Below, piece after piece: positions 1 to 64,000 of a stretch of DNA of 64,000 nt. Under the pieces are notes generated by a model, which worked only from the letters and a program-made list of their open reading frames with translations, had not been told where the DNA came from and made no database searches. Both the position numbers and the translations under genes were made by a program. The first letter of the stretch is position 1; every line of letters begins with the position of its first letter. The DNA is from an uncultured Ruficoccus sp. (GTDB lineage Bacteria; Verrucomicrobiota; Verrucomicrobiia; Opitutales; Cerasicoccaceae). The DNA is taken from the NCBI GenBank assembly GCA_965140785.1, contig OZ223491.1:1-64000 (forward strand), given 5' to 3'.

Positions 1-2988
1 CCGTCATAGTCCGCGCCCGGTTCGGGCCGTCGGTTCACCCGTGTCTTCCCCAAAAACCTCGTCACGCCAGACCCCGTAGGGGCTCAGTTGCGCGATCCAG
101 TCGCGGATGAGTGCCTGGGACTCGAGGGCGAGTGGGTCGTTGGGCCGCATACGGGTGCCGATCTGGGGGTTCGGCCGAGCCGATCTTTTCCATCAGGTAG
201 CTGCGGGCCGGGGAGCCGGGCTCGACCAGCTTGACCCCCACGCGCTTCCGTGCTGAGGCGGGTTGACCAACTCGTCAAAACTCGCCCCGGCCTGCAGGTC
301 GAGCCCGCCGCTGTTGGTCGCGATGTCATTGTGGCAGGCCACGCACTGCGAAGTAAAAATGGGCTGAATCTGGCTGGAAAAATCGACCGCCGGAGTTTCG
401 GGAATCCCCGACAGGTCATCCACCCCGCTGCCCTCCGTCGTAGAGACCGAGGACGAGGTTGACAGGATAAGCGCCGGTCGCCGACACGCTCACGGACTGC
501 GTCACCCTGCCGTAGATTTGCGTAGCCGTGTTCCTCGGAGCCCTGACCGTAAAATCCGCCCCGCTCGCGCTAGTGGGCAGAGCTAAATAAAAATAGCCCA
601 GCGCATCGAGGTCCAGCAGGTGGTTGACGCCCGTCGGTGCCGAGGGTGCACCGGCGCTGAAGTCGCGCCCGTCCCGCCACGGCGAAGGGAACCCCGTCCC
701 CGCCAGAGGCTGACCGCTGTCACGGCTGGCTGGCCAAGGGTATCCGTCACACGCCCGAGAATCGCTGTTTCGGCCAGGTGAAAGTCTGCGTTCAGATCAT
801 CGCCGGTCTCCAAATCGACTGCGAAACCACGCCAAAGCGGGACGAGCCCCTCTGCGTTACCCTCCCCGACAGAAACAACCATCCACGGCGAGCTCAGTTC
901 CACACTGGTATCGAGCGAGACCTCGCCGTTCGCCGGAAGCGCGAAGGCGTTACCGTCCGGGCCGGAGCCGCCCGCGGCCGGGGCAGGCGTCTCTCCGTCG
1001 GCCTGGTATAGATGGAGGCTGAGCCCGGCACCCGGCTCGGCGGAGGAGCCGCCGCTCTCATCGAAAACCGTCCCGGCCAGGGTCAGCGGCACGGTCTGGT
1101 AAACGGTCACGCTCGCCTCGGTTTCATCGCTCAGCCCCGCCGCATTGGTTACGTGGAGGCGCACGGTATAGACACCCGGCTCGGTAAAGGTGTGCTGCGG
1201 ATTGGGCTGGGTGGAGGTACCCGCCGTCGCCGAAATCCCAGGCCCAGGTGGCCAGCGTCGAATCCGGCGCGGTGGATGCATCGATAAAATCGACCGTGTA
1301 GGGGACCTCCCCACGGGCGGCTCCGTCGAGGGAAAAAGCGGCCACCGAGGCGGCTCGCCCCCCTGAAAGCGGATGCGCCCGAGCAGGTAGCCGTTACCGA
1401 CCGAGTCGCCCTGATTGCTGTCGGTGAAGTAGAGCGCGCCGTCCGGCCCCCTCGATCAAGCTGACGATATTGAAGCCCGAGAAGTTATCGAGAAAGGCCG
1501 CCCCCGGCGTCGCCGGGGATTCCTTCGATCGTATCCAGGTCCTCTCCGATCAGATTCCAGCGGCGGATTTCCTTGCGGTCGTCACCGCCGTACCGGGCTT
1601 GGTAGATGACCGGACCGGTCCGGAGCGGAAGGGGCCGCCACGCAGGATGACGACGCCCCGTGACGGAGGGATCCGTGGTGCGCAGGATGCGCCGCTTGCC
1701 ATCCGACGAGTCCCTCGGTAAACGTGTCCGGCCCAGCCTCCGTCGGCGCCTTTTTCAATGCGCACGAGCCGGTCGGTGCCGTCGCCGTTTTCCGAAAGAT
1801 AGACCACAGTCCGGAATGGGCGCGGCCGGATCGAAGGCGAAGCGAAAGGCGTTGCGAAAACTGTGCGCCCAGATGCGCGAGCGCACCGAATCCGGGTCGC
1901 CGTCCCAGAAGGGGGTTGTCGGACAGGCCCTCGCCGGTGGCGGCATCGACGCGCAGGAGCTTGCCATTGTACAGGTCGAGGTCATCGACGAGGAAGCGGT
2001 CGCCGTCGTCCCCCAGCATGACGTAAAGCGTAAAGGGGTCGTCGGGGTGAAAGTGGATGTCCCCGGCGTTGTGAACGGCGGTTGACGTTCGGCAGGCCAT
2101 CGAGCAGGACGACTTCCGAGCCCGGGCGTCATGGCCGTGAAACGTCTCATCCAGCGTAATACGCACCAGCCGCTTGGTCCGTGTCGGTGGAGTAAAACAG
2201 ATGAGACAAAGCGGTTGTTGGCGAAGTCCGGGTCCCAGTGCCCAGGGCCGAGCCAGGCCGCGCTCGCCGTCGGTGTTGACCTCGGTGCGCAGGTCCGCCA
2301 CCACGCCGGGCGGTGAAAAGTCACTGGCCGCTCCGCCGAGGGTCTGCCGGACGATGCCCGGCCCCTCCCACTCCACCGTGAGCGACTCGCCGCCACCGGC
2401 CTCGAAATACTCCACCACCACATTGTGCTCACCGGCGGTGAGCGTGATCTGGCCGGACTCTTCGATATTGCCGTGCGCCCCGTCGTTATCGACGACTTCG
2501 ACCCCGTCCACGCTCAGGCGGCTGCCGTCGTCCGAAGTGGTGTAAAAGGTGTAGTCCCCCGCCTCCGCAACGGTCAGCGTAGCCGTGTAGCGGATGGCGA
2601 AATTATCGTCGCGCAGGCGCGGCTCCAGAGTAAAACCTTCCACCGTCCCGGTGGCCACCGGACTGAGCGCATCGAAGTCAGGCAGGGCATTCCACTCCCC
2701 TTCGAAATACTGATAGGTGATCGGCACCGCCGGCATGTTATTGGGTTCAAAAAGCAACAGCCGCCCCTGCTTTTCGGTCACGTAAAGCCGGCCTTCACCG
2801 TCGAAGGCCATCGAGATCATGCCGTTGCCGCGGTAAACTTCCTCCTCAACGAAATTGGGGTCCGAAAAGACGCCCCACGCGCTTGCGGCCATGCCCGCCC
2901 AGAGGCAGGCCCAGCCGGGCAAACGGCGGATGAGAACAGACGCGATCGGAAAACCGACCGCCAAGCGGTGGAGAGAAGAGAGAGACAT
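1..2988 (-). CDS. Large secreted multidomain protein: glucose/sorbosone-dehydrogenase-like propeller with inserted PA14 domain, PKD domain and CxxCH cytochrome c domain; many frameshifts; runs off the window start
   Basis: Consecutive ORF pieces: PA14 (YTFYTTSDDGSRLSVDG..VDNDGAHG..VEYFEAGGGE), GSDH (HNAGDIHF..MLGDDG; IWAHSFRNAFRFAFDP; YLSENG), PKD (WAWDFGDG..PNPQHTFTEPGVYTVRLHVTN), cytochrome c (VDFSSQIQPIFTSQCVACH..VEPGSPARSYLMEKI). Confidence 0.7.
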
Positions 2989-3351
2989 AGGCCGGGGTAA
3001 GTTATTGCAAATTTATGCAACTTTTCCACCCGGCGTCAAGCCCAATCGGTTACGGCGTAATGACTCTGACCGTGCAGGCTACCTCCAACCGTGCCCCTTC
3101 ACATCAACCTAGAGCACTTTCGTTTTAATCCTCTGATTATTAAAATGTGCGTCATTTACCCTTATCTCAGGAATCACATTCGTTAAAGCCATGGCCTTGC
3201 AATCGATCATTGCGGCAGCCTTAGAGTCCGGGGTTTCCCGCAGCTTATGAGGACTGGAGGGGACCCCGCCCGTCACTTCAGAGCTTCCGCTTGCATAATC
3301 CATCCAAATGACTTCCATTAGCACGGCTTTCCAAATCCCCGTATCGTTTCT

Positions 3352-6300
3352 ATGAAAAAACTGCTCGCCGCTAACCGTAGTGAAATCGCCGTGCGCATCT
3401 TCCGAAGCGCCACCGAACTGGACATGCGCACCGTCGCCATCTATGCGCACGAGGACCGCTTCGGGGTCCATCGTTTCAAGGCGGACGAGGCTTACGAGGT
3501 CGGCAAGGACAAGGGTCCGGTAGCCGCCTATCTGGACATAGAGGGCATCATCACGCTGGCCCGCGAAAAGGGCGTCGAGCTCATTCACCCCGGCTACGGC
3601 TTTTTATCGGAAAACGCGGCCTTCGCCAGAGCCTGTCAGGACGCCGGCATCACCTTCGTCGGGCCCCGCCCCGAGCTGCTGGAGATGATGGGCGACAAGG
3701 TCCAGGCCCGCCGCGCGGCGGAAAAAGTCGGCGTCCCCACCCTGCCCGGCACACCCGACCCGATCAGCGATCCCAAGAAGGCGGTGAAAGCCGCCGAGCA
3801 GATCGGGTTCCCCCTGATTATCAAGGCCGCCCATGGCGGCGGCGGGCGCGGCATGCGCATCGTCCGCGACCCGAAGAAGCTTGTCTCTCTGCTGGAGGAA
3901 GCCCAGCACGAGGCCAAGGTCGCCTTTGGCAACCCGGAGGTCTTTCTGGAGCGCTACATCGCCAAGGCCAAGCACATCGAGGTGCAGATCATCGGCGACC
4001 AGCACGGCAACGTCCTGCACCTGCACGAGCGGGACTGCTCCGTCCAACGCCGCCACCAGAAGGTCGTTGAAATCGCCCCCTCGGTCGGCCTGCCCGACGA
4101 GGTGCGCCACGGCCTCTGCGAGGCCGCCGTCAAGCTGGCCAAGAGCATCCGCTACGACAATGCCGGGACCGTCGAGTTTCTCTACGACCAAGAGAGCCAG
4201 GAGTGGTTTTTCATCGAGATGAATCCGCGCGTGCAGGTCGAGCACACGGTGACCGAGGTCATCACCGGTCTCGACATCGTCCGCTCGCAGATCCTTATCG
4301 CCCAGGGCGAGCCCCTGCACGGCCCCGCCGTCAACCTGCCCGCTCAGGACGAGGTCGCCCGCCACGGCTTCGCCATCCAGTGCCGCATCACCACGGAGGA
4401 CCCGGAGAAGGACTTTTCGCCCGACTACGGCAAGATCATCAACTACCGCAGCGCCGCCGGGTTCGGTATCCGGCTGGACGGGGCCATGGGCGACACCGGG
4501 GCGGTCATCACGCCCTTCTACGACTCCCTGCTGGTCAAGCTCACTGCCTCCGACTCCACCTTCCAAGGGGCGATTCACCGCATGAACCGCGCCCTGCGCG
4601 AGATGCGCATCCGTGGGGTCAAGACCAACATCCCCTTCCTCGAAAACGTCATCGCCCACCCCGTTTTCGTCAAGGGCCGGGCCACCACCACGCTCATTGA
4701 TACCACGCCGGAGCTGTTCCGTTTCCCGCCCCGGCGCGACCGCGCGACCAAGCTCCTGCGCTACCTCGGGGAGGTCATCGTCAACGGCAACCCGCAGGTC
4801 AAGGGCCGCCCGCAGCCCGATTGCAACCTGCCGTTGATCGTGCCCGAGTGGGACCATAAGGCCCCCCCTGCCAACGGCACCCGCCAGCAGCTCCAAAAGC
4901 TCGGACCCGCCAAATTCGCCGAGTGGGTGCGCAAACAGAAGCGCCTGCTGGTGACCGACACCACCTTCCGCGACGCCCACCAGAGCCTGCTCGCCGCCCG
5001 CATCCGCAGCTACGACATGCTCCAGGTCGCCCCGGTCATGGCCCGTCGCCTGCCCAACCTCTTCAGTATGGAAATGTGGGGCGGCGCGACCTTTGACACC
5101 GCGATGCGCTTCCTGCACGAGTGCCCCTACGCCCGCCTGCGCGAGCTGCGCAAGCAGGTCCCCAATGTGCTCTTCCAAATGCTCCTGCGCGGGGCCAACG
5201 GCGTCGGCTACTCCAACTATCCCGACAACGTCGTGCGCGAATTCGTCAAGCACACCGCCGAGGCCGGAATCGACCTCTTCCGCGTTTTTGACAGCCTGAA
5301 CTACCTGCCCAACCTCAAAGTCGCCATCGAGGCCGTTACCCAGCACACCGACGCCCTCTGCGAGGCCGCCGTCTGCTACACCGGCGATATCCTCAACCCC
5401 GACCGGGCCAAGTATTCGCTGGAGTACTACGTGCGCCTGGCCAAGGAACTCGAGAAGATGGGCGCCCACCTGCTCGCGATCAAGGACATGGCCGGTCTGT
5501 GCCACCCGCTCGCCGCCGAAAAGCTGATCAAGACCCTCAAGCAGGAAGTCGGCATCCCCATCCACTTCCACACGCACGACAGCAGCGGCATCGCCAGCGC
5601 CAGCATTCTCAAGGCCACCGAAGCCGGGGCCGACATCGTGGACCTGGCCATTTCCTCCCTCTCCGGCCTGACCGCCCAGCCCAACCTCAACTCCATCGCG
5701 CACGCCCTGCGCCCCAGCCCGCGGGACACGCAGCTCGATCAGCAAACGCTCGACGAGCTCTCGATCTACTGGGAGGCCGTGCGCCAGTACTACGGCCCCT
5801 TCGACAGCTCGCCCAAGTTCGGCAGTGCCGAGGTTTACCGCCACGAGATGCCCGGCGGCCAGTACACCAACCTGCGCGAGCAGGCCACCGCGCTGGGCCT
5901 GGGCAAGCGCTGGCCCGAAGTCGTCCGCTACTACCGCGAGGTCAATCTCCTCCTTGGCGACATCGTCAAGGTCACCCCGTCGAGCAAGGTCGTGGGCGAC
6001 CTCGCGATTTTCCTCCTCTCCAAGGGCATCGAGCCGCGTGACATGCTCAATCTCGACCCCGGCTCGACCCCCTTCCCCGCCAGCGTGGTGGACATGCTCT
6101 CCGGTGGCCTCGGCCAGCCCGAGGGCGGTTGGCCCAAGCCGCTGCAAAAGATCGTCCTGGGCGACCGCAAGCCCTCCACCGGACGCCCCGGCGCGAAAGC
6201 GGCCAAGATCGACCTGAAAAAGGAAAAGGCCGAGCTGGCCAAGCGCCTGGAGCGCGATGTCAGCGACGACGACTTCTTCGACTATCTGATGTATCCCGAT

Positions 6301-6792
6301 GTCTTCACCAAGCTGGAAAAAGCCCGCGAGGACTACGGCTCGGTCTCCGCGCTGCCCACCCCGGCCTTTTTCTACGGCCTCAAGCTGGGCGAGGAAATTT
6401 CCGTGAACATCGAAGAGGGCAAGACGCTCTTCATCCGCTTCACCGGCCTGGGCGAACCCGACGAGGAGGGCGTGCGCACCCTCACCTTTGAGCTGAACGG
6501 GCGCGCCCGCGAGACCTTCGTCAATGACGCCGCGATCAAGCCCGCCACCGAGCACCGCCCGCAGGCCGACCCGTCGGACCCCAAGCAGGTCGCCGCGCCC
6601 ATCCCCGGCATGATCAGTGGCCTCAACGCCACCGTCGGCCAGAAGGTCGCCAAGGGCGACCGGCTCGCCGTCATCGAGGCCATGAAGATGCAGACCACCG
6701 TTTATGCCCCGAAAAGCGGAGTGGTGGACGACATTCTCGTCAAAATGGGCGATAGCGTGCAGACCAAGGATCTCCTCGTCCGCCTACGCTGA
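3352..6792 (+). CDS. pyc: Pyruvate carboxylase
   Basis: Biotin carboxylase (ANRSEIA, HPGYGFLSEN, RDCSVQRRHQKV), carboxyltransferase (DTTFRDAHQSL, HEMPGGQYTNL) and biotin carrier (EAMKM); 1146 aa. Confidence 0.98.
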   Translation: MKKLLAANRSEIAVRIFRSATELDMRTVAIYAHEDRFGVHRFKADEAYEVGKDKGPVAAYLDIEGIITLAREKGVELIHPGYGFLSENAAFARACQDAGITFVGPRPELLEMMGDKVQARRAAEKVGVPTLPGTPDPISDPKKAVKAAEQIGFPLIIKAAHGGGGRGMRIVRDPKKLVSLLEEAQHEAKVAFGNPEVFLERYIAKAKHIEVQIIGDQHGNVLHLHERDCSVQRRHQKVVEIAPSVGLPDEVRHGLCEAAVKLAKSIRYDNAGTVEFLYDQESQEWFFIEMNPRVQVEHTVTEVITGLDIVRSQILIAQGEPLHGPAVNLPAQDEVARHGFAIQCRITTEDPEKDFSPDYGKIINYRSAAGFGIRLDGAMGDTGAVITPFYDSLLVKLTASDSTFQGAIHRMNRALREMRIRGVKTNIPFLENVIAHPVFVKGRATTTLIDTTPELFRFPPRRDRATKLLRYLGEVIVNGNPQVKGRPQPDCNLPLIVPEWDHKAPPANGTRQQLQKLGPAKFAEWVRKQKRLLVTDTTFRDAHQSLLAARIRSYDMLQVAPVMARRLPNLFSMEMWGGATFDTAMRFLHECPYARLRELRKQVPNVLFQMLLRGANGVGYSNYPDNVVREFVKHTAEAGIDLFRVFDSLNYLPNLKVAIEAVTQHTDALCEAAVCYTGDILNPDRAKYSLEYYVRLAKELEKMGAHLLAIKDMAGLCHPLAAEKLIKTLKQEVGIPIHFHTHDSSGIASASILKATEAGADIVDLAISSLSGLTAQPNLNSIAHALRPSPRDTQLDQQTLDELSIYWEAVRQYYGPFDSSPKFGSAEVYRHEMPGGQYTNLREQATALGLGKRWPEVVRYYREVNLLLGDIVKVTPSSKVVGDLAIFLLSKGIEPRDMLNLDPGSTPFPASVVDMLSGGLGQPEGGWPKPLQKIVLGDRKPSTGRPGAKAAKIDLKKEKAELAKRLERDVSDDDFFDYLMYPDVFTKLEKAREDYGSVSALPTPAFFYGLKLGEEISVNIEEGKTLFIRFTGLGEPDEEGVRTLTFELNGRARETFVNDAAIKPATEHRPQADPSDPKQVAAPIPGMISGLNATVGQKVAKGDRLAVIEAMKMQTTVYAPKSGVVDDILVKMGDSVQTKDLLVRLR

Positions 6793-6838
6793 GCGAGGGC
6801 GGCGGGAGACACCCGCGACGCGTTTTCAAGGGAGGTTG

Positions 6839-6904
6839 AACCACGGATTTCACGATAGCACGGGTGCGGCACGTTATCTGTGCCCATCCGTGTCATCAGC
6901 GGTT
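6839..6904. repeat. REP-like imperfect palindrome of CACGGAT-type units
   Basis: Left arm aaccacggatttcacgatagcacgg; right arm atctgtgcccatccgtgtcatcagcggtt (revcomp aaccgctgatgacacggatgggcacagat); intergenic after pyc. Confidence 0.6.
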
Positions 6905-7019
6905 TATTTCCGATTCTCAAAAGTGAGCGGGAGAGGGATAAACCCTGAGCAGCCTTTGCCCGACCGCCGCGTTTCGGAAAACCCTTTTATGCTGAGGCGG
7001 CCTGCGGTAAGGTAGGGGC

Positions 7020-8717
7020 GTGACAGGCATCGACTATACCATCGTGGCCGCGTATCTGGTGGGGCTGCTCGCGCTGGGCGCGTATCTGTCCAAGCGCGCC
7101 TCGGCCAGTAGCGAGGAGTACTTCCTGGGCGGACAGAAACTGCCCTGGTGGGCGCTGGGCGCCTCCGGCATGTCGAGCAATCTCGATGTCGCCGGGACCA
7201 TGACCATCGTCACGCTGCTGTACGTCTTCGGGCTGCACGGGTTCTTTATCGAAATGCGCGGCGGGGTCGTGCTGCCGATCGCGGTCTTCGTCGCCTTCAT
7301 GGGCAAGTGGCACCGCCGCAGCGCGGTCATGACCACCGCGGAGTGGATGCAGCTGCGCTTCGGCAAGGGGACGCAGGGCCAGGCCGCCCGCATGACGGCC
7401 GCCGTCACCTACCTCGTCATCACGGTCGGGATGGTGGTCTTTTTCCTCGGCGCGGCGGGGAAGTTCCTGGCGGTCTTCCTGCCCTTCAGTCCCTTGCAGT
7501 GCCAGGTGGGCATGCTGGTCATCGCGCTGGTCTATACCATGATGAGCGGCCTCTACGGGGTGGTCTGGACGGATGTCATCCAGAGCCTGCTCATCGGCGG
7601 GGCGGCTATTTATGTGGCCGTCGTAGCCGGCCTGGAATATTCCCCGGCGCTGGCCGAGCAATGGCCCGGGGCGCAGTTCAACCAGTTCCTGCCCCGCCTC
7701 TATGACGAGGGCCTGGCCACGGGCGGCCAGGACTACCGGCTGTTCGGACTCTTCCTGCTTTTCTGGATCGGCAAGGGCCTGCTCGAAGGACTCGGGGGCA
7801 GCGGCGGCAGCGCCTACATGGCCCAGCGCTTTTACGCCGCCCGCGTGCCGGAAGACGGCCTCAAGATCGGCATGCTCTGGACGGTCCTCTTCGCCTTCCG
7901 CTGGCCCATGGTGATCGGTTTCGCCATCCTGGCGGTGGCGCTCGGCGTCGGCCAGGAAGACCCGGAGCGCGCCCTGCCCGAGGTGCTGCTCTCGGACTAC
8001 TTCCCGGCGGGTATCCGGGGCATTGTGTTGGCGGCCATGCTCGCTGCGGCCATGTCCACTTTTGACAGCACGATCAACGCCGGAGCCTCCTATGTGGTCA
8101 AAGACCTGTGGCAGCCGCTGCGCAAGAAGGCCGGTCAGCGCGAACTCGTCGCCGTCGGCTACGTCGCCTCCGCCCTCATCGTGGGGCTCGGGCTCCTGCT
8201 CGCCCTCCAGGTCGAGAGCGTGGTCGATGTCTGGGTGGTTATTGTCATCGGGCTTTTCCCCGCCTTTCTCGTGCCCTTCGCCCTGCGCTGGTACTGGGAG
8301 CGATTCAACGGGGCGGGTTTCACCATCGGTGTGGGGGCGGGTTTCCTCACCGCGCTCATCGTTAGCACCGTCGGCCAAAGCTGGGGCCTGAGCGAAGTTG
8401 TCATGCTCGGGCTGATCACCGGCGTTTCCTTCGCCGCCTCCGTGGTGGGCACGCTCTGCACCCCCGAAACACCGCTCGTCGTGCGCGAAGCCTTTTACCA
8501 CAAAATCCGCCCCTGGGGCCGGTGGAACCCCGACTGGAAAAGCGCCGACCGCGACGAGCACACCGGGGACTTCCTCCGCCTCGCCGCCGCGCTGCTCTGG
8601 CAGATCGCGACCTTTTTGCTGCCCATGGCCGCCGTGCTGCACGCGTGGACGGCTTTCGCCGTACTGTTAGCCCTCTGGTTACTCAGTGGCTGGCGCTTGC
8701 TGCGCGACTGGCGCTGA
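7020..8717 (+). CDS. Sodium:solute symporter (SSS) family transporter
   Basis: IDYTIVAAYL..EEYFLGGQKLPWW, GLYGVVWTDVIQ, AAAMSTFDSTIN; multi-TM. Confidence 0.93.
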   Translation: MTGIDYTIVAAYLVGLLALGAYLSKRASASSEEYFLGGQKLPWWALGASGMSSNLDVAGTMTIVTLLYVFGLHGFFIEMRGGVVLPIAVFVAFMGKWHRRSAVMTTAEWMQLRFGKGTQGQAARMTAAVTYLVITVGMVVFFLGAAGKFLAVFLPFSPLQCQVGMLVIALVYTMMSGLYGVVWTDVIQSLLIGGAAIYVAVVAGLEYSPALAEQWPGAQFNQFLPRLYDEGLATGGQDYRLFGLFLLFWIGKGLLEGLGGSGGSAYMAQRFYAARVPEDGLKIGMLWTVLFAFRWPMVIGFAILAVALGVGQEDPERALPEVLLSDYFPAGIRGIVLAAMLAAAMSTFDSTINAGASYVVKDLWQPLRKKAGQRELVAVGYVASALIVGLGLLLALQVESVVDVWVVIVIGLFPAFLVPFALRWYWERFNGAGFTIGVGAGFLTALIVSTVGQSWGLSEVVMLGLITGVSFAASVVGTLCTPETPLVVREAFYHKIRPWGRWNPDWKSADRDEHTGDFLRLAAALLWQIATFLLPMAAVLHAWTAFAVLLALWLLSGWRLLRDWR

Positions 8718-8793
8718 GCGGACACGTAAGCCCATCGGCCAAGTCCAAGCCCGGCCAAAGATTAAACAATTACGACGCTGGCAGCATGGGCAA

Positions 8794-8937
8794 GTCATCC
8801 TGTGGGCACGCCGAGGGATGACCGGTCCGGGGCCCGGGATAGTTCCTCACAGATGTGCTGGACGAGGAGATCCTTCGGCTCGCAGCGCTCGCCCAGAATG
8901 ACAACCGTGTCCCCGGGTAGTCAAACAACCCGGGGCT
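8794..8937. repeat. REP-like palindromic elements between convergent genes (GTCATCCTG...CAGAATGAC, then a ccccgggt/acccgggg hairpin)
   Basis: gtcatcctg at 8794 pairs with cagaatgac at 8894-8902, with internal gagatccttcgg; second hairpin at 8911-8935. Confidence 0.55.
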
Positions 8938-8995
8938 GAATGCGGTTGCCCTGCCAGATCAGACAGGACTCATACCGAGATAGGCAAACACCGTC

Positions 8996-11296
8996 TTAGT
9001 CCTCGTCCTCGGTCTTATCGCCCTGCTTCTCGAAGACGGCCTTGTCCGCGAGAGAGACGTGGCCCTCGACCATACCGTTATCGAGCGGATTGTCGATACG
9101 GGCGGCGAGGTCGCGGAAGAGCTTGCGGATGTCGATGATGCCGCCGATGAGGAACCAGACCGTGGAGATAATGCCCAGAATGGCCGTCACCCACAGGCTG
9201 GTCACGAGGAAGTACTTACTCCACCACAGCGTCGGCCACGGTGAAATCAGATTCCAGATCAGGACCCCGACGAAGCACAGGCCGAACTTGTAAACAATCG
9301 CATAGCCGAAGACGGACCAGGCGATGATCTTGTCGCCGAGCGTGTATTCCGGTGTGATGCCGATCAGCTTCTGGGCGGCATTGCGCAGGCTCCACTTGAA
9401 AGGCGCTTTGTACTCGTGGGCAACGTCGTATTTGCCGCGGTGCAGCAGGCGGTCGAGATTGAACGGCTTGCGTTGCGTGAGCGCCGAACCGATCACATAG
9501 GCGGCAATCCCGCTCACCATCGCCATGAAGTACAGCTCGTAGGAGTTGATGGGGAATTTCACCGGATTCATCTCCCAGACGATATACGGGTTAAAGGGAT
9601 GCGACACGGTCTTCAGGAAATGGTCCGCCGGCACCACCCAGTCGTGCTTATCGAGCCAGGGGTAGACAGTTTCGGCCCAGCTGCGTTGCAGGATCAGGCC
9701 CATGAAGGAGAGGCCGGAACCGAAAATCAGCGCCCCGAAGGCGCCGACCGAGTTACCGAAACGGCTGTAGAGCCCGAAGATCATGATGGGACCGGCTCCA
9801 CCCAGCCAGAGCCCCGTCATGATGACGAGAAACATCTGGATGTAGTCGAGCTGCACAAAGAAAATCGAGACGACAAAGAAAAAGATACAGACGCAGACCG
9901 AGGATATTCGCAATACCATCACGTGCTGACGCGGAGTGAAGGGCTTTTTCTTGAATGGTAGAATAATGTCCTGAATGATCGTCGAGGAGGCGTTGAAGAC
10001 GCGGGAGTCGTCGGTCGAGAGCAGCAACATGACCATCAGCAGGCAGAACAAGCCCATCAAGCCGACCGGCAGAAGATTTTTCAAGGCCACCGGCAGCATC
10101 ATCTGATGATAGAGCGTTCGGAACTTCTGAAACTGCTGATTGCCCTCCGGCGAACCGGCCAGGGTATCCCGGGCGCGCTCCATGTATGCGGTGTCCATGT
10201 TGTTGTCACGCGAGAGCGGAGCGTCCACACCGATTTCATGCTCTTGCACCGGGATTTGAGCGAGGCTGCCGTTGAGCTGTTCCCGCAGCATGGGGTCGCT
10301 CACGGCCTCATTGGCGACTTTCTGAGTCAGCTCCTGGCGGATGCCGTAGCTCTGATCCGCGTATTTCTGGTGCGTCATCAGGGCGATGATCATCACCGCG
10401 ATCAGGAGCATCATCAGCTGTGAGTAGAGCACACGCCAGGTCCCAAGGATACCGGCCATCTTCTGCTCGTGGGGCGTGCGTCCGCTGCTGGTAGTATCGT
10501 TACCGATCCAGCTGGCCCGGTTGAGCATGCTACCCATGATCGTGACGAAGAGCGCGAAGATATTGAAGTCGCGGAGCTTCTCGATATCGAAGGGGTTGAT
10601 GAAGCTCTCGCCGTTGGCCCGGTCCATCATGACCGGCCCAATCGTGTCGCTCCAGCCAAAGTGCAGGAAAACATATCCGGCGATAACGACAAAAATCGGA
10701 TAGCTCATCAGGCCTTGAAAGGCATCGGAAATCAGCAGCGAGATACGCCCGGCCGGCCAGATAACCACCATACACAGGCACAGCGACAGGGCCACCACCA
10801 GACCGAAAGTCGGCATATTCACGCCGAAGATCATCACCTGGTGCGGGAGGCCGAGGAAGTAGATGAAGAAGTTGGCCGCCACCGCCGGACCGATCGCATT
10901 GGTCACCATCTCCGAAATCGTCCGGATCGTGGCGGCAACGATACGCAGGGGGCGGTTGTAGCGCATCTCCAGAAACTGGCCGATAGACAGCGAGCGGGTT
11001 TCACGGAAACGGTACACGCAGTACCCGGTCAGGCCCATGATGATGCCGACCGGCACCGTTAGGTATTCCCAAAAAGTCAGCGCATAGCCGACCTGGTACT
11101 TGGCCTCAACCAGAGCCACCAGCGTGATCACACTCATCCCGGCGGTCAGGTCCCCCGCCGAAATCACATAGCGGCCCGCCACACGACCCGCTGCCAGGTA
11201 ATCGACGACCCCACGGATAAATTTCCGGCTATATACGGCCAGAAAGAGGACTATGGAAACGGGAACTATAGTGATGAGCCAATCAATCCAATGCAT
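8996..11296 (-). CDS. Large SSS-family sodium:solute symporter (PVC type)
   Basis: MHWIDWLI..DYLAAGRVAGRY, QFLEMRY, LSTDDS; paralog of 37731..39788. Confidence 0.88.
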   Translation of the reverse strand: MHWIDWLITIVPVSIVLFLAVYSRKFIRGVVDYLAAGRVAGRYVISAGDLTAGMSVITLVALVEAKYQVGYALTFWEYLTVPVGIIMGLTGYCVYRFRETRSLSIGQFLEMRYNRPLRIVAATIRTISEMVTNAIGPAVAANFFIYFLGLPHQVMIFGVNMPTFGLVVALSLCLCMVVIWPAGRISLLISDAFQGLMSYPIFVVIAGYVFLHFGWSDTIGPVMMDRANGESFINPFDIEKLRDFNIFALFVTIMGSMLNRASWIGNDTTSSGRTPHEQKMAGILGTWRVLYSQLMMLLIAVMIIALMTHQKYADQSYGIRQELTQKVANEAVSDPMLREQLNGSLAQIPVQEHEIGVDAPLSRDNNMDTAYMERARDTLAGSPEGNQQFQKFRTLYHQMMLPVALKNLLPVGLMGLFCLLMVMLLLSTDDSRVFNASSTIIQDIILPFKKKPFTPRQHVMVLRISSVCVCIFFFVVSIFFVQLDYIQMFLVIMTGLWLGGAGPIMIFGLYSRFGNSVGAFGALIFGSGLSFMGLILQRSWAETVYPWLDKHDWVVPADHFLKTVSHPFNPYIVWEMNPVKFPINSYELYFMAMVSGIAAYVIGSALTQRKPFNLDRLLHRGKYDVAHEYKAPFKWSLRNAAQKLIGITPEYTLGDKIIAWSVFGYAIVYKFGLCFVGVLIWNLISPWPTLWWSKYFLVTSLWVTAILGIISTVWFLIGGIIDIRKLFRDLAARIDNPLDNGMVEGHVSLADKAVFEKQGDKTEDED

Positions 11297-11350
11297 GAGG
11301 GGGGGGGTCTGTTTGCGAAAACGAAAAGTGTTATGGTAGAACGAATTACA

Positions 11351-11974
11351 TCAGTCCATGTTCGCAGCTCCGCCACCGGCACCCGGAGCGGGAACAACAT
11401 CCCCATCAACTCCGACATTCAGGCTCGGAGGCGTAACGGACAGTAAGACCGCTTCGCCGCTGCGAACAAAGTCGAAGTTGAATCCATACAACCGCACGGG
11501 ATAGTCAATCCCCTTGTTGCCGTCACCCCCATAAACGATCAATCCATCGCCAGCGATAAAGGATTCCAGCCCAAACAACAAGCTACCATAAGAACCTCTT
11601 ATAGCATTAACCGGCTGTTTCAGTTGGAAAATCTCGCCGCCCGCATCGACCAGCAACAGGCTCACGCTACTTAGCCCGATCCCGTCCGAACGAAGACCGA
11701 TCTCCAGATTGTCCGGCCACTGGCCTGCCTTTTCCGCAATCACGGGCTTGGTCGCCGAGGCCAGCGTGGCGTAGGTGCGCCCCTCGCCCTCCCGGGCGAT
11801 CTGCAGCTCCGTCTCGTCATCGCTGATACCGGTAATCCGGAAGCCCTCGCCATAAACGTTCCAGGCGCCCCGCTGCCACCGGCTGACCGGCTCAATCACC
11901 TCGAGCCCGGCCACGCGAATAGACGCTTCGTCGGAGGCGGCCGGGTAGTCGAAGTCAAAGCCAACCATCCGCAC
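11351..11974 (-). CDS. Hypothetical beta-rich protein, probably a 5'-truncated remnant of a repeat-domain protein
   Basis: No signal peptide or clear RBS; internal repeat FPVRMVGFDFDY / YPVRLYGFNFDF; in frame behind the esterase stop. Confidence 0.45.
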   Translation of the reverse strand: MRMVGFDFDYPAASDEASIRVAGLEVIEPVSRWQRGAWNVYGEGFRITGISDDETELQIAREGEGRTYATLASATKPVIAEKAGQWPDNLEIGLRSDGIGLSSVSLLLVDAGGEIFQLKQPVNAIRGSYGSLLFGLESFIAGDGLIVYGGDGNKGIDYPVRLYGFNFDFVRSGEAVLLSVTPPSLNVGVDGDVVPAPGAGGGAANMD

Positions 11975-11989
11975 CGGGAAAAAGTGACA

Positions 11990-14032
11990 CTAGTAGTGCT
12001 TGCCTTCCGTCGCTACCGGCTCGTCGTCGGTGCGAAAGGCAATAGCGGGCAGGCCGCTGGCGTTGTAGAGATTGCCGCTTGGGTTGTCCGCCCAGTTATA
12101 GCGCACTGCCACCGGCTCCTTTACGCTCTCGGACCAGACGACCACCTGGTCGCCCTCGATCCTGGCATCGGCCCAGACCCAGTTGTGGTCTTCTCCGCAG
12201 ATGGCGAAGCCTTCCAGCTCGCTGTCGGGGCTGTTCGGCTCCAGCGGCTGGGTTGTTCCGGTGAGCGAAGAGAGCACATAGGTCTCGGACAAGGGCTCGG
12301 CGACGAGTCCGCCATCGGTGTGCGTGAAGCTCAGCACCGCCTTGTCCCCATCGACCTCCATCGACTCAAACATCGGGCCGGAATAGACAACATCCTGCCC
12401 GTAGGTCTTGGCCAGGGCAACGAGCGCCAAGCGTTCGCCCACGTCTTCCTTGTTGCGCGGGTGGATGTCCTTGGCCTCTCCCAGATCGGTCAGGACGGCC
12501 ATGCCGGTGTTGGGCAGTTCGAGGGTCTCAGTCTGCGCCTCGCGCAGGACGGCCCAGGAGGAGCGCCCTGGCTCAGAGGGTTTGTTGCCGATGTTAGCCA
12601 ACTGGCAATAATAGAACGGAAAATCGCCCTGCCCCCACTGTTCGCGCCAATCTTCGATCATGAGCGGGAAGGCCGTGCGGTACTGGTCCGCCCGGCTGAC
12701 ATTGCTCTCTCCCTGATACCAGATAACGCCGGTGATCCCATAGCGCAGGAGGGGCGAGACCATACCGTTGAAAAGGTAGGTCGCCACATCCTGCCCGCGC
12801 AAGGGGTTGGGCAAAGCCTGCGGCAGGGACGCGGCTTCCTGCTCGCTCAAGGGCGGCAGGGTGGACTCGACCTTGGCCTTCAGTCCCCCGTCGAAGGGCG
12901 CGAAATCGCAGTGGATGTTAACCCGTTCATCGTTGCCATAGGGACCATAGAAGCGGATCGCCAACGTGTTTTTGCCTTCCTTCAACTTATCGCCGCGCAG
13001 GTAATAGCGATACTGGTACCCCTCTCCGGGATAGCTCTCATGCGTTTCGTGACCGATTTTTTCGCCGTTCCAGTAAAGGGTGGGAAAAGCCTGCATGCTA
13101 CCGATCCGGATGGGGATGGTGCCATTCACCATGGCCGCCGTCAAGGTGAGCTCTCCGCGCACCCAGATAACGCCGCATTCGGGCAAGCCACCCTCGCCGA
13201 AGATCGTGCCCGGCATATCAATCGCCTTCCACTCGGCGGTGGAAACATCCGTCCCGGCATAGGCCGCGGCATCCTCCGGCGGGTGGTCCTCCCGTCCGGT
13301 ATCCTTCAGCCATTGGGTAAAGGCTTTGTCATAGGCCTCCTTCTTCGGCACGTACGAGGCGGCGTCCGCCCGGGCCTTGTCCCCACCGGCCTTGAGCTGC
13401 GGGTCCTTTTCCAGCGCCTCGTAGCTCATCCAGGCCTCGACGGGCGTCCCACCCCAAGCGTTATGGATCAACCCCACCGGCACGCCCAGCTCCTGATTGA
13501 GCGTCTTGGCAAAGAAGTAACCGACAGCGGAAAAATCACCGGCGGTCTCCGGACCACACACCACCCATTCGCCGTCGCAACTTTCGCGCGGCTCGGGGAG
13601 GGAGACGTAAGGACTGACCCGGAACTGGCGAATCATCGGCAAATCGCTCCGCGCGATCTCCTCGCCCGCATCCATCGCGTTGGCAAGCAGAAAGCCCATG
13701 TTCGACTGGCCGGAGCTCACCCAGACTTCGCCCACCAGGACGTCACTGACGACCCGGTGGTTCTGCCCGGTGACCGTCATCTCGAACGGTCCCGGCGCGC
13801 TCTCCGCCAGGTCCAGCTCGACCTGCCAGTTACCCTCGTCGTCAGCGATGCTCTTTTCCGTCTGGCCAGCCAGCTCGACCGTAACTTCTTCGCCGGGGCT
13901 GGCCGTCCCCCACACAGGGGTATCCGCCGCCTTGTGCAGCACCATGTGATCGGAGATAATCGCAGGCAGGTTAACGTCGGCCATGGCAGCTGCGGCCATG
14001 GACAGGTAGAGGAGGATGGTACTAGCTTTCAT
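11990..14032 (-). CDS. Sialate O-acetylesterase (SASA/SGNH) family with inserted beta-domain
   Basis: Signal peptide, GEVWVSSGQSNM, WGGTPVEAW, IWYQGESN, DIHPRNK, VRYNWADNP. Confidence 0.92.
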   Translation of the reverse strand: MKASTILLYLSMAAAAMADVNLPAIISDHMVLHKAADTPVWGTASPGEEVTVELAGQTEKSIADDEGNWQVELDLAESAPGPFEMTVTGQNHRVVSDVLVGEVWVSSGQSNMGFLLANAMDAGEEIARSDLPMIRQFRVSPYVSLPEPRESCDGEWVVCGPETAGDFSAVGYFFAKTLNQELGVPVGLIHNAWGGTPVEAWMSYEALEKDPQLKAGGDKARADAASYVPKKEAYDKAFTQWLKDTGREDHPPEDAAAYAGTDVSTAEWKAIDMPGTIFGEGGLPECGVIWVRGELTLTAAMVNGTIPIRIGSMQAFPTLYWNGEKIGHETHESYPGEGYQYRYYLRGDKLKEGKNTLAIRFYGPYGNDERVNIHCDFAPFDGGLKAKVESTLPPLSEQEAASLPQALPNPLRGQDVATYLFNGMVSPLLRYGITGVIWYQGESNVSRADQYRTAFPLMIEDWREQWGQGDFPFYYCQLANIGNKPSEPGRSSWAVLREAQTETLELPNTGMAVLTDLGEAKDIHPRNKEDVGERLALVALAKTYGQDVVYSGPMFESMEVDGDKAVLSFTHTDGGLVAEPLSETYVLSSLTGTTQPLEPNSPDSELEGFAICGEDHNWVWADARIEGDQVVVWSESVKEPVAVRYNWADNPSGNLYNASGLPAIAFRTDDEPVATEGKHY

Positions 14033-14337
14033 GCGGTAACGTCTAAGTGAAGAGTCTATCACCTGACTCAACAGTTCCACAAAAAAATATAAGCTGTCAG
14101 CGGCCCTCACTCCCAAGGAAGAACCTGGGCCCGCTTGGCCACGAGACGGAAAAAACCGCTGACCGACACATCCACCCTCCGGTTTTCCTAACGCAATTCC
14201 CCATCGGCAGTACGACCGACCGGAGCACCACGTGGCTCCGCCTCCCCTGCCGCGTTGAACGTTTATCTGAACAGACCCCAGTAAAAGGGTAAAAGTCGGA
14301 GTTGCGCGGAGCGGGGATATTCGCAGGCTCCTTCCGA

Positions 14338-15246
14338 ATGGATTGGGTAACCCTGGGGCTGTTTTCCGCCGTCGTCCTCGGCCTGTATGACCTCGGCAAG
14401 AAGCACGCGGTACGCGATAACGCGGTGCTGCCGGTGCTCTTCTGGGCGCAGGTCTTCGCCGCCTCCATCTGGGCTCCGTGGGTGATCCTCAGCCATGTGC
14501 GCCCCGATCTGATCCCGGCGGACTTCCTGCGGGTCGAACCGCTCGATGCCCTGGGGCACTTGCGGCTGTTTGCGAAGTCGGCGCTGGTCGGAACCTCTTG
14601 GGTCTTCGCCTATTTCGCGCTCAAGCACCTGCCAATCTCATTGGTGGCTCCCATTCGCGCCACCAGCCCCGTCTGGACTCTGTTCGGCGCTTTTTTTCTG
14701 CTGGGTGAACGGTTCAACGTCCTCCAGTGGGCGGGAATCGCGGTCACGCTCGGCGGGTTTTATCTCTTGTCGGTCGCCGGAAAAAAGGAGGGCATTCGCT
14801 TTCACCGCAACCGCTGGGTCTGGTTTATCATCGCGGCGACGCTGCTGGGAGCGGTCAGTTCGCTCTATGACAAGTACCTGCTCAATGTCCTCGGTTACCG
14901 CACGCCGACGGTGCAGTCCTGGTTCGCGCTTTATCTGGTCGTCTTTTTCTTCCCGTTTTTCTTGGGCTGGCGACAGCGCTGGTGGCCGCGGGGTGAATTC
15001 GACTGGCGCTGGTCGATTCCGTTTGTCGGCGTGGCGCTCCTGATCGCCGACTTCGCGTACTTTCGGGCGCTGGAGATGGATGGGGTCTTGATCGGCGTGA
15101 TGTCCTGTCTGCGCAGGGGGAGCGCGCTCGTCTCCTTCGCCGGCGGGCTCTGGCTGTTCAAGGAAAAGAACGGCCTGCGCAAATTACCCGCTCTCCTGAT
15201 GATCCTGCTTGGCATCATCCTGCTTGTCATCGGCAAGGACTCCTGA
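14338..15246 (+). CDS. EamA/DMT family transporter
   Basis: About 10 TM in two repeats; YFALKHLPISLVAPIRATSPVW, LFKEKN. Confidence 0.88.
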   Translation: MDWVTLGLFSAVVLGLYDLGKKHAVRDNAVLPVLFWAQVFAASIWAPWVILSHVRPDLIPADFLRVEPLDALGHLRLFAKSALVGTSWVFAYFALKHLPISLVAPIRATSPVWTLFGAFFLLGERFNVLQWAGIAVTLGGFYLLSVAGKKEGIRFHRNRWVWFIIAATLLGAVSSLYDKYLLNVLGYRTPTVQSWFALYLVVFFFPFFLGWRQRWWPRGEFDWRWSIPFVGVALLIADFAYFRALEMDGVLIGVMSCLRRGSALVSFAGGLWLFKEKNGLRKLPALLMILLGIILLVIGKDS

Positions 15247-15487
15247 ATGGCCCCACCAAGCCCTGATTCTCCTCCCTGCACTCGACATCTCTTATAGACG
15301 TATTATATATATCATTAAACAATACCGCCCTGCCTACCCCACCTGCTTTCCTCCCAGGCGCTGCGGATCGATTACCCCCCGACAACACGCTCATCGACTG
15401 CGATCCTGAACGCTGAAAGCCCCAGGGTAGCCGCCGACACGACATTCCGCCCTTTACCGCCCCCGGTTGATAATAAAACATTAAAAT

Positions 15488-17026
15488 ATGAAGATTTGGA
15501 CGAGAATCACACTCGGGTTCATTGTGGTCATCGCCATCATGATGGTGGTCGATTTGAATTCCCTGCGGGACAACATCCAAATCCTCCGCCAAGTGGACGA
15601 CCTGGAACTCTCGAAGCGCCGGGAGCTGCTGGAGTCCTATCGCTCCGCCTACTTGCTGCAACGGATCAAGTCCAACGTGCGGGAGATGCTGCTGGAAACC
15701 GAGGTTGCCGCAAGACCGGAGGAAATCGAGCTGGCCATCCAAGAGATCCATGAGACGGCTCCGAAATTGAAGGCCTCCCTGGAAGCGCTGAAGACGGCCA
15801 CCTACCTGAGCCTGGAGCCTGAAAGAGAGGACGAGGAAGAACTGAAAGAACTGGACCGGCTGAACTCCCTGCTTGAGCTTCTGCCGGATTTCTTCCTCAT
15901 GCTGGACCGGCAACTCGAGCTCCAGCACGCCCACCAAGCCGAGGAGGCAGACGAGCAATTCGAGGGCACCCTGGAGCCGTTGGCCCGCCAGATGCAGGCG
16001 ATCCTGGCCGAGGTGACAGCCCAAAGCGAAAAGGAGATTCAGTGGGCGATCGAGCAGATAAACATCCAGGTAAGCAACGCGATCCGTCTCGGTGTTTATC
16101 TGTCGTTTTTAAGCGTTCTGCTCTCCATAGGCATCGGGCTGCTGATCTCCCGTTCCATCTCAAAGCCCTTGATGAAGCTCGTACAGAGCGCGGACGAAAT
16201 CGGCCGCGGCAATTTCGAAACGACCGTCGAGCTGGACACAAAAGGTGAGCTCCAGTTGCTGGCGGGATCGTTCAACCAGATGGCTCACGAGCTCAAGCAG
16301 AAGATCGACTCGATCGACAATGTGAACAAGGAACTGCTCGAATCCAACCGGACCAAGGACACCTTCTTCTCCATCATTGCTCACGATTTGAGAAATCCCT
16401 TTAACGCGATTCTGGGCTATTCCTACATCCTCTCCGAGGACTACGATAAATTTGACGACAAAGAGCGCCTCCAGTTCATCAAGGAAATCGACCGCTCCTC
16501 GAGAATCACCTTCGAACTGTTGGAAAACCTGCTGCACTGGGCCCGCTCGCAAAGTGACAAGATCAAGATAGAAAAGCAGACAGTGGCCGTGGACGAAGCC
16601 GTGAAAGAAGCCATAGAATCCCATGCAGCCAACGCCAAATCCAAAGAAATCTCGCTGGTCAACCTGATCCCCGCCGGCATGACGATCCAGGTGGACCCTT
16701 CCACGTTTTCCGTGATCCTGAACAACGTCATCAGCAACGCCCTCAAGTTCACCCGAGACGGAGGTCAGGTCGTCATTTCCGGTTGGGAAAACGAGGAGGG
16801 AGCGACGATCTCGATTAAGGATAACGGCGTCGGCATGAATGAGGAAACCCTGAGCAAGCTCTTCCTCATCCGCGGCAACAACTCCACCCTGGGCACACGG
16901 AGTGAAAATGGCACCGGTCTCGGCCTCCTGTTGGTCAAGGACTTCACCGAGCGCAACGGAGGCCACGTAGAGGTAAAAAGCACGCTCGGTGAGGGCAGCG
17001 AGTTTATCTTCACCTACCCCAGCTGA
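15488..17026 (+). CDS. HAMP-domain sensor histidine kinase
   Basis: Two TM, HAMP, H-box IIAHDLRNPF, N-box NVISNALKFT, G-boxes DNGVG and GTGLGL. Confidence 0.95.
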   Translation: MKIWTRITLGFIVVIAIMMVVDLNSLRDNIQILRQVDDLELSKRRELLESYRSAYLLQRIKSNVREMLLETEVAARPEEIELAIQEIHETAPKLKASLEALKTATYLSLEPEREDEEELKELDRLNSLLELLPDFFLMLDRQLELQHAHQAEEADEQFEGTLEPLARQMQAILAEVTAQSEKEIQWAIEQINIQVSNAIRLGVYLSFLSVLLSIGIGLLISRSISKPLMKLVQSADEIGRGNFETTVELDTKGELQLLAGSFNQMAHELKQKIDSIDNVNKELLESNRTKDTFFSIIAHDLRNPFNAILGYSYILSEDYDKFDDKERLQFIKEIDRSSRITFELLENLLHWARSQSDKIKIEKQTVAVDEAVKEAIESHAANAKSKEISLVNLIPAGMTIQVDPSTFSVILNNVISNALKFTRDGGQVVISGWENEEGATISIKDNGVGMNEETLSKLFLIRGNNSTLGTRSENGTGLGLLLVKDFTERNGGHVEVKSTLGEGSEFIFTYPS

Positions 17027-17093
17027 GTCTTCGCCACGCGGGTCGCCAAGGCCCCTGCGATCCGGCCTTGCTTTGATCCGTGTCTGATTTCCC

Positions 17094-20000
17094 TTAGTCG
17101 GAAGACTTCGCCGTACCATTCGCTCCAGCGAACCGGAAACTGCGCTGCCAGCGAACGGTTTCTCCCGGCTCGACTGACGCCTCGAAGTACAGCTCCGGGC
17201 AGAACTGCCCGGCGTTCTGATAACAATCCACGCGCTTGGCGGCGGGGCTGAGAGCCATTTCCACCGCCAGCGGCCCAGGGCGAAAGGCAATGCGCAGGGC
17301 ACTCATGTCACCGGAATCCAGCACCTCTAAACGATCAAGGCCGGGCTCCGTCACGGGGAGAAAAGAAAACGACCCGGTCCCGGCACCCGCCGTACCGCTC
17401 GCCCGCAGCGCGAAGTCGGCCTGGAGATCAATGCTGACAGTCTCCGTCTGTACTCTCAGGTAGGCGTGATCGTACTGGTCGAAGGTAAAGGCTTTCTTCC
17501 CGGTGTTTTCCAGCGAATAGTCAATCAGCAGGCTGCCGGGCGCGGAAATAGAGATACGCTTGATATAGCGATAACCATAGCCGTCCTCGGACTCGGCCTC
17601 CTGACGGGCTTCCCACCAACCCTCACCCTGCTCGCGTTCACTGGGAAACGGCTGGAGTACGGTATGCGGCTGCGCGTTCATGTAAAACGGCTTGGCCGCG
17701 TGATAGGCCTCCATCTCCCCCAGGCCGATTTTGATAAAGGTGCGGGGCTGCTTGAGCGGGTCCCAGCCCAGCGTCCCGATCCCCGAACCGCCGAACTCGT
17801 CCACCAAGCCGTCCGCGCAGAGGAATTCCCTTTCTCCCAGCCGCACGGAAGTTACGCGCCCCAGGCGGTCGAACCGGCGCTCCCCGTACTCGGTCTCGAA
17901 GTCGACATCGGTCCGGATGATGACACTGAAGTCCCCGTCGATCAGCTTGACTTCCTCATGTTTGGCCGGTGCTTGAGTCGCCTCGCCCGGCCAGGGAACA
18001 TCGTACCAGTCATCCGGCGCAGCCATGCGTAAGAGGTCGCCATGATGGCTCAAGCGCGGCTCAGCCAGATGCATCTGCCGGTAGCAGGCCTCCAGAAAAT
18101 TGAGCATGTGCAGAGCCCGTACGCTGCTCGGGCTGAAGCCGCTGCCCAGCGTATGGCGCCCGCCCCCGACATTTTCGACGATCCACAGGCCGGCTTCGTT
18201 CTGGGTGTTCAAAGCCCGGCGGGCCATGCCCAGTTGGGAAGGGGTCAGGCCCTCGTGTTCGTCGTCAGACTCTTCCAGGCTGTCGAGCAGTCCCTGGATG
18301 TCGGGTACCGGCCGTGGGTTGATCACAAAGGGGTTCTGGGGAAAGCTATTGGCCTGCGCATACTGTTCGGGGTCGTCGAGGTAATAGATTTCCCACTCCC
18401 AACTGGCAATCGGCCGCCCGGTCTCCGGGTCGTAGTACTTGTACATCTCTGCCTCCGGGAAACGCTCTTTCAGCCAGGCGGCGGCTTCACGCACCGGCAC
18501 CAGATAGCGTTCGTCTCCGGAGAGACGATAAGCCTCCACCAGAGCTTCGGAGGCGATCAGGGTATCCTCGCTGGAGTACGCGGCAGGCTCGTGCAGACGG
18601 GCCGGAGCGGGCTTGAGGGTATGGTCGTACTGCTGCGCCCAGCCGTGTACCTTACCCGAGAGGTTTGCCGCCACGAGCCAGTCGGCCGCGCGCTTGGCGG
18701 CTTCGAGATAGCGCATGTCATAGGTGTAGTGGTAGAGCAATACCATGATGTTCAGCGCGTCATTCATGGCGTAGTCGTTAATCTCACCGCCCTGCGGCTC
18801 GCCGAGGAAGGTTTTCCCGACGCCCGCTTTGGGATCGTACTTGTAGGACCAGCTTCCATCGGGGTTCTGCGCCCGCAGGTAAAACTCACCGGCTTTTTTC
18901 GCGCTGATGATGTAGTCGGACTTCCCGGTTAATTTATACAGCGCCAGCAACAGCGCGATCGGCTGACTCTGCACACCGTCCTGAAACTTCGGCTCCGCGT
19001 GGCCACCCCGAGAATCGATCGGCACCAGAGCGGCGCTCCCAAACTGGTAATTACTCAGCCAGTAGCCGTCCTCTGCTTGGGCTTCTACCAGGAAGTCCCC
19101 CGTTTTTTTCGCAACCTCGAGCAGCGACTCGTCCCCGAGAATATCGTAGGCATAGACGTAACGTGAGGCGATGACCGGTGTGCCTTTGCTCTTATCCAGG
19201 CTGACGATATTCTCCGTATCGATATAGCCGCGCCCCTGCGCGAAGGCCCCGCGCATCGTCGGCCAGGTGTAGGTCACCTGCCAGCCCCCGTTGTACTGGA
19301 GCCCCTCGATCGTGTCGAAGCGCTTGTAAAGACCGGCCACCACAGGCTTGAACAGTTTCTCGGCCTCGGGGTTACCGAGCGGCTGATACTGATCCAGCAG
19401 AGCCCGGCTTTGCATCCAGACCTGAAGCTCGTCAAATTCGTTGCCGCTTTTGAGCATGCCGCCCTCGTACAGGCGCACCTCGACACCTCCCCCCAGATAC
19501 GAAACCAACGGCGGGCCGAAGTCACGCGGCAGCGTGAAGGGGCCCTCCACGGATTCCTCGTCAAGCGCCAACCATGCTCGCTGACGGCGAGAGTCCCAGG
19601 AAGCCGTCACGTGATGCCACCGCTCAGGATCATCAACGCTGAGCGGCAGGCCGATCTCCGCGAAGGTCGCCTGCTCGCGTCTGCCGAACTGCGTACAGCG
19701 TAGGAAGAGCTTTCCACCCTCGACCACGAGCCCGAGATCGTAATGATGCCCACGGATGGCCCAGAGCCAGGCCTTGCCGTCTCGCCCTGCGATCGCGCTC
19801 CCGCGCGTATAAAAGCTGACCGTTCCCGCCTCTGCGCTGACATTGCCCGCGGCCAGGTAATGCAGGTGTCCCCCATCCTGGGCGATGCGCAGGGCCCCTC
19901 CCTCGACACCGCCCGGGACGATTTCCGTCCCGAAGCCACCCGGATCGGAAAAACCGTGCGACACGTCAGCGGAGGTATTGTCATCGTAGCTGGCATGGAA

Positions 20001-20102
20001 ATCCGGCTCAGGCCAAGTCCCGGCAGCGTCGCCATGCAACGGGCTGCTCAAAGAAACAATGACGAACAAGCCAGCATGTAAGAAAGGATACTTTTTAAAC
20101 AT
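17094..20102 (-). CDS. Secreted multidomain protein: LamG-like + PL10 pectate-lyase-like alpha-barrel + mutarotase-like C-terminal domain
   Basis: WHHVTASWD (LamG); EINDYAMN and GWAQQYDHTLKPAPARLHEP (PL10-like); C-terminal IDYSLENTG..YDHAY..FCPE. Confidence 0.6.
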   Translation of the reverse strand: MFKKYPFLHAGLFVIVSLSSPLHGDAAGTWPEPDFHASYDDNTSADVSHGFSDPGGFGTEIVPGGVEGGALRIAQDGGHLHYLAAGNVSAEAGTVSFYTRGSAIAGRDGKAWLWAIRGHHYDLGLVVEGGKLFLRCTQFGRREQATFAEIGLPLSVDDPERWHHVTASWDSRRQRAWLALDEESVEGPFTLPRDFGPPLVSYLGGGVEVRLYEGGMLKSGNEFDELQVWMQSRALLDQYQPLGNPEAEKLFKPVVAGLYKRFDTIEGLQYNGGWQVTYTWPTMRGAFAQGRGYIDTENIVSLDKSKGTPVIASRYVYAYDILGDESLLEVAKKTGDFLVEAQAEDGYWLSNYQFGSAALVPIDSRGGHAEPKFQDGVQSQPIALLLALYKLTGKSDYIISAKKAGEFYLRAQNPDGSWSYKYDPKAGVGKTFLGEPQGGEINDYAMNDALNIMVLLYHYTYDMRYLEAAKRAADWLVAANLSGKVHGWAQQYDHTLKPAPARLHEPAAYSSEDTLIASEALVEAYRLSGDERYLVPVREAAAWLKERFPEAEMYKYYDPETGRPIASWEWEIYYLDDPEQYAQANSFPQNPFVINPRPVPDIQGLLDSLEESDDEHEGLTPSQLGMARRALNTQNEAGLWIVENVGGGRHTLGSGFSPSSVRALHMLNFLEACYRQMHLAEPRLSHHGDLLRMAAPDDWYDVPWPGEATQAPAKHEEVKLIDGDFSVIIRTDVDFETEYGERRFDRLGRVTSVRLGEREFLCADGLVDEFGGSGIGTLGWDPLKQPRTFIKIGLGEMEAYHAAKPFYMNAQPHTVLQPFPSEREQGEGWWEARQEAESEDGYGYRYIKRISISAPGSLLIDYSLENTGKKAFTFDQYDHAYLRVQTETVSIDLQADFALRASGTAGAGTGSFSFLPVTEPGLDRLEVLDSGDMSALRIAFRPGPLAVEMALSPAAKRVDCYQNAGQFCPELYFEASVEPGETVRWQRSFRFAGANGTAKSSD

Positions 20103-20312
20103 GGGTAGGTTCGGGGTGGTTAACACACATGCTGCCGGAAAGCACTTCTTTGAACATGCTTCGATTCTGTTACTCGTACCAGATTTAAATAAGCGAGAGC
20201 CACCCATCAAACGGAGTGTCCGTCCTTGCTCACCGCCAATCTACCAGGCAACGGTCAACCGCATCACGACCACCCAGGGCCTGTCCTGAAACATTCCTCT
20301 CGTCCGCACCCC

Positions 20313-21221
20313 CTACTTCGGTTCGTCATGACGGCGACGGTTCCTGCGGGAGCGATATTGGCTCGGTGTCATGTCTGCGAGCATTTTAAAAGTCCGATAG
20401 AAATGAGCGAGATTATCGAAGCCAGACTCGAACGCAATAGCCTGGATCGAGCGCGTCGAGTTTGTCAGAAGTTCACGGGCGTGCCTGATTCGCAACTCGT
20501 TGACATGTTGATTCCACCCCATCCCCGTCACCTCCCGAAAGAGCCCGGAAAACCGCCGCCGACTGAGCCCACATGCCTGCGCGGCATTATCCAGAGAATC
20601 AGGACGGAAGAAATGCCGCTTTAGATTCCGGGCGTAGTTCTGCACCCGCTCACGGGAGCCAAGGTCGCGCCCGCCCTCCTCGCTTTCGCGAAGAAGAGCG
20701 ACCAGAAATTCTCCGACGAGGCTAGTGATGAGTTCCCGGTAGCCGTTGGCACGGACCGTCTGCTCATAGAGAATGCGACGCAGCATTTCCGTCATTTCCA
20801 GATACTTGCTCCGGCTCGAAAAGCTTCTGACCTCGGACATAATCCTGTCTAAAAGCGCTTCAAAAGGACGCAAGTCCGACTGAATGCAGACCACGTAGAG
20901 CGACAGCGGGGCTCGACCGGAGTCAATCAGGCGGTGTTGACGCAAAGGGGGCACACAGACCAGGGTCGGCACAGCCAGGTCCACTGTGTGCCCGTCGGCG
21001 AATTGCAGATCCCCGCGCCCCGAGAGGATGATTAGCACCTTGGCGAAAGCGTCCCTACGCCAGTCCATGAGGAAGTCCTGACCATGGTGGCTCTCCGCAA
21101 CCACAATCCCATGCTCCGGCATCTCCACCTCAATGGGCGCGGTTCTATAGGGCGGCGGCATCTCTGCATGCTGGAGGTGCATGCTCGATACGCAAATACA
21201 ATTGCCCGATATGCGAATCAT
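20313..21221 (-). CDS. AraC family transcriptional regulator
   Basis: Cupin N-terminus; GLSRRRFSGLFREVTG..IAFESGFDNLAHFYRTFK..TPSQYR. Confidence 0.93.
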   Translation of the reverse strand: MIRISGNCICVSSMHLQHAEMPPPYRTAPIEVEMPEHGIVVAESHHGQDFLMDWRRDAFAKVLIILSGRGDLQFADGHTVDLAVPTLVCVPPLRQHRLIDSGRAPLSLYVVCIQSDLRPFEALLDRIMSEVRSFSSRSKYLEMTEMLRRILYEQTVRANGYRELITSLVGEFLVALLRESEEGGRDLGSRERVQNYARNLKRHFFRPDSLDNAAQACGLSRRRFSGLFREVTGMGWNQHVNELRIRHARELLTNSTRSIQAIAFESGFDNLAHFYRTFKMLADMTPSQYRSRRNRRRHDEPK

Positions 21222-21272
21222 ATAATTTTGCCCAAAAGCCGGCTAAAGAGCAGATTTATTCCACTCACTCTC

Positions 21273-22463
21273 ATGCATACCCATTGCCCCACCCCTGGTC
21301 TGAATATCAAAGAAACCGCCGAACGCTTGCGTAATCTCGCGTCGATTGAACGCTCCGGCATGTGCGCGCTCGCAGGCTGGTTTTTGCGTATCGGCGCCTA
21401 CGAGTCCAAGTACCAGTTGGCCGACTCGCTCTACCGCGCGTCTGAGCATATCAGTTGGCTTCGCAGCCGGCTCGGAGAGATGCGCGCGGGGAATCCGGAC
21501 GCCAACGTCCGCCCGGCTCTCAAAACGTTCGCTGAAGAAATACCCAACGCCCCCAGCGACGAGGACTTCCTCCACGGCTACTACGGAGTGCTCCAGGCCG
21601 GGCTGCTCCACACCGCCCGTCAGGACCTGGCAAAAATGGACCCTGTCGCCAATGCCAACGAGACGCGTCTCTACCAACGCATGATCCACGATTGGGAAGC
21701 CGACCAGGAGTGGTACAAGCAATTGGCGGTTGGAGATGCCGACACAGACTGGAGTACCTACCTGTGTGCGCGGTTGGCCGGCATTGGCAGCATCCATGGA
21801 GAGGAAACCGAAGAGCAAGCCCCTCCCCCGCCCTCTCCGGGAGTCGCGTTCTCACGTCCCGAGACGATCAACTTCGACTCGCGCATTTCCCGGTCAGAGC
21901 TGGCCTCTTACGACGAGCGTCAAAAGATGACCCCGCAGGAGGCCACGATTGAGCAATTCCGGGTCTTCTTCAACGAGTTCTACGCCGCTGCCCTCTTGGC
22001 CAGTATCCTGTATGACGCGCACGGCGGCGACTATCCCTGGGAGCTCTTTTCCGATTTCAGCCGCCACTTCTGGGATGAGGCTCGCCACAGTCAGTTTGGC
22101 GCGGTTCGCCTGAGAGAGCTCGGTGTCGAGCCGGACCGGGTCAATCCGATCCTCTTTGAGCAATCACAGGGGCTGCCCATCCTGCACCGCATCGCCTACC
22201 TGACCCGCGGGCTGGAGGCGTACTTCATGCCGCGCAAGCCGAAGCGCTTCAAAGAGTACGAACAAAACGGCGACACCCGCAGCCAGTTGTTCGCCGACCA
22301 GGACTGGTCGGACGAAATCAACCATGTGCGCTACGGCTCCCGCTGGACCGACCACTTGCTCAAAGATGACTTCCGTGAGGTGGACGATATCATCGACGAA
22401 GTTCGTGAGCACCTTTCCGAGGTTCGCGGAGAACCTTTAGCCGAGATCAACGCACCTTTTTAA
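21273..22463 (+). CDS. Ferritin-like (DUF455-like) di-iron protein, two helical domains
   Basis: FFNEFYAA, WDEARHSQFG, GLE and DEINHVRYGSRW: paired E / ExxH motifs. Confidence 0.7.
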   Translation: MHTHCPTPGLNIKETAERLRNLASIERSGMCALAGWFLRIGAYESKYQLADSLYRASEHISWLRSRLGEMRAGNPDANVRPALKTFAEEIPNAPSDEDFLHGYYGVLQAGLLHTARQDLAKMDPVANANETRLYQRMIHDWEADQEWYKQLAVGDADTDWSTYLCARLAGIGSIHGEETEEQAPPPPSPGVAFSRPETINFDSRISRSELASYDERQKMTPQEATIEQFRVFFNEFYAAALLASILYDAHGGDYPWELFSDFSRHFWDEARHSQFGAVRLRELGVEPDRVNPILFEQSQGLPILHRIAYLTRGLEAYFMPRKPKRFKEYEQNGDTRSQLFADQDWSDEINHVRYGSRWTDHLLKDDFREVDDIIDEVREHLSEVRGEPLAEINAPF

Positions 22464-22466
22464 ACC

Positions 22467-23795
22467 ATGAAAAGCCTGAGTACTGTTTATCCCATCAGCC
22501 TATATATCTTCGCCTCGCCCACCTATTGGCCGGATGCCGCAGAGCGCAGGCGTCTCGCCAACACCATCACCCGCACGATTACCTCCGAGGGCAACGAGAT
22601 CCAGGTGAGGACATTCCTCATCGACAGCGATGCTTCTCTGGCCGAAGTCCTGAGCTCGACCGACTCGGCGGCGGTCTTCTGTGCGCTCAGTGGCGGAGTC
22701 CAGGCCTGGATGACCGCGTTGGCAGAAAAAGTTCAGCATCCCTGCGTGTTTAATGCTTACCTACCGGGAACCGCCGACGAGCCGGTGAGCGCCGAATTGC
22801 TCCACGCGAACGCCCACCCCGCCAGCACGGACTTCTTTGCCCATCAGCGCCTGGCCGGAAAGAACCCGGCCTGGATCACCACCCGGGAGGAATTGACTCA
22901 CATTGCCCGGGCCTGGCAGGGGGTGCGACGCTTGCAACAGGCCACGGTTCTTAAAATCGGCGAAACCGAACCCTGGGTGATTAACAGTTGTCGGGACCCG
23001 GAAGTGATCCGCACCCGCATCGGCACGCAGGTCATTGCGTTGGAGCGGGACGAACTCTACGCCGAGGTGCGGGCAGTCGCGAACGCGTCCGCTCAGCAGG
23101 AGGCCCAATCATGGCTCGACCGCGCCAACTCGCTCGTGGATGTGGCCTCTCCGGATGTCATCACGGCCAGCGCGGTCACGGTGGCCATGCAAAATCTCCT
23201 CGAACGTTACGAGGCCGACGGGCTCTCCATGGCCTGTTTCGCCATGATCGGAGACATAGACACGACGAGTTGCCTGGCCCTCAGCGCTCTCAACGCCAGC
23301 GCGAACCGGATCGGCGCGTGCGAAGGAGATCTCGATGCCGCCCTCACCCAGCTGCTGCTGAAAGCCTCAGGCGCGGACTTTGTCTGGATCGCAAACCCTA
23401 TCATCGGCAGCGGCAAGCATATCGACCTGGTACACTGCACGGCGCCCACCTGTTCATGCCAGGGTAATTTTCCTTTCCGCCTGATGCGACACCATGAGAG
23501 CGGACGTGGCGTGGCTCCCGAAGTGGAGCTACCGTCCCACGAGACCGCCTCCATTTGCCGCCTGAGCGTGAATGCCTCTACCCTGGTAGCCCACCAGGGG
23601 GAGACCCTGCATGTCTCGAAGCTGCCGGCCTGCCACACGCAGCTCCGGCTGACGGTCGAGAGTACGCAGGGCGTTCTCGACAGCCTCATGGGGACGCACT
23701 TCGTCCTTTCCTACGGGCACTGGCTCAAGCCCCTCGAATATGCCTCCCGCTTCCTCGGATTAAAGTATCACGCCACGGATGCTCTCCACGACTGA
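22467..23795 (+). CDS. L-fucose/L-arabinose isomerase-like protein
   Basis: DGLSMACF, SCLALSALN, ACEGDLDAA, ANP, HCTAP, ACHTQL, GTHFVLSYGH. Confidence 0.75.
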   Translation: MKSLSTVYPISLYIFASPTYWPDAAERRRLANTITRTITSEGNEIQVRTFLIDSDASLAEVLSSTDSAAVFCALSGGVQAWMTALAEKVQHPCVFNAYLPGTADEPVSAELLHANAHPASTDFFAHQRLAGKNPAWITTREELTHIARAWQGVRRLQQATVLKIGETEPWVINSCRDPEVIRTRIGTQVIALERDELYAEVRAVANASAQQEAQSWLDRANSLVDVASPDVITASAVTVAMQNLLERYEADGLSMACFAMIGDIDTTSCLALSALNASANRIGACEGDLDAALTQLLLKASGADFVWIANPIIGSGKHIDLVHCTAPTCSCQGNFPFRLMRHHESGRGVAPEVELPSHETASICRLSVNASTLVAHQGETLHVSKLPACHTQLRLTVESTQGVLDSLMGTHFVLSYGHWLKPLEYASRFLGLKYHATDALHD

Positions 23796-24073
23796 AAGGC
23801 AGGAAGCCCCCGCCCCCCTCGGCGCAGAGTTGCTTGTCATCCATATGGGTCAACAGGACTTTGGGTTTCCGACATAGCCTGGAAACTGCCTCCAGGAGCG
23901 ATAAAGGAAAGGTCTCGCCGAGCTAACCAACTCGCTTATGACGGATGATCGGTAAGGCCAGGTGGAATTTCATGAACAGGGGTGAAGGCGTAGTTGATAG
24001 AGCCTGAGAATTTCCGCTCATGCTCTGTATATTTGATGCCGGGGCGGACGGCACAACTCCGGCTACCGTTGGC

Positions 24074-25141
24074 TTAATTAGTGGCCAGGTCAGGGGCTTC
24101 CTGAGACTCCAGCATGGGACGCAAGGTACGGTAGCAGTGCAGATTTATCCCGCCAAAGGCCGCGTCCCCTTGCAAGGCTCCGTTTAATTCTTTGACGGCG
24201 GCCACGAGTTCCTCGCCATTACGCCCATGGAAGGTGATGGTGGGAGTCTCACTCAGCGGTACCGTCTCCAGCGAGAGGTAAACCGTGCCGCCCGTTTCAC
24301 GCGCATAATCCAGCTCCTCCTCGGAAATTTTCACCACCGAGTTGCCGCCGGTCATCCGAGTTCGGTAAGACATGATCCCGATCCCGTCGGCCAGATCCTG
24401 AATGTGCTGATCCAGGTACTTGGTCTCTCCATCAAACTCGACTGCGAGCTCCTCCCGATCGCTGTACCAGAAGGGAATGTCATGGGTAATGGTAAGCTCA
24501 GGATCGGCGGATTTCACCTCCTCGCGGATAGCCTGCATGGTCTCCAGCAGCTCCAACGCGATTGCCTGCTTATCCCCACTCTTCCAGCGCTCCGTGACGT
24601 AGGGTTCGATGTCGTAATGAAAACCGGAAAACCCTTCTCCGGTCGGCAGCGATTCCTGAAAAGCCAAGACAGCGTCGAGCTTGGCCAGCGTATCCGCCCG
24701 GTTCTGGGCGAACCCCATATCCCCGGCGCCGTCCAGCGCCTCGACCTGGATGCCAGCGTTATGGGCCTGGGCCAGGAACGCCGTCCATGCCTGCGGATTG
24801 GCTAGCTGATACCCGTCCCCGCTCCGGTCGAAGCGCACCTGTACAAACACATGGGTGATGCCATAGCGCTGGCAGAACTGAAGCAGCGCCGCACGCGCCT
24901 CAGGCTCATACACCGGCTCCGCATGCCAGACCCACATCCCGAGGTTGGCCCCCGGAGCGATCAAGGCACTCGCCTCCTGCACAGGGGTCGCGTCCGAGGC
25001 CGGACAGCTGTCCATACCTGCCCCGTTGACACCCAAGGGCAAGGCCAGCGCGGCGAATGTCACCACCGCAGACAGCCCCCACTTGGAACGCCCGGAGGTG
25101 GGCACGGCGTGAGAACAGGAAGAGATCAAAGATTTGAACAT
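24074..25141 (-). CDS. Secreted GH18-like TIM-barrel protein of unknown specificity
   Basis: GMWVW, AHNAGIQVEALDG, GFHYDIEPY (DxE), IMSYR, SLET. Confidence 0.6.
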   Translation of the reverse strand: MFKSLISSCSHAVPTSGRSKWGLSAVVTFAALALPLGVNGAGMDSCPASDATPVQEASALIAPGANLGMWVWHAEPVYEPEARAALLQFCQRYGITHVFVQVRFDRSGDGYQLANPQAWTAFLAQAHNAGIQVEALDGAGDMGFAQNRADTLAKLDAVLAFQESLPTGEGFSGFHYDIEPYVTERWKSGDKQAIALELLETMQAIREEVKSADPELTITHDIPFWYSDREELAVEFDGETKYLDQHIQDLADGIGIMSYRTRMTGGNSVVKISEEELDYARETGGTVYLSLETVPLSETPTITFHGRNGEELVAAVKELNGALQGDAAFGGINLHCYRTLRPMLESQEAPDLATN

Positions 25142-25230
25142 ACCTTGTTGTAGTGGGGATTGAGCGCCAATATTATACAGCGCCGGGGGTATTAAGACAA
25201 GTTATTCGGAGCACTCCGATCCGTGCGGGA

Positions 25231-25935
25231 CTACTCCTGACGGCGACCACGGCGGCGATAAACCACCGTCGCGATGAGCGCACCGATCGCGATAAACGAG
25301 GCGTACTGCCCGGCCTCCGGGACTGCTGCTACAATGATGTCATCCACATAAACGTCCTGTCGGGTACTGGCATCCTCGGTGTTCTCGAAACGAAGTCGAA
25401 TGTTGTCAATACTGGCCAGGGTGTCGCTCAGTGAAGCCACTGCCGCCGACGTACGGGACATATCTGTCTCGTTCAGGGAGAAAGATATCGTCTGGTAAGT
25501 TGCGCTGTTCACGGTGGCCGCCGCTACCGTGGTGGTCTGCCAGATGACAGAGTTGGTGCCCTCAATGGCCAGCTTTAAAAGTGTGGGGTTGGTCGGCGGA
25601 TCAAAACCTGCGCGGGTAACGATATAGAGTGTGACGTCGATCGTGTCGCCGACGTCCAGGCTCTGGGCCGCGGACGGCACATTAACCATCTGCATGTTGG
25701 CATTGTTTCCGACATTCCAAGTTAAGGCGAAAAGAGCGGCGTTCGTGCCACTCACCCCCGCGTCCTCAGCCAGCGTAGGGGCGCCGGCCTGTGCACCGGA
25801 GCCAAATGAGCCCCAGTTCGCCTGAAGGGCGGCCGTATCGTCGTAGCTGTCAAAATTATCAATGGTTATCTGGGAAAACAGATTACAGGAAGCGGCCACA
25901 ACCGCGCATAGCGTACCTATCAATACCTTGTTCAT
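25231..25935 (-). CDS. PEP-CTERM sorting domain protein (CBM-like beta-sandwich)
   Basis: Signal peptide; C-terminus VPEAGQYA + TM + RRRGRR. Confidence 0.85.
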   Translation of the reverse strand: MNKVLIGTLCAVVAASCNLFSQITIDNFDSYDDTAALQANWGSFGSGAQAGAPTLAEDAGVSGTNAALFALTWNVGNNANMQMVNVPSAAQSLDVGDTIDVTLYIVTRAGFDPPTNPTLLKLAIEGTNSVIWQTTTVAAATVNSATYQTISFSLNETDMSRTSAAVASLSDTLASIDNIRLRFENTEDASTRQDVYVDDIIVAAVPEAGQYASFIAIGALIATVVYRRRGRRQE

Positions 25936-25986
25936 GTCGTTTGTTTGTTGATGATTTTATCCCTTAGAGAGAGAATTGTCGTTTAT

Positions 25987-25999
25987 TTCATTTAATGAA
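25987..25999. promoter_or_regulatory. Putative ROK-repressor operator TTCATT-T-AATGAA
   Basis: Perfect palindrome about 50 bp upstream of the PEP-CTERM gene; TTGAC on the minus strand at 26021-26025. Confidence 0.75.
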
Positions 26000-26184
26000 G
26001 TATTTTGTTTTTTAGAATCCGTCAACAATTTTTGAAGATTTTTAATCAGGCCACCTGAAAGCTCTTAAAAATGAGATGTTTCTGAGTTTGGGAGGCGAGT
26101 TCTCCGATTGATCTCGCAGGCAAAACACCCGGAAAAATAGCCCCATCACACAACCCGGAAACGTTAACCGGGCCCGGGCCGGGA

Positions 26185-27315
26185 TTACTTACCAGCGCTC
26201 AGGATGTGGCCACCCAAAGCCGCCTCCAGGCACTCATGCAGCACCCACAAAGCCGCCCCTTTGGAAAGATCGGCCAGCCCATCCTGGGCAAAACGAATGC
26301 TGAATCTGCGGTCCGTGATGGGGATCAAGGATTTCTCCAAGGACTTTTCCAGAACGTCAAAGTGCTCGCGCTCCATCGATACGTGATCACTGGCAACAAC
26401 GAGGTGGCCGATATCCAACAGGTTGATGGCCGAAGCAAGCAACTGGCCGAGCCGGGAGAAAAAAACGACGGTATCGTGCCCCCCCCGCTGGCCGATCTCC
26501 TCCAGGCCGGGCGGGATCAGCACGGCGTCGAGCTCACCGGCGGCATAGTTCGCGCCCCGGTAGATATCCCCGTTGAGGTTGATACCCAGGCCGAGTGAAA
26601 AAGGCGACTTCAAGTGCGGGATTGCATTAAGCTTAACCAGCAGATAGCCCGAGTTATACCAGTACTCGCCGGGATTCATGTACTGCTCATAGTAGGTGCC
26701 GTAGTTGACATTGCGGTCGACAAAAACTGGCAGCTTGAGCTTTTCCTGCAAAACCTCACGGATCGGGTAGTTCTCCAGCTTGAGCGCGCGGGAGAGAATA
26801 ACCACACCCCGCTCGCGGTTGACGATGCCCGGAATCGCAACCCCTACCCCGTTAACCTGCTCCATGCTCAGACCGGCCCGACGAACCAGGGATTCGACCT
26901 GTCGTGGCAGATTTCCCAGCGTACGATTACTCCAGTCTTTCTCATACACTTCTTCCGCGATCAGAGTACCATCGCCGTCGAAGATGCTGATTTCATGGGC
27001 AAAGGTATGGAAGTTGACCCCGACCGCGTAGGCGGCGCATGGGTTGATATGCAGGATCGTTTCCTTGGGGCCGACCCGGCTGCTCTCCCGGGCTTCGCCC
27101 TCGATGACGAGGCCGGAGCTGATCAGTTCGGAAACGATATTGGAAATAGTCGAAGCCTGCATTTGCGTATTCTGCACAATGCGACGCTGGGAGTACTGCT
27201 GGCGGGAATAAATCAGGCGCAGCACCCGCAGCCGATTAGCGATCTGCGCCTGCTTACGGTTGTTCTTCGGTTTCTGAAAGCCCGCGCCGGCATTGCCTGG
27301 GGGAGTCGGCTTCAT
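26185..27315 (-). CDS. ROK family transcriptional repressor (NagC/XylR-like)
   Basis: N-terminal wHTH (NRLRVLRLI..STISNIVSELI..GLVIE), GVGVAIPGIVN, YRGANYAAGEL; start approximate. Confidence 0.9.
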   Translation of the reverse strand: MKPTPPGNAGAGFQKPKNNRKQAQIANRLRVLRLIYSRQQYSQRRIVQNTQMQASTISNIVSELISSGLVIEGEARESSRVGPKETILHINPCAAYAVGVNFHTFAHEISIFDGDGTLIAEEVYEKDWSNRTLGNLPRQVESLVRRAGLSMEQVNGVGVAIPGIVNRERGVVILSRALKLENYPIREVLQEKLKLPVFVDRNVNYGTYYEQYMNPGEYWYNSGYLLVKLNAIPHLKSPFSLGLGINLNGDIYRGANYAAGELDAVLIPPGLEEIGQRGGHDTVVFFSRLGQLLASAINLLDIGHLVVASDHVSMEREHFDVLEKSLEKSLIPITDRRFSIRFAQDGLADLSKGAALWVLHECLEAALGGHILSAGK

Positions 27316-27477
27316 CCCGTCCAACATACTTTCTGAAAAATGCATACCCCTGTTCTTTGAACAACCCACCCGACGGGCAAGACTAATAGTTCAGCCAACA
27401 GAACAATCAACCCCGCCCCCTTACTGCGCACCGATGGATTCCTCTCTGCTCGCCGGCAGACAACCCAACTCAATAAA

Positions 27478-27490
27478 TTCACTGAATGAA
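27478..27490. promoter_or_regulatory. Putative ROK operator TTCACT-G-AATGAA
   Basis: In the divergent ROK/GH20 intergenic region, 9 bp before TTGACC. Confidence 0.75.
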
Positions 27491-27634
27491 TTATTTCTCT
27501 TGACCGGGAGCTTTATCTGCCTATCAGTAGAACGACAAAGCCAATAAGTGCGACGGCCACAACCGGCCCCGCCCGCGGTGAATACTCACAATACTCACCC
27601 CACCGTCGCCCGGACTCTTTCCCCGATCGCAAGG

Positions 27635-29086
27635 ATGAGCAAGATACACGGATTTATGATCGACAGTGCCCGGTGCATGGAAAACCGGGACTACTATAAA
27701 CGCCTGATCGACGTCAGCGCCCACAGCGGCATGAACACGCTGCTGTGGCACTTCACCGACGACCAGGGGTGCAGCCTGGACTTTCCCAGTCTCCCCCACC
27801 TCGGCGACCCGCACGCCTTCAGTGCAGATGAAATGGCGGAGCTCATTACCTACGCCCAGGCGCGGGGCATCACGCTCATCCCGGAGCTGGAAACGCTCGG
27901 GCATTCGCGCTATCTGACCCGCCACCCGCAGTACCGGCACCTACTGGAGAACGACCACGACTTTACCGCTATCTGCCCCCTGCACCCGGACACCCGCGCA
28001 CTCATGCGGACTCTCCTGCGGGACGTGACGAAGATTTTTCCCTCGGAGTATGTTCATGTCGGCCTCGACGAGGTGCAGTTCGGCGAGCATCCGCTGACAG
28101 CCGAGGCACTGCGCACCCGTAGCGAAGTGGAGATCTTCGCCGAGTACACACGCTTCATTCACGACGAGTTGAAACAGCTGGGCCGAAAAATGATCATGTG
28201 GCTGGATCAACCCAGCTATGACACGGGGATTCTGGACCACCTTCCCAAAGACATCGTCATCGCCGTCTGGCAGTACACACCGGACGTCACCGACAAGCTT
28301 GCCCGAGAGGTGTTGAAGAAAGGCTTCCAAACGCTGCTGTGTCCGGGACTCATCACCTATGACCAACAGGCATTCCCCGGCGACTTCGCCCTGCCGAATA
28401 TCGCCCGAATGAGCGCGAACCAGAGCCTGCGGGGTTCCGGTGAAATCCTCGGCACGCTCACCACGATCTGGACCCCGATGCGTTACCTGCACGATTGCCT
28501 GTGGCCGGCGCTACGGGTTGCGGCCGACATGATGACCGGCTCCAACCATTCCCTCGCCGAGTCCGTTTGCGGGCACATGCGGGATTTTCATGGCATGATC
28601 CCTTCCACCGCGCTTCTCGACGCGCTCTGTCGCTGCTTCAAAATCGCTCCGCAGCGCGCGGAATACCTGAGCATTCTCAAGGGTGAACCGGCAGGCTTTG
28701 AAGCCGACGATCTTTCAGAACGTGCGGAGGCGTGGGAGAAAACTTTTGAAACGCTCAAAGGCGCCGCAGGCGCGATCCGTCGCGAGCACCGCGCCTTTGA
28801 CACGCTGTGTCAGTTCACCGGTTGGATGGCGTATCTGTACCGGCGCGCCGCCCACATGGCCGCAAAAGGCGCGGACGCTAGCGCCGACGAAGCCCTGACC
28901 GCTGAAGGCCAGACATGGCTGAAGTGCCTGGAGGACATCTGGGATCAGGAACGCTTCCCCGACGATCCGCGCAAGCACACGCCGGTTTTCCATTGGGAAA
29001 TCAACGAATACCTCCTGATCAACTTCCGCCACAGCCTGCAGACGGGCATCCTTCATTCAGAAGCACCCGCCCTGAGTCTTCGCTAG
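27635..29086 (+). CDS. GH20-family beta-N-acetylhexosaminidase-like protein
   Basis: GFMIDSAR, LLWHFTDDQG, IPELETLGH, HVGLDEV. Confidence 0.9.
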   Translation: MSKIHGFMIDSARCMENRDYYKRLIDVSAHSGMNTLLWHFTDDQGCSLDFPSLPHLGDPHAFSADEMAELITYAQARGITLIPELETLGHSRYLTRHPQYRHLLENDHDFTAICPLHPDTRALMRTLLRDVTKIFPSEYVHVGLDEVQFGEHPLTAEALRTRSEVEIFAEYTRFIHDELKQLGRKMIMWLDQPSYDTGILDHLPKDIVIAVWQYTPDVTDKLAREVLKKGFQTLLCPGLITYDQQAFPGDFALPNIARMSANQSLRGSGEILGTLTTIWTPMRYLHDCLWPALRVAADMMTGSNHSLAESVCGHMRDFHGMIPSTALLDALCRCFKIAPQRAEYLSILKGEPAGFEADDLSERAEAWEKTFETLKGAAGAIRREHRAFDTLCQFTGWMAYLYRRAAHMAAKGADASADEALTAEGQTWLKCLEDIWDQERFPDDPRKHTPVFHWEINEYLLINFRHSLQTGILHSEAPALSLR

Positions 29087-29118
29087 CCTTTAACCGGTAA
29101 ACCATCCGCAAAACGATC

Positions 29119-29901
29119 ATGACCGTCACACCTGCCTATTTCGACCAGTTGAAAGTGTACACTGCCGCCAACCGAGCCTCCCAAGGCGCGGCAGCGGCCA
29201 GCCATGTCATCTCCATTCTTAACGACACCATCACCATGCTCGGGCATGCGCGGGTTATCTTCGCCTGCGCGCCTTCGCAGGACGATTTCCTGTGGGCGCT
29301 GGTCGAGCAAAAGCATGCCGTGGACTGGCAGCGCGTCACCGCGTTTCACATGGACGAGTACATCGGGCTCTCGGCTGACCAGCCCCAGAGCTTCCGCCAT
29401 TACCTCGAGGAGCACCTGCTCCAGCACGTGCCCGTCCATACCTTTCGCCCGATCGGCGGAGACGCTCCCGATATCCCGCAGGAGTGCGCCCGCTACACCG
29501 CACTTCTGAAAGAGGCTCCGATGGATCTCGTCTGTATGGGTATCGGCGAAAACGGCCACATCGCCTTTAATGATCCGGGCGTGGCGGACTTTGAGGACCC
29601 GCTGGCCATCAAGCCCGCGGAGCTCGACGAGGCCTGCCGGGTTCAGCAGGTCAACGACGGCTGCTTCCCCTCCCTGGAGCAGGTGCCCACCCACGCGCTC
29701 ACCTTGACCATCCCCACGCTCCTGGGCTGCCGACACATCTCCTGTGTCGTCCCGGGCAAGCTCAAGGCCGCCGCTGTCCGCGAGGCCCTGGAGGGACCGG
29801 TCAGTCCCCGCTGCCCGGCCTCCATCCTGCGCACCCACCCCTCGGCCAAACTTTTCCTGGATACCGACGCAGCCTCGCTCATGACCATGGTCGCCTCCTG
29901 A
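29119..29901 (+). CDS. nagB: Glucosamine/galactosamine-6-phosphate deaminase family (short NagB-like)
   Basis: FHMDEYIGL, MGIGENGHIAFNDP, CPASILRTH. Confidence 0.85.
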   Translation: MTVTPAYFDQLKVYTAANRASQGAAAASHVISILNDTITMLGHARVIFACAPSQDDFLWALVEQKHAVDWQRVTAFHMDEYIGLSADQPQSFRHYLEEHLLQHVPVHTFRPIGGDAPDIPQECARYTALLKEAPMDLVCMGIGENGHIAFNDPGVADFEDPLAIKPAELDEACRVQQVNDGCFPSLEQVPTHALTLTIPTLLGCRHISCVVPGKLKAAAVREALEGPVSPRCPASILRTHPSAKLFLDTDAASLMTMVAS

Positions 29902-29920
29902 GCATCGACCCGCAACACCC

Positions 29921-30913
29921 ATGGATGCTTTCAGACACACCTCCGGCCTCTTTGACCTGCAAGTCAACGGATTTGCCGGTATCGATTTCCAGAGCCCGTC
30001 CCTGAAACAGTCCGAGCTGGAATTCGCCTGTGAGCAACTCCGTCGGCGTCAGACCGGTGGAATCCTGCTCACCCTCATCACCGCGCCCATTCCTCAACTG
30101 TGCCGCCAACTCGAGAAAATCGAAAACTGGCGTCAACAGTCCCACCTGCTTGCGGACACCATCGCCGGCTACCACCTCGAAGGGCCCTTCATCAGCGACG
30201 AACCCGGCTACTGTGGCGCGCATCCTGCTCAGGCGACACTAGACCCGACACCCAAGGACGTTTCCCGGCTCGTGGACGCTGCCGGCGGCCAGCTCCGGCT
30301 GATGACACTCGCTCCCGAACGCAAAGGAGCCCCCGAGGCGATCCGGGCTCTTGTCGATATGAATGTTGTTGTCAGTTTGGGGCATACGAATGCCGGAAGC
30401 GCCGCCATCGATCAGGCGGTCGAAGCCGGGGCCACGCTGTGCACCCACTTGGGCAATGGCGTCCCGCTCAATCTGCCGCGCCATGATAATATCATTCAGC
30501 GGCTGCTTTCCCGCGACGAGTTGATTGCCTGCTTCATTCCCGACGGCATCCATATTCCCTTTCCCGTCTTGAAAAATTTTATCCGGGCGAAATCGCCACA
30601 GCAGGTGATTTTCACCACTGACTCGATGGCCGCTGCCGGCGCCCCCCCGGGCGATTACACACTCGGCCGGATGCATGTCCAGGTCGGCCCCGACGGCGTC
30701 GCGCGTCAACCCGAGGGCGGCGGACTGGCGGGCTCCTCCCTCTGCCCCGACGAGGCGGTGGAGAACTTGACCCACCACCTGGGCTACACCCGTGCCGAGG
30801 CCGAATCGGCCCTGGGCTCCCGCGTCCTGGAAGTCCTCGGCATCAGCGCTCCCGATTACCCTGACCCTTTAACTGCGAAACACCCTCAACCTGCCCACCC
30901 AGCCCAAACTTAA
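29921..30913 (+). CDS. nagA: N-acetylhexosamine-6-phosphate deacetylase
   Basis: DLQVNG, HLEGPFIS, GAH, TLAPE, LGHT, THLGNG, DGIH, TDS. Confidence 0.88.
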   Translation: MDAFRHTSGLFDLQVNGFAGIDFQSPSLKQSELEFACEQLRRRQTGGILLTLITAPIPQLCRQLEKIENWRQQSHLLADTIAGYHLEGPFISDEPGYCGAHPAQATLDPTPKDVSRLVDAAGGQLRLMTLAPERKGAPEAIRALVDMNVVVSLGHTNAGSAAIDQAVEAGATLCTHLGNGVPLNLPRHDNIIQRLLSRDELIACFIPDGIHIPFPVLKNFIRAKSPQQVIFTTDSMAAAGAPPGDYTLGRMHVQVGPDGVARQPEGGGLAGSSLCPDEAVENLTHHLGYTRAEAESALGSRVLEVLGISAPDYPDPLTAKHPQPAHPAQT

Positions 30914-31040
30914 CCGGAAAGGTAAACTGGCGATGATCAAAATGACAGGTACAAATTTGGAAGGAACAAAACGGACGATAGGCGCTTCTGTGAATAACGC
31001 TTTCCGTAGCGCTACGAATCCTTGTATACTTTCAAGCAAG

Positions 31041-31787
31041 ATGAACCGATATGCAGCAGTATCCCACCGCCGTAAGTCCTCTGCCAAAGCGTTCAGCCTG
31101 ATTGAACTTATGACGGTGATCGCGGTTATCGGCATCCTTTGCTCGATCCTGATTCCCACCATCCAGTATGTCCGCCAGTCGGCTCGCGAATCGAAGTCGA
31201 TCAGCAACCTGAGGCAGATATCCGCCGCCCTGAATGTCTATGCCTCTGAGCACGGCGGACGCTTCCCGGCCGGCTACTTCTATCAGCCCGGCGAAGGCGA
31301 ACGCATCTGGACGGTCGAGCTTTCGCCCTACCTGGAGCAGAAAACCGACTCCAACGAGAGCGCCCGGAATATTTTTGTCTCTCCGCTGGCTGAAATCCCC
31401 GTCAACGAGGGGAATTTCAACCAGGGCGTCGTCCCCTCCACCTACTCTGTACACGGGCTGATCTGCTCGGATATCAGCAACGGCGACACACGCCTGCGCC
31501 AGTCCCTGATCAAGCGTCCGTCCGATGTCATTCTGGTCGGCGAAGGCACCCAGCGCAGCAACAGTACCTACGCCAATGCCAGCTTCTCCAATCCCATCGC
31601 CTTCCGCCAGGCTGACAGTACGGAAGACCTCGACACCCCGATCCCCACGGGCTCAGACGTGGACGGCGTAGGTGGCGCGCTCCGCTACCGCGCCCGGGGT
31701 TATGTGCCGGTCGCCTTTGTCGATGGCCACGCCGAACTAATGAAAAAAGGCACTGTCACCTACGCCAACGTGATCGCCGACCGCTGA
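31041..31787 (+). CDS. Prepilin-type N-terminal cleavage/methylation protein (H-X9-DG-CTERM-like)
   Basis: AFSLIELMTVIAVIGIL, SNLRQI, C-terminal VAFVDGHAE. Confidence 0.9.
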   Translation: MNRYAAVSHRRKSSAKAFSLIELMTVIAVIGILCSILIPTIQYVRQSARESKSISNLRQISAALNVYASEHGGRFPAGYFYQPGEGERIWTVELSPYLEQKTDSNESARNIFVSPLAEIPVNEGNFNQGVVPSTYSVHGLICSDISNGDTRLRQSLIKRPSDVILVGEGTQRSNSTYANASFSNPIAFRQADSTEDLDTPIPTGSDVDGVGGALRYRARGYVPVAFVDGHAELMKKGTVTYANVIADR

Positions 31788-31807
31788 GATCCTGCGTTAA
31801 TCAAACC

Positions 31808-32647
31808 TCATTGCTCACGCCTGAGTGCGGAAGGGGACTTTCCCGTTTCCCGACGCATAAAGCGGGTGAAAGCGGCCGAGGAACCAAAGCCGATCCGCTC
31901 GGCAATCTGGGTCAACGACAACCCCGGATCCCGCATCAGCGCAAGCGCCCGGTGCAGTTGGTAGTTCGCCCGGTAACAGCGGATGGAGACGCCCGCCTCC
32001 GCTTCGAAACGCGTGCGTAGTTGCCGCTCAGACAAGCCGATTCGCCGGGCCACCGTTTCCAGCGTCCAGCCCTCCAGTGTCGCCTGCAGAATCAGCTCCT
32101 GTGCCCGGGCGATCCAGGAGCTTTTCCGGCGGGTCCGCACTTTTTCCTGCTGGGCCTGACCGATCAGCCGCAGCAACAGTTGATCCAGCACCGGAAGCAT
32201 TTCCTCCGCGACGTTTTCCGGCTCCTGCCAGAGGCGGACAATCCTCTTCCACAGCGCGAGCGACACCTCGTCCTGGGCAAGTGCCCGGTAGCTGAGCGGG
32301 TTCATCTGCGCGGCCCCTTGCTCCAGATCGAAGGTGACAAACAGCCACCGCAACTTGTCCCCAGCCAAGTGGATGTAATGATGGAACTGAAACGGCAAGA
32401 CAAGCAGCGCCTCCCGCTCCCGCAAGGGGATTTCCACCCCGTCCACCAGCACGGAGCCGGGCGTGTCCAAGGGCAGGATCAAGACATGGCGGTGATGCGA
32501 ACGGTTGGTAAAGTGCTTCTGTTGCAGGGAGGCACGATCCGTCCGCATGAAGACGATGGCATTCTGGCTGACCGGTCGCACAGACGCTGTCACCCCGTGG
32601 AAATAATTGCGGGGTGCGGGCAACGAAGCTGGAAACTCCTGCGGCAT
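31808..32647 (-). CDS. AraC family transcriptional regulator
   Basis: GLSERQLRTRF..IAERIGFGSSAAFTRF..SPS; paralog of 58308..59249. Confidence 0.9.
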   Translation of the reverse strand: MPQEFPASLPAPRNYFHGVTASVRPVSQNAIVFMRTDRASLQQKHFTNRSHHRHVLILPLDTPGSVLVDGVEIPLREREALLVLPFQFHHYIHLAGDKLRWLFVTFDLEQGAAQMNPLSYRALAQDEVSLALWKRIVRLWQEPENVAEEMLPVLDQLLLRLIGQAQQEKVRTRRKSSWIARAQELILQATLEGWTLETVARRIGLSERQLRTRFEAEAGVSIRCYRANYQLHRALALMRDPGLSLTQIAERIGFGSSAAFTRFMRRETGKSPSALRREQ

Positions 32648-32721
32648 GACTTCCGAAATAATCAAATTTTCCGCCGAAAACAGCAATCGTAAAACCCAAA
32701 GTATCTGCTATACTAACAACC

Positions 32722-34638
32722 ATGAGCAAACCAGAGATCAGCGAGCTCTCCCAACGCGAGAAAATTCAGACCCAGATTTATTCGTCTGCCGATGACGCGT
32801 GCACATTCGTAGCGGACGCCATTACGGAGCTGATCCAGCAGCGCAGCGCGGAGCACAAGCCCGCCGTCCTCGGCCTGGCCACCGGCTCGACCCCGGTCCG
32901 GCTCTACCGCGAGCTGATCCGTCGCCACCGCGAGGAGGGGCTGTCGTTCGCCAACGTCATCACCTTCAACCTGGACGAATACTACGGCCTCTCCGGCAAC
33001 CACCCCGAGAGCTACCGCCGCTTCATGCAGGACCAGCTTTTCGACCACGTGGACCTCAAGGCAGATAACACCTATGTGCCCGACGGCCTGGCGGCGCGCG
33101 ACAAGGTCTTCGCCTCCTGCCAGGCTTACGAGGCGGCCATCCGCGAGGCCGGGGGCATCGACATCCAGATTCTCGGCATCGGCCGCACCGGGCACATCGG
33201 CTTCAACGAGCCAGGCTCGGGCCCGGAGAGCCGCACCCGCTTGGTCACGCTCGACAGCCTCACCCGCCGCGACGCCGCCCGCGACTTTCTGGGCGAGGAG
33301 AATGTCCCGCGCCACGCCATCACCATGGGCGTCGGCACCATCCTCGACGCCCGCCAGGTCTTTCTGCTGGCCTGGGGCGAGGCCAAGGCCGGCGTCATCG
33401 CCCAATCCGTCGAGGGCGAGCCTTCGGCCACGATTCCGGCCAGCTTTCTCCAGTTGCACCGCGACTGCACCTTCTGCATCGATGAGGCCGCCGGTGGCCA
33501 CTTGACCCGCCTGCGCCACCCCTGGCTCGTCGGACCGGTGGAGTGGACCCCCGCCATGATCCGCAAGTCCATGGTCTGGCTGGCTGGCATCACACAAAAG
33601 CCCCTGCTCAAGCTGACCGACGAGGACTACACCGAGAACGGCATGGCCGACCTGCTGACCGAGAAGGGCTCCGCCTACCGGCTCAACATCGACACCTTTA
33701 ACACCACCCAGCACACCATCACCGGCTGGCCCGGCGGCAAACCCAACGCCGACGACAGCCACCGGCCCGAGCGCGCAAGCCCCTTTCCCAAGCGTGCGCT
33801 CGTCCTCAGCCCCGAGCCGACCGACGACGTCGCCTGCCTCGGCGGAACCATTCACCGGCTGGCCAATCAGGGCAGCGATGTGACCCTCGCCTACCTTACC
33901 TCGGGCAACCTCGCCGTCCCCGACACCGACGCCCGCCGCTCCATTGAGCTGATCATCGAGCTGGGCGAAACCATGCACAACGCCTCCGAGGTCAAGCACG
34001 CCCGGACGGTGGAGAAGCAGCTCGACGGCAAGGGACAGTTCGGTGAAGACACGCCGGACATCCGCCACCTCAAGGGCCTCATCCGGCGCGGCGAAGCCCG
34101 CTGCTCGGCCCGCATCCTGGAGCTGGAGCCCGAGCGCCTGCGCTTCCTTGACCTGCCCTTTTACGAGCAGGGGCGCTACCGACGGTTCAAGCCGCAGGCC
34201 GAGGACGTGGCCGCCATGGTCAAGCTCCTCGACGGGGTGCGCCCCCACCAGATATTCACCACCGGCCTGGGACACGATCCGCTCTCCGTCCCCGCGCTGT
34301 GCTTCGAGATTTTACGGGAGGCGCTGAAGGCCTGCGCCGGTGCCGACTGGCTGAGCGACTGCTGGATCTGGCTCTACCGCGGCCCCGGCGCCGAGTGGGA
34401 AATCCACGAGCTGGACATGGCGGTGCCGCTCTCGCCCGACGAGTTGACCTTTAAAATCCAGGGCATTTACCAGCACCAGACCCAGCGCAGCCAGTCACCC
34501 AGCATCAGCCGCCTGAGTGAAAACTCCTGGAATCTCGCCAGCGAGCTGAACCGCACGACCGCCCAAACCTACGACGCGCTCGGCCTGCCCGAATACGAGG
34601 CCCTCGAGGGCTTTAAACGCTACCTTCCCGAGCTGTGA
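32722..34638 (+). CDS. nagB: Glucosamine-6-phosphate deaminase fused to a PIG-L-like domain (long NagB)
   Basis: GLATGSTP, FNLDEYY, LGIGRTGHIGFNEPGS, TITGWPGGKPNADDS. Confidence 0.93.
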   Translation: MSKPEISELSQREKIQTQIYSSADDACTFVADAITELIQQRSAEHKPAVLGLATGSTPVRLYRELIRRHREEGLSFANVITFNLDEYYGLSGNHPESYRRFMQDQLFDHVDLKADNTYVPDGLAARDKVFASCQAYEAAIREAGGIDIQILGIGRTGHIGFNEPGSGPESRTRLVTLDSLTRRDAARDFLGEENVPRHAITMGVGTILDARQVFLLAWGEAKAGVIAQSVEGEPSATIPASFLQLHRDCTFCIDEAAGGHLTRLRHPWLVGPVEWTPAMIRKSMVWLAGITQKPLLKLTDEDYTENGMADLLTEKGSAYRLNIDTFNTTQHTITGWPGGKPNADDSHRPERASPFPKRALVLSPEPTDDVACLGGTIHRLANQGSDVTLAYLTSGNLAVPDTDARRSIELIIELGETMHNASEVKHARTVEKQLDGKGQFGEDTPDIRHLKGLIRRGEARCSARILELEPERLRFLDLPFYEQGRYRRFKPQAEDVAAMVKLLDGVRPHQIFTTGLGHDPLSVPALCFEILREALKACAGADWLSDCWIWLYRGPGAEWEIHELDMAVPLSPDELTFKIQGIYQHQTQRSQSPSISRLSENSWNLASELNRTTAQTYDALGLPEYEALEGFKRYLPEL

Positions 34639-36026
34639 ACCCCCAGACACAACCGATGCCACACCGCCCACCACTCGACCCGGATTTCCTGCCGACCGCG
34701 ACCTGGAACCGCGACTACCGCACCCGCGCTGGTAAGATGTCCGGCTCGCGCCCGGTCACATTCACGATTACCCGGCCTGACCGCCAATCGTGGACCTACA
34801 CTACCCGTATGCTCCCCGACCTGCCGGAGCATGCCGAGTACAACTGGCGTTACGCTGAGCGGCTGGTCAAGACCTTGCTGTGGGCATGGGGCGGCAGCCG
34901 CGTCCGGGTGTACGGGGCGCACGAAATTGTCTCCAAGCTCCGGCAGACCTACCGGCCCGAGGGCCCGCGCGGATTCGATTGCGACTTTATCGGTCAGACC
35001 TGCTTCGGGGAGGCCATGAGCATCGGTGAAGGCCGCCCCCCGGCCAATCCCACCTCTCCCGCCAGCCTTTCGGTGGAGAACAACCTGAAAGGCTGCCGCA
35101 TCGGCTTCGACCTCGGGGGCAGCGACCGCAAATGCGCCGCCCTCATCGACGGCGAGGTCGTCTTCTCCGAGGAGGTCAAGTGGGACCCCTACTTTCAGGC
35201 CGACCCTGCCTATCACCTCGACGGCATCCGCCACAGCCTGCAACTGGCCGCCGCGAAGCTTCCCCGCGTCGATGCCATCGGCGGCAGCGCCGCCGGTATC
35301 TATATCAATAATGAGCCCCGCGCCGGTTCGCTCTTTCGCGGCGTTTCCCCGGAAGACTTTGATCGCGGCATCCGCGGCCTGTTCCGCCAACTCCAGCAGG
35401 AGTGGGGCGGCGTGCCCTTTGCTGTGGCCAATGACGGCGACGTTACCGCGCTGGCCGGGGCCATGTCCCTGAAGACCAACGCCGTCCTCGGCATTTCCAT
35501 GGGCACGAGCCAGGCCGCCGGTTACGTCGATCCCCAGGGGCAGGTCACCGGGTGGCTGAACGAGCTTGCCTTCGTCCCGGTCGATGTCCGCGAGGACGCC
35601 CCGTGCGATGAGTGGAGCGGCGACCATGGTTGCGGCGTGCAGTATTTTTCGCAGCAGGCCGTCGGGCGGCTCATTCCCGCCGCCGGGCTCAGCGTGGATA
35701 AAAGCGCCTCGCTGCCCGAACAGCTCGAAGCCGTCCAGAGCCGCATGGCCCAGGGCGACGAACGCGCCGCCGCTATTTACCAAACGATTGGCGTGTACTT
35801 CGGGTATGCGCTGGCCCACTACGCAGACTTTTATGATTTCAACCACCTGCTCCTCCTCGGGCGCGTCAGCTCGGGCGACGGCGGGCGGATCATCCTCGAT
35901 CAGGCCCGCGCCGTTCTCGGCGACGAGTTCCCGGAGCTGGCCGCGAAAATCAAACTCGACACCCCGGACGAACAGATGAAGCGTCACGGACAGGCCATCG
36001 CCGCCGCCAGCCTGCCTCGATTTTAA
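34635..36026 (+). CDS. ROK family protein (probable sugar kinase) with N-terminal extension
   Basis: GFDLGGSDRK, ANDGDVTALAG, MGTSQAAGY, WLNELAF. Confidence 0.85.
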   Translation: MNPQTQPMPHRPPLDPDFLPTATWNRDYRTRAGKMSGSRPVTFTITRPDRQSWTYTTRMLPDLPEHAEYNWRYAERLVKTLLWAWGGSRVRVYGAHEIVSKLRQTYRPEGPRGFDCDFIGQTCFGEAMSIGEGRPPANPTSPASLSVENNLKGCRIGFDLGGSDRKCAALIDGEVVFSEEVKWDPYFQADPAYHLDGIRHSLQLAAAKLPRVDAIGGSAAGIYINNEPRAGSLFRGVSPEDFDRGIRGLFRQLQQEWGGVPFAVANDGDVTALAGAMSLKTNAVLGISMGTSQAAGYVDPQGQVTGWLNELAFVPVDVREDAPCDEWSGDHGCGVQYFSQQAVGRLIPAAGLSVDKSASLPEQLEAVQSRMAQGDERAAAIYQTIGVYFGYALAHYADFYDFNHLLLLGRVSSGDGGRIILDQARAVLGDEFPELAAKIKLDTPDEQMKRHGQAIAAASLPRF

Positions 36027-36038
36027 CCCCCGCCAACC

Positions 36039-36893
36039 ATGCACTTCACCCAAGCCCAAGCCGACCTTTTCATTCCCGACGCCCTACCCGCTCCGGAGGC
36101 CCTTGCCCGCACCACCCACCTGGGAATCGGTGCCCATCAGGACGACCTGGAGTTCATGGCCCTGCACGGCATCCTGGCGTGCTTTCAGCGCACGGACCGG
36201 TGGTTCGGCGCGGTGACCTGCACCGACGGGGCCGGGAGCGCCCGCACAGGCGCGTACGCCAACTTCAGTGACGAGGAGATGAAAGCCGTCCGCGTGCAGG
36301 AGCAGCGCGCCGCCGCCGTCATCGGCCAATACAGCTTCGTCGCGCAGCTCGCCCACCCCAGCTCGGGCGTCAAGACCGCCGCTCCCCGCGCCCGTGTGAG
36401 CGAAGACCTGCAAGCCCTCCTCACCGCCGCGCAGCCCGAGGTTGTCTATACCCACAACCCCGCCGACAAGCACGCCACTCACATCGGGGTTTTTCTCGCC
36501 ACGCTGGGCGCTATCCGCTCGCTGCCGCAGGCGCTGCGCCCGAAAAAACTCCTCGGCTGCGAAGTCTGGCGCGGCCTCGACTGGCTGCGCGACGCCGACA
36601 AGGCCGTGCTCCCGGTCGGCAACCACCCCAACCTCGCCGCCGCCCTCAACGGTGTCTTTGACTCGCAGATCACCGGCGGCAAGCGCTACGACCTCGCCGT
36701 CGAAGGCCGCCGTCTGGCCAACGCCACCTTCTTTGACGCTCACTCCGTTGATGAGCAGGATAAAGTGACCTACGCGCTCGACCTGACGCCGCTGCTTGAG
36801 GACGATTCGCTCGATCCGCTGGCGTTCGTCACCGGGCATGTCCGGCGTCTCCAGGAAGACATCGAGGCACTCTACGGCGACCTTTCCCAATAG
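36039..36893 (+). CDS. PIG-L/LmbE family de-N-acetylase
   Basis: GAHQDDLE, TDGAGS, THNPADKHATH. Confidence 0.88.
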   Translation: MHFTQAQADLFIPDALPAPEALARTTHLGIGAHQDDLEFMALHGILACFQRTDRWFGAVTCTDGAGSARTGAYANFSDEEMKAVRVQEQRAAAVIGQYSFVAQLAHPSSGVKTAAPRARVSEDLQALLTAAQPEVVYTHNPADKHATHIGVFLATLGAIRSLPQALRPKKLLGCEVWRGLDWLRDADKAVLPVGNHPNLAAALNGVFDSQITGGKRYDLAVEGRRLANATFFDAHSVDEQDKVTYALDLTPLLEDDSLDPLAFVTGHVRRLQEDIEALYGDLSQ

Positions 36894-36959
36894 GTCGCCG
36901 CCGGGCTGCATAGCGGCGGTATTATTTGCTGACTATTAGCCCCAGCAGACGACACCTGT

Positions 36960-37727
36960 TTACTCCTTTCGCGCGTTTATGTCCACCTGCTCCGGTGGCC
37001 ATGTCACAGGATGCCAATACGTGCGCAGATGGTAGTTCGCCTCCGGAAATTCGGGCGTGGCGGACAGCACCGGCTCCCCCGCGCCCGGACCGGTATCGTA
37101 CCGTGCGAAAGAAAACCTGAGCTCTCGCGGGCTCCTGTCTCCGTCCATCGGCCCGCCGGGGATATCCAGGCCCAGGCTCGCGTACGGGATCAGAAGGTAA
37201 ACCGTCCAGAACCCCGCTCCTGGAGCCGCCTCAGTTTCGCTCCGGGCAAAACTGCGATCGTCGATCAACGCGGACTCAAACGACACCTCGTTAGCCCGAA
37301 ACGCCCGGTAGCTCTCCGGGCTCCAGCGCAGAAACAGGTTCTGGTTCTCCGGGGTGACGTGGACCTCGTAGTACCGCCCTGCTCCGGTCTCAATGAAGCA
37401 TTCAAAGACATCGCCGTTTTCCCAGGTTTTTTGATTAAAACCATCCGTGCCGTTGTGGATGGACGCATCCTCCAGCACCGCCAGCACGACAAAGCCCTCG
37501 TCGGTGGCATAGAGCCGCACCCGCCCCGGCGCGAACCCGGCCTCGGGCTGTGCGCGCCAAGCCTGCCGCAAGGGAAGCACGAGCAGAGGCGTATCGAGTA
37601 AACCATGACATTGCGCAAATTTGTCCAGAATAACACTCAGTGAACCGGGCAGACCGGGATTGGCGCAGGAAACGGCCAGTGCCGACAGCCCCATTAAGAT
37701 AGAAAGAAAAAGGCGGAGGCTGGACAT
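36960..37727 (-). CDS. CBM9-like sugar-binding domain protein, possible lipoprotein
   Basis: Signal LAVSC; TWENGDVFECFI, YYEVHVTP, LIPYASL, FSFARYD, NYH. Confidence 0.65.
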   Translation of the reverse strand: MSSLRLFLSILMGLSALAVSCANPGLPGSLSVILDKFAQCHGLLDTPLLVLPLRQAWRAQPEAGFAPGRVRLYATDEGFVVLAVLEDASIHNGTDGFNQKTWENGDVFECFIETGAGRYYEVHVTPENQNLFLRWSPESYRAFRANEVSFESALIDDRSFARSETEAAPGAGFWTVYLLIPYASLGLDIPGGPMDGDRSPRELRFSFARYDTGPGAGEPVLSATPEFPEANYHLRTYWHPVTWPPEQVDINARKE

Positions 37728-37730
37728 GAT

Positions 37731-39788
37731 TCAATCACGCTCTTGCAAATGTTCGTCGCCACGGACGGTGCCATCGTCGGACTCGTCGCGCTCGGGTCCC
37801 TTCAGGTGCCGCACAAAGGCGAACAGATCGCGGAATCCGCCAATCAGGAACCAGACCGTGGCGATTAACGCAATGATGATCGTGATCACGACCTTGAACC
37901 CCCACCAGCGGATCCAGCTTTCGTCAGAGATGCCGCTGGTGACCGCGAGGGCGGATCCGATGAGGAAACAGATAAACCAGAAAAACGCGAAGCACGTCGC
38001 GAACAGATAAATAAAACGATCTCCCCGCGTAAAGTCCCGGTTGATGCCGAGTACCCGATAGATACGTTGACGCCAGCCGACCGGCGGCGGGTCCGCCGAG
38101 CGGCCCGGATTATCCGCCGCACCCTCGGGATGGTGCCCCACCACCTCGATCGCATACTCACCGCGGTGCAGAAGCTTGTCCATATTCACCGGTGGACGTC
38201 GGGATAACAGCGAGAAAACCACATAGGCCAATCCGGCCGAGACCGCCGCGATGAGGGACATCTGCACCCCGTTGAGCGGAAAGGCGGCGGGCAGGTGCTG
38301 TAGCCAGACCACTCCCGAGTGCGCAAGCTTCCAGTCCGGTAGGAGGTGCGGCCAGACGAGGTTACGCAGCACGATGCCGCACACCGCCATGACCGAGCCG
38401 ATGATCATAGCCGCCCAGGCTCCTTCCACCGAGCCACGCTTCCAGTAAAGCCCCCCGAGGATAACCGCCCCGGCCCCGCCGAGGTAAATGGCTCCGGTGA
38501 TCTGGAAGTACATGTAGATGTACTCATTGAGCGGAAAGAACAGGCTGAAGAAAAAAGCAAAGACGGCTACGCCCACAATCGCTCCGCGCAGCAGCCACAT
38601 GTGCGCCTTCTGGCTCAGCGGTTTATTGCGCAGGGGCATAACCACGTCCTGGATAAAGATCGAGCCCCACGAGTGCAGGTAGGTGTCGTCCGTCGAGACG
38701 GCGGCGGAGATGATCATGGCGACAAAGAGTCCCATCACCCCCATGGGGAGCAACTGCGACAATCCGGCCGGCACGCGCATCTGGCCCTGGATTTGTGGGC
38801 TGTCGATGGTGGAGAGCACTGCTTGGACCGCGTCGGCCTGAGCGGTAAACTCCGGCAGGTGCAGCATTGCGAACACGAACAGCGGGCACAGCATCGAAAG
38901 CAGAAAGAGCACCTGCGCCCGGAACATGCCCAGGATGTTCGCCATGCGCGCCTCGTGCGGGCTTTTCGGGGCGGCATTATAACCCTGCGATCCTTGCCAG
39001 GCCTTGAAGCCGTAAATGTTCAGCACCGCGATCATGACAAAAAACGCCGGGTTGAAGCCCTTCGTGTCGCCCTGCTTGAAGGGGTTGATCCGCGAGGCCT
39101 GCTCGGGCGCCATTTGCAGCCCGCTGATCAGCTCCGGCCAGCTGATGCGCGAGAGCAGCACGAAGAAGCAGATCAGGATCGTTATCTGCACCATCTGCCC
39201 CTGGAAAAAATCCGTGATCATCACGGCGATCTGCCCGCCGGACAGCGTCAGCGTCAAGGCCACCGCAAGCAGCAGAAACATGACCGGCGCGATGGTGGGA
39301 ACCGCGAAGCCCATTACTTCAAAGCTCTGCGGCAACCCGCAAAAGTAAACCAGGAAGCGCGCCGTCACCGCCGGGAATATCCCGTAGTTGAGCACCCCGG
39401 AGACAAAGGCCAGAATCCCGGAAAAAATGCGGAAGCGCCGGCTGTAGCGCATCTCGAAAAACTGCGCCATGGTCAGCGCCCGGGTTTCTCGGTAGCGGTA
39501 GATGACGAAGCCGGACAGCGCCAGGATCAAGCCCAGCGGCGCCAGAATCTGCTCCCACCACGCGCCGGAAAATCCGGACTCGTAGAACTTCTCGAAGTTG
39601 GCCGCAATAGAGATCGCTCCCAGCCCCGCCATCCCGTCGGCCATCGTCAGCAGGTAGCGCCCGGCACAGCGGTTACCGGCGAGAAAGTCAGCCACACTCC
39701 GGGTCAGCAAGTGCGTGCGGACCGCAATGCCGATCAAAAAAGCCAGCAAGGTGCCGACAATCAACCAGTCAATCCATTGCAGGTTCAT
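37731..39788 (-). CDS. Large SSS-family sodium:solute symporter
   Basis: WIDWLIV..DFLAGNRCAGRY, QFFEMRYS, VSTDDTYLHSWGS. Confidence 0.9.
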   Translation of the reverse strand: MNLQWIDWLIVGTLLAFLIGIAVRTHLLTRSVADFLAGNRCAGRYLLTMADGMAGLGAISIAANFEKFYESGFSGAWWEQILAPLGLILALSGFVIYRYRETRALTMAQFFEMRYSRRFRIFSGILAFVSGVLNYGIFPAVTARFLVYFCGLPQSFEVMGFAVPTIAPVMFLLLAVALTLTLSGGQIAVMITDFFQGQMVQITILICFFVLLSRISWPELISGLQMAPEQASRINPFKQGDTKGFNPAFFVMIAVLNIYGFKAWQGSQGYNAAPKSPHEARMANILGMFRAQVLFLLSMLCPLFVFAMLHLPEFTAQADAVQAVLSTIDSPQIQGQMRVPAGLSQLLPMGVMGLFVAMIISAAVSTDDTYLHSWGSIFIQDVVMPLRNKPLSQKAHMWLLRGAIVGVAVFAFFFSLFFPLNEYIYMYFQITGAIYLGGAGAVILGGLYWKRGSVEGAWAAMIIGSVMAVCGIVLRNLVWPHLLPDWKLAHSGVVWLQHLPAAFPLNGVQMSLIAAVSAGLAYVVFSLLSRRPPVNMDKLLHRGEYAIEVVGHHPEGAADNPGRSADPPPVGWRQRIYRVLGINRDFTRGDRFIYLFATCFAFFWFICFLIGSALAVTSGISDESWIRWWGFKVVITIIIALIATVWFLIGGFRDLFAFVRHLKGPERDESDDGTVRGDEHLQERD

Positions 39789-39818
39789 GAGGAATAATGG
39801 GGTAGCTCTGCGTTATAT

Positions 39819-39831
39819 TTCACTCAATGAA
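39819..39831. promoter_or_regulatory. Putative ROK operator TTCACT-C-AATGAA
   Basis: 30 bp upstream of the SSS start; TTGACA on the minus strand at 39854-39859. Confidence 0.75.
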
Positions 39832-40014
39832 ACATTTTCAAATCCCGCTACAGTGTCAACGTAAAACAGGAAAAGCCCAATAGCTATTTTAACCGGCGCA
39901 GAATAAGGCGCGAGAGGTACTGTTTCCTTTTCCTGGACAAAAGGCACACCAGTGATTCACCGTGCCAGCCGATCCTCCAGGAATGACATTATCCACGAGT
40001 TGCCGCCCAATTAA

Positions 40015-40027
40015 TTCATTGAATAAA
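40015..40027. promoter_or_regulatory. Putative ROK operator TTCATT-G-AATAAA
   Basis: 8 bp before TTGATT-N16-TAAGCT, upstream of the gene at 40073. Confidence 0.65.
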
Positions 40028-40072
40028 GTTTTTAATTGATTTATCTCCCGTTCCAGATAAGCTGAAATTCAA

Positions 40073-40696
40073 ATGAGAAATCTCCACCCATCCGTCGCCC
40101 TCGCTCTGCTCATCGCTGTCGCTCCTCTCGCCAGCGCAGAGACCTTACTCATCGACGATTTCAGCGAGTACGCGACCACCGCCGACCTGCAAAACAGCTG
40201 GAACTCATTCGGCAAAGCCGCCTCCTCGGGGCCGGCCACCCTCGCCCCCGGCAAAGGCACGTCGGGCACGCATGCCGCCCTCTTTCAGCTCAACTGGGAT
40301 GCAGGGGACAATGCCAACATGCGCCGGATCGCGCTGCCCGAAGCCATGAAGGACCTGAGCAGTTACGGGACGGCCAAGATCACCGTGAAGCTCGCCGACG
40401 ACGCGCAGGGCTACAGCCAGCCCAGCACCCCCACGGCACTGCGGATCGTGATCAAAGGCGGACCGGACGACAGCATCTGGCAGACCGACACGGACATCAT
40501 GCCGATTATCGAGAGCGGCGATTATCACACCGTGGTCATTCCCCTCTCGGAGCAGAGCATGGTACGCGAGAGCGGCCAGAGTTCCCTCCAGCAGACCCTG
40601 TCCCAGGTAACTGACCTGCGCCTGCGCTTTGAAAATGAACAGGCTCCCGGCGCACGCCAGGACGCCTATATCGATAGGTTGGTTCTCACTGAATGA
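40073..40696 (+). CDS. Secreted CBM-like protein, paralog of 25231..25935 without PEP-CTERM
   Basis: IDDFSEY..WNSFG..AALFQLNW..NANM..IWQT..LRLRFEN..RQDAYID. Confidence 0.8.
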   Translation: MRNLHPSVALALLIAVAPLASAETLLIDDFSEYATTADLQNSWNSFGKAASSGPATLAPGKGTSGTHAALFQLNWDAGDNANMRRIALPEAMKDLSSYGTAKITVKLADDAQGYSQPSTPTALRIVIKGGPDDSIWQTDTDIMPIIESGDYHTVVIPLSEQSMVRESGQSSLQQTLSQVTDLRLRFENEQAPGARQDAYIDRLVLTE

Positions 40697-40796
40697 GAAA
40701 TTTTGCCACTGCGGGGGCCTGTTATCCAGCGGAACCTCTCGGCTCCCCTGACGGCGACAAACAAGCATCAACTCAACCGGATCGAAACCTTTACTC

Positions 40797-42743
40797 ATGC
40801 CAACTGCACTTAAGCCAGGCGCACCGCGAGCGCGGGCACGTCCATTCACCAAAAGCTGAAATTAGCCGGTTCGACAGAGGAAATTTGGCTACCGGGCTGG
40901 AGGAAATCGTAAAGGCGTTTCCCCAGCGCTTTGCTGCGGACGCGTCCGAATGTGAGGTTTATTTCTCTCCCCAATCCGCTGACAAACCGATGTTCAGCCT
41001 TGAGGTCGAGGACTCTCACTCTGTGCGTATCGCCTACTCGCAACCGGCGGGGGGCCTTCCGCGCACTGGCATACTCATGGGACAGGTCGAGTCCGGACGA
41101 TCCCCTTCACCGGTGAGCCAGCAGAGCACTTTCCGCTCGATCGGGGCGATGCTCGACGTATCCCCGCAACGGAGTCCTCCGCATCGCCACTGTGCGCAAG
41201 CTCATCCGCCATTTCGCCCTCATGGGTATCAATCAACTGATGCTCTACATGGAGGACACCTACGAGATCCCCGGCGAACCGGCCTTCGGGTATTTCCGAG
41301 GGGGATACAGTCAGGAGGATTTACGGGGCATCGATCAGTACGCGGCCAGCTTCGGGATCGAGGTCGTTCCGTGTATCCAAACATTGGGACACCTGGAGCA
41401 GGTGCTTCAGTGGCCCAGCTACCATAATCTGAAGGACACCAACGGAGTTCTGCTGACCGGGGAAGAAGCCACCGACGCCTTCGTCGAGAAGATGATCACG
41501 GCCGCATCCGCCCCCTTCCGCAGCAACCGTATTCATATCGGCATGGACGAGGCGCACGGCATCGGCTCCGGCATCTATCGCCTGAAAAACGGCCTCCGCC
41601 CGCCCTTCGAGATTCTCTGCGAACACCTTCAAAAAACCGTGGCCACCTGTGAGCGCCATGGGGTGGAGCCCATGATCTGGAGCGATATGTTTTTCCGGCT
41701 GGGCTCCAAGACCAATAACTACTACGATTACGAATCGCGGATCGACCCCGCCGTGGCCGAACAGATCCCGGAAAACGTAGAGCTGGTCTACTGGGACTAC
41801 TACCACACCGAAAGTGCATTCTATGAAGAATGGATCCGCCGCCACAAGCAGATGGGCAAGACGCCCATCTTCGCCGGTGGCATCTGGACTTGGAACCGTT
41901 TCTGGGCGCAGCTCCCCCACTCCGCCGAGACGCTCCGCGCCGGCATGGCAGCTGCGCAGCGGGAAAAGCTGGAGGAGGCGCTCGTCACCATGTGGGGCGA
42001 CGACGGCATGGAATGCGACATCTACTCCGCCTGCCGGCCATGCAGATCTTTGTGACCTGGCCTACGGGCAGACTGAAGCGTACGCCTCCTGTTCGCATGC
42101 GCTCAATTTCACCGGCAGCACGGACGGAACGTTTGACACCTGGTTTGCCGGCGGTGAATTGGATAAGGTGCCGACGGGAAGCACAGCCGACTACGAAGCC
42201 AATGCCTGCAAATGGATATTCTGGCATGACCCGCTGCTGGGGCATTTCGAGCGGCAGATCCGCCCGGAATACATCGAACATTTCAAACGCATCGCAAGTA
42301 CGCTTGCGGATGCCCCACGCTCCCGGCGGGAAGACCACCGGCTGAATTTCATACACAAACTGGCGTCCACACTGGCCTTAAAGGGCGAGCTTCACCTGAC
42401 ACTGCGCACGGCCTACCAGGAGCACAACCACTCGACCCTGCGCAAGATACACGGCTCAACTCTCGGGGAATTACGCGCAGCCGTCTCGCAACTGCGAACG
42501 ATTCACGAAACCCGCTGGCATGAGAACTACCGGTGCTTTGGCTGGGATGTCATCGAGCGCCGCTACGCCGGACTGCTCTCACGCCTCGATACACTCCAGC
42601 GAAAGCTCGGTCTCTACCTGCAGGACTCCAGCCGCCGCATTGAGGAGTTGGAATGCCAGCCTCAGCCGCTCTGGCCCCCCGAACAAACCCAGACCCTGAG
42701 TATTTCGCACCGGCAGACCTCGACACCCACCTACCTGGCATAA
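40797..42743 (+). CDS. GH20-family N-acetylhexosaminidase (GcnA/HexD-like), at least 3 frameshifts
   Basis: GAMLDVS(RNGV), LMLYMEDTYEI, PCIQTLGHLEQ, IHIGMDEAH, MIWSDMFFR, TMWGDDG spread over successive frames. Confidence 0.85.
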
Positions 42744-42921
42744 ACAAAAAGACAGCCCCCTGGCAGGACGGGCATCCTCGGAGCCTTGCTGACGCGAGCG
42801 GATTCCAGCGATCACGCTCAGATCCAACATCGTCTGGGACCCTGTTGAGTGGGTGCTTGCGGATACGGCTGGCGTGCCGAGATCAGGAAGGGTATGGAAC
42901 GATTAACCCAAGGCCGTAAGC

Positions 42922-43695
42922 TTAGGAGCGGCGCTTGCGCAGACGGCTCAGGAAAATCATCGCCAGGCCAGCGATACTGAGCCAGGCCATGGTGGAGGCT
43001 TCCGGATAACCGCCCCACTGTTCAGCACGACGTTGTCGATATAGATTTCTTGCGACAAGCCGCTGCTGTTGGTGGTAAAGCGGAAGGCGGTCATGTTGTC
43101 ACCTGCCGCAAAGCCGGAGGGCACAGTATCGGTGTTGCCGTTGCTGGTGATGAGGAATACCGTCGATCCACATGTCGTAATGCATGCTGTTCAGAGTCGT
43201 ATCCTGGTACGCCACATTGGCGGTGGAGGTATTAACCACCATCTGAAAGGTGTGCTTGGCGTTGAGGCTGTAACTACCGGGGCTACCGCTGTTCAGGGTC
43301 GCCTGGAAGAGATTACCGGCGCTGGAGGCGTTCAGCCCGAAACTGATCCGCCAGGGCGTGCCATCGACACCAGCAATTTCATAGAAATCAAAACTGAGCG
43401 TTGCCACCTGAAACTCCAGGCCACGCATGTCGGCGCGCGTGAGGTAGGTGGCGGATTCATCCAGCACCTTGAGTATCTGGTTGGAGGTGCCTTCGCCGAA
43501 GTAATCGCCGGTATCCAAGACCACTTCCACCGCCGCGTCAGACTCTGTCGGATTGGGAGTGACCGAGCCCCACGGAGCGGAGAGCGGCTGCCCGGGGGTG
43601 TAGGAGCTGAAGTCGTCGGAGAACAAGGGAGTTTGCGCGGAGAGCGTTGTCGCGCAGGCGAACAGGGAGACGAGGAATAGGCGAACTGTAGTCAT
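42922..43695 (-). CDS. PEP-CTERM protein, frameshifted
   Basis: Signal + FSDDFSSY; after frameshifts EIYIDNVVL..VI(P)EASTMAWLSIAGLAMIFLSRLRKRRS-stop at 42922. Confidence 0.75.
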
Positions 43696-43773
43696 GATGC
43701 GTTATGAGTTGGGGGTTGTTTTTTAAAATAGGGATTATGCGGGCAAAGTCATGATTGACTCAACGGCCACCTG

Positions 43774-43789
43774 ACGCACATTGTTGCAC
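43774..43789. promoter_or_regulatory. Putative LacI operator ACGCACATTGTTGCAC
   Basis: Abuts the LacI ATG; exact inverted copy at 44837-44852. Confidence 0.7.
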
Positions 43790-44825
43790 ATGCGAGAACG
43801 CAAAGTAACGGTGCGCGATATCGCCCAGCAAGCAGGGGTGCACTATGCCACCGTTTCGCGAGCGTTGTCGGGGCACCCGAGCATCCCCGATCACACCAAG
43901 GAGCGCATACGGACAATCGCCAAGCAGCTTGGCTACGTGCCGGATCCGATGCTCTCTGCGCTCGCGGCCTACCGGACGCGTCTGGGCCGCGGGCCTACCA
44001 GGGAAACCTGGCCTGGCTCACCAACGGTGAGACCCGGGACCAGTTGGAGCAGCATGAAATTTTTAATCTGTATCGCGAAGGCGCGAGCAGCCGGGCAGAA
44101 GAATTGGGGTACACCGTAGAAAACTTTTGGCTCAAGGAAGGAGGCATGAGCCTCGCTCGGGCCAGAAATGTACTCGCGGCCAGAAATATTCGGGCCTGCT
44201 CATCTGCCCCCAGCCGGAGGCAGGCTTGAGAATCGACCTGGACTGGTCGACATTTTCCGCCGTTACCTTTGGCTACACCCTGGGCTGGCCAAACCTGCAC
44301 ACCGTAGCCAGCCACACTTTTCGCACTCTGGTCTCGACCGTGGAGGAAGTCCGCGCCCGGGGATACCGGCGGCTGGGCTTTGTGTTATCGGAGGAGCGGG
44401 ATATGCGCACCTTTCACATCTGGACAGGGGCTTTTCTGGCTTGCCAGCAGCAGTGGCCGCAAGCCGATCGTGTGCCCCGGCACTGCCCGAAAGTCATCAA
44501 TACAAAACCGCTGTTGCGCTGGGTGGAGCGGTATCGGCCCGAAGTTATCATCTCCTCCTTGCACGAGATCATCGACATCCTTGAGAGTAATGGCTACCGC
44601 GTCCCCGATGACATCGGTTTCGCCTCCCCTTCTCTGATCTCGGGCCCCCGGAAGGTCAGCGGAATTGACGAGAACTCTTTCCACATGGGGGAAGCCGCCG
44701 TCGATATGCTGGTGGGCATGCTCCACCGGAATGAGCGGGGCATCCCGGCCACGCCCCACACCCTCATGATCAAGGGGACCTGGCGTCAGGGGGACACCCT
44801 GATTAGCAAGCCCCTGCCGCGGTAA
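43790..44825 (+). CDS. LacI family transcriptional regulator (verrucomicrobial type), frameshifted
   Basis: VTVRDIAQQAGVHYATVSRAL, LGYVPDPMLSALAAYR, GYRRLG, VPDDIGF, NERGIP. Confidence 0.88.
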
Positions 44826-44836
44826 TCTCCCGGCGC

Positions 44837-44852
44837 GTGCAACAATGTGCGT
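44837..44852. promoter_or_regulatory. Putative LacI operator GTGCAACAATGTGCGT
   Basis: Upstream of the 44930 operon; reverse complement of 43774-43789. Confidence 0.7.
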
Positions 44853-44929
44853 GGTGCTTCACTTGGCGGAACAGGGATCGATTACCATAGTGCTCCCAAC
44901 AAACATCAACCCCTCCCGCCCCCATCCCC

Positions 44930-45456
44930 ATGCTTAAAGTATCCCGAATTATCTGCGCCCTGACCGTTATGCTGTGCGCCTGCAGCGGCGCCTCTGCCCA
45001 AAACGTAAACTACCCCGCCATGGACATTGAGTTTACCCCCGAAAACTCGCAGCCAGGGCAGGACATCCTGAAGATCAAGCAGCCCCAGAGCAGCACGGGC
45101 GTGAGCAAGTGGAACACCGTCTCCGTACGTGTCCCCGGTCGCCTGGCCTATTCTCCGGATATCGTGGTCACGGGCAAAGCCAGCCTGGAAGCCCAGGAAG
45201 CACCGAACCACCTGGGGCTTATTCTCGTGTTGTCGGACGGCAAGCAGATGTTCGCCAAAGCTCCTCTCAAACCCGGCGCACCGACCAGTTTCTCGATAAA
45301 ACTGTCTGATTTCAAGGGATCGGACAGTCCGAAAAATCCGGAGCCTCCCACCCTCAAGATTTGATCAAGGCCATCCGCGTGTACGCCAGCTATTCACCCC
45401 GCGAGGTGGAATCCACTTTCACCCTTGAGTCTTTTGAGCTCAAGGTCGGCAAGTAA
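44930..45456 (+). CDS. Secreted hypothetical (CBM-like) protein, frameshifted near the 3' end
   Basis: Signal peptide; continues IKAIRVYAS..FTLESFELKVGK-stop at 45454-45456. Confidence 0.55.
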
Positions 45457-45511
45457 TTCTACGGTACTGAACTCTATCGTTGCCGGAGGCGTTTTCTCCG
45501 GCTCTCTGACC

Positions 45512-47803
45512 ATGCCCACATTACTCACGAAACTGTTAATATTCACGCTGAGCGCCCTAGCCATGAACGGTCTCTTTGCCGACGACAGCCGCAAGTCACT
45601 CTTCGAGGGTGACTTCGTCCTCCACGAGGGACTGGATGGTATCCATCCCCGTCTTTATGCCGATGCCGCCGACCTTGATGAGGCCGCCCGCCGCTATCAG
45701 CAGGACCCCGAGTGGTGCGCCGTCTACCTGCCCGATGCCAAAATGGATATGGAGCCGGCCCCGATCCCGCTGGCCCAAGGGGTAACCTCTCAGCGCAGTG
45801 CGATGATCATTGCCAAAGTGGCGGTTGCCTGGCGCATCACCGGCGAGGAGAAGTACCACCAACGTCTGCGTGAGTGGATACCGGTTCTGAATGAGTACCA
45901 GCCCCCGGTCATGCGATCGATCGGCGGCCACGAGGGCCTGACCGGCGGGCATATCCTGCTGGGCCTGTCCATCGCCTACGACATCGTCTATGATCAGGGG
46001 GACGAAGAACTGGAAAGCGCCCTGCGCGATGCGATTGTTCGCCAGGGAACGCAGACTTACAGTGACCTCGCGAAAATGCAGCACTACGCCTATGAGCAAA
46101 ACCACCTTATCATTCCGGTTTGTGGCTTGGGCGTGGCGGCAATGACCCTGGTCGATGATTATCCCGAGGCCACCAAATGGGGCGTTTTTTCCAATAACGT
46201 TATGCAACGCACGCTCGATGCCATCGCCTACGACGGCTGGTTCTTCGAGGGCTTTTCCTACTGGAACTACACCTTCCAATTCCCCGCCGCCTTTGGGGCT
46301 GCGCAAAAGCGCACCGTGGGGGGCGACGCTTTTCAGGCCAACTGCTTCCGCTATGCGCCCCTCTATCTGGCTCATATGACCCTGCCGGACCCGAAGTTTG
46401 TCTTCGACTTTGCCGACTGGGGACCGCGTACCGAGAAGGACGGAGTGGGCTTTCAATCCGGCTACGACTGGCCTTGGCACACGTTGCCGACCCGGGTCAA
46501 ACTCATCGCTCCGAGCCTCTTGCTCCACGCCGACGGGGGCCCTCAGTTTCTGCGTGATTACCTCAGGCACATTACGCCCAAGTATGCGGAGATGACGGGC
46601 ATTTACACCATCGACGCTATCTTCGGCATGCTATTGCAGCTGCCCGTTCCCGAGAAGCAGGAGCCGATGAAGACCGCTTACGCGGACTACCCGCCCTACC
46701 ATTTTTTCCCGGACATGGGCGTCATGCACTGGCGTCACAACTGGAGCGATCCCGACGCCACCGCCCTCGCCTTCAAGTCCGGCCCTCCTGCCGGCCACCA
46801 CTTCAACGACCTGATCCTGGCCTCCCCGGAATGGCGACCGGCCCTGGGGCATGCGCATCCGGACGCCGGTTCGTTCCTGCTCTTCGCCCACGGTGTCTTT
46901 CTGGCAAACGATACCGGCTACACCGGGGCCAAGGAAAGCGCGGACCACAATACCATCCTCGTCGATGGGGTTGGGCAGCATCAGGGCGGGACGCCCTGGA
47001 GCACCTTTACTGCCAAGCCCTATGAGGAATACAACAAGATCCACATGGAGGATGTCTGGACCGGCCCGCGCGTAGCTGCCGCCACAGCGGTCTTCCCCGC
47101 CGCCTATGACGATGCCATGAAGCTGACCACGATGAACCGCCGCCTCCTCATGCTTGAGGGGCGCTTCATCGTCGTGCTCGACCAGATGGACTCGGAGCTG
47201 CCGCACACCTATGAGTGGCGGCTGCACACGGACCGCGAGCCCTCAGCCGGCGAGAACGGCCGCTATGTCATGACAAATCACCCAGGCCGCCTGATCATTC
47301 AAAATCTTCAGCCGCAGGCAACGGCGGCCACCGCGCCGACCATCGTGGAAACGTCCGTCAGCACCCAATTCCAGCGTCCCCAGCAACGCGGTTTCCACCT
47401 CTCCCTGACGTCTCCCCGGCAAAAGCAGTTCGAGTTCCTCACCGCCCTGGGCATCCAGCGCACAAAGGAACAGCCGGGAGCATTTCAAGCGTCGAAGGGG
47501 CCGGGGTACCGGATTGATCTCAATGATGGCGAACGCTTCTGCTCGGTCTGGATGAAGACAGACCCCGGGCTCGAGGGTGACTACGCCTACAGCATCCGCG
47601 ACAAGGCGGGCAAACTCGTGGCCGTCGGGCTGTCCGGTTCGTGTTTATCCAGTGATGGGCTGACGGTTAAGCTGGATCAGCCCGGCCAGGTCACACTGGT
47701 ACGGGATGCGAACCAGCAGTGGCAGGTCGAGTCGAGCACGGGAGCGGCCACCACCGTCTCACTGCGGGACGCAGACATGCCCGCCGCTCAACTGAACCTC
47801 TAA
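45512..47803 (+). CDS. Heparinase II/III-like polysaccharide lyase
   Basis: HPRLY, QNH, EGFSYWNY, DFAD, GHAHPDAGSF, HNTILVDG. Confidence 0.85.
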   Translation: MPTLLTKLLIFTLSALAMNGLFADDSRKSLFEGDFVLHEGLDGIHPRLYADAADLDEAARRYQQDPEWCAVYLPDAKMDMEPAPIPLAQGVTSQRSAMIIAKVAVAWRITGEEKYHQRLREWIPVLNEYQPPVMRSIGGHEGLTGGHILLGLSIAYDIVYDQGDEELESALRDAIVRQGTQTYSDLAKMQHYAYEQNHLIIPVCGLGVAAMTLVDDYPEATKWGVFSNNVMQRTLDAIAYDGWFFEGFSYWNYTFQFPAAFGAAQKRTVGGDAFQANCFRYAPLYLAHMTLPDPKFVFDFADWGPRTEKDGVGFQSGYDWPWHTLPTRVKLIAPSLLLHADGGPQFLRDYLRHITPKYAEMTGIYTIDAIFGMLLQLPVPEKQEPMKTAYADYPPYHFFPDMGVMHWRHNWSDPDATALAFKSGPPAGHHFNDLILASPEWRPALGHAHPDAGSFLLFAHGVFLANDTGYTGAKESADHNTILVDGVGQHQGGTPWSTFTAKPYEEYNKIHMEDVWTGPRVAAATAVFPAAYDDAMKLTTMNRRLLMLEGRFIVVLDQMDSELPHTYEWRLHTDREPSAGENGRYVMTNHPGRLIIQNLQPQATAATAPTIVETSVSTQFQRPQQRGFHLSLTSPRQKQFEFLTALGIQRTKEQPGAFQASKGPGYRIDLNDGERFCSVWMKTDPGLEGDYAYSIRDKAGKLVAVGLSGSCLSSDGLTVKLDQPGQVTLVRDANQQWQVESSTGAATTVSLRDADMPAAQLNL

Positions 47804-47822
47804 TCTCTCCGATAATCACGCG

Positions 47823-49205
47823 ATGAGCAGCCGCCCCAATGTTATTGTCGTCATGGCCGACGACATGGGTTTCGGCGACTTTGGTTGCTTTAGCCAAGGG
47901 CGTGTCCACACGCCCACGCTTGACCAACTGGCCGCCGAGGGTGTCTGCTGCGGACAGCATTATGCCGCTTCGGCTGTGTGCACCCCCTCGCGGGCGGGAT
48001 TCCTGACCGGGCGCTACCCGCACCGCACCGGTGCCATCGACATGCGTGAAAGCCGGGGACTGGATCGTCTGGCCTTACGGGAGCGCACGCTGGCGGAGGC
48101 CTTCCAGGCGGCGGGTTACGTCACCGGACTGGTCGGCAAGTGGCACAACGGTGCCGTCGGGGCGGACTACCACCCTAACCGTCGCGGATTCGATGAGTTT
48201 ACCGGGTTTCGCCACGGTCTCATGGACTACTACGAGTGGAATCTGGAGCGGAACGGTCAGACCCTGCGCCCCGATGGCCGTTACCTCACGGATTTGCTCA
48301 CGGATGAGGCATGTGCTTTTCTCCAGCGGCATCGCCAGGAACCGTTCTTCCTCTATCTGGCTTATAATGCGCCTCATACGCCGCTGCAGGCCCCCGAGGA
48401 AGAGTTGAAGCCCTACCGCGAGTCCGGGCAATTCACGGACCAGCAAGCCCGGATTTATGCCATGATCACCCGCATGGATCGCGGGCTGGCCAGGCTGCTC
48501 GAAACCCTCCGGCAGACAGGTCTGGAGGACAACACCTTACTGGTCTTCACCAGTGACAATGGCCCCAATCTCGACCACGGCATGGAGCGTTTCAATGCCC
48601 ACCTGCGCGAGGGCAAAATGCACGTCTACGAAGGCGGAATCCGCCTGCCGCTGGTTGTGCGCTGGCCCGATGGCATGCACCGCCGGGGAGACTACACAGG
48701 CCTGATCCACTCCTGCGACCTGCTGCCGACGCTGCTCTCGGCCTGCGGGATCGAGGAGCGCCCGCCGCTGCCGCTGGACGGCCACGATGTCTGGAGCGCC
48801 TTGCGCGATAACACCCCTACCCGACAGCCCGCGCGCTTCTGGCAGTGGAACCGCTACGCGCCCGAGCTCACCTGCAACGCCGCCGTCCGCGACGGCGACT
48901 GGAAACTGGTACGCCCGGTAATTCCCGAAGCCATGGAGACCGATCCGCAGGAGATGGCGATCGACCGACGCCTGCTGGATGCCCCGGAAAGCTTTGACCC
49001 CTTTTGGCTGACAGCGGGATTTCCAGAGCGGACACTTTCCGCGCCAAGCCGTCCAGAACTCTATAACCTCGCCCAGGACCCCGGCGAACAGCAAAACCTG
49101 GCCGCCACCTACCCCGATCGCCTCTCTCGCCTGCTCCGCTCGTTGGAAAACTGGTTCGACGAAGTTGAGGCGGAGCGCCGTGCCCTCCCGCGATCGTCCG
49201 CATGA
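47823..49205 (+). CDS. Formylglycine-dependent sulfatase
   Basis: PNVIVVMADDMG, CTPSRAGFLTGR, GKWH, FTSDNG. Confidence 0.95.
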   Translation: MSSRPNVIVVMADDMGFGDFGCFSQGRVHTPTLDQLAAEGVCCGQHYAASAVCTPSRAGFLTGRYPHRTGAIDMRESRGLDRLALRERTLAEAFQAAGYVTGLVGKWHNGAVGADYHPNRRGFDEFTGFRHGLMDYYEWNLERNGQTLRPDGRYLTDLLTDEACAFLQRHRQEPFFLYLAYNAPHTPLQAPEEELKPYRESGQFTDQQARIYAMITRMDRGLARLLETLRQTGLEDNTLLVFTSDNGPNLDHGMERFNAHLREGKMHVYEGGIRLPLVVRWPDGMHRRGDYTGLIHSCDLLPTLLSACGIEERPPLPLDGHDVWSALRDNTPTRQPARFWQWNRYAPELTCNAAVRDGDWKLVRPVIPEAMETDPQEMAIDRRLLDAPESFDPFWLTAGFPERTLSAPSRPELYNLAQDPGEQQNLAATYPDRLSRLLRSLENWFDEVEAERRALPRSSA

Positions 49206-49213
49206 AACCCGAC

Positions 49214-49225
49214 GCAACAATGTGC
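49214..49225. promoter_or_regulatory. Third putative LacI operator core GCAACAATGTGC
   Basis: 12-bp exact match to the core of the other two sites, about 55 bp upstream of the prepilin gene. Confidence 0.65.
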
Positions 49226-49278
49226 ACCCAGCTCGCATTGCCGATCCCCAGATTGATTACTCTAATCCCAGTACTGAA

Positions 49279-49947
49279 ATGAGAACTACCCCCAAAGGTT
49301 TCAGCCTGATCGAGTTACTGATCGTCATCGCTATCATCGCGGTGTTGGCCGGGATCACCACGGCCGGCTTCCAGCGTGTGCGTATGATGAGCGACCGAAC
49401 GGCAGCCACGGCAAATCTGCGCGCCATCGGAATAGCCATGCAAAACTATGCCAACGATCACAAGGGCAGCCTGCCCGGCCCTCTGAACTACGGCCAGTCG
49501 CCGCGCTACCGACGCATCACCGATAAGCAATTGGCGAATTTCCTCTGGAGCTACCTCGATGGCGAGGAACCCATCACCAATACCTGGCTCGAACTGAAGG
49601 CTATGACCAGCCCGGCCTATCTGCGCGAAAGAGACGCGCCCGACGTTGTCATCTATCTGGCCCAGCGAAACATTCACATCGCTGGTCAGGGCGGAGTGCC
49701 GCCCTTCGGCTATGTCCCCCAGTCTGGTCCGATCTCTAAATATGAGCCTCTGACTCTCCAGCAGATTGGCCAATACGATCTTCGGGGCGAGTGGGCCTTG
49801 CAGGAGGTAGACCAACAGCATCCGGATGTGAAGAACTGGAACACGAGTACTTACCTGCCTGAGCCCATCCATGGCGACGTGCGGATGACACTCTACTTCG
49901 ACTGGAGCGTCGGAGCTGTGCCTGTAACAGTGGAGAGCAGCTCGTGA
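49279..49947 (+). CDS. Prepilin-type N-terminal cleavage/methylation protein (H-X9-DW variant)
   Basis: KGFSLIELLIVIAIIAVL, ANLRAIG, HGDVRMTLYFDW. Confidence 0.9.
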   Translation: MRTTPKGFSLIELLIVIAIIAVLAGITTAGFQRVRMMSDRTAATANLRAIGIAMQNYANDHKGSLPGPLNYGQSPRYRRITDKQLANFLWSYLDGEEPITNTWLELKAMTSPAYLRERDAPDVVIYLAQRNIHIAGQGGVPPFGYVPQSGPISKYEPLTLQQIGQYDLRGEWALQEVDQQHPDVKNWNTSTYLPEPIHGDVRMTLYFDWSVGAVPVTVESSS

Positions 49948-51011
49948 GCATGACAAAAGGATCCCTACACGCGCTTGAGCAACAGCCGGAGTCCCCTTCG
50001 ACCGCCGTCCGGAGGATCCTGGTCGCCCTCAATCAGCGAGAACGCGAGTTCTTTCTGCCTGATGGTCTGGATGCCATCCAGAGGGATAACCCGTGCCACT
50101 GGTATCGCACAGATACAAATAAGCCCGAAGAATGGGACGATCTCGTGCGTACTTACAACCCCCATGTGATCCTGTCCTGCTGGTCCACACCCGCCATACC
50201 GCTGGACTATCTGGAGGCCCCGGATCGCTGCCTGAGCTACATCTGCAATGTAACGGGCTCGGTGCGCCTGGTAGCTCCCCGCCGTTTTCTCGAGTTGGGA
50301 GGATTAGTCAGCAACTGGGGGGACCTGGCCGGTCCGCAAGTGGCCGAGCACGCCTTGCTGCTGGCCCTGGGCGCTCTCCGGGGTATTGGGGCCTGGCGCT
50401 CATATATCGAGCAGGTTGACGGCTCGCTGCAGTACCAGGCGGCTGACCTGATGACGGAGTCTCTCTATGGCCGCAGTATCGGTCTGCACGGGTTTGGCCG
50501 TATCGCCCGCGCTTTGCTCAGGTTGCTCAAACCCTTTGATGTGCATGTGCGCGCCTACTCCGCCCGCGTCCCGGAAAGCTACATGCGCGAGTTCGGGGTT
50601 GAGCCTTGCGGCAGCCTGGAAGAGCTTTTCAGCCAAAGCCAAGTCCTCTTCGAGTGCGAGGCGCTCACCCCCGAGTCTGTACGGAGCGTGACCGGCGACG
50701 TCCTGGCCCGGCTGCCGGACGGTGCAGTCTTCGTCAATATTGGCCGGGGCGCAGTGGTGGACGAAGCCGCCCTCGTGGCCGAGGCCGGGCGTCTGCGCCT
50801 GGCCGTGGATGTGGCCACCAAAGAGCCCATAGGCGCCGATTCGCCCCTTTTCAATCAACCCAAAATCCTGCTCTCACCGCACATCGGAGGGCCGACCTTT
50901 GACCGCTACCGGGCCTGCGGCGAATTTGCCTTGGCGAACTTACAGGCCTTTCTGGAGGGTCGTCCGCTCAAGGCCTTGCTATCGCTCAATGACTACGATC
51001 GCTCGACCTGA
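49944..51011 (+). CDS. D-isomer-specific 2-hydroxyacid dehydrogenase
   Basis: VAEH, GLHGFGRIAR, FVNIGRG, VDV..EP, SPHIGG. Confidence 0.9.
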   Translation: MSMTKGSLHALEQQPESPSTAVRRILVALNQREREFFLPDGLDAIQRDNPCHWYRTDTNKPEEWDDLVRTYNPHVILSCWSTPAIPLDYLEAPDRCLSYICNVTGSVRLVAPRRFLELGGLVSNWGDLAGPQVAEHALLLALGALRGIGAWRSYIEQVDGSLQYQAADLMTESLYGRSIGLHGFGRIARALLRLLKPFDVHVRAYSARVPESYMREFGVEPCGSLEELFSQSQVLFECEALTPESVRSVTGDVLARLPDGAVFVNIGRGAVVDEAALVAEAGRLRLAVDVATKEPIGADSPLFNQPKILLSPHIGGPTFDRYRACGEFALANLQAFLEGRPLKALLSLNDYDRST

Positions 51012-51297
51012 GCGGTTGTTGGGCGGTCTTACCCCAACGAAGGATACCCCTCCGCCTGCTATAGCCATGCCCCACCCCTTACCTTTTTATCATATCGTCA
51101 TCGGTTGTTATCTCGCCCTGATGGGGAGTGACGCTTCTGGTCGGCGGCCTGCGCCGGGTTCACTTTGGCGGGAGCGGAGGCTTTTTCATCGCCGCCCGGC
51201 AGGGCAGCCTGACCGGCTAGTTTCGCTTTATCCATTCCGACGAAGAATATGCGGCGGGCTCTGACAGTAAACAAGCTCTGCATGGAAGTTCTCCCTG

Positions 51298-52029
51298 ATG
51301 AAAAATAATAACTACGGCAAAAGGATCTGCACATGGGCTTTCCTATTCCTCCTGGGCATGCTGGTGCCCGCCTCTGCGCAAACGGATACTCTCACCATGG
51401 ACAATGACACCTATCACGTGGAGTGGCTTAAGACCGAAACGTTTGACCATGACAGTTGGAGCGACCACTGGACGGTGGAGAGCCAGGGGCCGAAAGTGTT
51501 TGCCGAGGACGGCCTGCTGAAGGTGCGCCTCGTGGATGATAACCGCAAGGAGGCGGGCGTGACGATCTGGTACAATGAAGATCTGCCTGCCGACGTCGCC
51601 ATCGAGGTCAAGGCCTCCACCGATGCACAGGTCGAGAACAATGCCTGCAACCTGAACTTCTTCGTCCATGCCAGCGAGGCCAATGGCTCACCGCTGGCCT
51701 ATGGCAGATCGGGCGGCTATACGGACTACCATCAGATCCCGAACTATTTGTTTACCCTCACCGGTGGCATTACGCCAGGCTGGGCGCGCGCCCGTCTGGA
51801 CCCGGGGTTCCAGTTGATCAGCGAGCGGGCGGATATTCGCTCCTCCCCGGGGCAAACCTATGTGTTTCTCATCATCATTCAGGCGAACCGTATTCAGTAT
51901 TATCTGAATGGGGAAAAGTTGCACGATTACACCGTCGAATCCCCCCTGCCCGGAGGACGCTTCGGCCTGAGAACCTGGTTTTCTCAGGTCAATTACGAGC
52001 AGGTGCGTATCGGGCGAGTCTTACCGTAG
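51298..52029 (+). CDS. Secreted ConA-like beta-sandwich protein (DUF1961/DUF6250-like)
   Basis: Signal peptide; GVTIWY, CNLNFFVHA, RSGGYTDYH, GGRFGLR. Confidence 0.6.
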   Translation: MKNNNYGKRICTWAFLFLLGMLVPASAQTDTLTMDNDTYHVEWLKTETFDHDSWSDHWTVESQGPKVFAEDGLLKVRLVDDNRKEAGVTIWYNEDLPADVAIEVKASTDAQVENNACNLNFFVHASEANGSPLAYGRSGGYTDYHQIPNYLFTLTGGITPGWARARLDPGFQLISERADIRSSPGQTYVFLIIIQANRIQYYLNGEKLHDYTVESPLPGGRFGLRTWFSQVNYEQVRIGRVLP

Positions 52030-52378
52030 GCCTTGCTTTTACGAAACTGTCGCTTCTCTACAGCTGACCAGCCTATGCAAACTGTACCGCGTTGAGAGTT
52101 CGCCGGAGGCGGGGGGGGGTAATGATATGATTAATGGTTAGATTCTAGCCCGAGCGTAGCCCATGCCTTGGAGTTTGGTTTCGTCGTATTCGGGAGCGGT
52201 TTCTTGTGCGGCAAACTCGAGTGGCGTGAGCAGTCCGAGGAAACATTGGGACCGGTGGGCGAAAAGTGCTTAACAGGCGGGTGTCTCCAGTGGTGGGGAG
52301 AGTTTGGTCGGCATTCACCTAGAAGCGGGCCAACGAATACCCACAGAATGAGCATCATCTAGGCAAAGGTATCTCACG

Positions 52379-53992
52379 TCATTTACGAATCATACGAATG
52401 ACATTAAAGCTTAACCCAGGGAGAGTGATATCGTTCGTATGCTCGACGGTTTTATCTATATTTGAATATGAATCCGTCTTTATCGAAAGGGGTGTTTTAT
52501 CGACAGTATTACTCAGGTCAACGTCTGACCCGCCCAAGGTTTTTACATCACAAATTTCATACTCAAACCCAGACTCAAAGGAGAAACCGACGGGGGAAGC
52601 GTCTCGATTAACGACCACAATCTGGAGATCATGGTCGCCCTTAACAGCAGCTACGCCCAAATGATCGCGGATTCTCTCTTGAGAAATATCATGGCCATCC
52701 ACAACCAGTCGCACAGGCAGAACATCGGAACCATCTATCTCACTAAACAGCTTAAACATCGCTGCGATACCGGTCGTGTAAAGTTCACCGGAATCATCAT
52801 CCCGATAGATCAACCCCCAAGGGCCGCTGTGAAAAGAGTGATAGGCCGCCGCAACCGTATCCGCGCGGTTGATACACAAAGTAAGGAACAACGCTGTATT
52901 CAACGTACCACCAAGGCTGTGTGTCATAAACCAGTTATTGCGCCAATTACCATCAGGCGGCATCGGTGGCCAAACCGCCTGCTCCGAATGGTAAAGCTTT
53001 ATTCGATCATCACCGGTGATTGCCTTAATATCGGCGGACATGACATCCATGTATCCTTCCACCTGACTGAGCGGGATGCCATTATAATAGGGGTGAAACA
53101 CGAGCAAATCAACATCATCGCCAAGAAACTCCAGCACCTCTCTGTGCCAGTTTTCCCAAGGCTGCTGCCCCGGGCGCAACGGTGCCCACGGAGAGCTTTT
53201 GGAATGAACGGCAATCACCGCATCGGGGTCCACGCTACGTATGGCATCAATCGCAGGTCCAGCGGCATCCATGTATTCGTCAACACTCCAACGCCTATCC
53301 TCATTACCAATATCCATTTCGTTTCCGATTTCCCATATCGAAACATTCACCGGCTCGGTAATGCCAAGTTCCACTCGGCGTGCTGCCCAATCGACGCTCT
53401 GTCCACCATCTGCTTTTTCACGCGGAGTCCCACACAAGAATTCGGCAAGATCACGAATATCCTCGGGCGATTCATTTAGGTTCACCACCCAGGAGAACGT
53501 CGCATCCGGATCAATCTCCTGCACCCAGCGGATCCACTCCACAGGACCAAAGAGAACCGGCGTTCCCTTCGACCAATCCCAGAGTTTTTGCGGCGGCCTC
53601 GCGCCGGGATCACCAATGGCACCTTTCCAGCGAAAGCGTTTCGAGTCCGAACCGGCCACCCGGTTGAGAGGGAAATTAATACCAGCCAACTTGCGAGCGA
53701 CTTCTGGGTCGGGCTCAGTTGAGCCGTCGGGCAACATGAGCGCCTGGGTCAAATCCCAATCATAGTTGAATCCGAAGAGATCCTTGGAAAACACCTTAAT
53801 TGGATTATCCTCATCAACAACAATCGTGATCGTCGTTTTCTCCGGAAAGTCAAATTTCCGATCATCCACCGGCAGAACGACGCCATCATACTCGCTCCCT
53901 GCCCCACCGGAGTCACTCTGAGAAGGAGCTGCCCTCAGCGTACTGATCGCACAGAACAATACCCAGGCTATGCTTTTATAATAAAAGTCCAT
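52379..53992 (-). CDS. Clan GH-A glycoside hydrolase (GH51 alpha-L-arabinofuranosidase-like)
   Basis: LFGFN, RVAGS..FRW, WVVNL, WEIGNE, FHPYY, SEQA; C-terminal beta-sandwich. Confidence 0.7.
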   Translation of the reverse strand: MDFYYKSIAWVLFCAISTLRAAPSQSDSGGAGSEYDGVVLPVDDRKFDFPEKTTITIVVDEDNPIKVFSKDLFGFNYDWDLTQALMLPDGSTEPDPEVARKLAGINFPLNRVAGSDSKRFRWKGAIGDPGARPPQKLWDWSKGTPVLFGPVEWIRWVQEIDPDATFSWVVNLNESPEDIRDLAEFLCGTPREKADGGQSVDWAARRVELGITEPVNVSIWEIGNEMDIGNEDRRWSVDEYMDAAGPAIDAIRSVDPDAVIAVHSKSSPWAPLRPGQQPWENWHREVLEFLGDDVDLLVFHPYYNGIPLSQVEGYMDVMSADIKAITGDDRIKLYHSEQAVWPPMPPDGNWRNNWFMTHSLGGTLNTALFLTLCINRADTVAAAYHSFHSGPWGLIYRDDDSGELYTTGIAAMFKLFSEIDGSDVLPVRLVVDGHDISQERIRDHLGVAAVKGDHDLQIVVVNRDASPVGFSFESGFEYEICDVKTLGGSDVDLSNTVDKTPLSIKTDSYSNIDKTVEHTNDITLPGLSFNVIRMIRK

Positions 53993-54027
53993 ACAGACCT
54001 ACTGGATCAAAAACCAATGATGAATGG

Positions 54028-55383
54028 CTAAATGCCCTCCGGATCACTCGAGCGTAGCAACGGAGACAGATTCAGTCCCAGACGGGCTCCCTGCTCTTCC
54101 AGAAGGGCTCGTACGAGATCTGGATTCAGCGCGCGCGGACGCTGCTGATGCAGGACACACAAAGCCGCCGCCACCCCTGCGGCCTGCCCGAACGCAATTG
54201 CCAGAGGCTGGATACGAATTGCCGAGTGAGCCTCATGAGTAGAAGAAATCGGTCGTCCTCCGACGAGCAGATTCTCGATGCGTCGAGGGATGAGGCAACG
54301 AAACGGAATCTCGTACCACTCGCCACACGGCAAACGATGGATAACAGTCCCCTCTCCAGTCGGGCTATGAATATCTACAGGATAAGAGCCGCGCGCGATA
54401 CAGTCTGAAAATTTCCGACCGGCGAGGAGATCATCCGCTGTCAGCAGATACTCGCCCATGACACGGCGCGACTCGCGTACACCAACCTGGGGGGCGGTCA
54501 CCTGCAAATATGCCTTCTCGAATCCTGAAATCTCTTTTTTAAAAAAACGGACAAGCTCCTGCACCTGACGCCGCCCCTCGATCTCTGCGTCAGTCATATC
54601 CCAAGGATTGGTAGCGTCCTTTCTGAGAATACGCGTCGAGTTAAAGTGGAGAACATCCGGCTGCGTCGTGTGAAACCACAAAACATCTTCACGTGGGCAT
54701 GTAATCTCACCACGCCCCTTGGCAGCCTTAAACATTTTCCCGACCTCCTCCCGCGGAGGTACCCTGGGGATATCAACGCCCGCAACCCGAAAGCAAAGAG
54801 TCATTGGCTGGCTCAGCGCATCGCCCGATCGCCCCGATTCGATTTCCGCGCCGGCTCCCGCCGCCAAGTCCGCATCTCCGCTCGTGTCAACGAAGATCGT
54901 TGCGGTATAATCAGTCAGTCCAGCCTTGTTCGCGATAGTTATGCTTTTGATAATCCTCGTATCGGAGTCCGAGAGCGTGACCCCAGCCAATAAACTATGA
55001 TAAAGCAAGTGAACTCCAGCTGACTGGCACAGTGTCTCTGCTACAACCTTAAGGCTTTCCGGGTCAAATGCCGAACGCTCCTTCGGGTGGCCATAGCCAT
55101 CGAGAGCCTCCATGCCCTCAATTAACTCCTGAAGCACGCCAAAGATGACTTGCACCTGATGGCCATCATCGCCGTCAGCCCAGTAAGACATCCAAGGGTT
55201 GACCATCATCGCCGTCCCAGCCCCACCTAAAAAACCATAGCGTTCAACCAGAAGCGTACGGGAACCGGCCCGGGCAGACGCAACGGCTGCAGCAATTCCG
55301 GCAGGACCTCCACCGACCACGATCACATCGTAATGCGTCTTAGAAGTATGATTTGTTTTAGATTCTTTATGATCTGTACTCAT
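54028..55383 (-). CDS. FAD-dependent oxidoreductase (FAD_oxidored family)
   Basis: DVIVVGGGPAG, DTSGDAD, GVRESRR, YPVDIH, YEIPFRCLIP, GQAAG. Confidence 0.9.
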   Translation of the reverse strand: MSTDHKESKTNHTSKTHYDVIVVGGGPAGIAAAVASARAGSRTLLVERYGFLGGAGTAMMVNPWMSYWADGDDGHQVQVIFGVLQELIEGMEALDGYGHPKERSAFDPESLKVVAETLCQSAGVHLLYHSLLAGVTLSDSDTRIIKSITIANKAGLTDYTATIFVDTSGDADLAAGAGAEIESGRSGDALSQPMTLCFRVAGVDIPRVPPREEVGKMFKAAKGRGEITCPREDVLWFHTTQPDVLHFNSTRILRKDATNPWDMTDAEIEGRRQVQELVRFFKKEISGFEKAYLQVTAPQVGVRESRRVMGEYLLTADDLLAGRKFSDCIARGSYPVDIHSPTGEGTVIHRLPCGEWYEIPFRCLIPRRIENLLVGGRPISSTHEAHSAIRIQPLAIAFGQAAGVAAALCVLHQQRPRALNPDLVRALLEEQGARLGLNLSPLLRSSDPEGI

Positions 55384-55422
55384 AACACTATCACAGGTGG
55401 AAGCCTCGGGATGACGCCTCTC

Positions 55423-56163
55423 TCAGCGACGCTTTCGACGCAGGCACGCGGCAAGCACAGCACCAAGGGCTGCGACACCCAATGCTAAACTGCTCATGGA
55501 CAACTCGGGAATGGCCGTTGTCAGGATAAGTTTGGGTGCAAATTCGGAGTTATTGATCCCGGCAATAGAATAACGGTGACTCTTGCCGTCATCGATAAAC
55601 ACCAGGTCATTGATCTGTAAGCGAAAACTGCTGATAAGATCTTCAGGAGGGTCGAGACGATAATCATCCGCAACCCATCCGGTCACGCTGATTGACACCC
55701 AGGAGTTGATAGGCGTGCTTGAGCTTATAGGTTCCAAACCAGTATCCACGTAGCTCGTATTCTCATAAAGCGAAACAGGAACCGTCGTACTATTCCACGG
55801 CTGCGAGTGGTAGATCGATACATCATCCAAGAGTCCACTCTCATTGACAACGTTGCTGACGTAAAGCATCAGGGTCGCAGATTGCAAGATCTCGCCCTGG
55901 GGAAGCTCTGGCAGCTCAAACTGCACGACGCCCCGGGCAAGCCGTTTAATACTGCCCACATCCATCTCTCCCACAATCATGGTGTTGCCGTAGTCACGAT
56001 CATTTCCGGTTCCGTCAAACGGGGGAACATCCCAAATATAAGCATTCTGCGTGGCCGTTATCGTCGGCAGATCCGTCGCATTGGCAGCGGCACCCGCAAA
56101 GACCAAGGTCAATGTTACGGCAACCGCCATAAGGCTCGGTATTATCGAATTTGTTTTTCTCAT
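55423..56163 (-). CDS. PEP-CTERM protein with DNRLRE/CBM96-like domain
   Basis: ARGVVQFELP..SATLMLY..WVSISVTGWV..PKLIL; IPELSMSSL + TM + RRKRR. Confidence 0.75.
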   Translation of the reverse strand: MRKTNSIIPSLMAVAVTLTLVFAGAAANATDLPTITATQNAYIWDVPPFDGTGNDRDYGNTMIVGEMDVGSIKRLARGVVQFELPELPQGEILQSATLMLYVSNVVNESGLLDDVSIYHSQPWNSTTVPVSLYENTSYVDTGLEPISSSTPINSWVSISVTGWVADDYRLDPPEDLISSFRLQINDLVFIDDGKSHRYSIAGINNSEFAPKLILTTAIPELSMSSLALGVAALGAVLAACLRRKRR

Positions 56164-56260
56164 GATAGGTTATATTTCTGTTTTTTTAATTTTCTATTTA
56201 TATACTTAAACAAGCTAAAACCACGCATGGAACACATAGCTATTAATAATACTTCAATAA

Positions 56261-56965
56261 CTAATACCCCCGCCAAAAAACTTGGGCAGATCCGCCAGCC
56301 GGAACATCCGCTTCACCCATCAGTTCAACATGACCATCATAGTAAGCTACGTTCAATGACCCGGAGTGAGGAACGAGCCCATACTCGCGGCGATAAGTAT
56401 AATAGGTGGCGACCGGGAATCTGGATTCGAGTATCATGGCCGTCTCACCCGGGCTCTGTAAGTGTGCCAGCTTCACCGGGGTGCGTATCGACAAGCCCAG
56501 ATTGCCCTCCCCGTTAGGGTCGCAATTCAAGCCATATGAATAAAAGCTGCTAAATGACGACGAGACTCCTGGAAACGTGATCGGATCGCTCTGGGTCGCA
56601 GGGCATTGAAAAATATTGTGATCATCATCATCCACCGTGCTGGATAGATCATTACCCGGCTCTCTAAATGTATCATTTTGATAGCCCACATAGCTCCAAA
56701 TCGCATACCCCCATGTGTCTTTTTGACTAGTCGGTGGCCAACTCCTCGACACAGGAGGGAAGTCCCCACCGTTATCACCCGCATAGATCAACAAACCCGA
56801 TGCCAATTGGCGCATATTGCTGGCGCAAGAGGTCATATTCACGCGATTCCTCATACTCCCCCATAGTGGAATGAGCAGCGACGCAAGCACTCCGATGATA
56901 GCGACGGCCACGAGGAGTTCAGTGATGGAAAAGCCACCTTTATGATTCTGACGTCGTGTTATCAT
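56261..56965 (-). CDS. Prepilin-type protein with H-X9-DG-CTERM domain
   Basis: GFSITELLVAVAIIGVL, CASNMRQL, FQCP, SYGLN, HSGSLNVAYYDGHV. Confidence 0.92.
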   Translation of the reverse strand: MITRRQNHKGGFSITELLVAVAIIGVLASLLIPLWGSMRNRVNMTSCASNMRQLASGLLIYAGDNGGDFPPVSRSWPPTSQKDTWGYAIWSYVGYQNDTFREPGNDLSSTVDDDDHNIFQCPATQSDPITFPGVSSSFSSFYSYGLNCDPNGEGNLGLSIRTPVKLAHLQSPGETAMILESRFPVATYYTYRREYGLVPHSGSLNVAYYDGHVELMGEADVPAGGSAQVFWRGY

Positions 56966-56997
56966 CGCAGGAGAAGGAAGTCTCAATGAATGTCCGA

Positions 56998-58239
56998 TCA
57001 GACGAGCTCGCAATCGGCTGTGGGTACATCAGTCTTTGCTGTTCGTTCAGGAAACAACGGTCCAAATTCGCTTTCGAGGGAGTTCCATTCGCTTCTTAAA
57101 TCCACGACTTTCCCCTCCTCCATCGCACGATCAATCGCGTTGGCGAGCACAAGAGAGCGAATGCCTTCTGCAAAACCGGCCTTGGGAGCACAGCGACCGC
57201 AGAGCACTTCCAGTAATTCTTTTGCCATAAGCTCATCGCCTCCGGCATGAGAACTGCCCTCAGTAACCGTATAAATGATACTGGGCTCGCTCCAGCCGAC
57301 CTGGCGCAGCTCCAGACACCCGGTCATCGCATCAAAGCGCAAGGTTCCTTCCGTCCCAATCAGGTAAAATCTGCGCTCAGGAAGCCCGGCATTGCAGTTC
57401 GTATGGAACGTGGCACGCACATCATCCGCAAACTCCAATACCGCTACCTGATTATCGACGATGTCCTTGTCATCGTTAAAGGGATCAATCCCGGTCGGGT
57501 CATCCCAAGCCCGATAGGCAGGCCGCCCATTTTCCGGGGAATTGCCAATCTTCTGGGCGATAACAGAGTTCTCCGGCTTGAAGAACGAGCAGTTCCCAAA
57601 ACTCGCAACCCGTATGGGTTGTCCATTCGTGAGCCAGAGCGCCAGGTCCAGGTCATGGCAGCATTTTTCCAGTAAATGCGTCCCGGCATTCTCACGCTTG
57701 CGCCGCCAGTTTCCATGGATATAACCCCCATGGTTAAAACTGAGCGTCTCGTTAAATTCAAACGAGACAAGATCGCCGATCGCATTATCCTCAAGCAGTT
57801 GCTTGGCTTTTCTATAAAGCGGTGAATACCGCAAAACAAGCCCCAGGGCGAATATACGCTTACTCGCCTTCCATGCCCTGTCCATCGCCCTGGCTTCATT
57901 CACGGACAAAGCCAGTGGCTTCTCACAGAAAACATGCTTACCTGCGGCAAATGCCTTGCAGACCTGATCGGCGTGAAAGCTGTTCCATGAGCCGATGAAT
58001 ACCCAATCAACATCAGAACGTGTACACAGACTTTCCGGTGTATCGCAAACAACGGCATCGGGAGCCAAGCTTGCACGCAATGCTGCGACAGACTGCGCAT
58101 CAGGATCATAAACCGCGGTAATATTCAGGGATGCGCCTGGCACCAAAGTCAGCTTTTCAAGCACATTTCGCAGTCGGGAACCTGCACCGATTACTCCGAT
58201 ACGAACAAATCGCGCATTCGCTTCTGCGTCATTCAACAT
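56998..58239 (-). CDS. Gfo/Idh/MocA family oxidoreductase
   Basis: IGVIGAG, HVFCEKP, LEKCCHDLD, HAGGD. Confidence 0.92.
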   Translation of the reverse strand: MLNDAEANARFVRIGVIGAGSRLRNVLEKLTLVPGASLNITAVYDPDAQSVAALRASLAPDAVVCDTPESLCTRSDVDWVFIGSWNSFHADQVCKAFAAGKHVFCEKPLALSVNEARAMDRAWKASKRIFALGLVLRYSPLYRKAKQLLEDNAIGDLVSFEFNETLSFNHGGYIHGNWRRKRENAGTHLLEKCCHDLDLALWLTNGQPIRVASFGNCSFFKPENSVIAQKIGNSPENGRPAYRAWDDPTGIDPFNDDKDIVDNQVAVLEFADDVRATFHTNCNAGLPERRFYLIGTEGTLRFDAMTGCLELRQVGWSEPSIIYTVTEGSSHAGGDELMAKELLEVLCGRCAPKAGFAEGIRSLVLANAIDRAMEEGKVVDLRSEWNSLESEFGPLFPERTAKTDVPTADCELV

Positions 58240-58307
58240 GCCCGCAATGATAGCAATAAATGTATTTTCTTGCCATGTCCAGCCCGATGAATCATTTGGC
58301 ATTTCCG

Positions 58308-59249
58308 ATGAAAAAACATAATCTATTTTGTAAGAACCTGATCAGCAAAATCAACAGCATCTCCCCGTTTCTAGACAATTATTATAGTGGCGTCCGGCGC
58401 TGGGGAGGGCAACTGCCTGACAATATTTTAATATTCTCACGTCTGCGTCGTAAAAAACTAAGCGCAGAACACTTATCCACTTATTTTCATCACCGCTGGG
58501 TTTTGCTAATAGCCATGGAAGGAAGCACAAAAGTACGCGTGAATAGTCGGGTAAAAAAAATACTTCCAGGGACAGCATTACTGATCCCACCCTTACATTT
58601 CCATCATTACTACGAAATTAATGACGGTGACATATGCTGGCTATACATTACGTTTGACTGGCCAGGACAACACTCGTTACCAGACAGTGAGCAAGGCCCC
58701 AATGCCCTGTCCCAGGAAGCATTGGAGCATACGTTGAAATTCATAGACCTATGGCATGATGGGCGCTTAGCAATGACAACACTGCTGTGCGCGGAACTGC
58801 TCACTCTGCTTTTCCTGAGCTTCCCCGATATTATAAAACATGGGCCTTCTACAACCGAAACCAGTGGAGAGAGCCAGTTGGTCGCCACCATAAGGCAAAT
58901 AGTATCCGAAGAACCCGACCACCCCTTCTCTATCGATGAATTAGCGGTTAAAGTTGGCATGAGTGCCAGCCATTTACGTGCTGAATTTCGGGCGGATACA
59001 GGAATTAGCTTAGGGCGTTATTTGCGTGAATGGCGCTTAAGGGAAGCCGCATTATTGCTTACTTCGGAAAATCTGTCGGTAAAAGAAACAGCAGAACGGC
59101 TAGGATACCGCGATATATACGCGTTTAGTCGGGCCTTTAGCCGAGCCATGGGCATCTCACCATCGAGCTTACACCAGCCGCAACGGGCCTCCAGTAATCG
59201 ATACGACAAGACAGGCAGCAGGCATAAACATGAGGCCCCGTCGGATTAG
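58308..59249 (+). CDS. AraC family transcriptional regulator
   Basis: GMSASHLRAEF..TAERLGYRDIYAFSRAF..SPS. Confidence 0.9.
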   Translation: MKKHNLFCKNLISKINSISPFLDNYYSGVRRWGGQLPDNILIFSRLRRKKLSAEHLSTYFHHRWVLLIAMEGSTKVRVNSRVKKILPGTALLIPPLHFHHYYEINDGDICWLYITFDWPGQHSLPDSEQGPNALSQEALEHTLKFIDLWHDGRLAMTTLLCAELLTLLFLSFPDIIKHGPSTTETSGESQLVATIRQIVSEEPDHPFSIDELAVKVGMSASHLRAEFRADTGISLGRYLREWRLREAALLLTSENLSVKETAERLGYRDIYAFSRAFSRAMGISPSSLHQPQRASSNRYDKTGSRHKHEAPSD

Positions 59250-59675
59250 TCTATAATGAACGAACCGTTGGCTAACTACGCAGGCGTTCGTCCGCTCGCA
59301 GCGACGTCAGGCTCCGGATGCGAGTGACGCGGGCGCAGGAGAGGGAATTGGATTCAGATACGCTTTTTCGCGGGTAGTTGTTATACCTGCCTAAATCCAG
59401 ACACGAGGAGGAATAGAGTTATTCTGATAACAGTAAATTGCTGCTCGTCGTGTAGAACTAAAGCTTTGACGAGTCCGTATTCAATGCGGGTCCACGGCTA
59501 ACCTCGCCCGAGTTGTTGAACTGATTGGTGAAGCTCGTCCCGGCCCCGCTGCCGACGAGATTATCCTTCCCGTCAAACACCTGCCCGATCAGGGTCCCCC
59601 CATTCCCATCGCTGTCCGTAGCCTCGCCGGTCAGGCGTCAGGCATTGCGCCCGAAAGCGCAGTGGACGATCCAAG

Positions 59676-59711
59676 AAAAAGCGCGAGCCACCCGTCGGGT
59701 GGCTCGCGCTT
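59676..59711 (-). terminator. Rho-independent terminator of the minus-strand ASKHA gene
   Basis: 15-bp perfect stem aagcgcgagccaccc/gggtggctcgcgctt ending in a T run on the minus strand, just after the stop at 59716. Confidence 0.85.
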
Positions 59712-59715
59712 CCCT

Positions 59716-59877
59716 TCAGCATACCGGGGCCAATGGCATACAGTCGATGAAGTTGTCCTCGAAGCTCGCGATCTGGTTGAGCTCGACCACGCGGCACTCT
59801 TGGAGCAGCGGAACAAGAGTCTCGTTCGCGGCCTGCAGCAGCATCACAGAGGCACCGCCGAGTGAGGCGTTGCCAAT
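59716..59877 (-). CDS. C-terminal fragment of an ASKHA/DUF4445 (RACo, corrinoid reductive activator) protein, cut by the junction
   Basis: IGNASLGGA..LL..VVELNQIASFEDNFIDCM resembles the RACo C-terminus. Confidence 0.7.
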   Translation of the reverse strand: MGNASLGGASVMLLQAANETLVPLLQECRVVELNQIASFEDNFIDCMPLAPVC

Positions 59878-61987
59878 ATAATTTGAACTATCAAACCTCA
59901 AATTAGCAGGATAATGCCTTGACATGAATTGTTCATTATGCCTTACAAGTTCGTGTCTATATTTTGGATAAAGTTTATTGAATTTTGTTTCACTAATACT
60001 AGAAATATTTCAAATTGTACGTGTTAGATAATCTTCAAAATTAAATTTTATTCCAAAGAGGGAAATTATTGTTTATAATGAGTTGCTTTGCTCTAAGGTT
60101 AAGTCAATTTTAAAAAGATAAATTTACTTGATTTTTTTTTTGTAGATAAAATTTTTTAAGGAATTTAATCATTAGCAAGTTTGTTTGAGTTTTAGTTAGC
60201 CAAAAAGGTAGTAGGCTAATTGTTTTAAAATGTAAATACAGAGCAGTGCATTCCGAATAATTTTAAAGCTGAATTATTTTCTCCAAATTTTTTCTCTTCC
60301 TCCATGCTTTAATAATTTTCATCATTTTTTTCATTTTCTTCAGAGTTTACTAAATTAAAATAAATTATCATTAAATTTAATATCATATTTTAACTTTCAA
60401 ATTCATCAATATCTTTATCAATAGAAGATCAATTATCACCATTCTCATCCTCCACTATCTCCCGACCAGAAAATAATAATTCAGCTGCTGCATTCACACT
60501 TCCTGAGCCTTTAAGAATAATTTTATACTTCAGCTATTCTGGACCTGGAAACCCTTTTTTATTTTTATAATCCTTTGGCAATTAATATATCTTCTCTTTA
60601 AATATTTCTTTACAAATCTCAGCCATTCTTTATTACTATGGTATTGAGCAATGTATTTCAAGTGAAAGAATTATGGGATAAGGATTTTGCTTAAACCCTT
60701 CATCATTAATTGTTTGGATTACATCTTGGAATAATATTTTTGAAGTCATTGTATGTCCGTGATAGATTATTGGTTCACCGTCAGGTCCGTCCCAACAATC
60801 CAATTCCACACAACGACAGCCTTTATGGAAAGCCTAATTTATTAGTATTATAATTTTAATTATTTGTTAATTTTAACAAGAGTATATGCTTTTAATGAGG
60901 ATTCGCCAATAAGTTAATCACCGAGTAAGTATGTATTATGAGAACTGTTGATATAATAGTGTGATAATGGTCGATTCATTTTCTTTAATAATATTATTAA
61001 TTACTAAACAATATTAAACTTAATAAATTATTTTTTTTTGTGGGTCAAAAATGCTAGACTAAGTGTCATCAAAAATCCAACTACAGAACATATGAAAAGT
61101 GATATTATTATGATTTTATCGAGATTTCTCTTAATATTCATCGATTCACTTTACAATAGCTTCAAGAGTTACTTCTTAATCTTTTTACTCTGTTTACAGA
61201 AATATAAGAAATTCCTCAGGAGTCATGAATGGAGCTTCAGCTTTCTTTTCTAAATCTTCATTTTCTGCACTTTTGCAGTATTATTAATAAAGAGGGGCTA
61301 ATTCCTTTTTGAATAACAATGATGAAAGAATCTATTAAAATTCATCAAATTCTATGCTATTATTGTTATTTTAATCGAATTCCTTGAAGAGCTTACTGAC
61401 GTATTTTTTGTTTGCTTTTATGTGCATTGATCGAAGCAAACTTAAAGTTTCTTTGAAATCTAGGGAATTTGAATGATCTTTATCTGCTATTGTGAATAAT
61501 TTTTTCATTAAATAATTATTAACAAGCATTTGCCCTCTTACAAATAGAATTAATTTAACAAAAAATACTTGCTTTCTATAGACCCTGTAATAAAATGCTA
61601 AATTCCTTATCAATATAAATCTCTTGCTTCTTGGTTTTCAAAGTAAAATGTTACTTCTTTATTTGAATTTAGTTTAATATTTAAGGTTTAGTCTTAAGAA
61701 AATTCCTTTTTCATTTTATACATAGGGTGATCATTTAATTCTTTTATTTGGTCTAAGGTAATTCTTGAAACTCCAAATGGCTTGCACTAAGAAAATCATT
61801 ATAAGATCATTATATTTTATGATAAAAGGAAAAGTTAAATTGCATGTTTCTTCTAAAAAAAGTATTTTTTGGATTTTAAAAAAACTTTTCCAGCCTTACA
61901 AAATTTTTCAATTTTTTAATGGTTTTTATTTCCATATTTGATCAAATTTATAGCTGATTCAAGATAGCAACTAGGAAACCCTTTCAT
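59878..61987 (-). CDS. Eukaryotic phosphoinositide phospholipase C (delta-like: PH, EF-hands, X, part of Y), intron-containing, 3'-truncated, non-standard code
   Basis: [73 protein letters not shown] introns at 61537-61568, 60983-61019 and 60834-60877. Confidence 0.95.
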
Positions 61988-62127
61988 TCCTAATAAATCA
62001 GATTTTTATTACATATTCAGATAATTTAATATGCAAATATAATTATAAGTTAAATTTGCTTTTAAAAAAAAAAACTCATATAATTTATTTTTATTTTAAT
62101 TATTTTATTTTTATTAACAAATTTTAA

Positions 62128-63351
62128 TCAAAGTTTGCAAACTCCAATAGGTAAATCTAATCCATAATCATCTGTCTTAGAATTAATGTATTCTACTTTT
62201 AATTAGGCTGCTTTCACATTTGTCTCAAATTTGCCTTTTATCATATCATTAACTACTTATTGTGAGAATTTTCCTCCTTCTTTAAGAATCTTCTTTAAAT
62301 TTTCATAAAATTCTTAAGTAAAGATGCATTTTTCTGCATTCTATGGATATAATAAATTGATTTAAAAATGTTTTTTACATTCCAATTTCCTTGGTTAGAA
62401 TTGACGGTATCTATAATGATGGCATCAAACTTTTCTCCTTTTTCTGCTTAGTCTTTAGCATATTTAGCTCCATTTTCATAGACCAATTCAAGTTTTTATT
62501 CTTTAATTGCCTATAAATATAATAAAAAATAAAAAAATAAACTTTTTCAATTTCAGCAGCATTTGCAAAGAATTTGACAACAACATCAATAATTTCTGAA
62601 TCAATATCACAAATAACAATTTTTTTAATCTTCGAAAACTGGCGAAGAAGATAAGTAGCAATAGAAGTATTAGCCCCTCCAATAATCAGAACTCTTTCCA
62701 ACTCCTTCTGTTCATCAATAATTTCCCTTGTCATATCCTTATTATAATCATTATCAATCTTTCCTATCAATTTAATCTAATCATCAATTGTTAGGATCCT
62801 CCCAAGGAATTCATTATCAAAAACACGAATTTCATGTTCTTTTGATTTTTAACGATGCACAATCTTCATATTCTTATAAATAGCTGATGTAAATTCATTT
62901 GAATTTAATAAAAATTTGTTATCGCCTCCCTTTTACTAATAAAAAGATGTTTTGCATTACAAATTGCCAAAAAATTTAGCAAAATGGGTGTAAGCTGAAT
63001 CAAGCACTTCTTATTTGCTTTACTCAAAAATATTCAAATCAAAAGAAACAAAATTGTTTTGCTTTGGGAAGCACTAACAGTTCAAATACCCATCTATAAA
63101 AACAAATTAGCAATAAAATCTTAAAAATAATAAGAACCAGCTAAAGCAAATGTAAGGGTATACTCTGTATTGGCATCACCAAGCTCTATGACCTCAGCCA
63201 CTTCGGTATTATTAGTTTTAAAGAAGTCTGCTATTTCTTTTTTGATGAGCTCTTTATTTTTGAGATCGATGATAGTGACATTCTCGTATTCCAGGAGGAG
63301 TTGAAATCCTTCTAAAGGGATTTTGTTTAATTTTACAGCTTAGGTTTCCAT
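62128..63351 (-). CDS. Eukaryotic spermidine/spermine-synthase-like protein with N-terminal extension; 3 introns; TAR read as Gln
   Basis: KSKEHEIRVFDNEFLGRILTIDD, RVLIIGG, CDIDSEII, FDAIIID, FTQEFYENLKKILKEGG; introns at 63094-63137, 62511-62542 and 62341-62378; TGA at 62128. Confidence 0.85.
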
Positions 63352-63633
63352 ATTTTTTTGATTTTTAAGTTTAAGAGAAAATTTTCCAATAATTTTTATG
63401 CAAAAACAAAATTATGCAAAAAAGATATTAATAAATCTTAATAAAAATTTATTTTAAGAATTTTCATTTTTATAAAATAATTGGTCATCAATGCTATTAT
63501 AATATAATTGCTTTAAATTTGTTATTAAGAACAATTTAAATAATACTATTTTTTATTACAGAATTAATACATAAAATTGATATTAATTCTTTTTCTTAAA
63601 TACGATAAAAAAATATAATTGTTTAAACATTTA

Positions 63634-64000
63634 TCATATGTCTGCTCCACAAAACATTGTTAATAAAGCTTATTCTTAGTTGCCCTTAAAATAATTAAAT
63701 TCTTCAATAATAAAAACATTAATTATTGTTTCCTTTATTTAATCCATAGGAATTTCTTCATCTTAGTCTTTTTCCATTACAGAAAAAATTAATCTTGTAA
63801 AATAATGGCATAATTCATCAAGAAAATCATCGCCTTCGTATTGAATTTTTATGTATTTGGATAAACAAATTTTAGATCTTAAAAACAAAAAATAGTTAGA
63901 ATATATGTTTTACAAAGTAAAAATTTCAAAATAAGATAAATTTCCATTTTTATCTTCATCTGCAATCTATTAAAAAATATGATTATTAATTTATTGGCCT
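63634..64000 (-). CDS. Eukaryotic EF-hand protein, 3' part only
   Basis: IADEDKNGNLSYFEI loop; intron 63878-63913; ends LLTMFCGADI-TGA. Confidence 0.7.

Follow-up and report, generated by a model that had tools for sequence, protein, structure and literature searches.

Ciliate nuclear DNA joined by assembly to a Verrucomicrobiota contig, with TAA and TAG read as glutamine and TGA probably as both tryptophan and stop

Introduction

To our knowledge, codons that mean both an amino acid and a stop are used by only a few eukaryotic lineages. Such codes are a test case for termination that is decided by position in the mRNA and not by the codon, and a further carrier would help to establish how often they arose. 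The closest described systems are the karyorelict ciliates with translation table 27 (Parduczia, Loxodes and others), in which TAA and TAG encode Gln, TGA is either Trp or stop and is also the predominant or only terminator, and gene ends are compact. Seah 2022 gives in-frame frequencies of 0.08–2.9% for the three codons in karyorelicts, and the introns of Loxodes magnus are given as 19.3 nt on average, 93% of them being no longer than 25 nt and most measuring 17–25 nt. Condylostoma magnum (Heterotrichea, table 28) reads the three codons as Gln, Gln and Trp, also with position-dependent termination; heterotrich introns are put at 15–16 nt. For Plagiopyla frontata (Plagiopylea), a ciliate that belongs neither to the karyorelicts nor to the heterotrichs, McGowan et al. 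2023 predicted UAR as Gln and UGA as Trp and stop, with internal UGA being rare (3 of 240 marker proteins). Table 6, as in Tetrahymena and Paramecium, combines TAA and TAG as Gln with TGA as stop in AT-rich genomes with short introns. Beyond the ciliates, Blastocrithidia nonstop (table 31) and Amoebophrya sp. are described as having reassigned all three stop codons, with UGA as Trp; in Blastocrithidia, UGA is reported to be read by a tRNA-Trp with a 4-bp anticodon stem, UAR is Glu and UAA is the terminator.

The DNA considered here resembles each of these systems in part. It shares its codon assignments, its use of TGA at gene ends and its compact gene ends with the karyorelicts, and its TGA frequency of 0.36% of predicted codons can be set beside the range given for them; its introns, however, measure 32–45 nt, unlike those of Loxodes magnus and of heterotrichs. 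Whereas TAA and TAG also terminate genes in Condylostoma, each gene end that can be fixed here is a TGA. Internal TGA is much heavier than the figures for Plagiopyla indicate, with five in each of two genes and about one third of the Trp codons. Unlike in table 6, TGA is also Trp, and unlike in Blastocrithidia, UAR is Gln and TGA terminates. We read this sequence, with a probability of roughly 0.9, as ciliate nuclear DNA wrongly joined to a bacterial contig and carrying a code with no dedicated stop, in which TAA and TAG are Gln and TGA is Trp or stop (the table 27 assignment). This kind of code is rare but already described.

Results and Discussion

The assembly join and the extent of the ciliate DNA

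The window, i.e. the whole stretch of DNA analyzed, comprises 64,000 nt, and its features are collected in Table 1. At 59877/59878, the GC content drops from about 60% on the bacterial side to about 25% on the AT-rich side. When calculated over 2 kb, GC is 0.50–0.66 everywhere up to 60000, followed by 0.262 and 0.238, while over 200 nt it falls from 0.57 at 59701 to 0.41 at 59801 and 0.27 at 59901. No contig bridging 59877/59878 was found in any examined run (independent public assemblies). Run X1 has one contig for the bacterial side, which matches up to 59877 only (depth 3.9), and another for the ciliate side, which matches from 59878 (depth 16.1); both contigs continue past the join point into dissimilar sequence. 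Contigs of runs X3 and X5 extend leftward past 59878 in AT-rich sequence that keeps the frame of the phospholipase C (PLC) gene open. As the join is absent from independent public assemblies, it is an assembly chimera of ciliate and Verrucomicrobiota contigs. An authentic integration of the ciliate sequence into the bacterial genome is ruled out, since the two flanks run on differently in independent contigs. That the join to bacterial DNA is an artefact was not mentioned in the sequence-only reading, i.e. an earlier interpretation of the same letters.

From 59878 to 64000, and further through the remainder of the 93.8-kb contig, the sequence is ciliate nuclear DNA, the ciliate origin being given by the spliceosomal GT..AG introns, TAR as Gln and the position of the PLC within a ciliate clade. 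Mitochondrial genes are ruled out by TAR as sense and by the spliceosomal introns. In total, the bacterial reference genome contains foreign bacterial contigs (C9, C28 and C41) as well as about 64 kb of ciliate DNA, which is joined into the three contigs C20 (at 59877/59878), C39 (near 276,000) and C42 (near 1,150). These sequences will mislead analyses of gene content, codon usage and horizontal transfer. One contig of the same bin, C28, belongs to an AT-rich bacterium with the standard code; our codon model was built without it, the first version, which included C28, having been spoiled. The ciliate sequence itself forms contigs that carry several genes and reach at least 30 kb. In public data, at least one run covers the ciliate stretch at a word depth of more than 1000-fold.

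Table 1 Features at the join and in the ciliate part of the window. Positions are those of the window; n, number of exons; P, PLC homologue.
Feature	Position	Strand	Evidence or remark
Chimeric assembly join	59877..59878		Verrucomicrobiota DNA left, ciliate DNA right; GC switch and separate contigs in independent runs
Phosphoinositide phospholipase C, delta-type (PH, EF-hands, X, linker, start of Y)	59878..61987	-	Truncated by the join
PLC exons (n = 7)	61987-61886, 61852-61569, 61536-61020, 60982-60878, 60833-60395, 60349-60128, 60092-59878	-	
PLC introns, GT..AG	60093-60127 (35 nt), 60350-60394 (45 nt), 60834-60877 (44 nt), 60983-61019 (37 nt), 61537-61568 (32 nt), 61853-61885 (33 nt)	-	
TGA no. 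1, MILQ[TGA]FSQ, PH domain	61796..61798	-	W in closest homologues P0001, P0003 (YLQWLS)
TGA no. 2, RDLY[TGA]QGIQHF, C-terminal helix of PH domain	61610..61612	-	W in P0001 (LFWQGLHHM), P0003 (LFWQGLQHF)
TGA no. 3, EAIVK[TGA]IDEYQ, EF-hand region	61146..61148	-	Variable hydrophobic column (L 87, I 21 of 119)
TAA at invariant Gln of LLGDQLIG	60914..60916	-	Q in 120/120 homologues
TAG TAA TAA, HCSIP[QQQ]RMA	60630..60638	-	Q in 107/120 and 119/120 homologues at the first two codons
TGA no. 4, ENGDN[TGA]SSID, X-Y linker	60429..60431	-	Linker not alignable; codon present in X4 and X5 spliced contigs
TGA no. 5, TRTI[TGA]NISSISE, Y domain	60010..60012	-	W in P0001-P0004, P0048 (I-WNISSI)
Gene 2, methyltransferase or spermidine-synthase-like	62128..63351	-	Three introns, no internal TGA; spliced contigs X4 record 18, X5 record 20
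Gene 2 introns	63094-63137, about 62511-62542, 62341-62378	-	Spliced contigs
Terminal TGA of gene 2, ...PIGVCKL TGA	62128..62130	-	Next 90 nt GC 0.07
Gene 3, 3' part inside window, EF-hand-like motif (by eye)	63634..64000	-	Open reading frame listing
Gene 3 introns	about 63684-63716, 63878-63913	-	Skips in X4 and X5 contigs
Terminal TGA of gene 3, ...MFCGADI TGA	63634..63636	-	Coding potential stops; next 90 nt GC 0.12

Gene structures and introns

The PLC has 1222 homologues at E ≤ 1e-5, with a best identity of 37–38%, and falls into one clade with the PLCs of Ichthyophthirius, Paramecium and Pseudocohnilembus (SH-aLRT 100) in a tree that was obtained by a quick search only and gives no resolution inside the ciliate clade. 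While the PLC coordinates of the sequence-only reading all stood, its continuous reading of the gene did not: spliced contigs show seven exons. Spliced contig X4 record 17 confirms the borders of all six introns. The introns, with a GC content of 0.09–0.20, are cut out exactly in X4 contigs (CT..AC ends on the plus strand), the first two (60093-60127 and 60350-60394) also in X5. The five in-frame TGA codons that had been placed in this gene do lie in exons, but the 33-nt intron takes away 11 of the codons that had been read as coding, one TAG among them.

Across the window, 11 of 11 introns measure 32–45 nt and are of the GT..AG type, according to spliced contigs from two runs (X4 and X5). It should be noted that these runs are not recorded as RNA; we infer the RNA origin of the spliced contigs from the exact GT..AG skips. 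Very short introns of the Loxodes type were not found among the 11, although such introns are a trait of one species and not a criterion for the class. Apart from the internal TGA codons, the genes are intact and spliced.

TAA and TAG as glutamine

The corrected PLC model contains 34 in-frame TAA or TAG codons, some of which stand on invariant Gln columns; the first, uncorrected model had 2 TGG, 9 CAA and 0 CAG. TAA stands where 120/120, 119/120 and 114/120 homologues have Q, and TAG where 107/120 and 77/120 do; TAG also meets the Q of homologue P0003 in FWQGLQHF. Position 60916 is polymorphic, with X1 and X3 contigs having G on the plus strand, which gives CAA instead of TAA. In the profile score, Q is the top residue for both codons, at +27.9 bits for TAA (second R, +18.6) and +6.9 bits for TAG (second E, +3.7). 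Among 8623 predicted coding codons, from a coding prediction scored with all three stop codons neutral, we counted 577 TAR, 72 CAR, 31 TGA and 62 TGG. TAA and TAG are thus ordinary Gln codons, and by far the most frequent Gln codons here. The homologue columns, the profile score and the TAA/CAA polymorphism all confirm what had been proposed from the letters alone, namely that TAA and TAG stand at conserved Gln sites.

TGA at gene ends

The two genes upstream of the PLC had been read as ending at TGA before a spacer of nearly pure A and T, and both the positions and the low downstream GC content proved correct. For gene 2, transcript-type contig X4 record 18 matches up to 62116 and then has only 35 letters, with no poly(A) site seen, which limits the 3' UTR to about 47 nt at most. 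The ribosomal P2 protein ends with ...EEEEEVDLGAGGLFGDDDF and then TGA, behind the conserved terminal ..GLF tail and 5 codons past the point that corresponds, in the alignment with the human P1 chain (114 residues), to residue 113. The cyclophilin gene ends at a TGA 7 codons past CGQ. Read as Trp, this TGA falls opposite W190 of bovine cyclophilin 40, and the cyclophilin end therefore rests on the downstream sequence of 11% GC and on the convergent gene. In genes 2 and 3 and five more genes, the terminal TGA is followed by a GC content of 0.12 or less, and in a mitochondrial-carrier-like gene by 0.17; altogether, about ten gene ends show TGA followed by a spacer of 7–19% GC. These ends support the view that the same TGA also terminates genes.

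A code of the Condylostoma type (table 28) would have the same sense assignments, with TAA and TAG also ending some genes. A minority of such stops is compatible with all of the data: we found no gene end at TAA or TAG, although in-frame TAA is so frequent that a terminal one is not recognisable from DNA alone, and several coding segments have no in-frame TGA within the next 100 codons. For karyorelicts, too, Seah et al. allow for stop-UAA in 1–10% of transcripts. Nonetheless, we consider this code unlikely here, given that P2, cyclophilin and gene 2, the genes whose ends could be located from a conserved C-terminus or a transcript contig, all end at TGA (with the reservation stated for W190) and that about eight further ends are TGA with an AT-rich spacer immediately after.

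TGA inside genes

The five in-frame TGA codons of the PLC were found at the minus-strand positions at which they had been reported, and the first two, which had been described as lying at or beside Trp residues of the PH domain, stand on the W of P0001 and P0003 in an iterative alignment with the closest relatives. This result should be considered together with the first automatic alignment, in which all stops were entered as X: there, both PH-domain codons lay one column off the Trp column (W occupied 72/96 rows of the neighboring column, and V 73/101 at the second TGA), and only the iterative alignment placed both on W. In that region, the TAA just before TGA no. 1 aligns to a Q of P0001 and P0003, as do the TAA and TAG flanking TGA no. 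2. TGA no. 5 is matched by W in its closest homologues, and its column over the full 118 rows has C 54, W 23 and Y 15. Thus, three of the five codons (nos. 1, 2 and 5) lie on Trp columns of the closest homologues, while the column of no. 3 is compatible with Trp but non-diagnostic.

A second gene, outside the window on the same contig, encodes a WD40 protein and also has five in-frame TGA codons, two of them on the Trp of the WD motif. With TGA entered as X, residue 461 has W in 271/341 aligned repeats and residue 631 in 176/226. By eye, seven TGG codons occupy the same repeat motif, and the six TGG columns with more than 100 aligned repeats behave in the same way as the TGA columns. Two of the five sites in the PLC and three of the five in the WD40 gene are uninformative. 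As five of the ten in-frame TGA codons of two genes fall on columns that are mostly or only Trp, the coincidence, judged from the alignments, is not one of chance. In the profile score for TGA, W ranks first (+8.6 bits) and F second (+3.9). TGA makes up about one third of the Trp codons. The alignments and the score thus support TGA as a Trp codon inside genes.

Table 6 would explain the same letters with TAR as Gln and TGA as stop only, the internal TGA codons then being spliced out, edited, sequencing errors or marks of a pseudogene. Among ciliate codes in which TAR is Gln, it is much the most frequent, and the many short introns in the region are easily read through without tools. However, the spliced contig X4 record 17 retains all five PLC codons, exonic and unaltered; no GT occurs between the exon positions on either side of TGA no. 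1, and the letters of this codon are the same in X1, X3 and X4 contigs. All five are identical across X1, X3 and X4, and X5, which covers two, is identical as well, so that in contigs from three studies neither TGG nor any other letter was reported in place of TGA. With TGA on Trp columns in two unrelated genes that are otherwise intact and spliced, table 6 is already largely refuted, and we regard it as very improbable. The sequence-only reading had named TGG in the reads, removal by splicing and a lack of Trp enrichment as outcomes that would speak against it, and none of the three was found in the contigs and the two genes examined.

Least credible of all is a TGA that encodes another residue, such as Cys (Euplotes, and reported for Peritromus), Arg (reported for some spirotrichs) or selenocysteine: Cys outnumbers Trp in the column of TGA no. 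5, and Chen et al. 2023 describe TGA as Cys and as Arg in other ciliates, but the profile score for TGA is only +2.5 bits for Cys and -1.4 for Arg, and Trp stands at three PLC sites in the closest homologues as well as in the WD-motif columns. Both these Trp columns and the count of sites rule out selenocysteine, for which ten TGA codons in two genes would be far too many.

Decoding and the identity of the ciliate

A ciliate with TAR as Gln and TGA as Trp or stop, as had been proposed from the sequence, is supported by the alignments, the profile-score test, the spliced contigs and the conserved C-termini. The three sense meanings, TGA at gene ends, TGA kept in spliced transcripts and compact gene ends were all observed. 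How one codon could serve both purposes may be considered by analogy with published systems. As in the karyorelict and Condylostoma work, the decoder of internal UGA would be a near-cognate tRNA-Trp(CCA) whose anticodon stem probably has 4 bp and which wins over eRF1, and termination would prevail only for a UGA within a few tens of nucleotides of the poly(A) tail.

As its introns exceed the lengths reported for Loxodes and for heterotrichs, the ciliate may be an undescribed carrier of a table 27-type code. A further step, which we take only tentatively and hold to be somewhat doubtful, is that its lineage is new for a code with no dedicated stop, being neither karyorelict nor Condylostoma and, unlike Plagiopyla frontata, making heavy use of TGA as Trp. 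If true, position-dependent UGA decoding would have one more carrier and perhaps one more independent origin. A ciliate with longer introns, contigs of such length and deep public data could show which features always accompany such codes, candidates being the anticodon-stem length of tRNA-Trp, eRF1 changes and UTR length.

With regard to taxonomic placement, a primer-site scan of the whole bin found one bacterial 16S only and no eukaryotic rRNA primer sites, and the approximately 64 kb of ciliate DNA contain no rRNA, eRF1 or standard marker protein. On the ciliate pieces, aragorn and Rfam revealed no tRNA genes, and neither a telomere repeat nor an Rfam family was found. A scan of genome contigs gave one irrelevant match of 611 nt. 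Searches with protein-coding parts returned nine matches for a calcineurin exon, which give no taxon placement, only generic WD40 proteins in an exhaustive WD40 search, and only generic PLC clusters in an Atlas look-up of PLC homologue P0003. The named relatives of the PLC are oligohymenophoreans. A small Pfam scan identified UCH, HSP70, TTC5_OB, a hydrolase and Sel1 (one reference being out of frame).

Glutamine codons and gene structure

The ambiguous use of TGA in the ciliate DNA of the window (59878-64000) is real, and the sequence-only reading had interpreted it rightly: the alignments of a phospholipase C (PLC) and of a WD40 protein, the profile scores and the gene ends at TGA agree with TAA and TAG as glutamine and with TGA as both tryptophan and stop. 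The corrected, spliced PLC model holds 34 in-frame TAA/TAG, while the model before removal of a 33-nt intron counted 35, against 9 CAA and 0 CAG. The placing of these codons at conserved Gln sites held when 120 homologues were aligned, with Q in 120/120 at the GDQL site, in 119/120 and 107/120 at the HCS..QQ sites, in 114/120 at the YQ site before the X box and in 77/120 at the PEQL site. At the invariant GDQL site, the contigs of two public sequencing runs, X1 and X3, carry CAA, compared with TAA in the window (60916). Residues were also scored at each stop codon, in bits over X, with a profile of the 120 homologues from which the window sequence was left out. Q was best for TAA (+27.9; next R, +18.6) and for TAG (+6.9; next E, +3.7), and W was best for the PLC TGA codons (+8.6, followed by F at +3.9, C at +2.5 and R at -1.4).

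The genes are listed in the table below. Contigs of two further runs, X4 and X5, omit eleven short segments exactly, with borders CT..AC on the plus strand, that is GT..AG on the minus strand; because of this exact skipping, spliced RNA must be the origin of these contigs, although the runs are not registered as RNA. Removing the 33-nt PLC intron closes a gap of 10-11 residues relative to the nearest homologues.

Features of the ciliate DNA in the window
Feature	Strand	Coordinates	Intron lengths (nt)	Source
Delta-type PLC (PH domain, EF-hands, X box, linker, start of Y box)	minus			
Gene 2, methyltransferase or spermidine-synthase-like	minus	62128..63351		
Gene 3, 3' part only in window, EF-hand-like motif (by eye)	minus	63634..64000		
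PLC introns, six			35, 45, 44, 37, 32, 33	X4/X5 contigs
PLC intron of 33 nt		61853-61885	33	
Gene 2 introns, three			44, about 32, 38	X4/X5 contigs
Gene 3 introns, two			33, 36	X4/X5 contigs
Gene 2 terminal TGA		62128-62130		

Single-letter differences between the runs (at 60916, 60314, 60504, 60507, 61204, 61259, 61533, 61597, 62675, 62711 and others) show that one and the same ciliate is present in three studies as several strains or alleles. In X3, 8 nt are inserted behind 63559, within an intergenic spacer.

Internal TGA as tryptophan

The five TGA codons reported in the PLC were confirmed in position; all are in frame and exonic, and no other letter appears at them in X1, X3 or X4, while X5 spans two of the sites and likewise has TGA. 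Neither TGG in these contigs nor splicing out of the codons, which had been raised as possible refutations, was found. The first two codons had been placed at or beside the PH-domain tryptophans. An automatic alignment with X at every stop was ambiguous here, as the first TGA adjoins a column with W in 72/96 rows and the second stands opposite V in 73/101. The ambiguity was settled by an iterative alignment with 36 homologues, in which the closest homologues, P0001 and P0003, read YLQWLS and LFWQGL(H/Q)H(M/F) where the window has ILQ[TGA]FS and LY[TGA][TAA]GI[TAG]HF, so that both TGA stand opposite W and the flanking TAA/TAG opposite Q. The Y-box TGA (TI[TGA]NISSISE) corresponds to W in P0001-P0004 and P0048; of all 118 rows, 23 have W in this column, 54 have C and 15 have Y. 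The two remaining sites are uninformative, one lying in a hydrophobic variable column (L 87 and I 21 of 119) and the other in an unalignable linker.

Tryptophan columns were also found beyond the PLC. A WD40 protein of 852 codons, encoded by a single exon elsewhere on the same contig, has five in-frame TGA, and was aligned, with X at TGA, to the best 150 of 176,496 matches from an exhaustive search. Among these best 150, residue 461 (GSIII[TGA]NLE) corresponds to W in 271/341 aligned repeats and residue 631 (TIQI[TGA]NVQ) to W in 176/226; residue 48 falls in a variable column (W 62/646), residue 292 (LKI[TGA]KFD) has 3 aligned rows and residue 776 none. By eye, seven TGG of this gene lie within the same repeat motif, and the six TGG columns with >100 aligned repeats show W in 244/273 to 697/705 within the same 150 matches. 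Judged by alignment, the WD40 gene supports TGA as tryptophan independently. As had been observed for the PLC, TGG is used as well: with a codon model that gives the three stop codons a score of zero, and after overlapping frames were removed, the 64 kb of ciliate DNA gave 8623 predicted coding codons (the gene models being predictions), including 31 TGA, 62 TGG, 577 TAA+TAG and 72 CAA+CAG.

TGA as terminator

The ribosomal P2 gene (on contig C39 of the same bin) ends with ...KKEEEEEVDLGAGGLFGDDDF and then TGA. In an alignment with the human P1 chain (114 residues), the tail of this protein covers residues 69-113, which places the TGA 5 codons past the point where such proteins end. The two genes upstream of the PLC do end at TGA before A/T spacer, as proposed. 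For gene 2, a transcript-type contig matches to 62116 and carries 35 extra letters over a masked low-complexity stretch, which could represent either poly(A) or genomic sequence; in both cases the 3' UTR does not exceed about 47 nt. It should be noted that contig alignments look cut at 62076-62115 (intergenic spacer) and 62511-62543 (intron) because these low-complexity A/T runs were masked, which limits the reading of the gene 2 3' end. Gene 3 and five other predicted genes end at a TGA within 0-19 codons, followed by 90 nt at GC <= 0.12, and a mitochondrial-carrier-like gene (by eye) ends at TGA, followed by GC 0.17. No gene end requiring TAA or TAG was found, such ends being beyond recognition from DNA alone.

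A cyclophilin gene ends at TGA 7 codons past the CGQ motif, with 11% GC beyond. When read as W, this codon falls on W190 of cyclophilin 40, which makes the end less certain. At L001:7002-8132 (+), equal to C20:66880-68010 and outside the window, the cyclophilin domain is immediately preceded on the same strand by a TPR segment. There is no in-frame TGA between the two, and, judging from their arrangement, they may form one gene with the domain order reversed relative to cyclophilin 40.

Comparison with known codes

The phenomenon is a known kind of code. According to the available portions of the cited papers, the karyorelict code (table 27) reads UAR as Gln and UGA as Trp/stop, with UGA as predominant stop, 3' UTR medians between 21 and 43 nt and 10.5-76.9% of transcripts containing in-frame UGA (Seah et al. 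2022, bioRxiv 10.1101/2022.04.12.488043), and the assignment here is the same. In Condylostoma (table 28), UAA and UAG are stops too (Swart et al. 2016, PMC4967479, available text), whereas no end here requires them. For Plagiopyla frontata, the same assignments are predicted, although internal UGA is rare there (3/240 marker proteins; McGowan et al. 2023, PMC10553269, available text). Karyorelictea, Condylostoma and Plagiopyla are the lineages named in the available part of a later paper as having all three stops reassigned (McGowan et al. 2024, PMC11687900), and that of Chen et al. (2023, PMC10089648) adds TGA = W for Zosterodasys, as well as other readings of TGA. No other ciliate lineage with this ambiguous code was found in full-text searches, most subscription papers being outside their scope. 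By analogy with the published mechanism (bioRxiv 10.1101/2023.10.09.561518, available text), internal UGA would be read by a tRNA-Trp(CCA) with a 4-bp anticodon stem competing with eRF1, and termination would occur near the poly(A) tail.

The organism

The PLC groups with those of Ichthyophthirius, Paramecium and Pseudocohnilembus and with metagenomic PLCs (SH-aLRT 100) in a quick tree search that resolves membership of the clade, not the position inside it. The best match among 5.8 billion proteins is 37-38% identical. The ciliate pieces (64 kb) yielded no rRNA, tRNA, telomere repeat, Rfam family or standard marker protein. Intron length bears on the ciliate class as one clue: all 11 introns here measure 32-45 nt and are longer than those given in the available text of PMC11441545 for Loxodes magnus (mean 19.3 nt, 93% <= 25 nt) and heterotrichs (15-16 nt). 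Judged by its introns, the carrier may be other than those described. The nearest PLC relatives (P0001, P0003 and P0296-P0306) form a tight family of 13 proteins, most of about 880-918 aa, which were predicted on metagenome contigs (up to 73 kb) as ORFs without interruption and presumably come from ciliates in which gene calling needs no stop-codon reassignment.

The join and the bin

The contig (C20; 93,795 nt, with the window as bases 1-64000, in a bin of 50 contigs and 4.36 Mb) has a GC content of 0.50-0.66 in all 2-kb windows up to 60000, then 0.262 and 0.238; in 200-nt windows, GC is 0.57 at 59701 and has dropped to 0.27 at 59901. Ordinary bacterial proteins are encoded left of the join under table 11, and the AT-rich DNA continues for ~34 kb to the contig end. 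This stretch is present in six public runs from three studies, and the contigs of four were compared with 58800-64000. Among these four, X1 alone covers the bacterial side, in a contig (depth 3.9) that is identical to the window as far as 59877 and unlike it beyond, while the ciliate side appears on separate contigs from 59878 onward (depth 16.1 in X1, >1000 in X3). Contigs of X3 and X5 extend left of 59878 as an AT-rich loose end, which by eye extends the PLC frame on the minus strand (D-I-R-S-S-F-N-V-G-A) and fits the homologue motif DSSNYDP..F..G.Q. The join at 59877/59878 is an assembly artefact.

Two more bacterial contigs, C39 and C42, are joined (near 276,000 and near 1,150, respectively) to ciliate DNA similar to the AT-rich part, which occupies ~30 kb at the end of C39 and ~1.15 kb at the start of C42. 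The C39 join interrupts a calcineurin A homologue after ...NFMDIFTWS, and the C42 piece holds a gene fragment that by eye is RTEL1/FANCJ-type helicase-like. The bin is mixed, and also contains the foreign bacterial contigs C9 (44 kb, 39% GC), C41 (20 kb, 38% GC) and C28 (13 kb, 28% GC). From their long ORFs, inspected by eye, C9 and C41 look Bacteroidota-like; C28 is from an AT-rich bacterium with standard-code ORFs.
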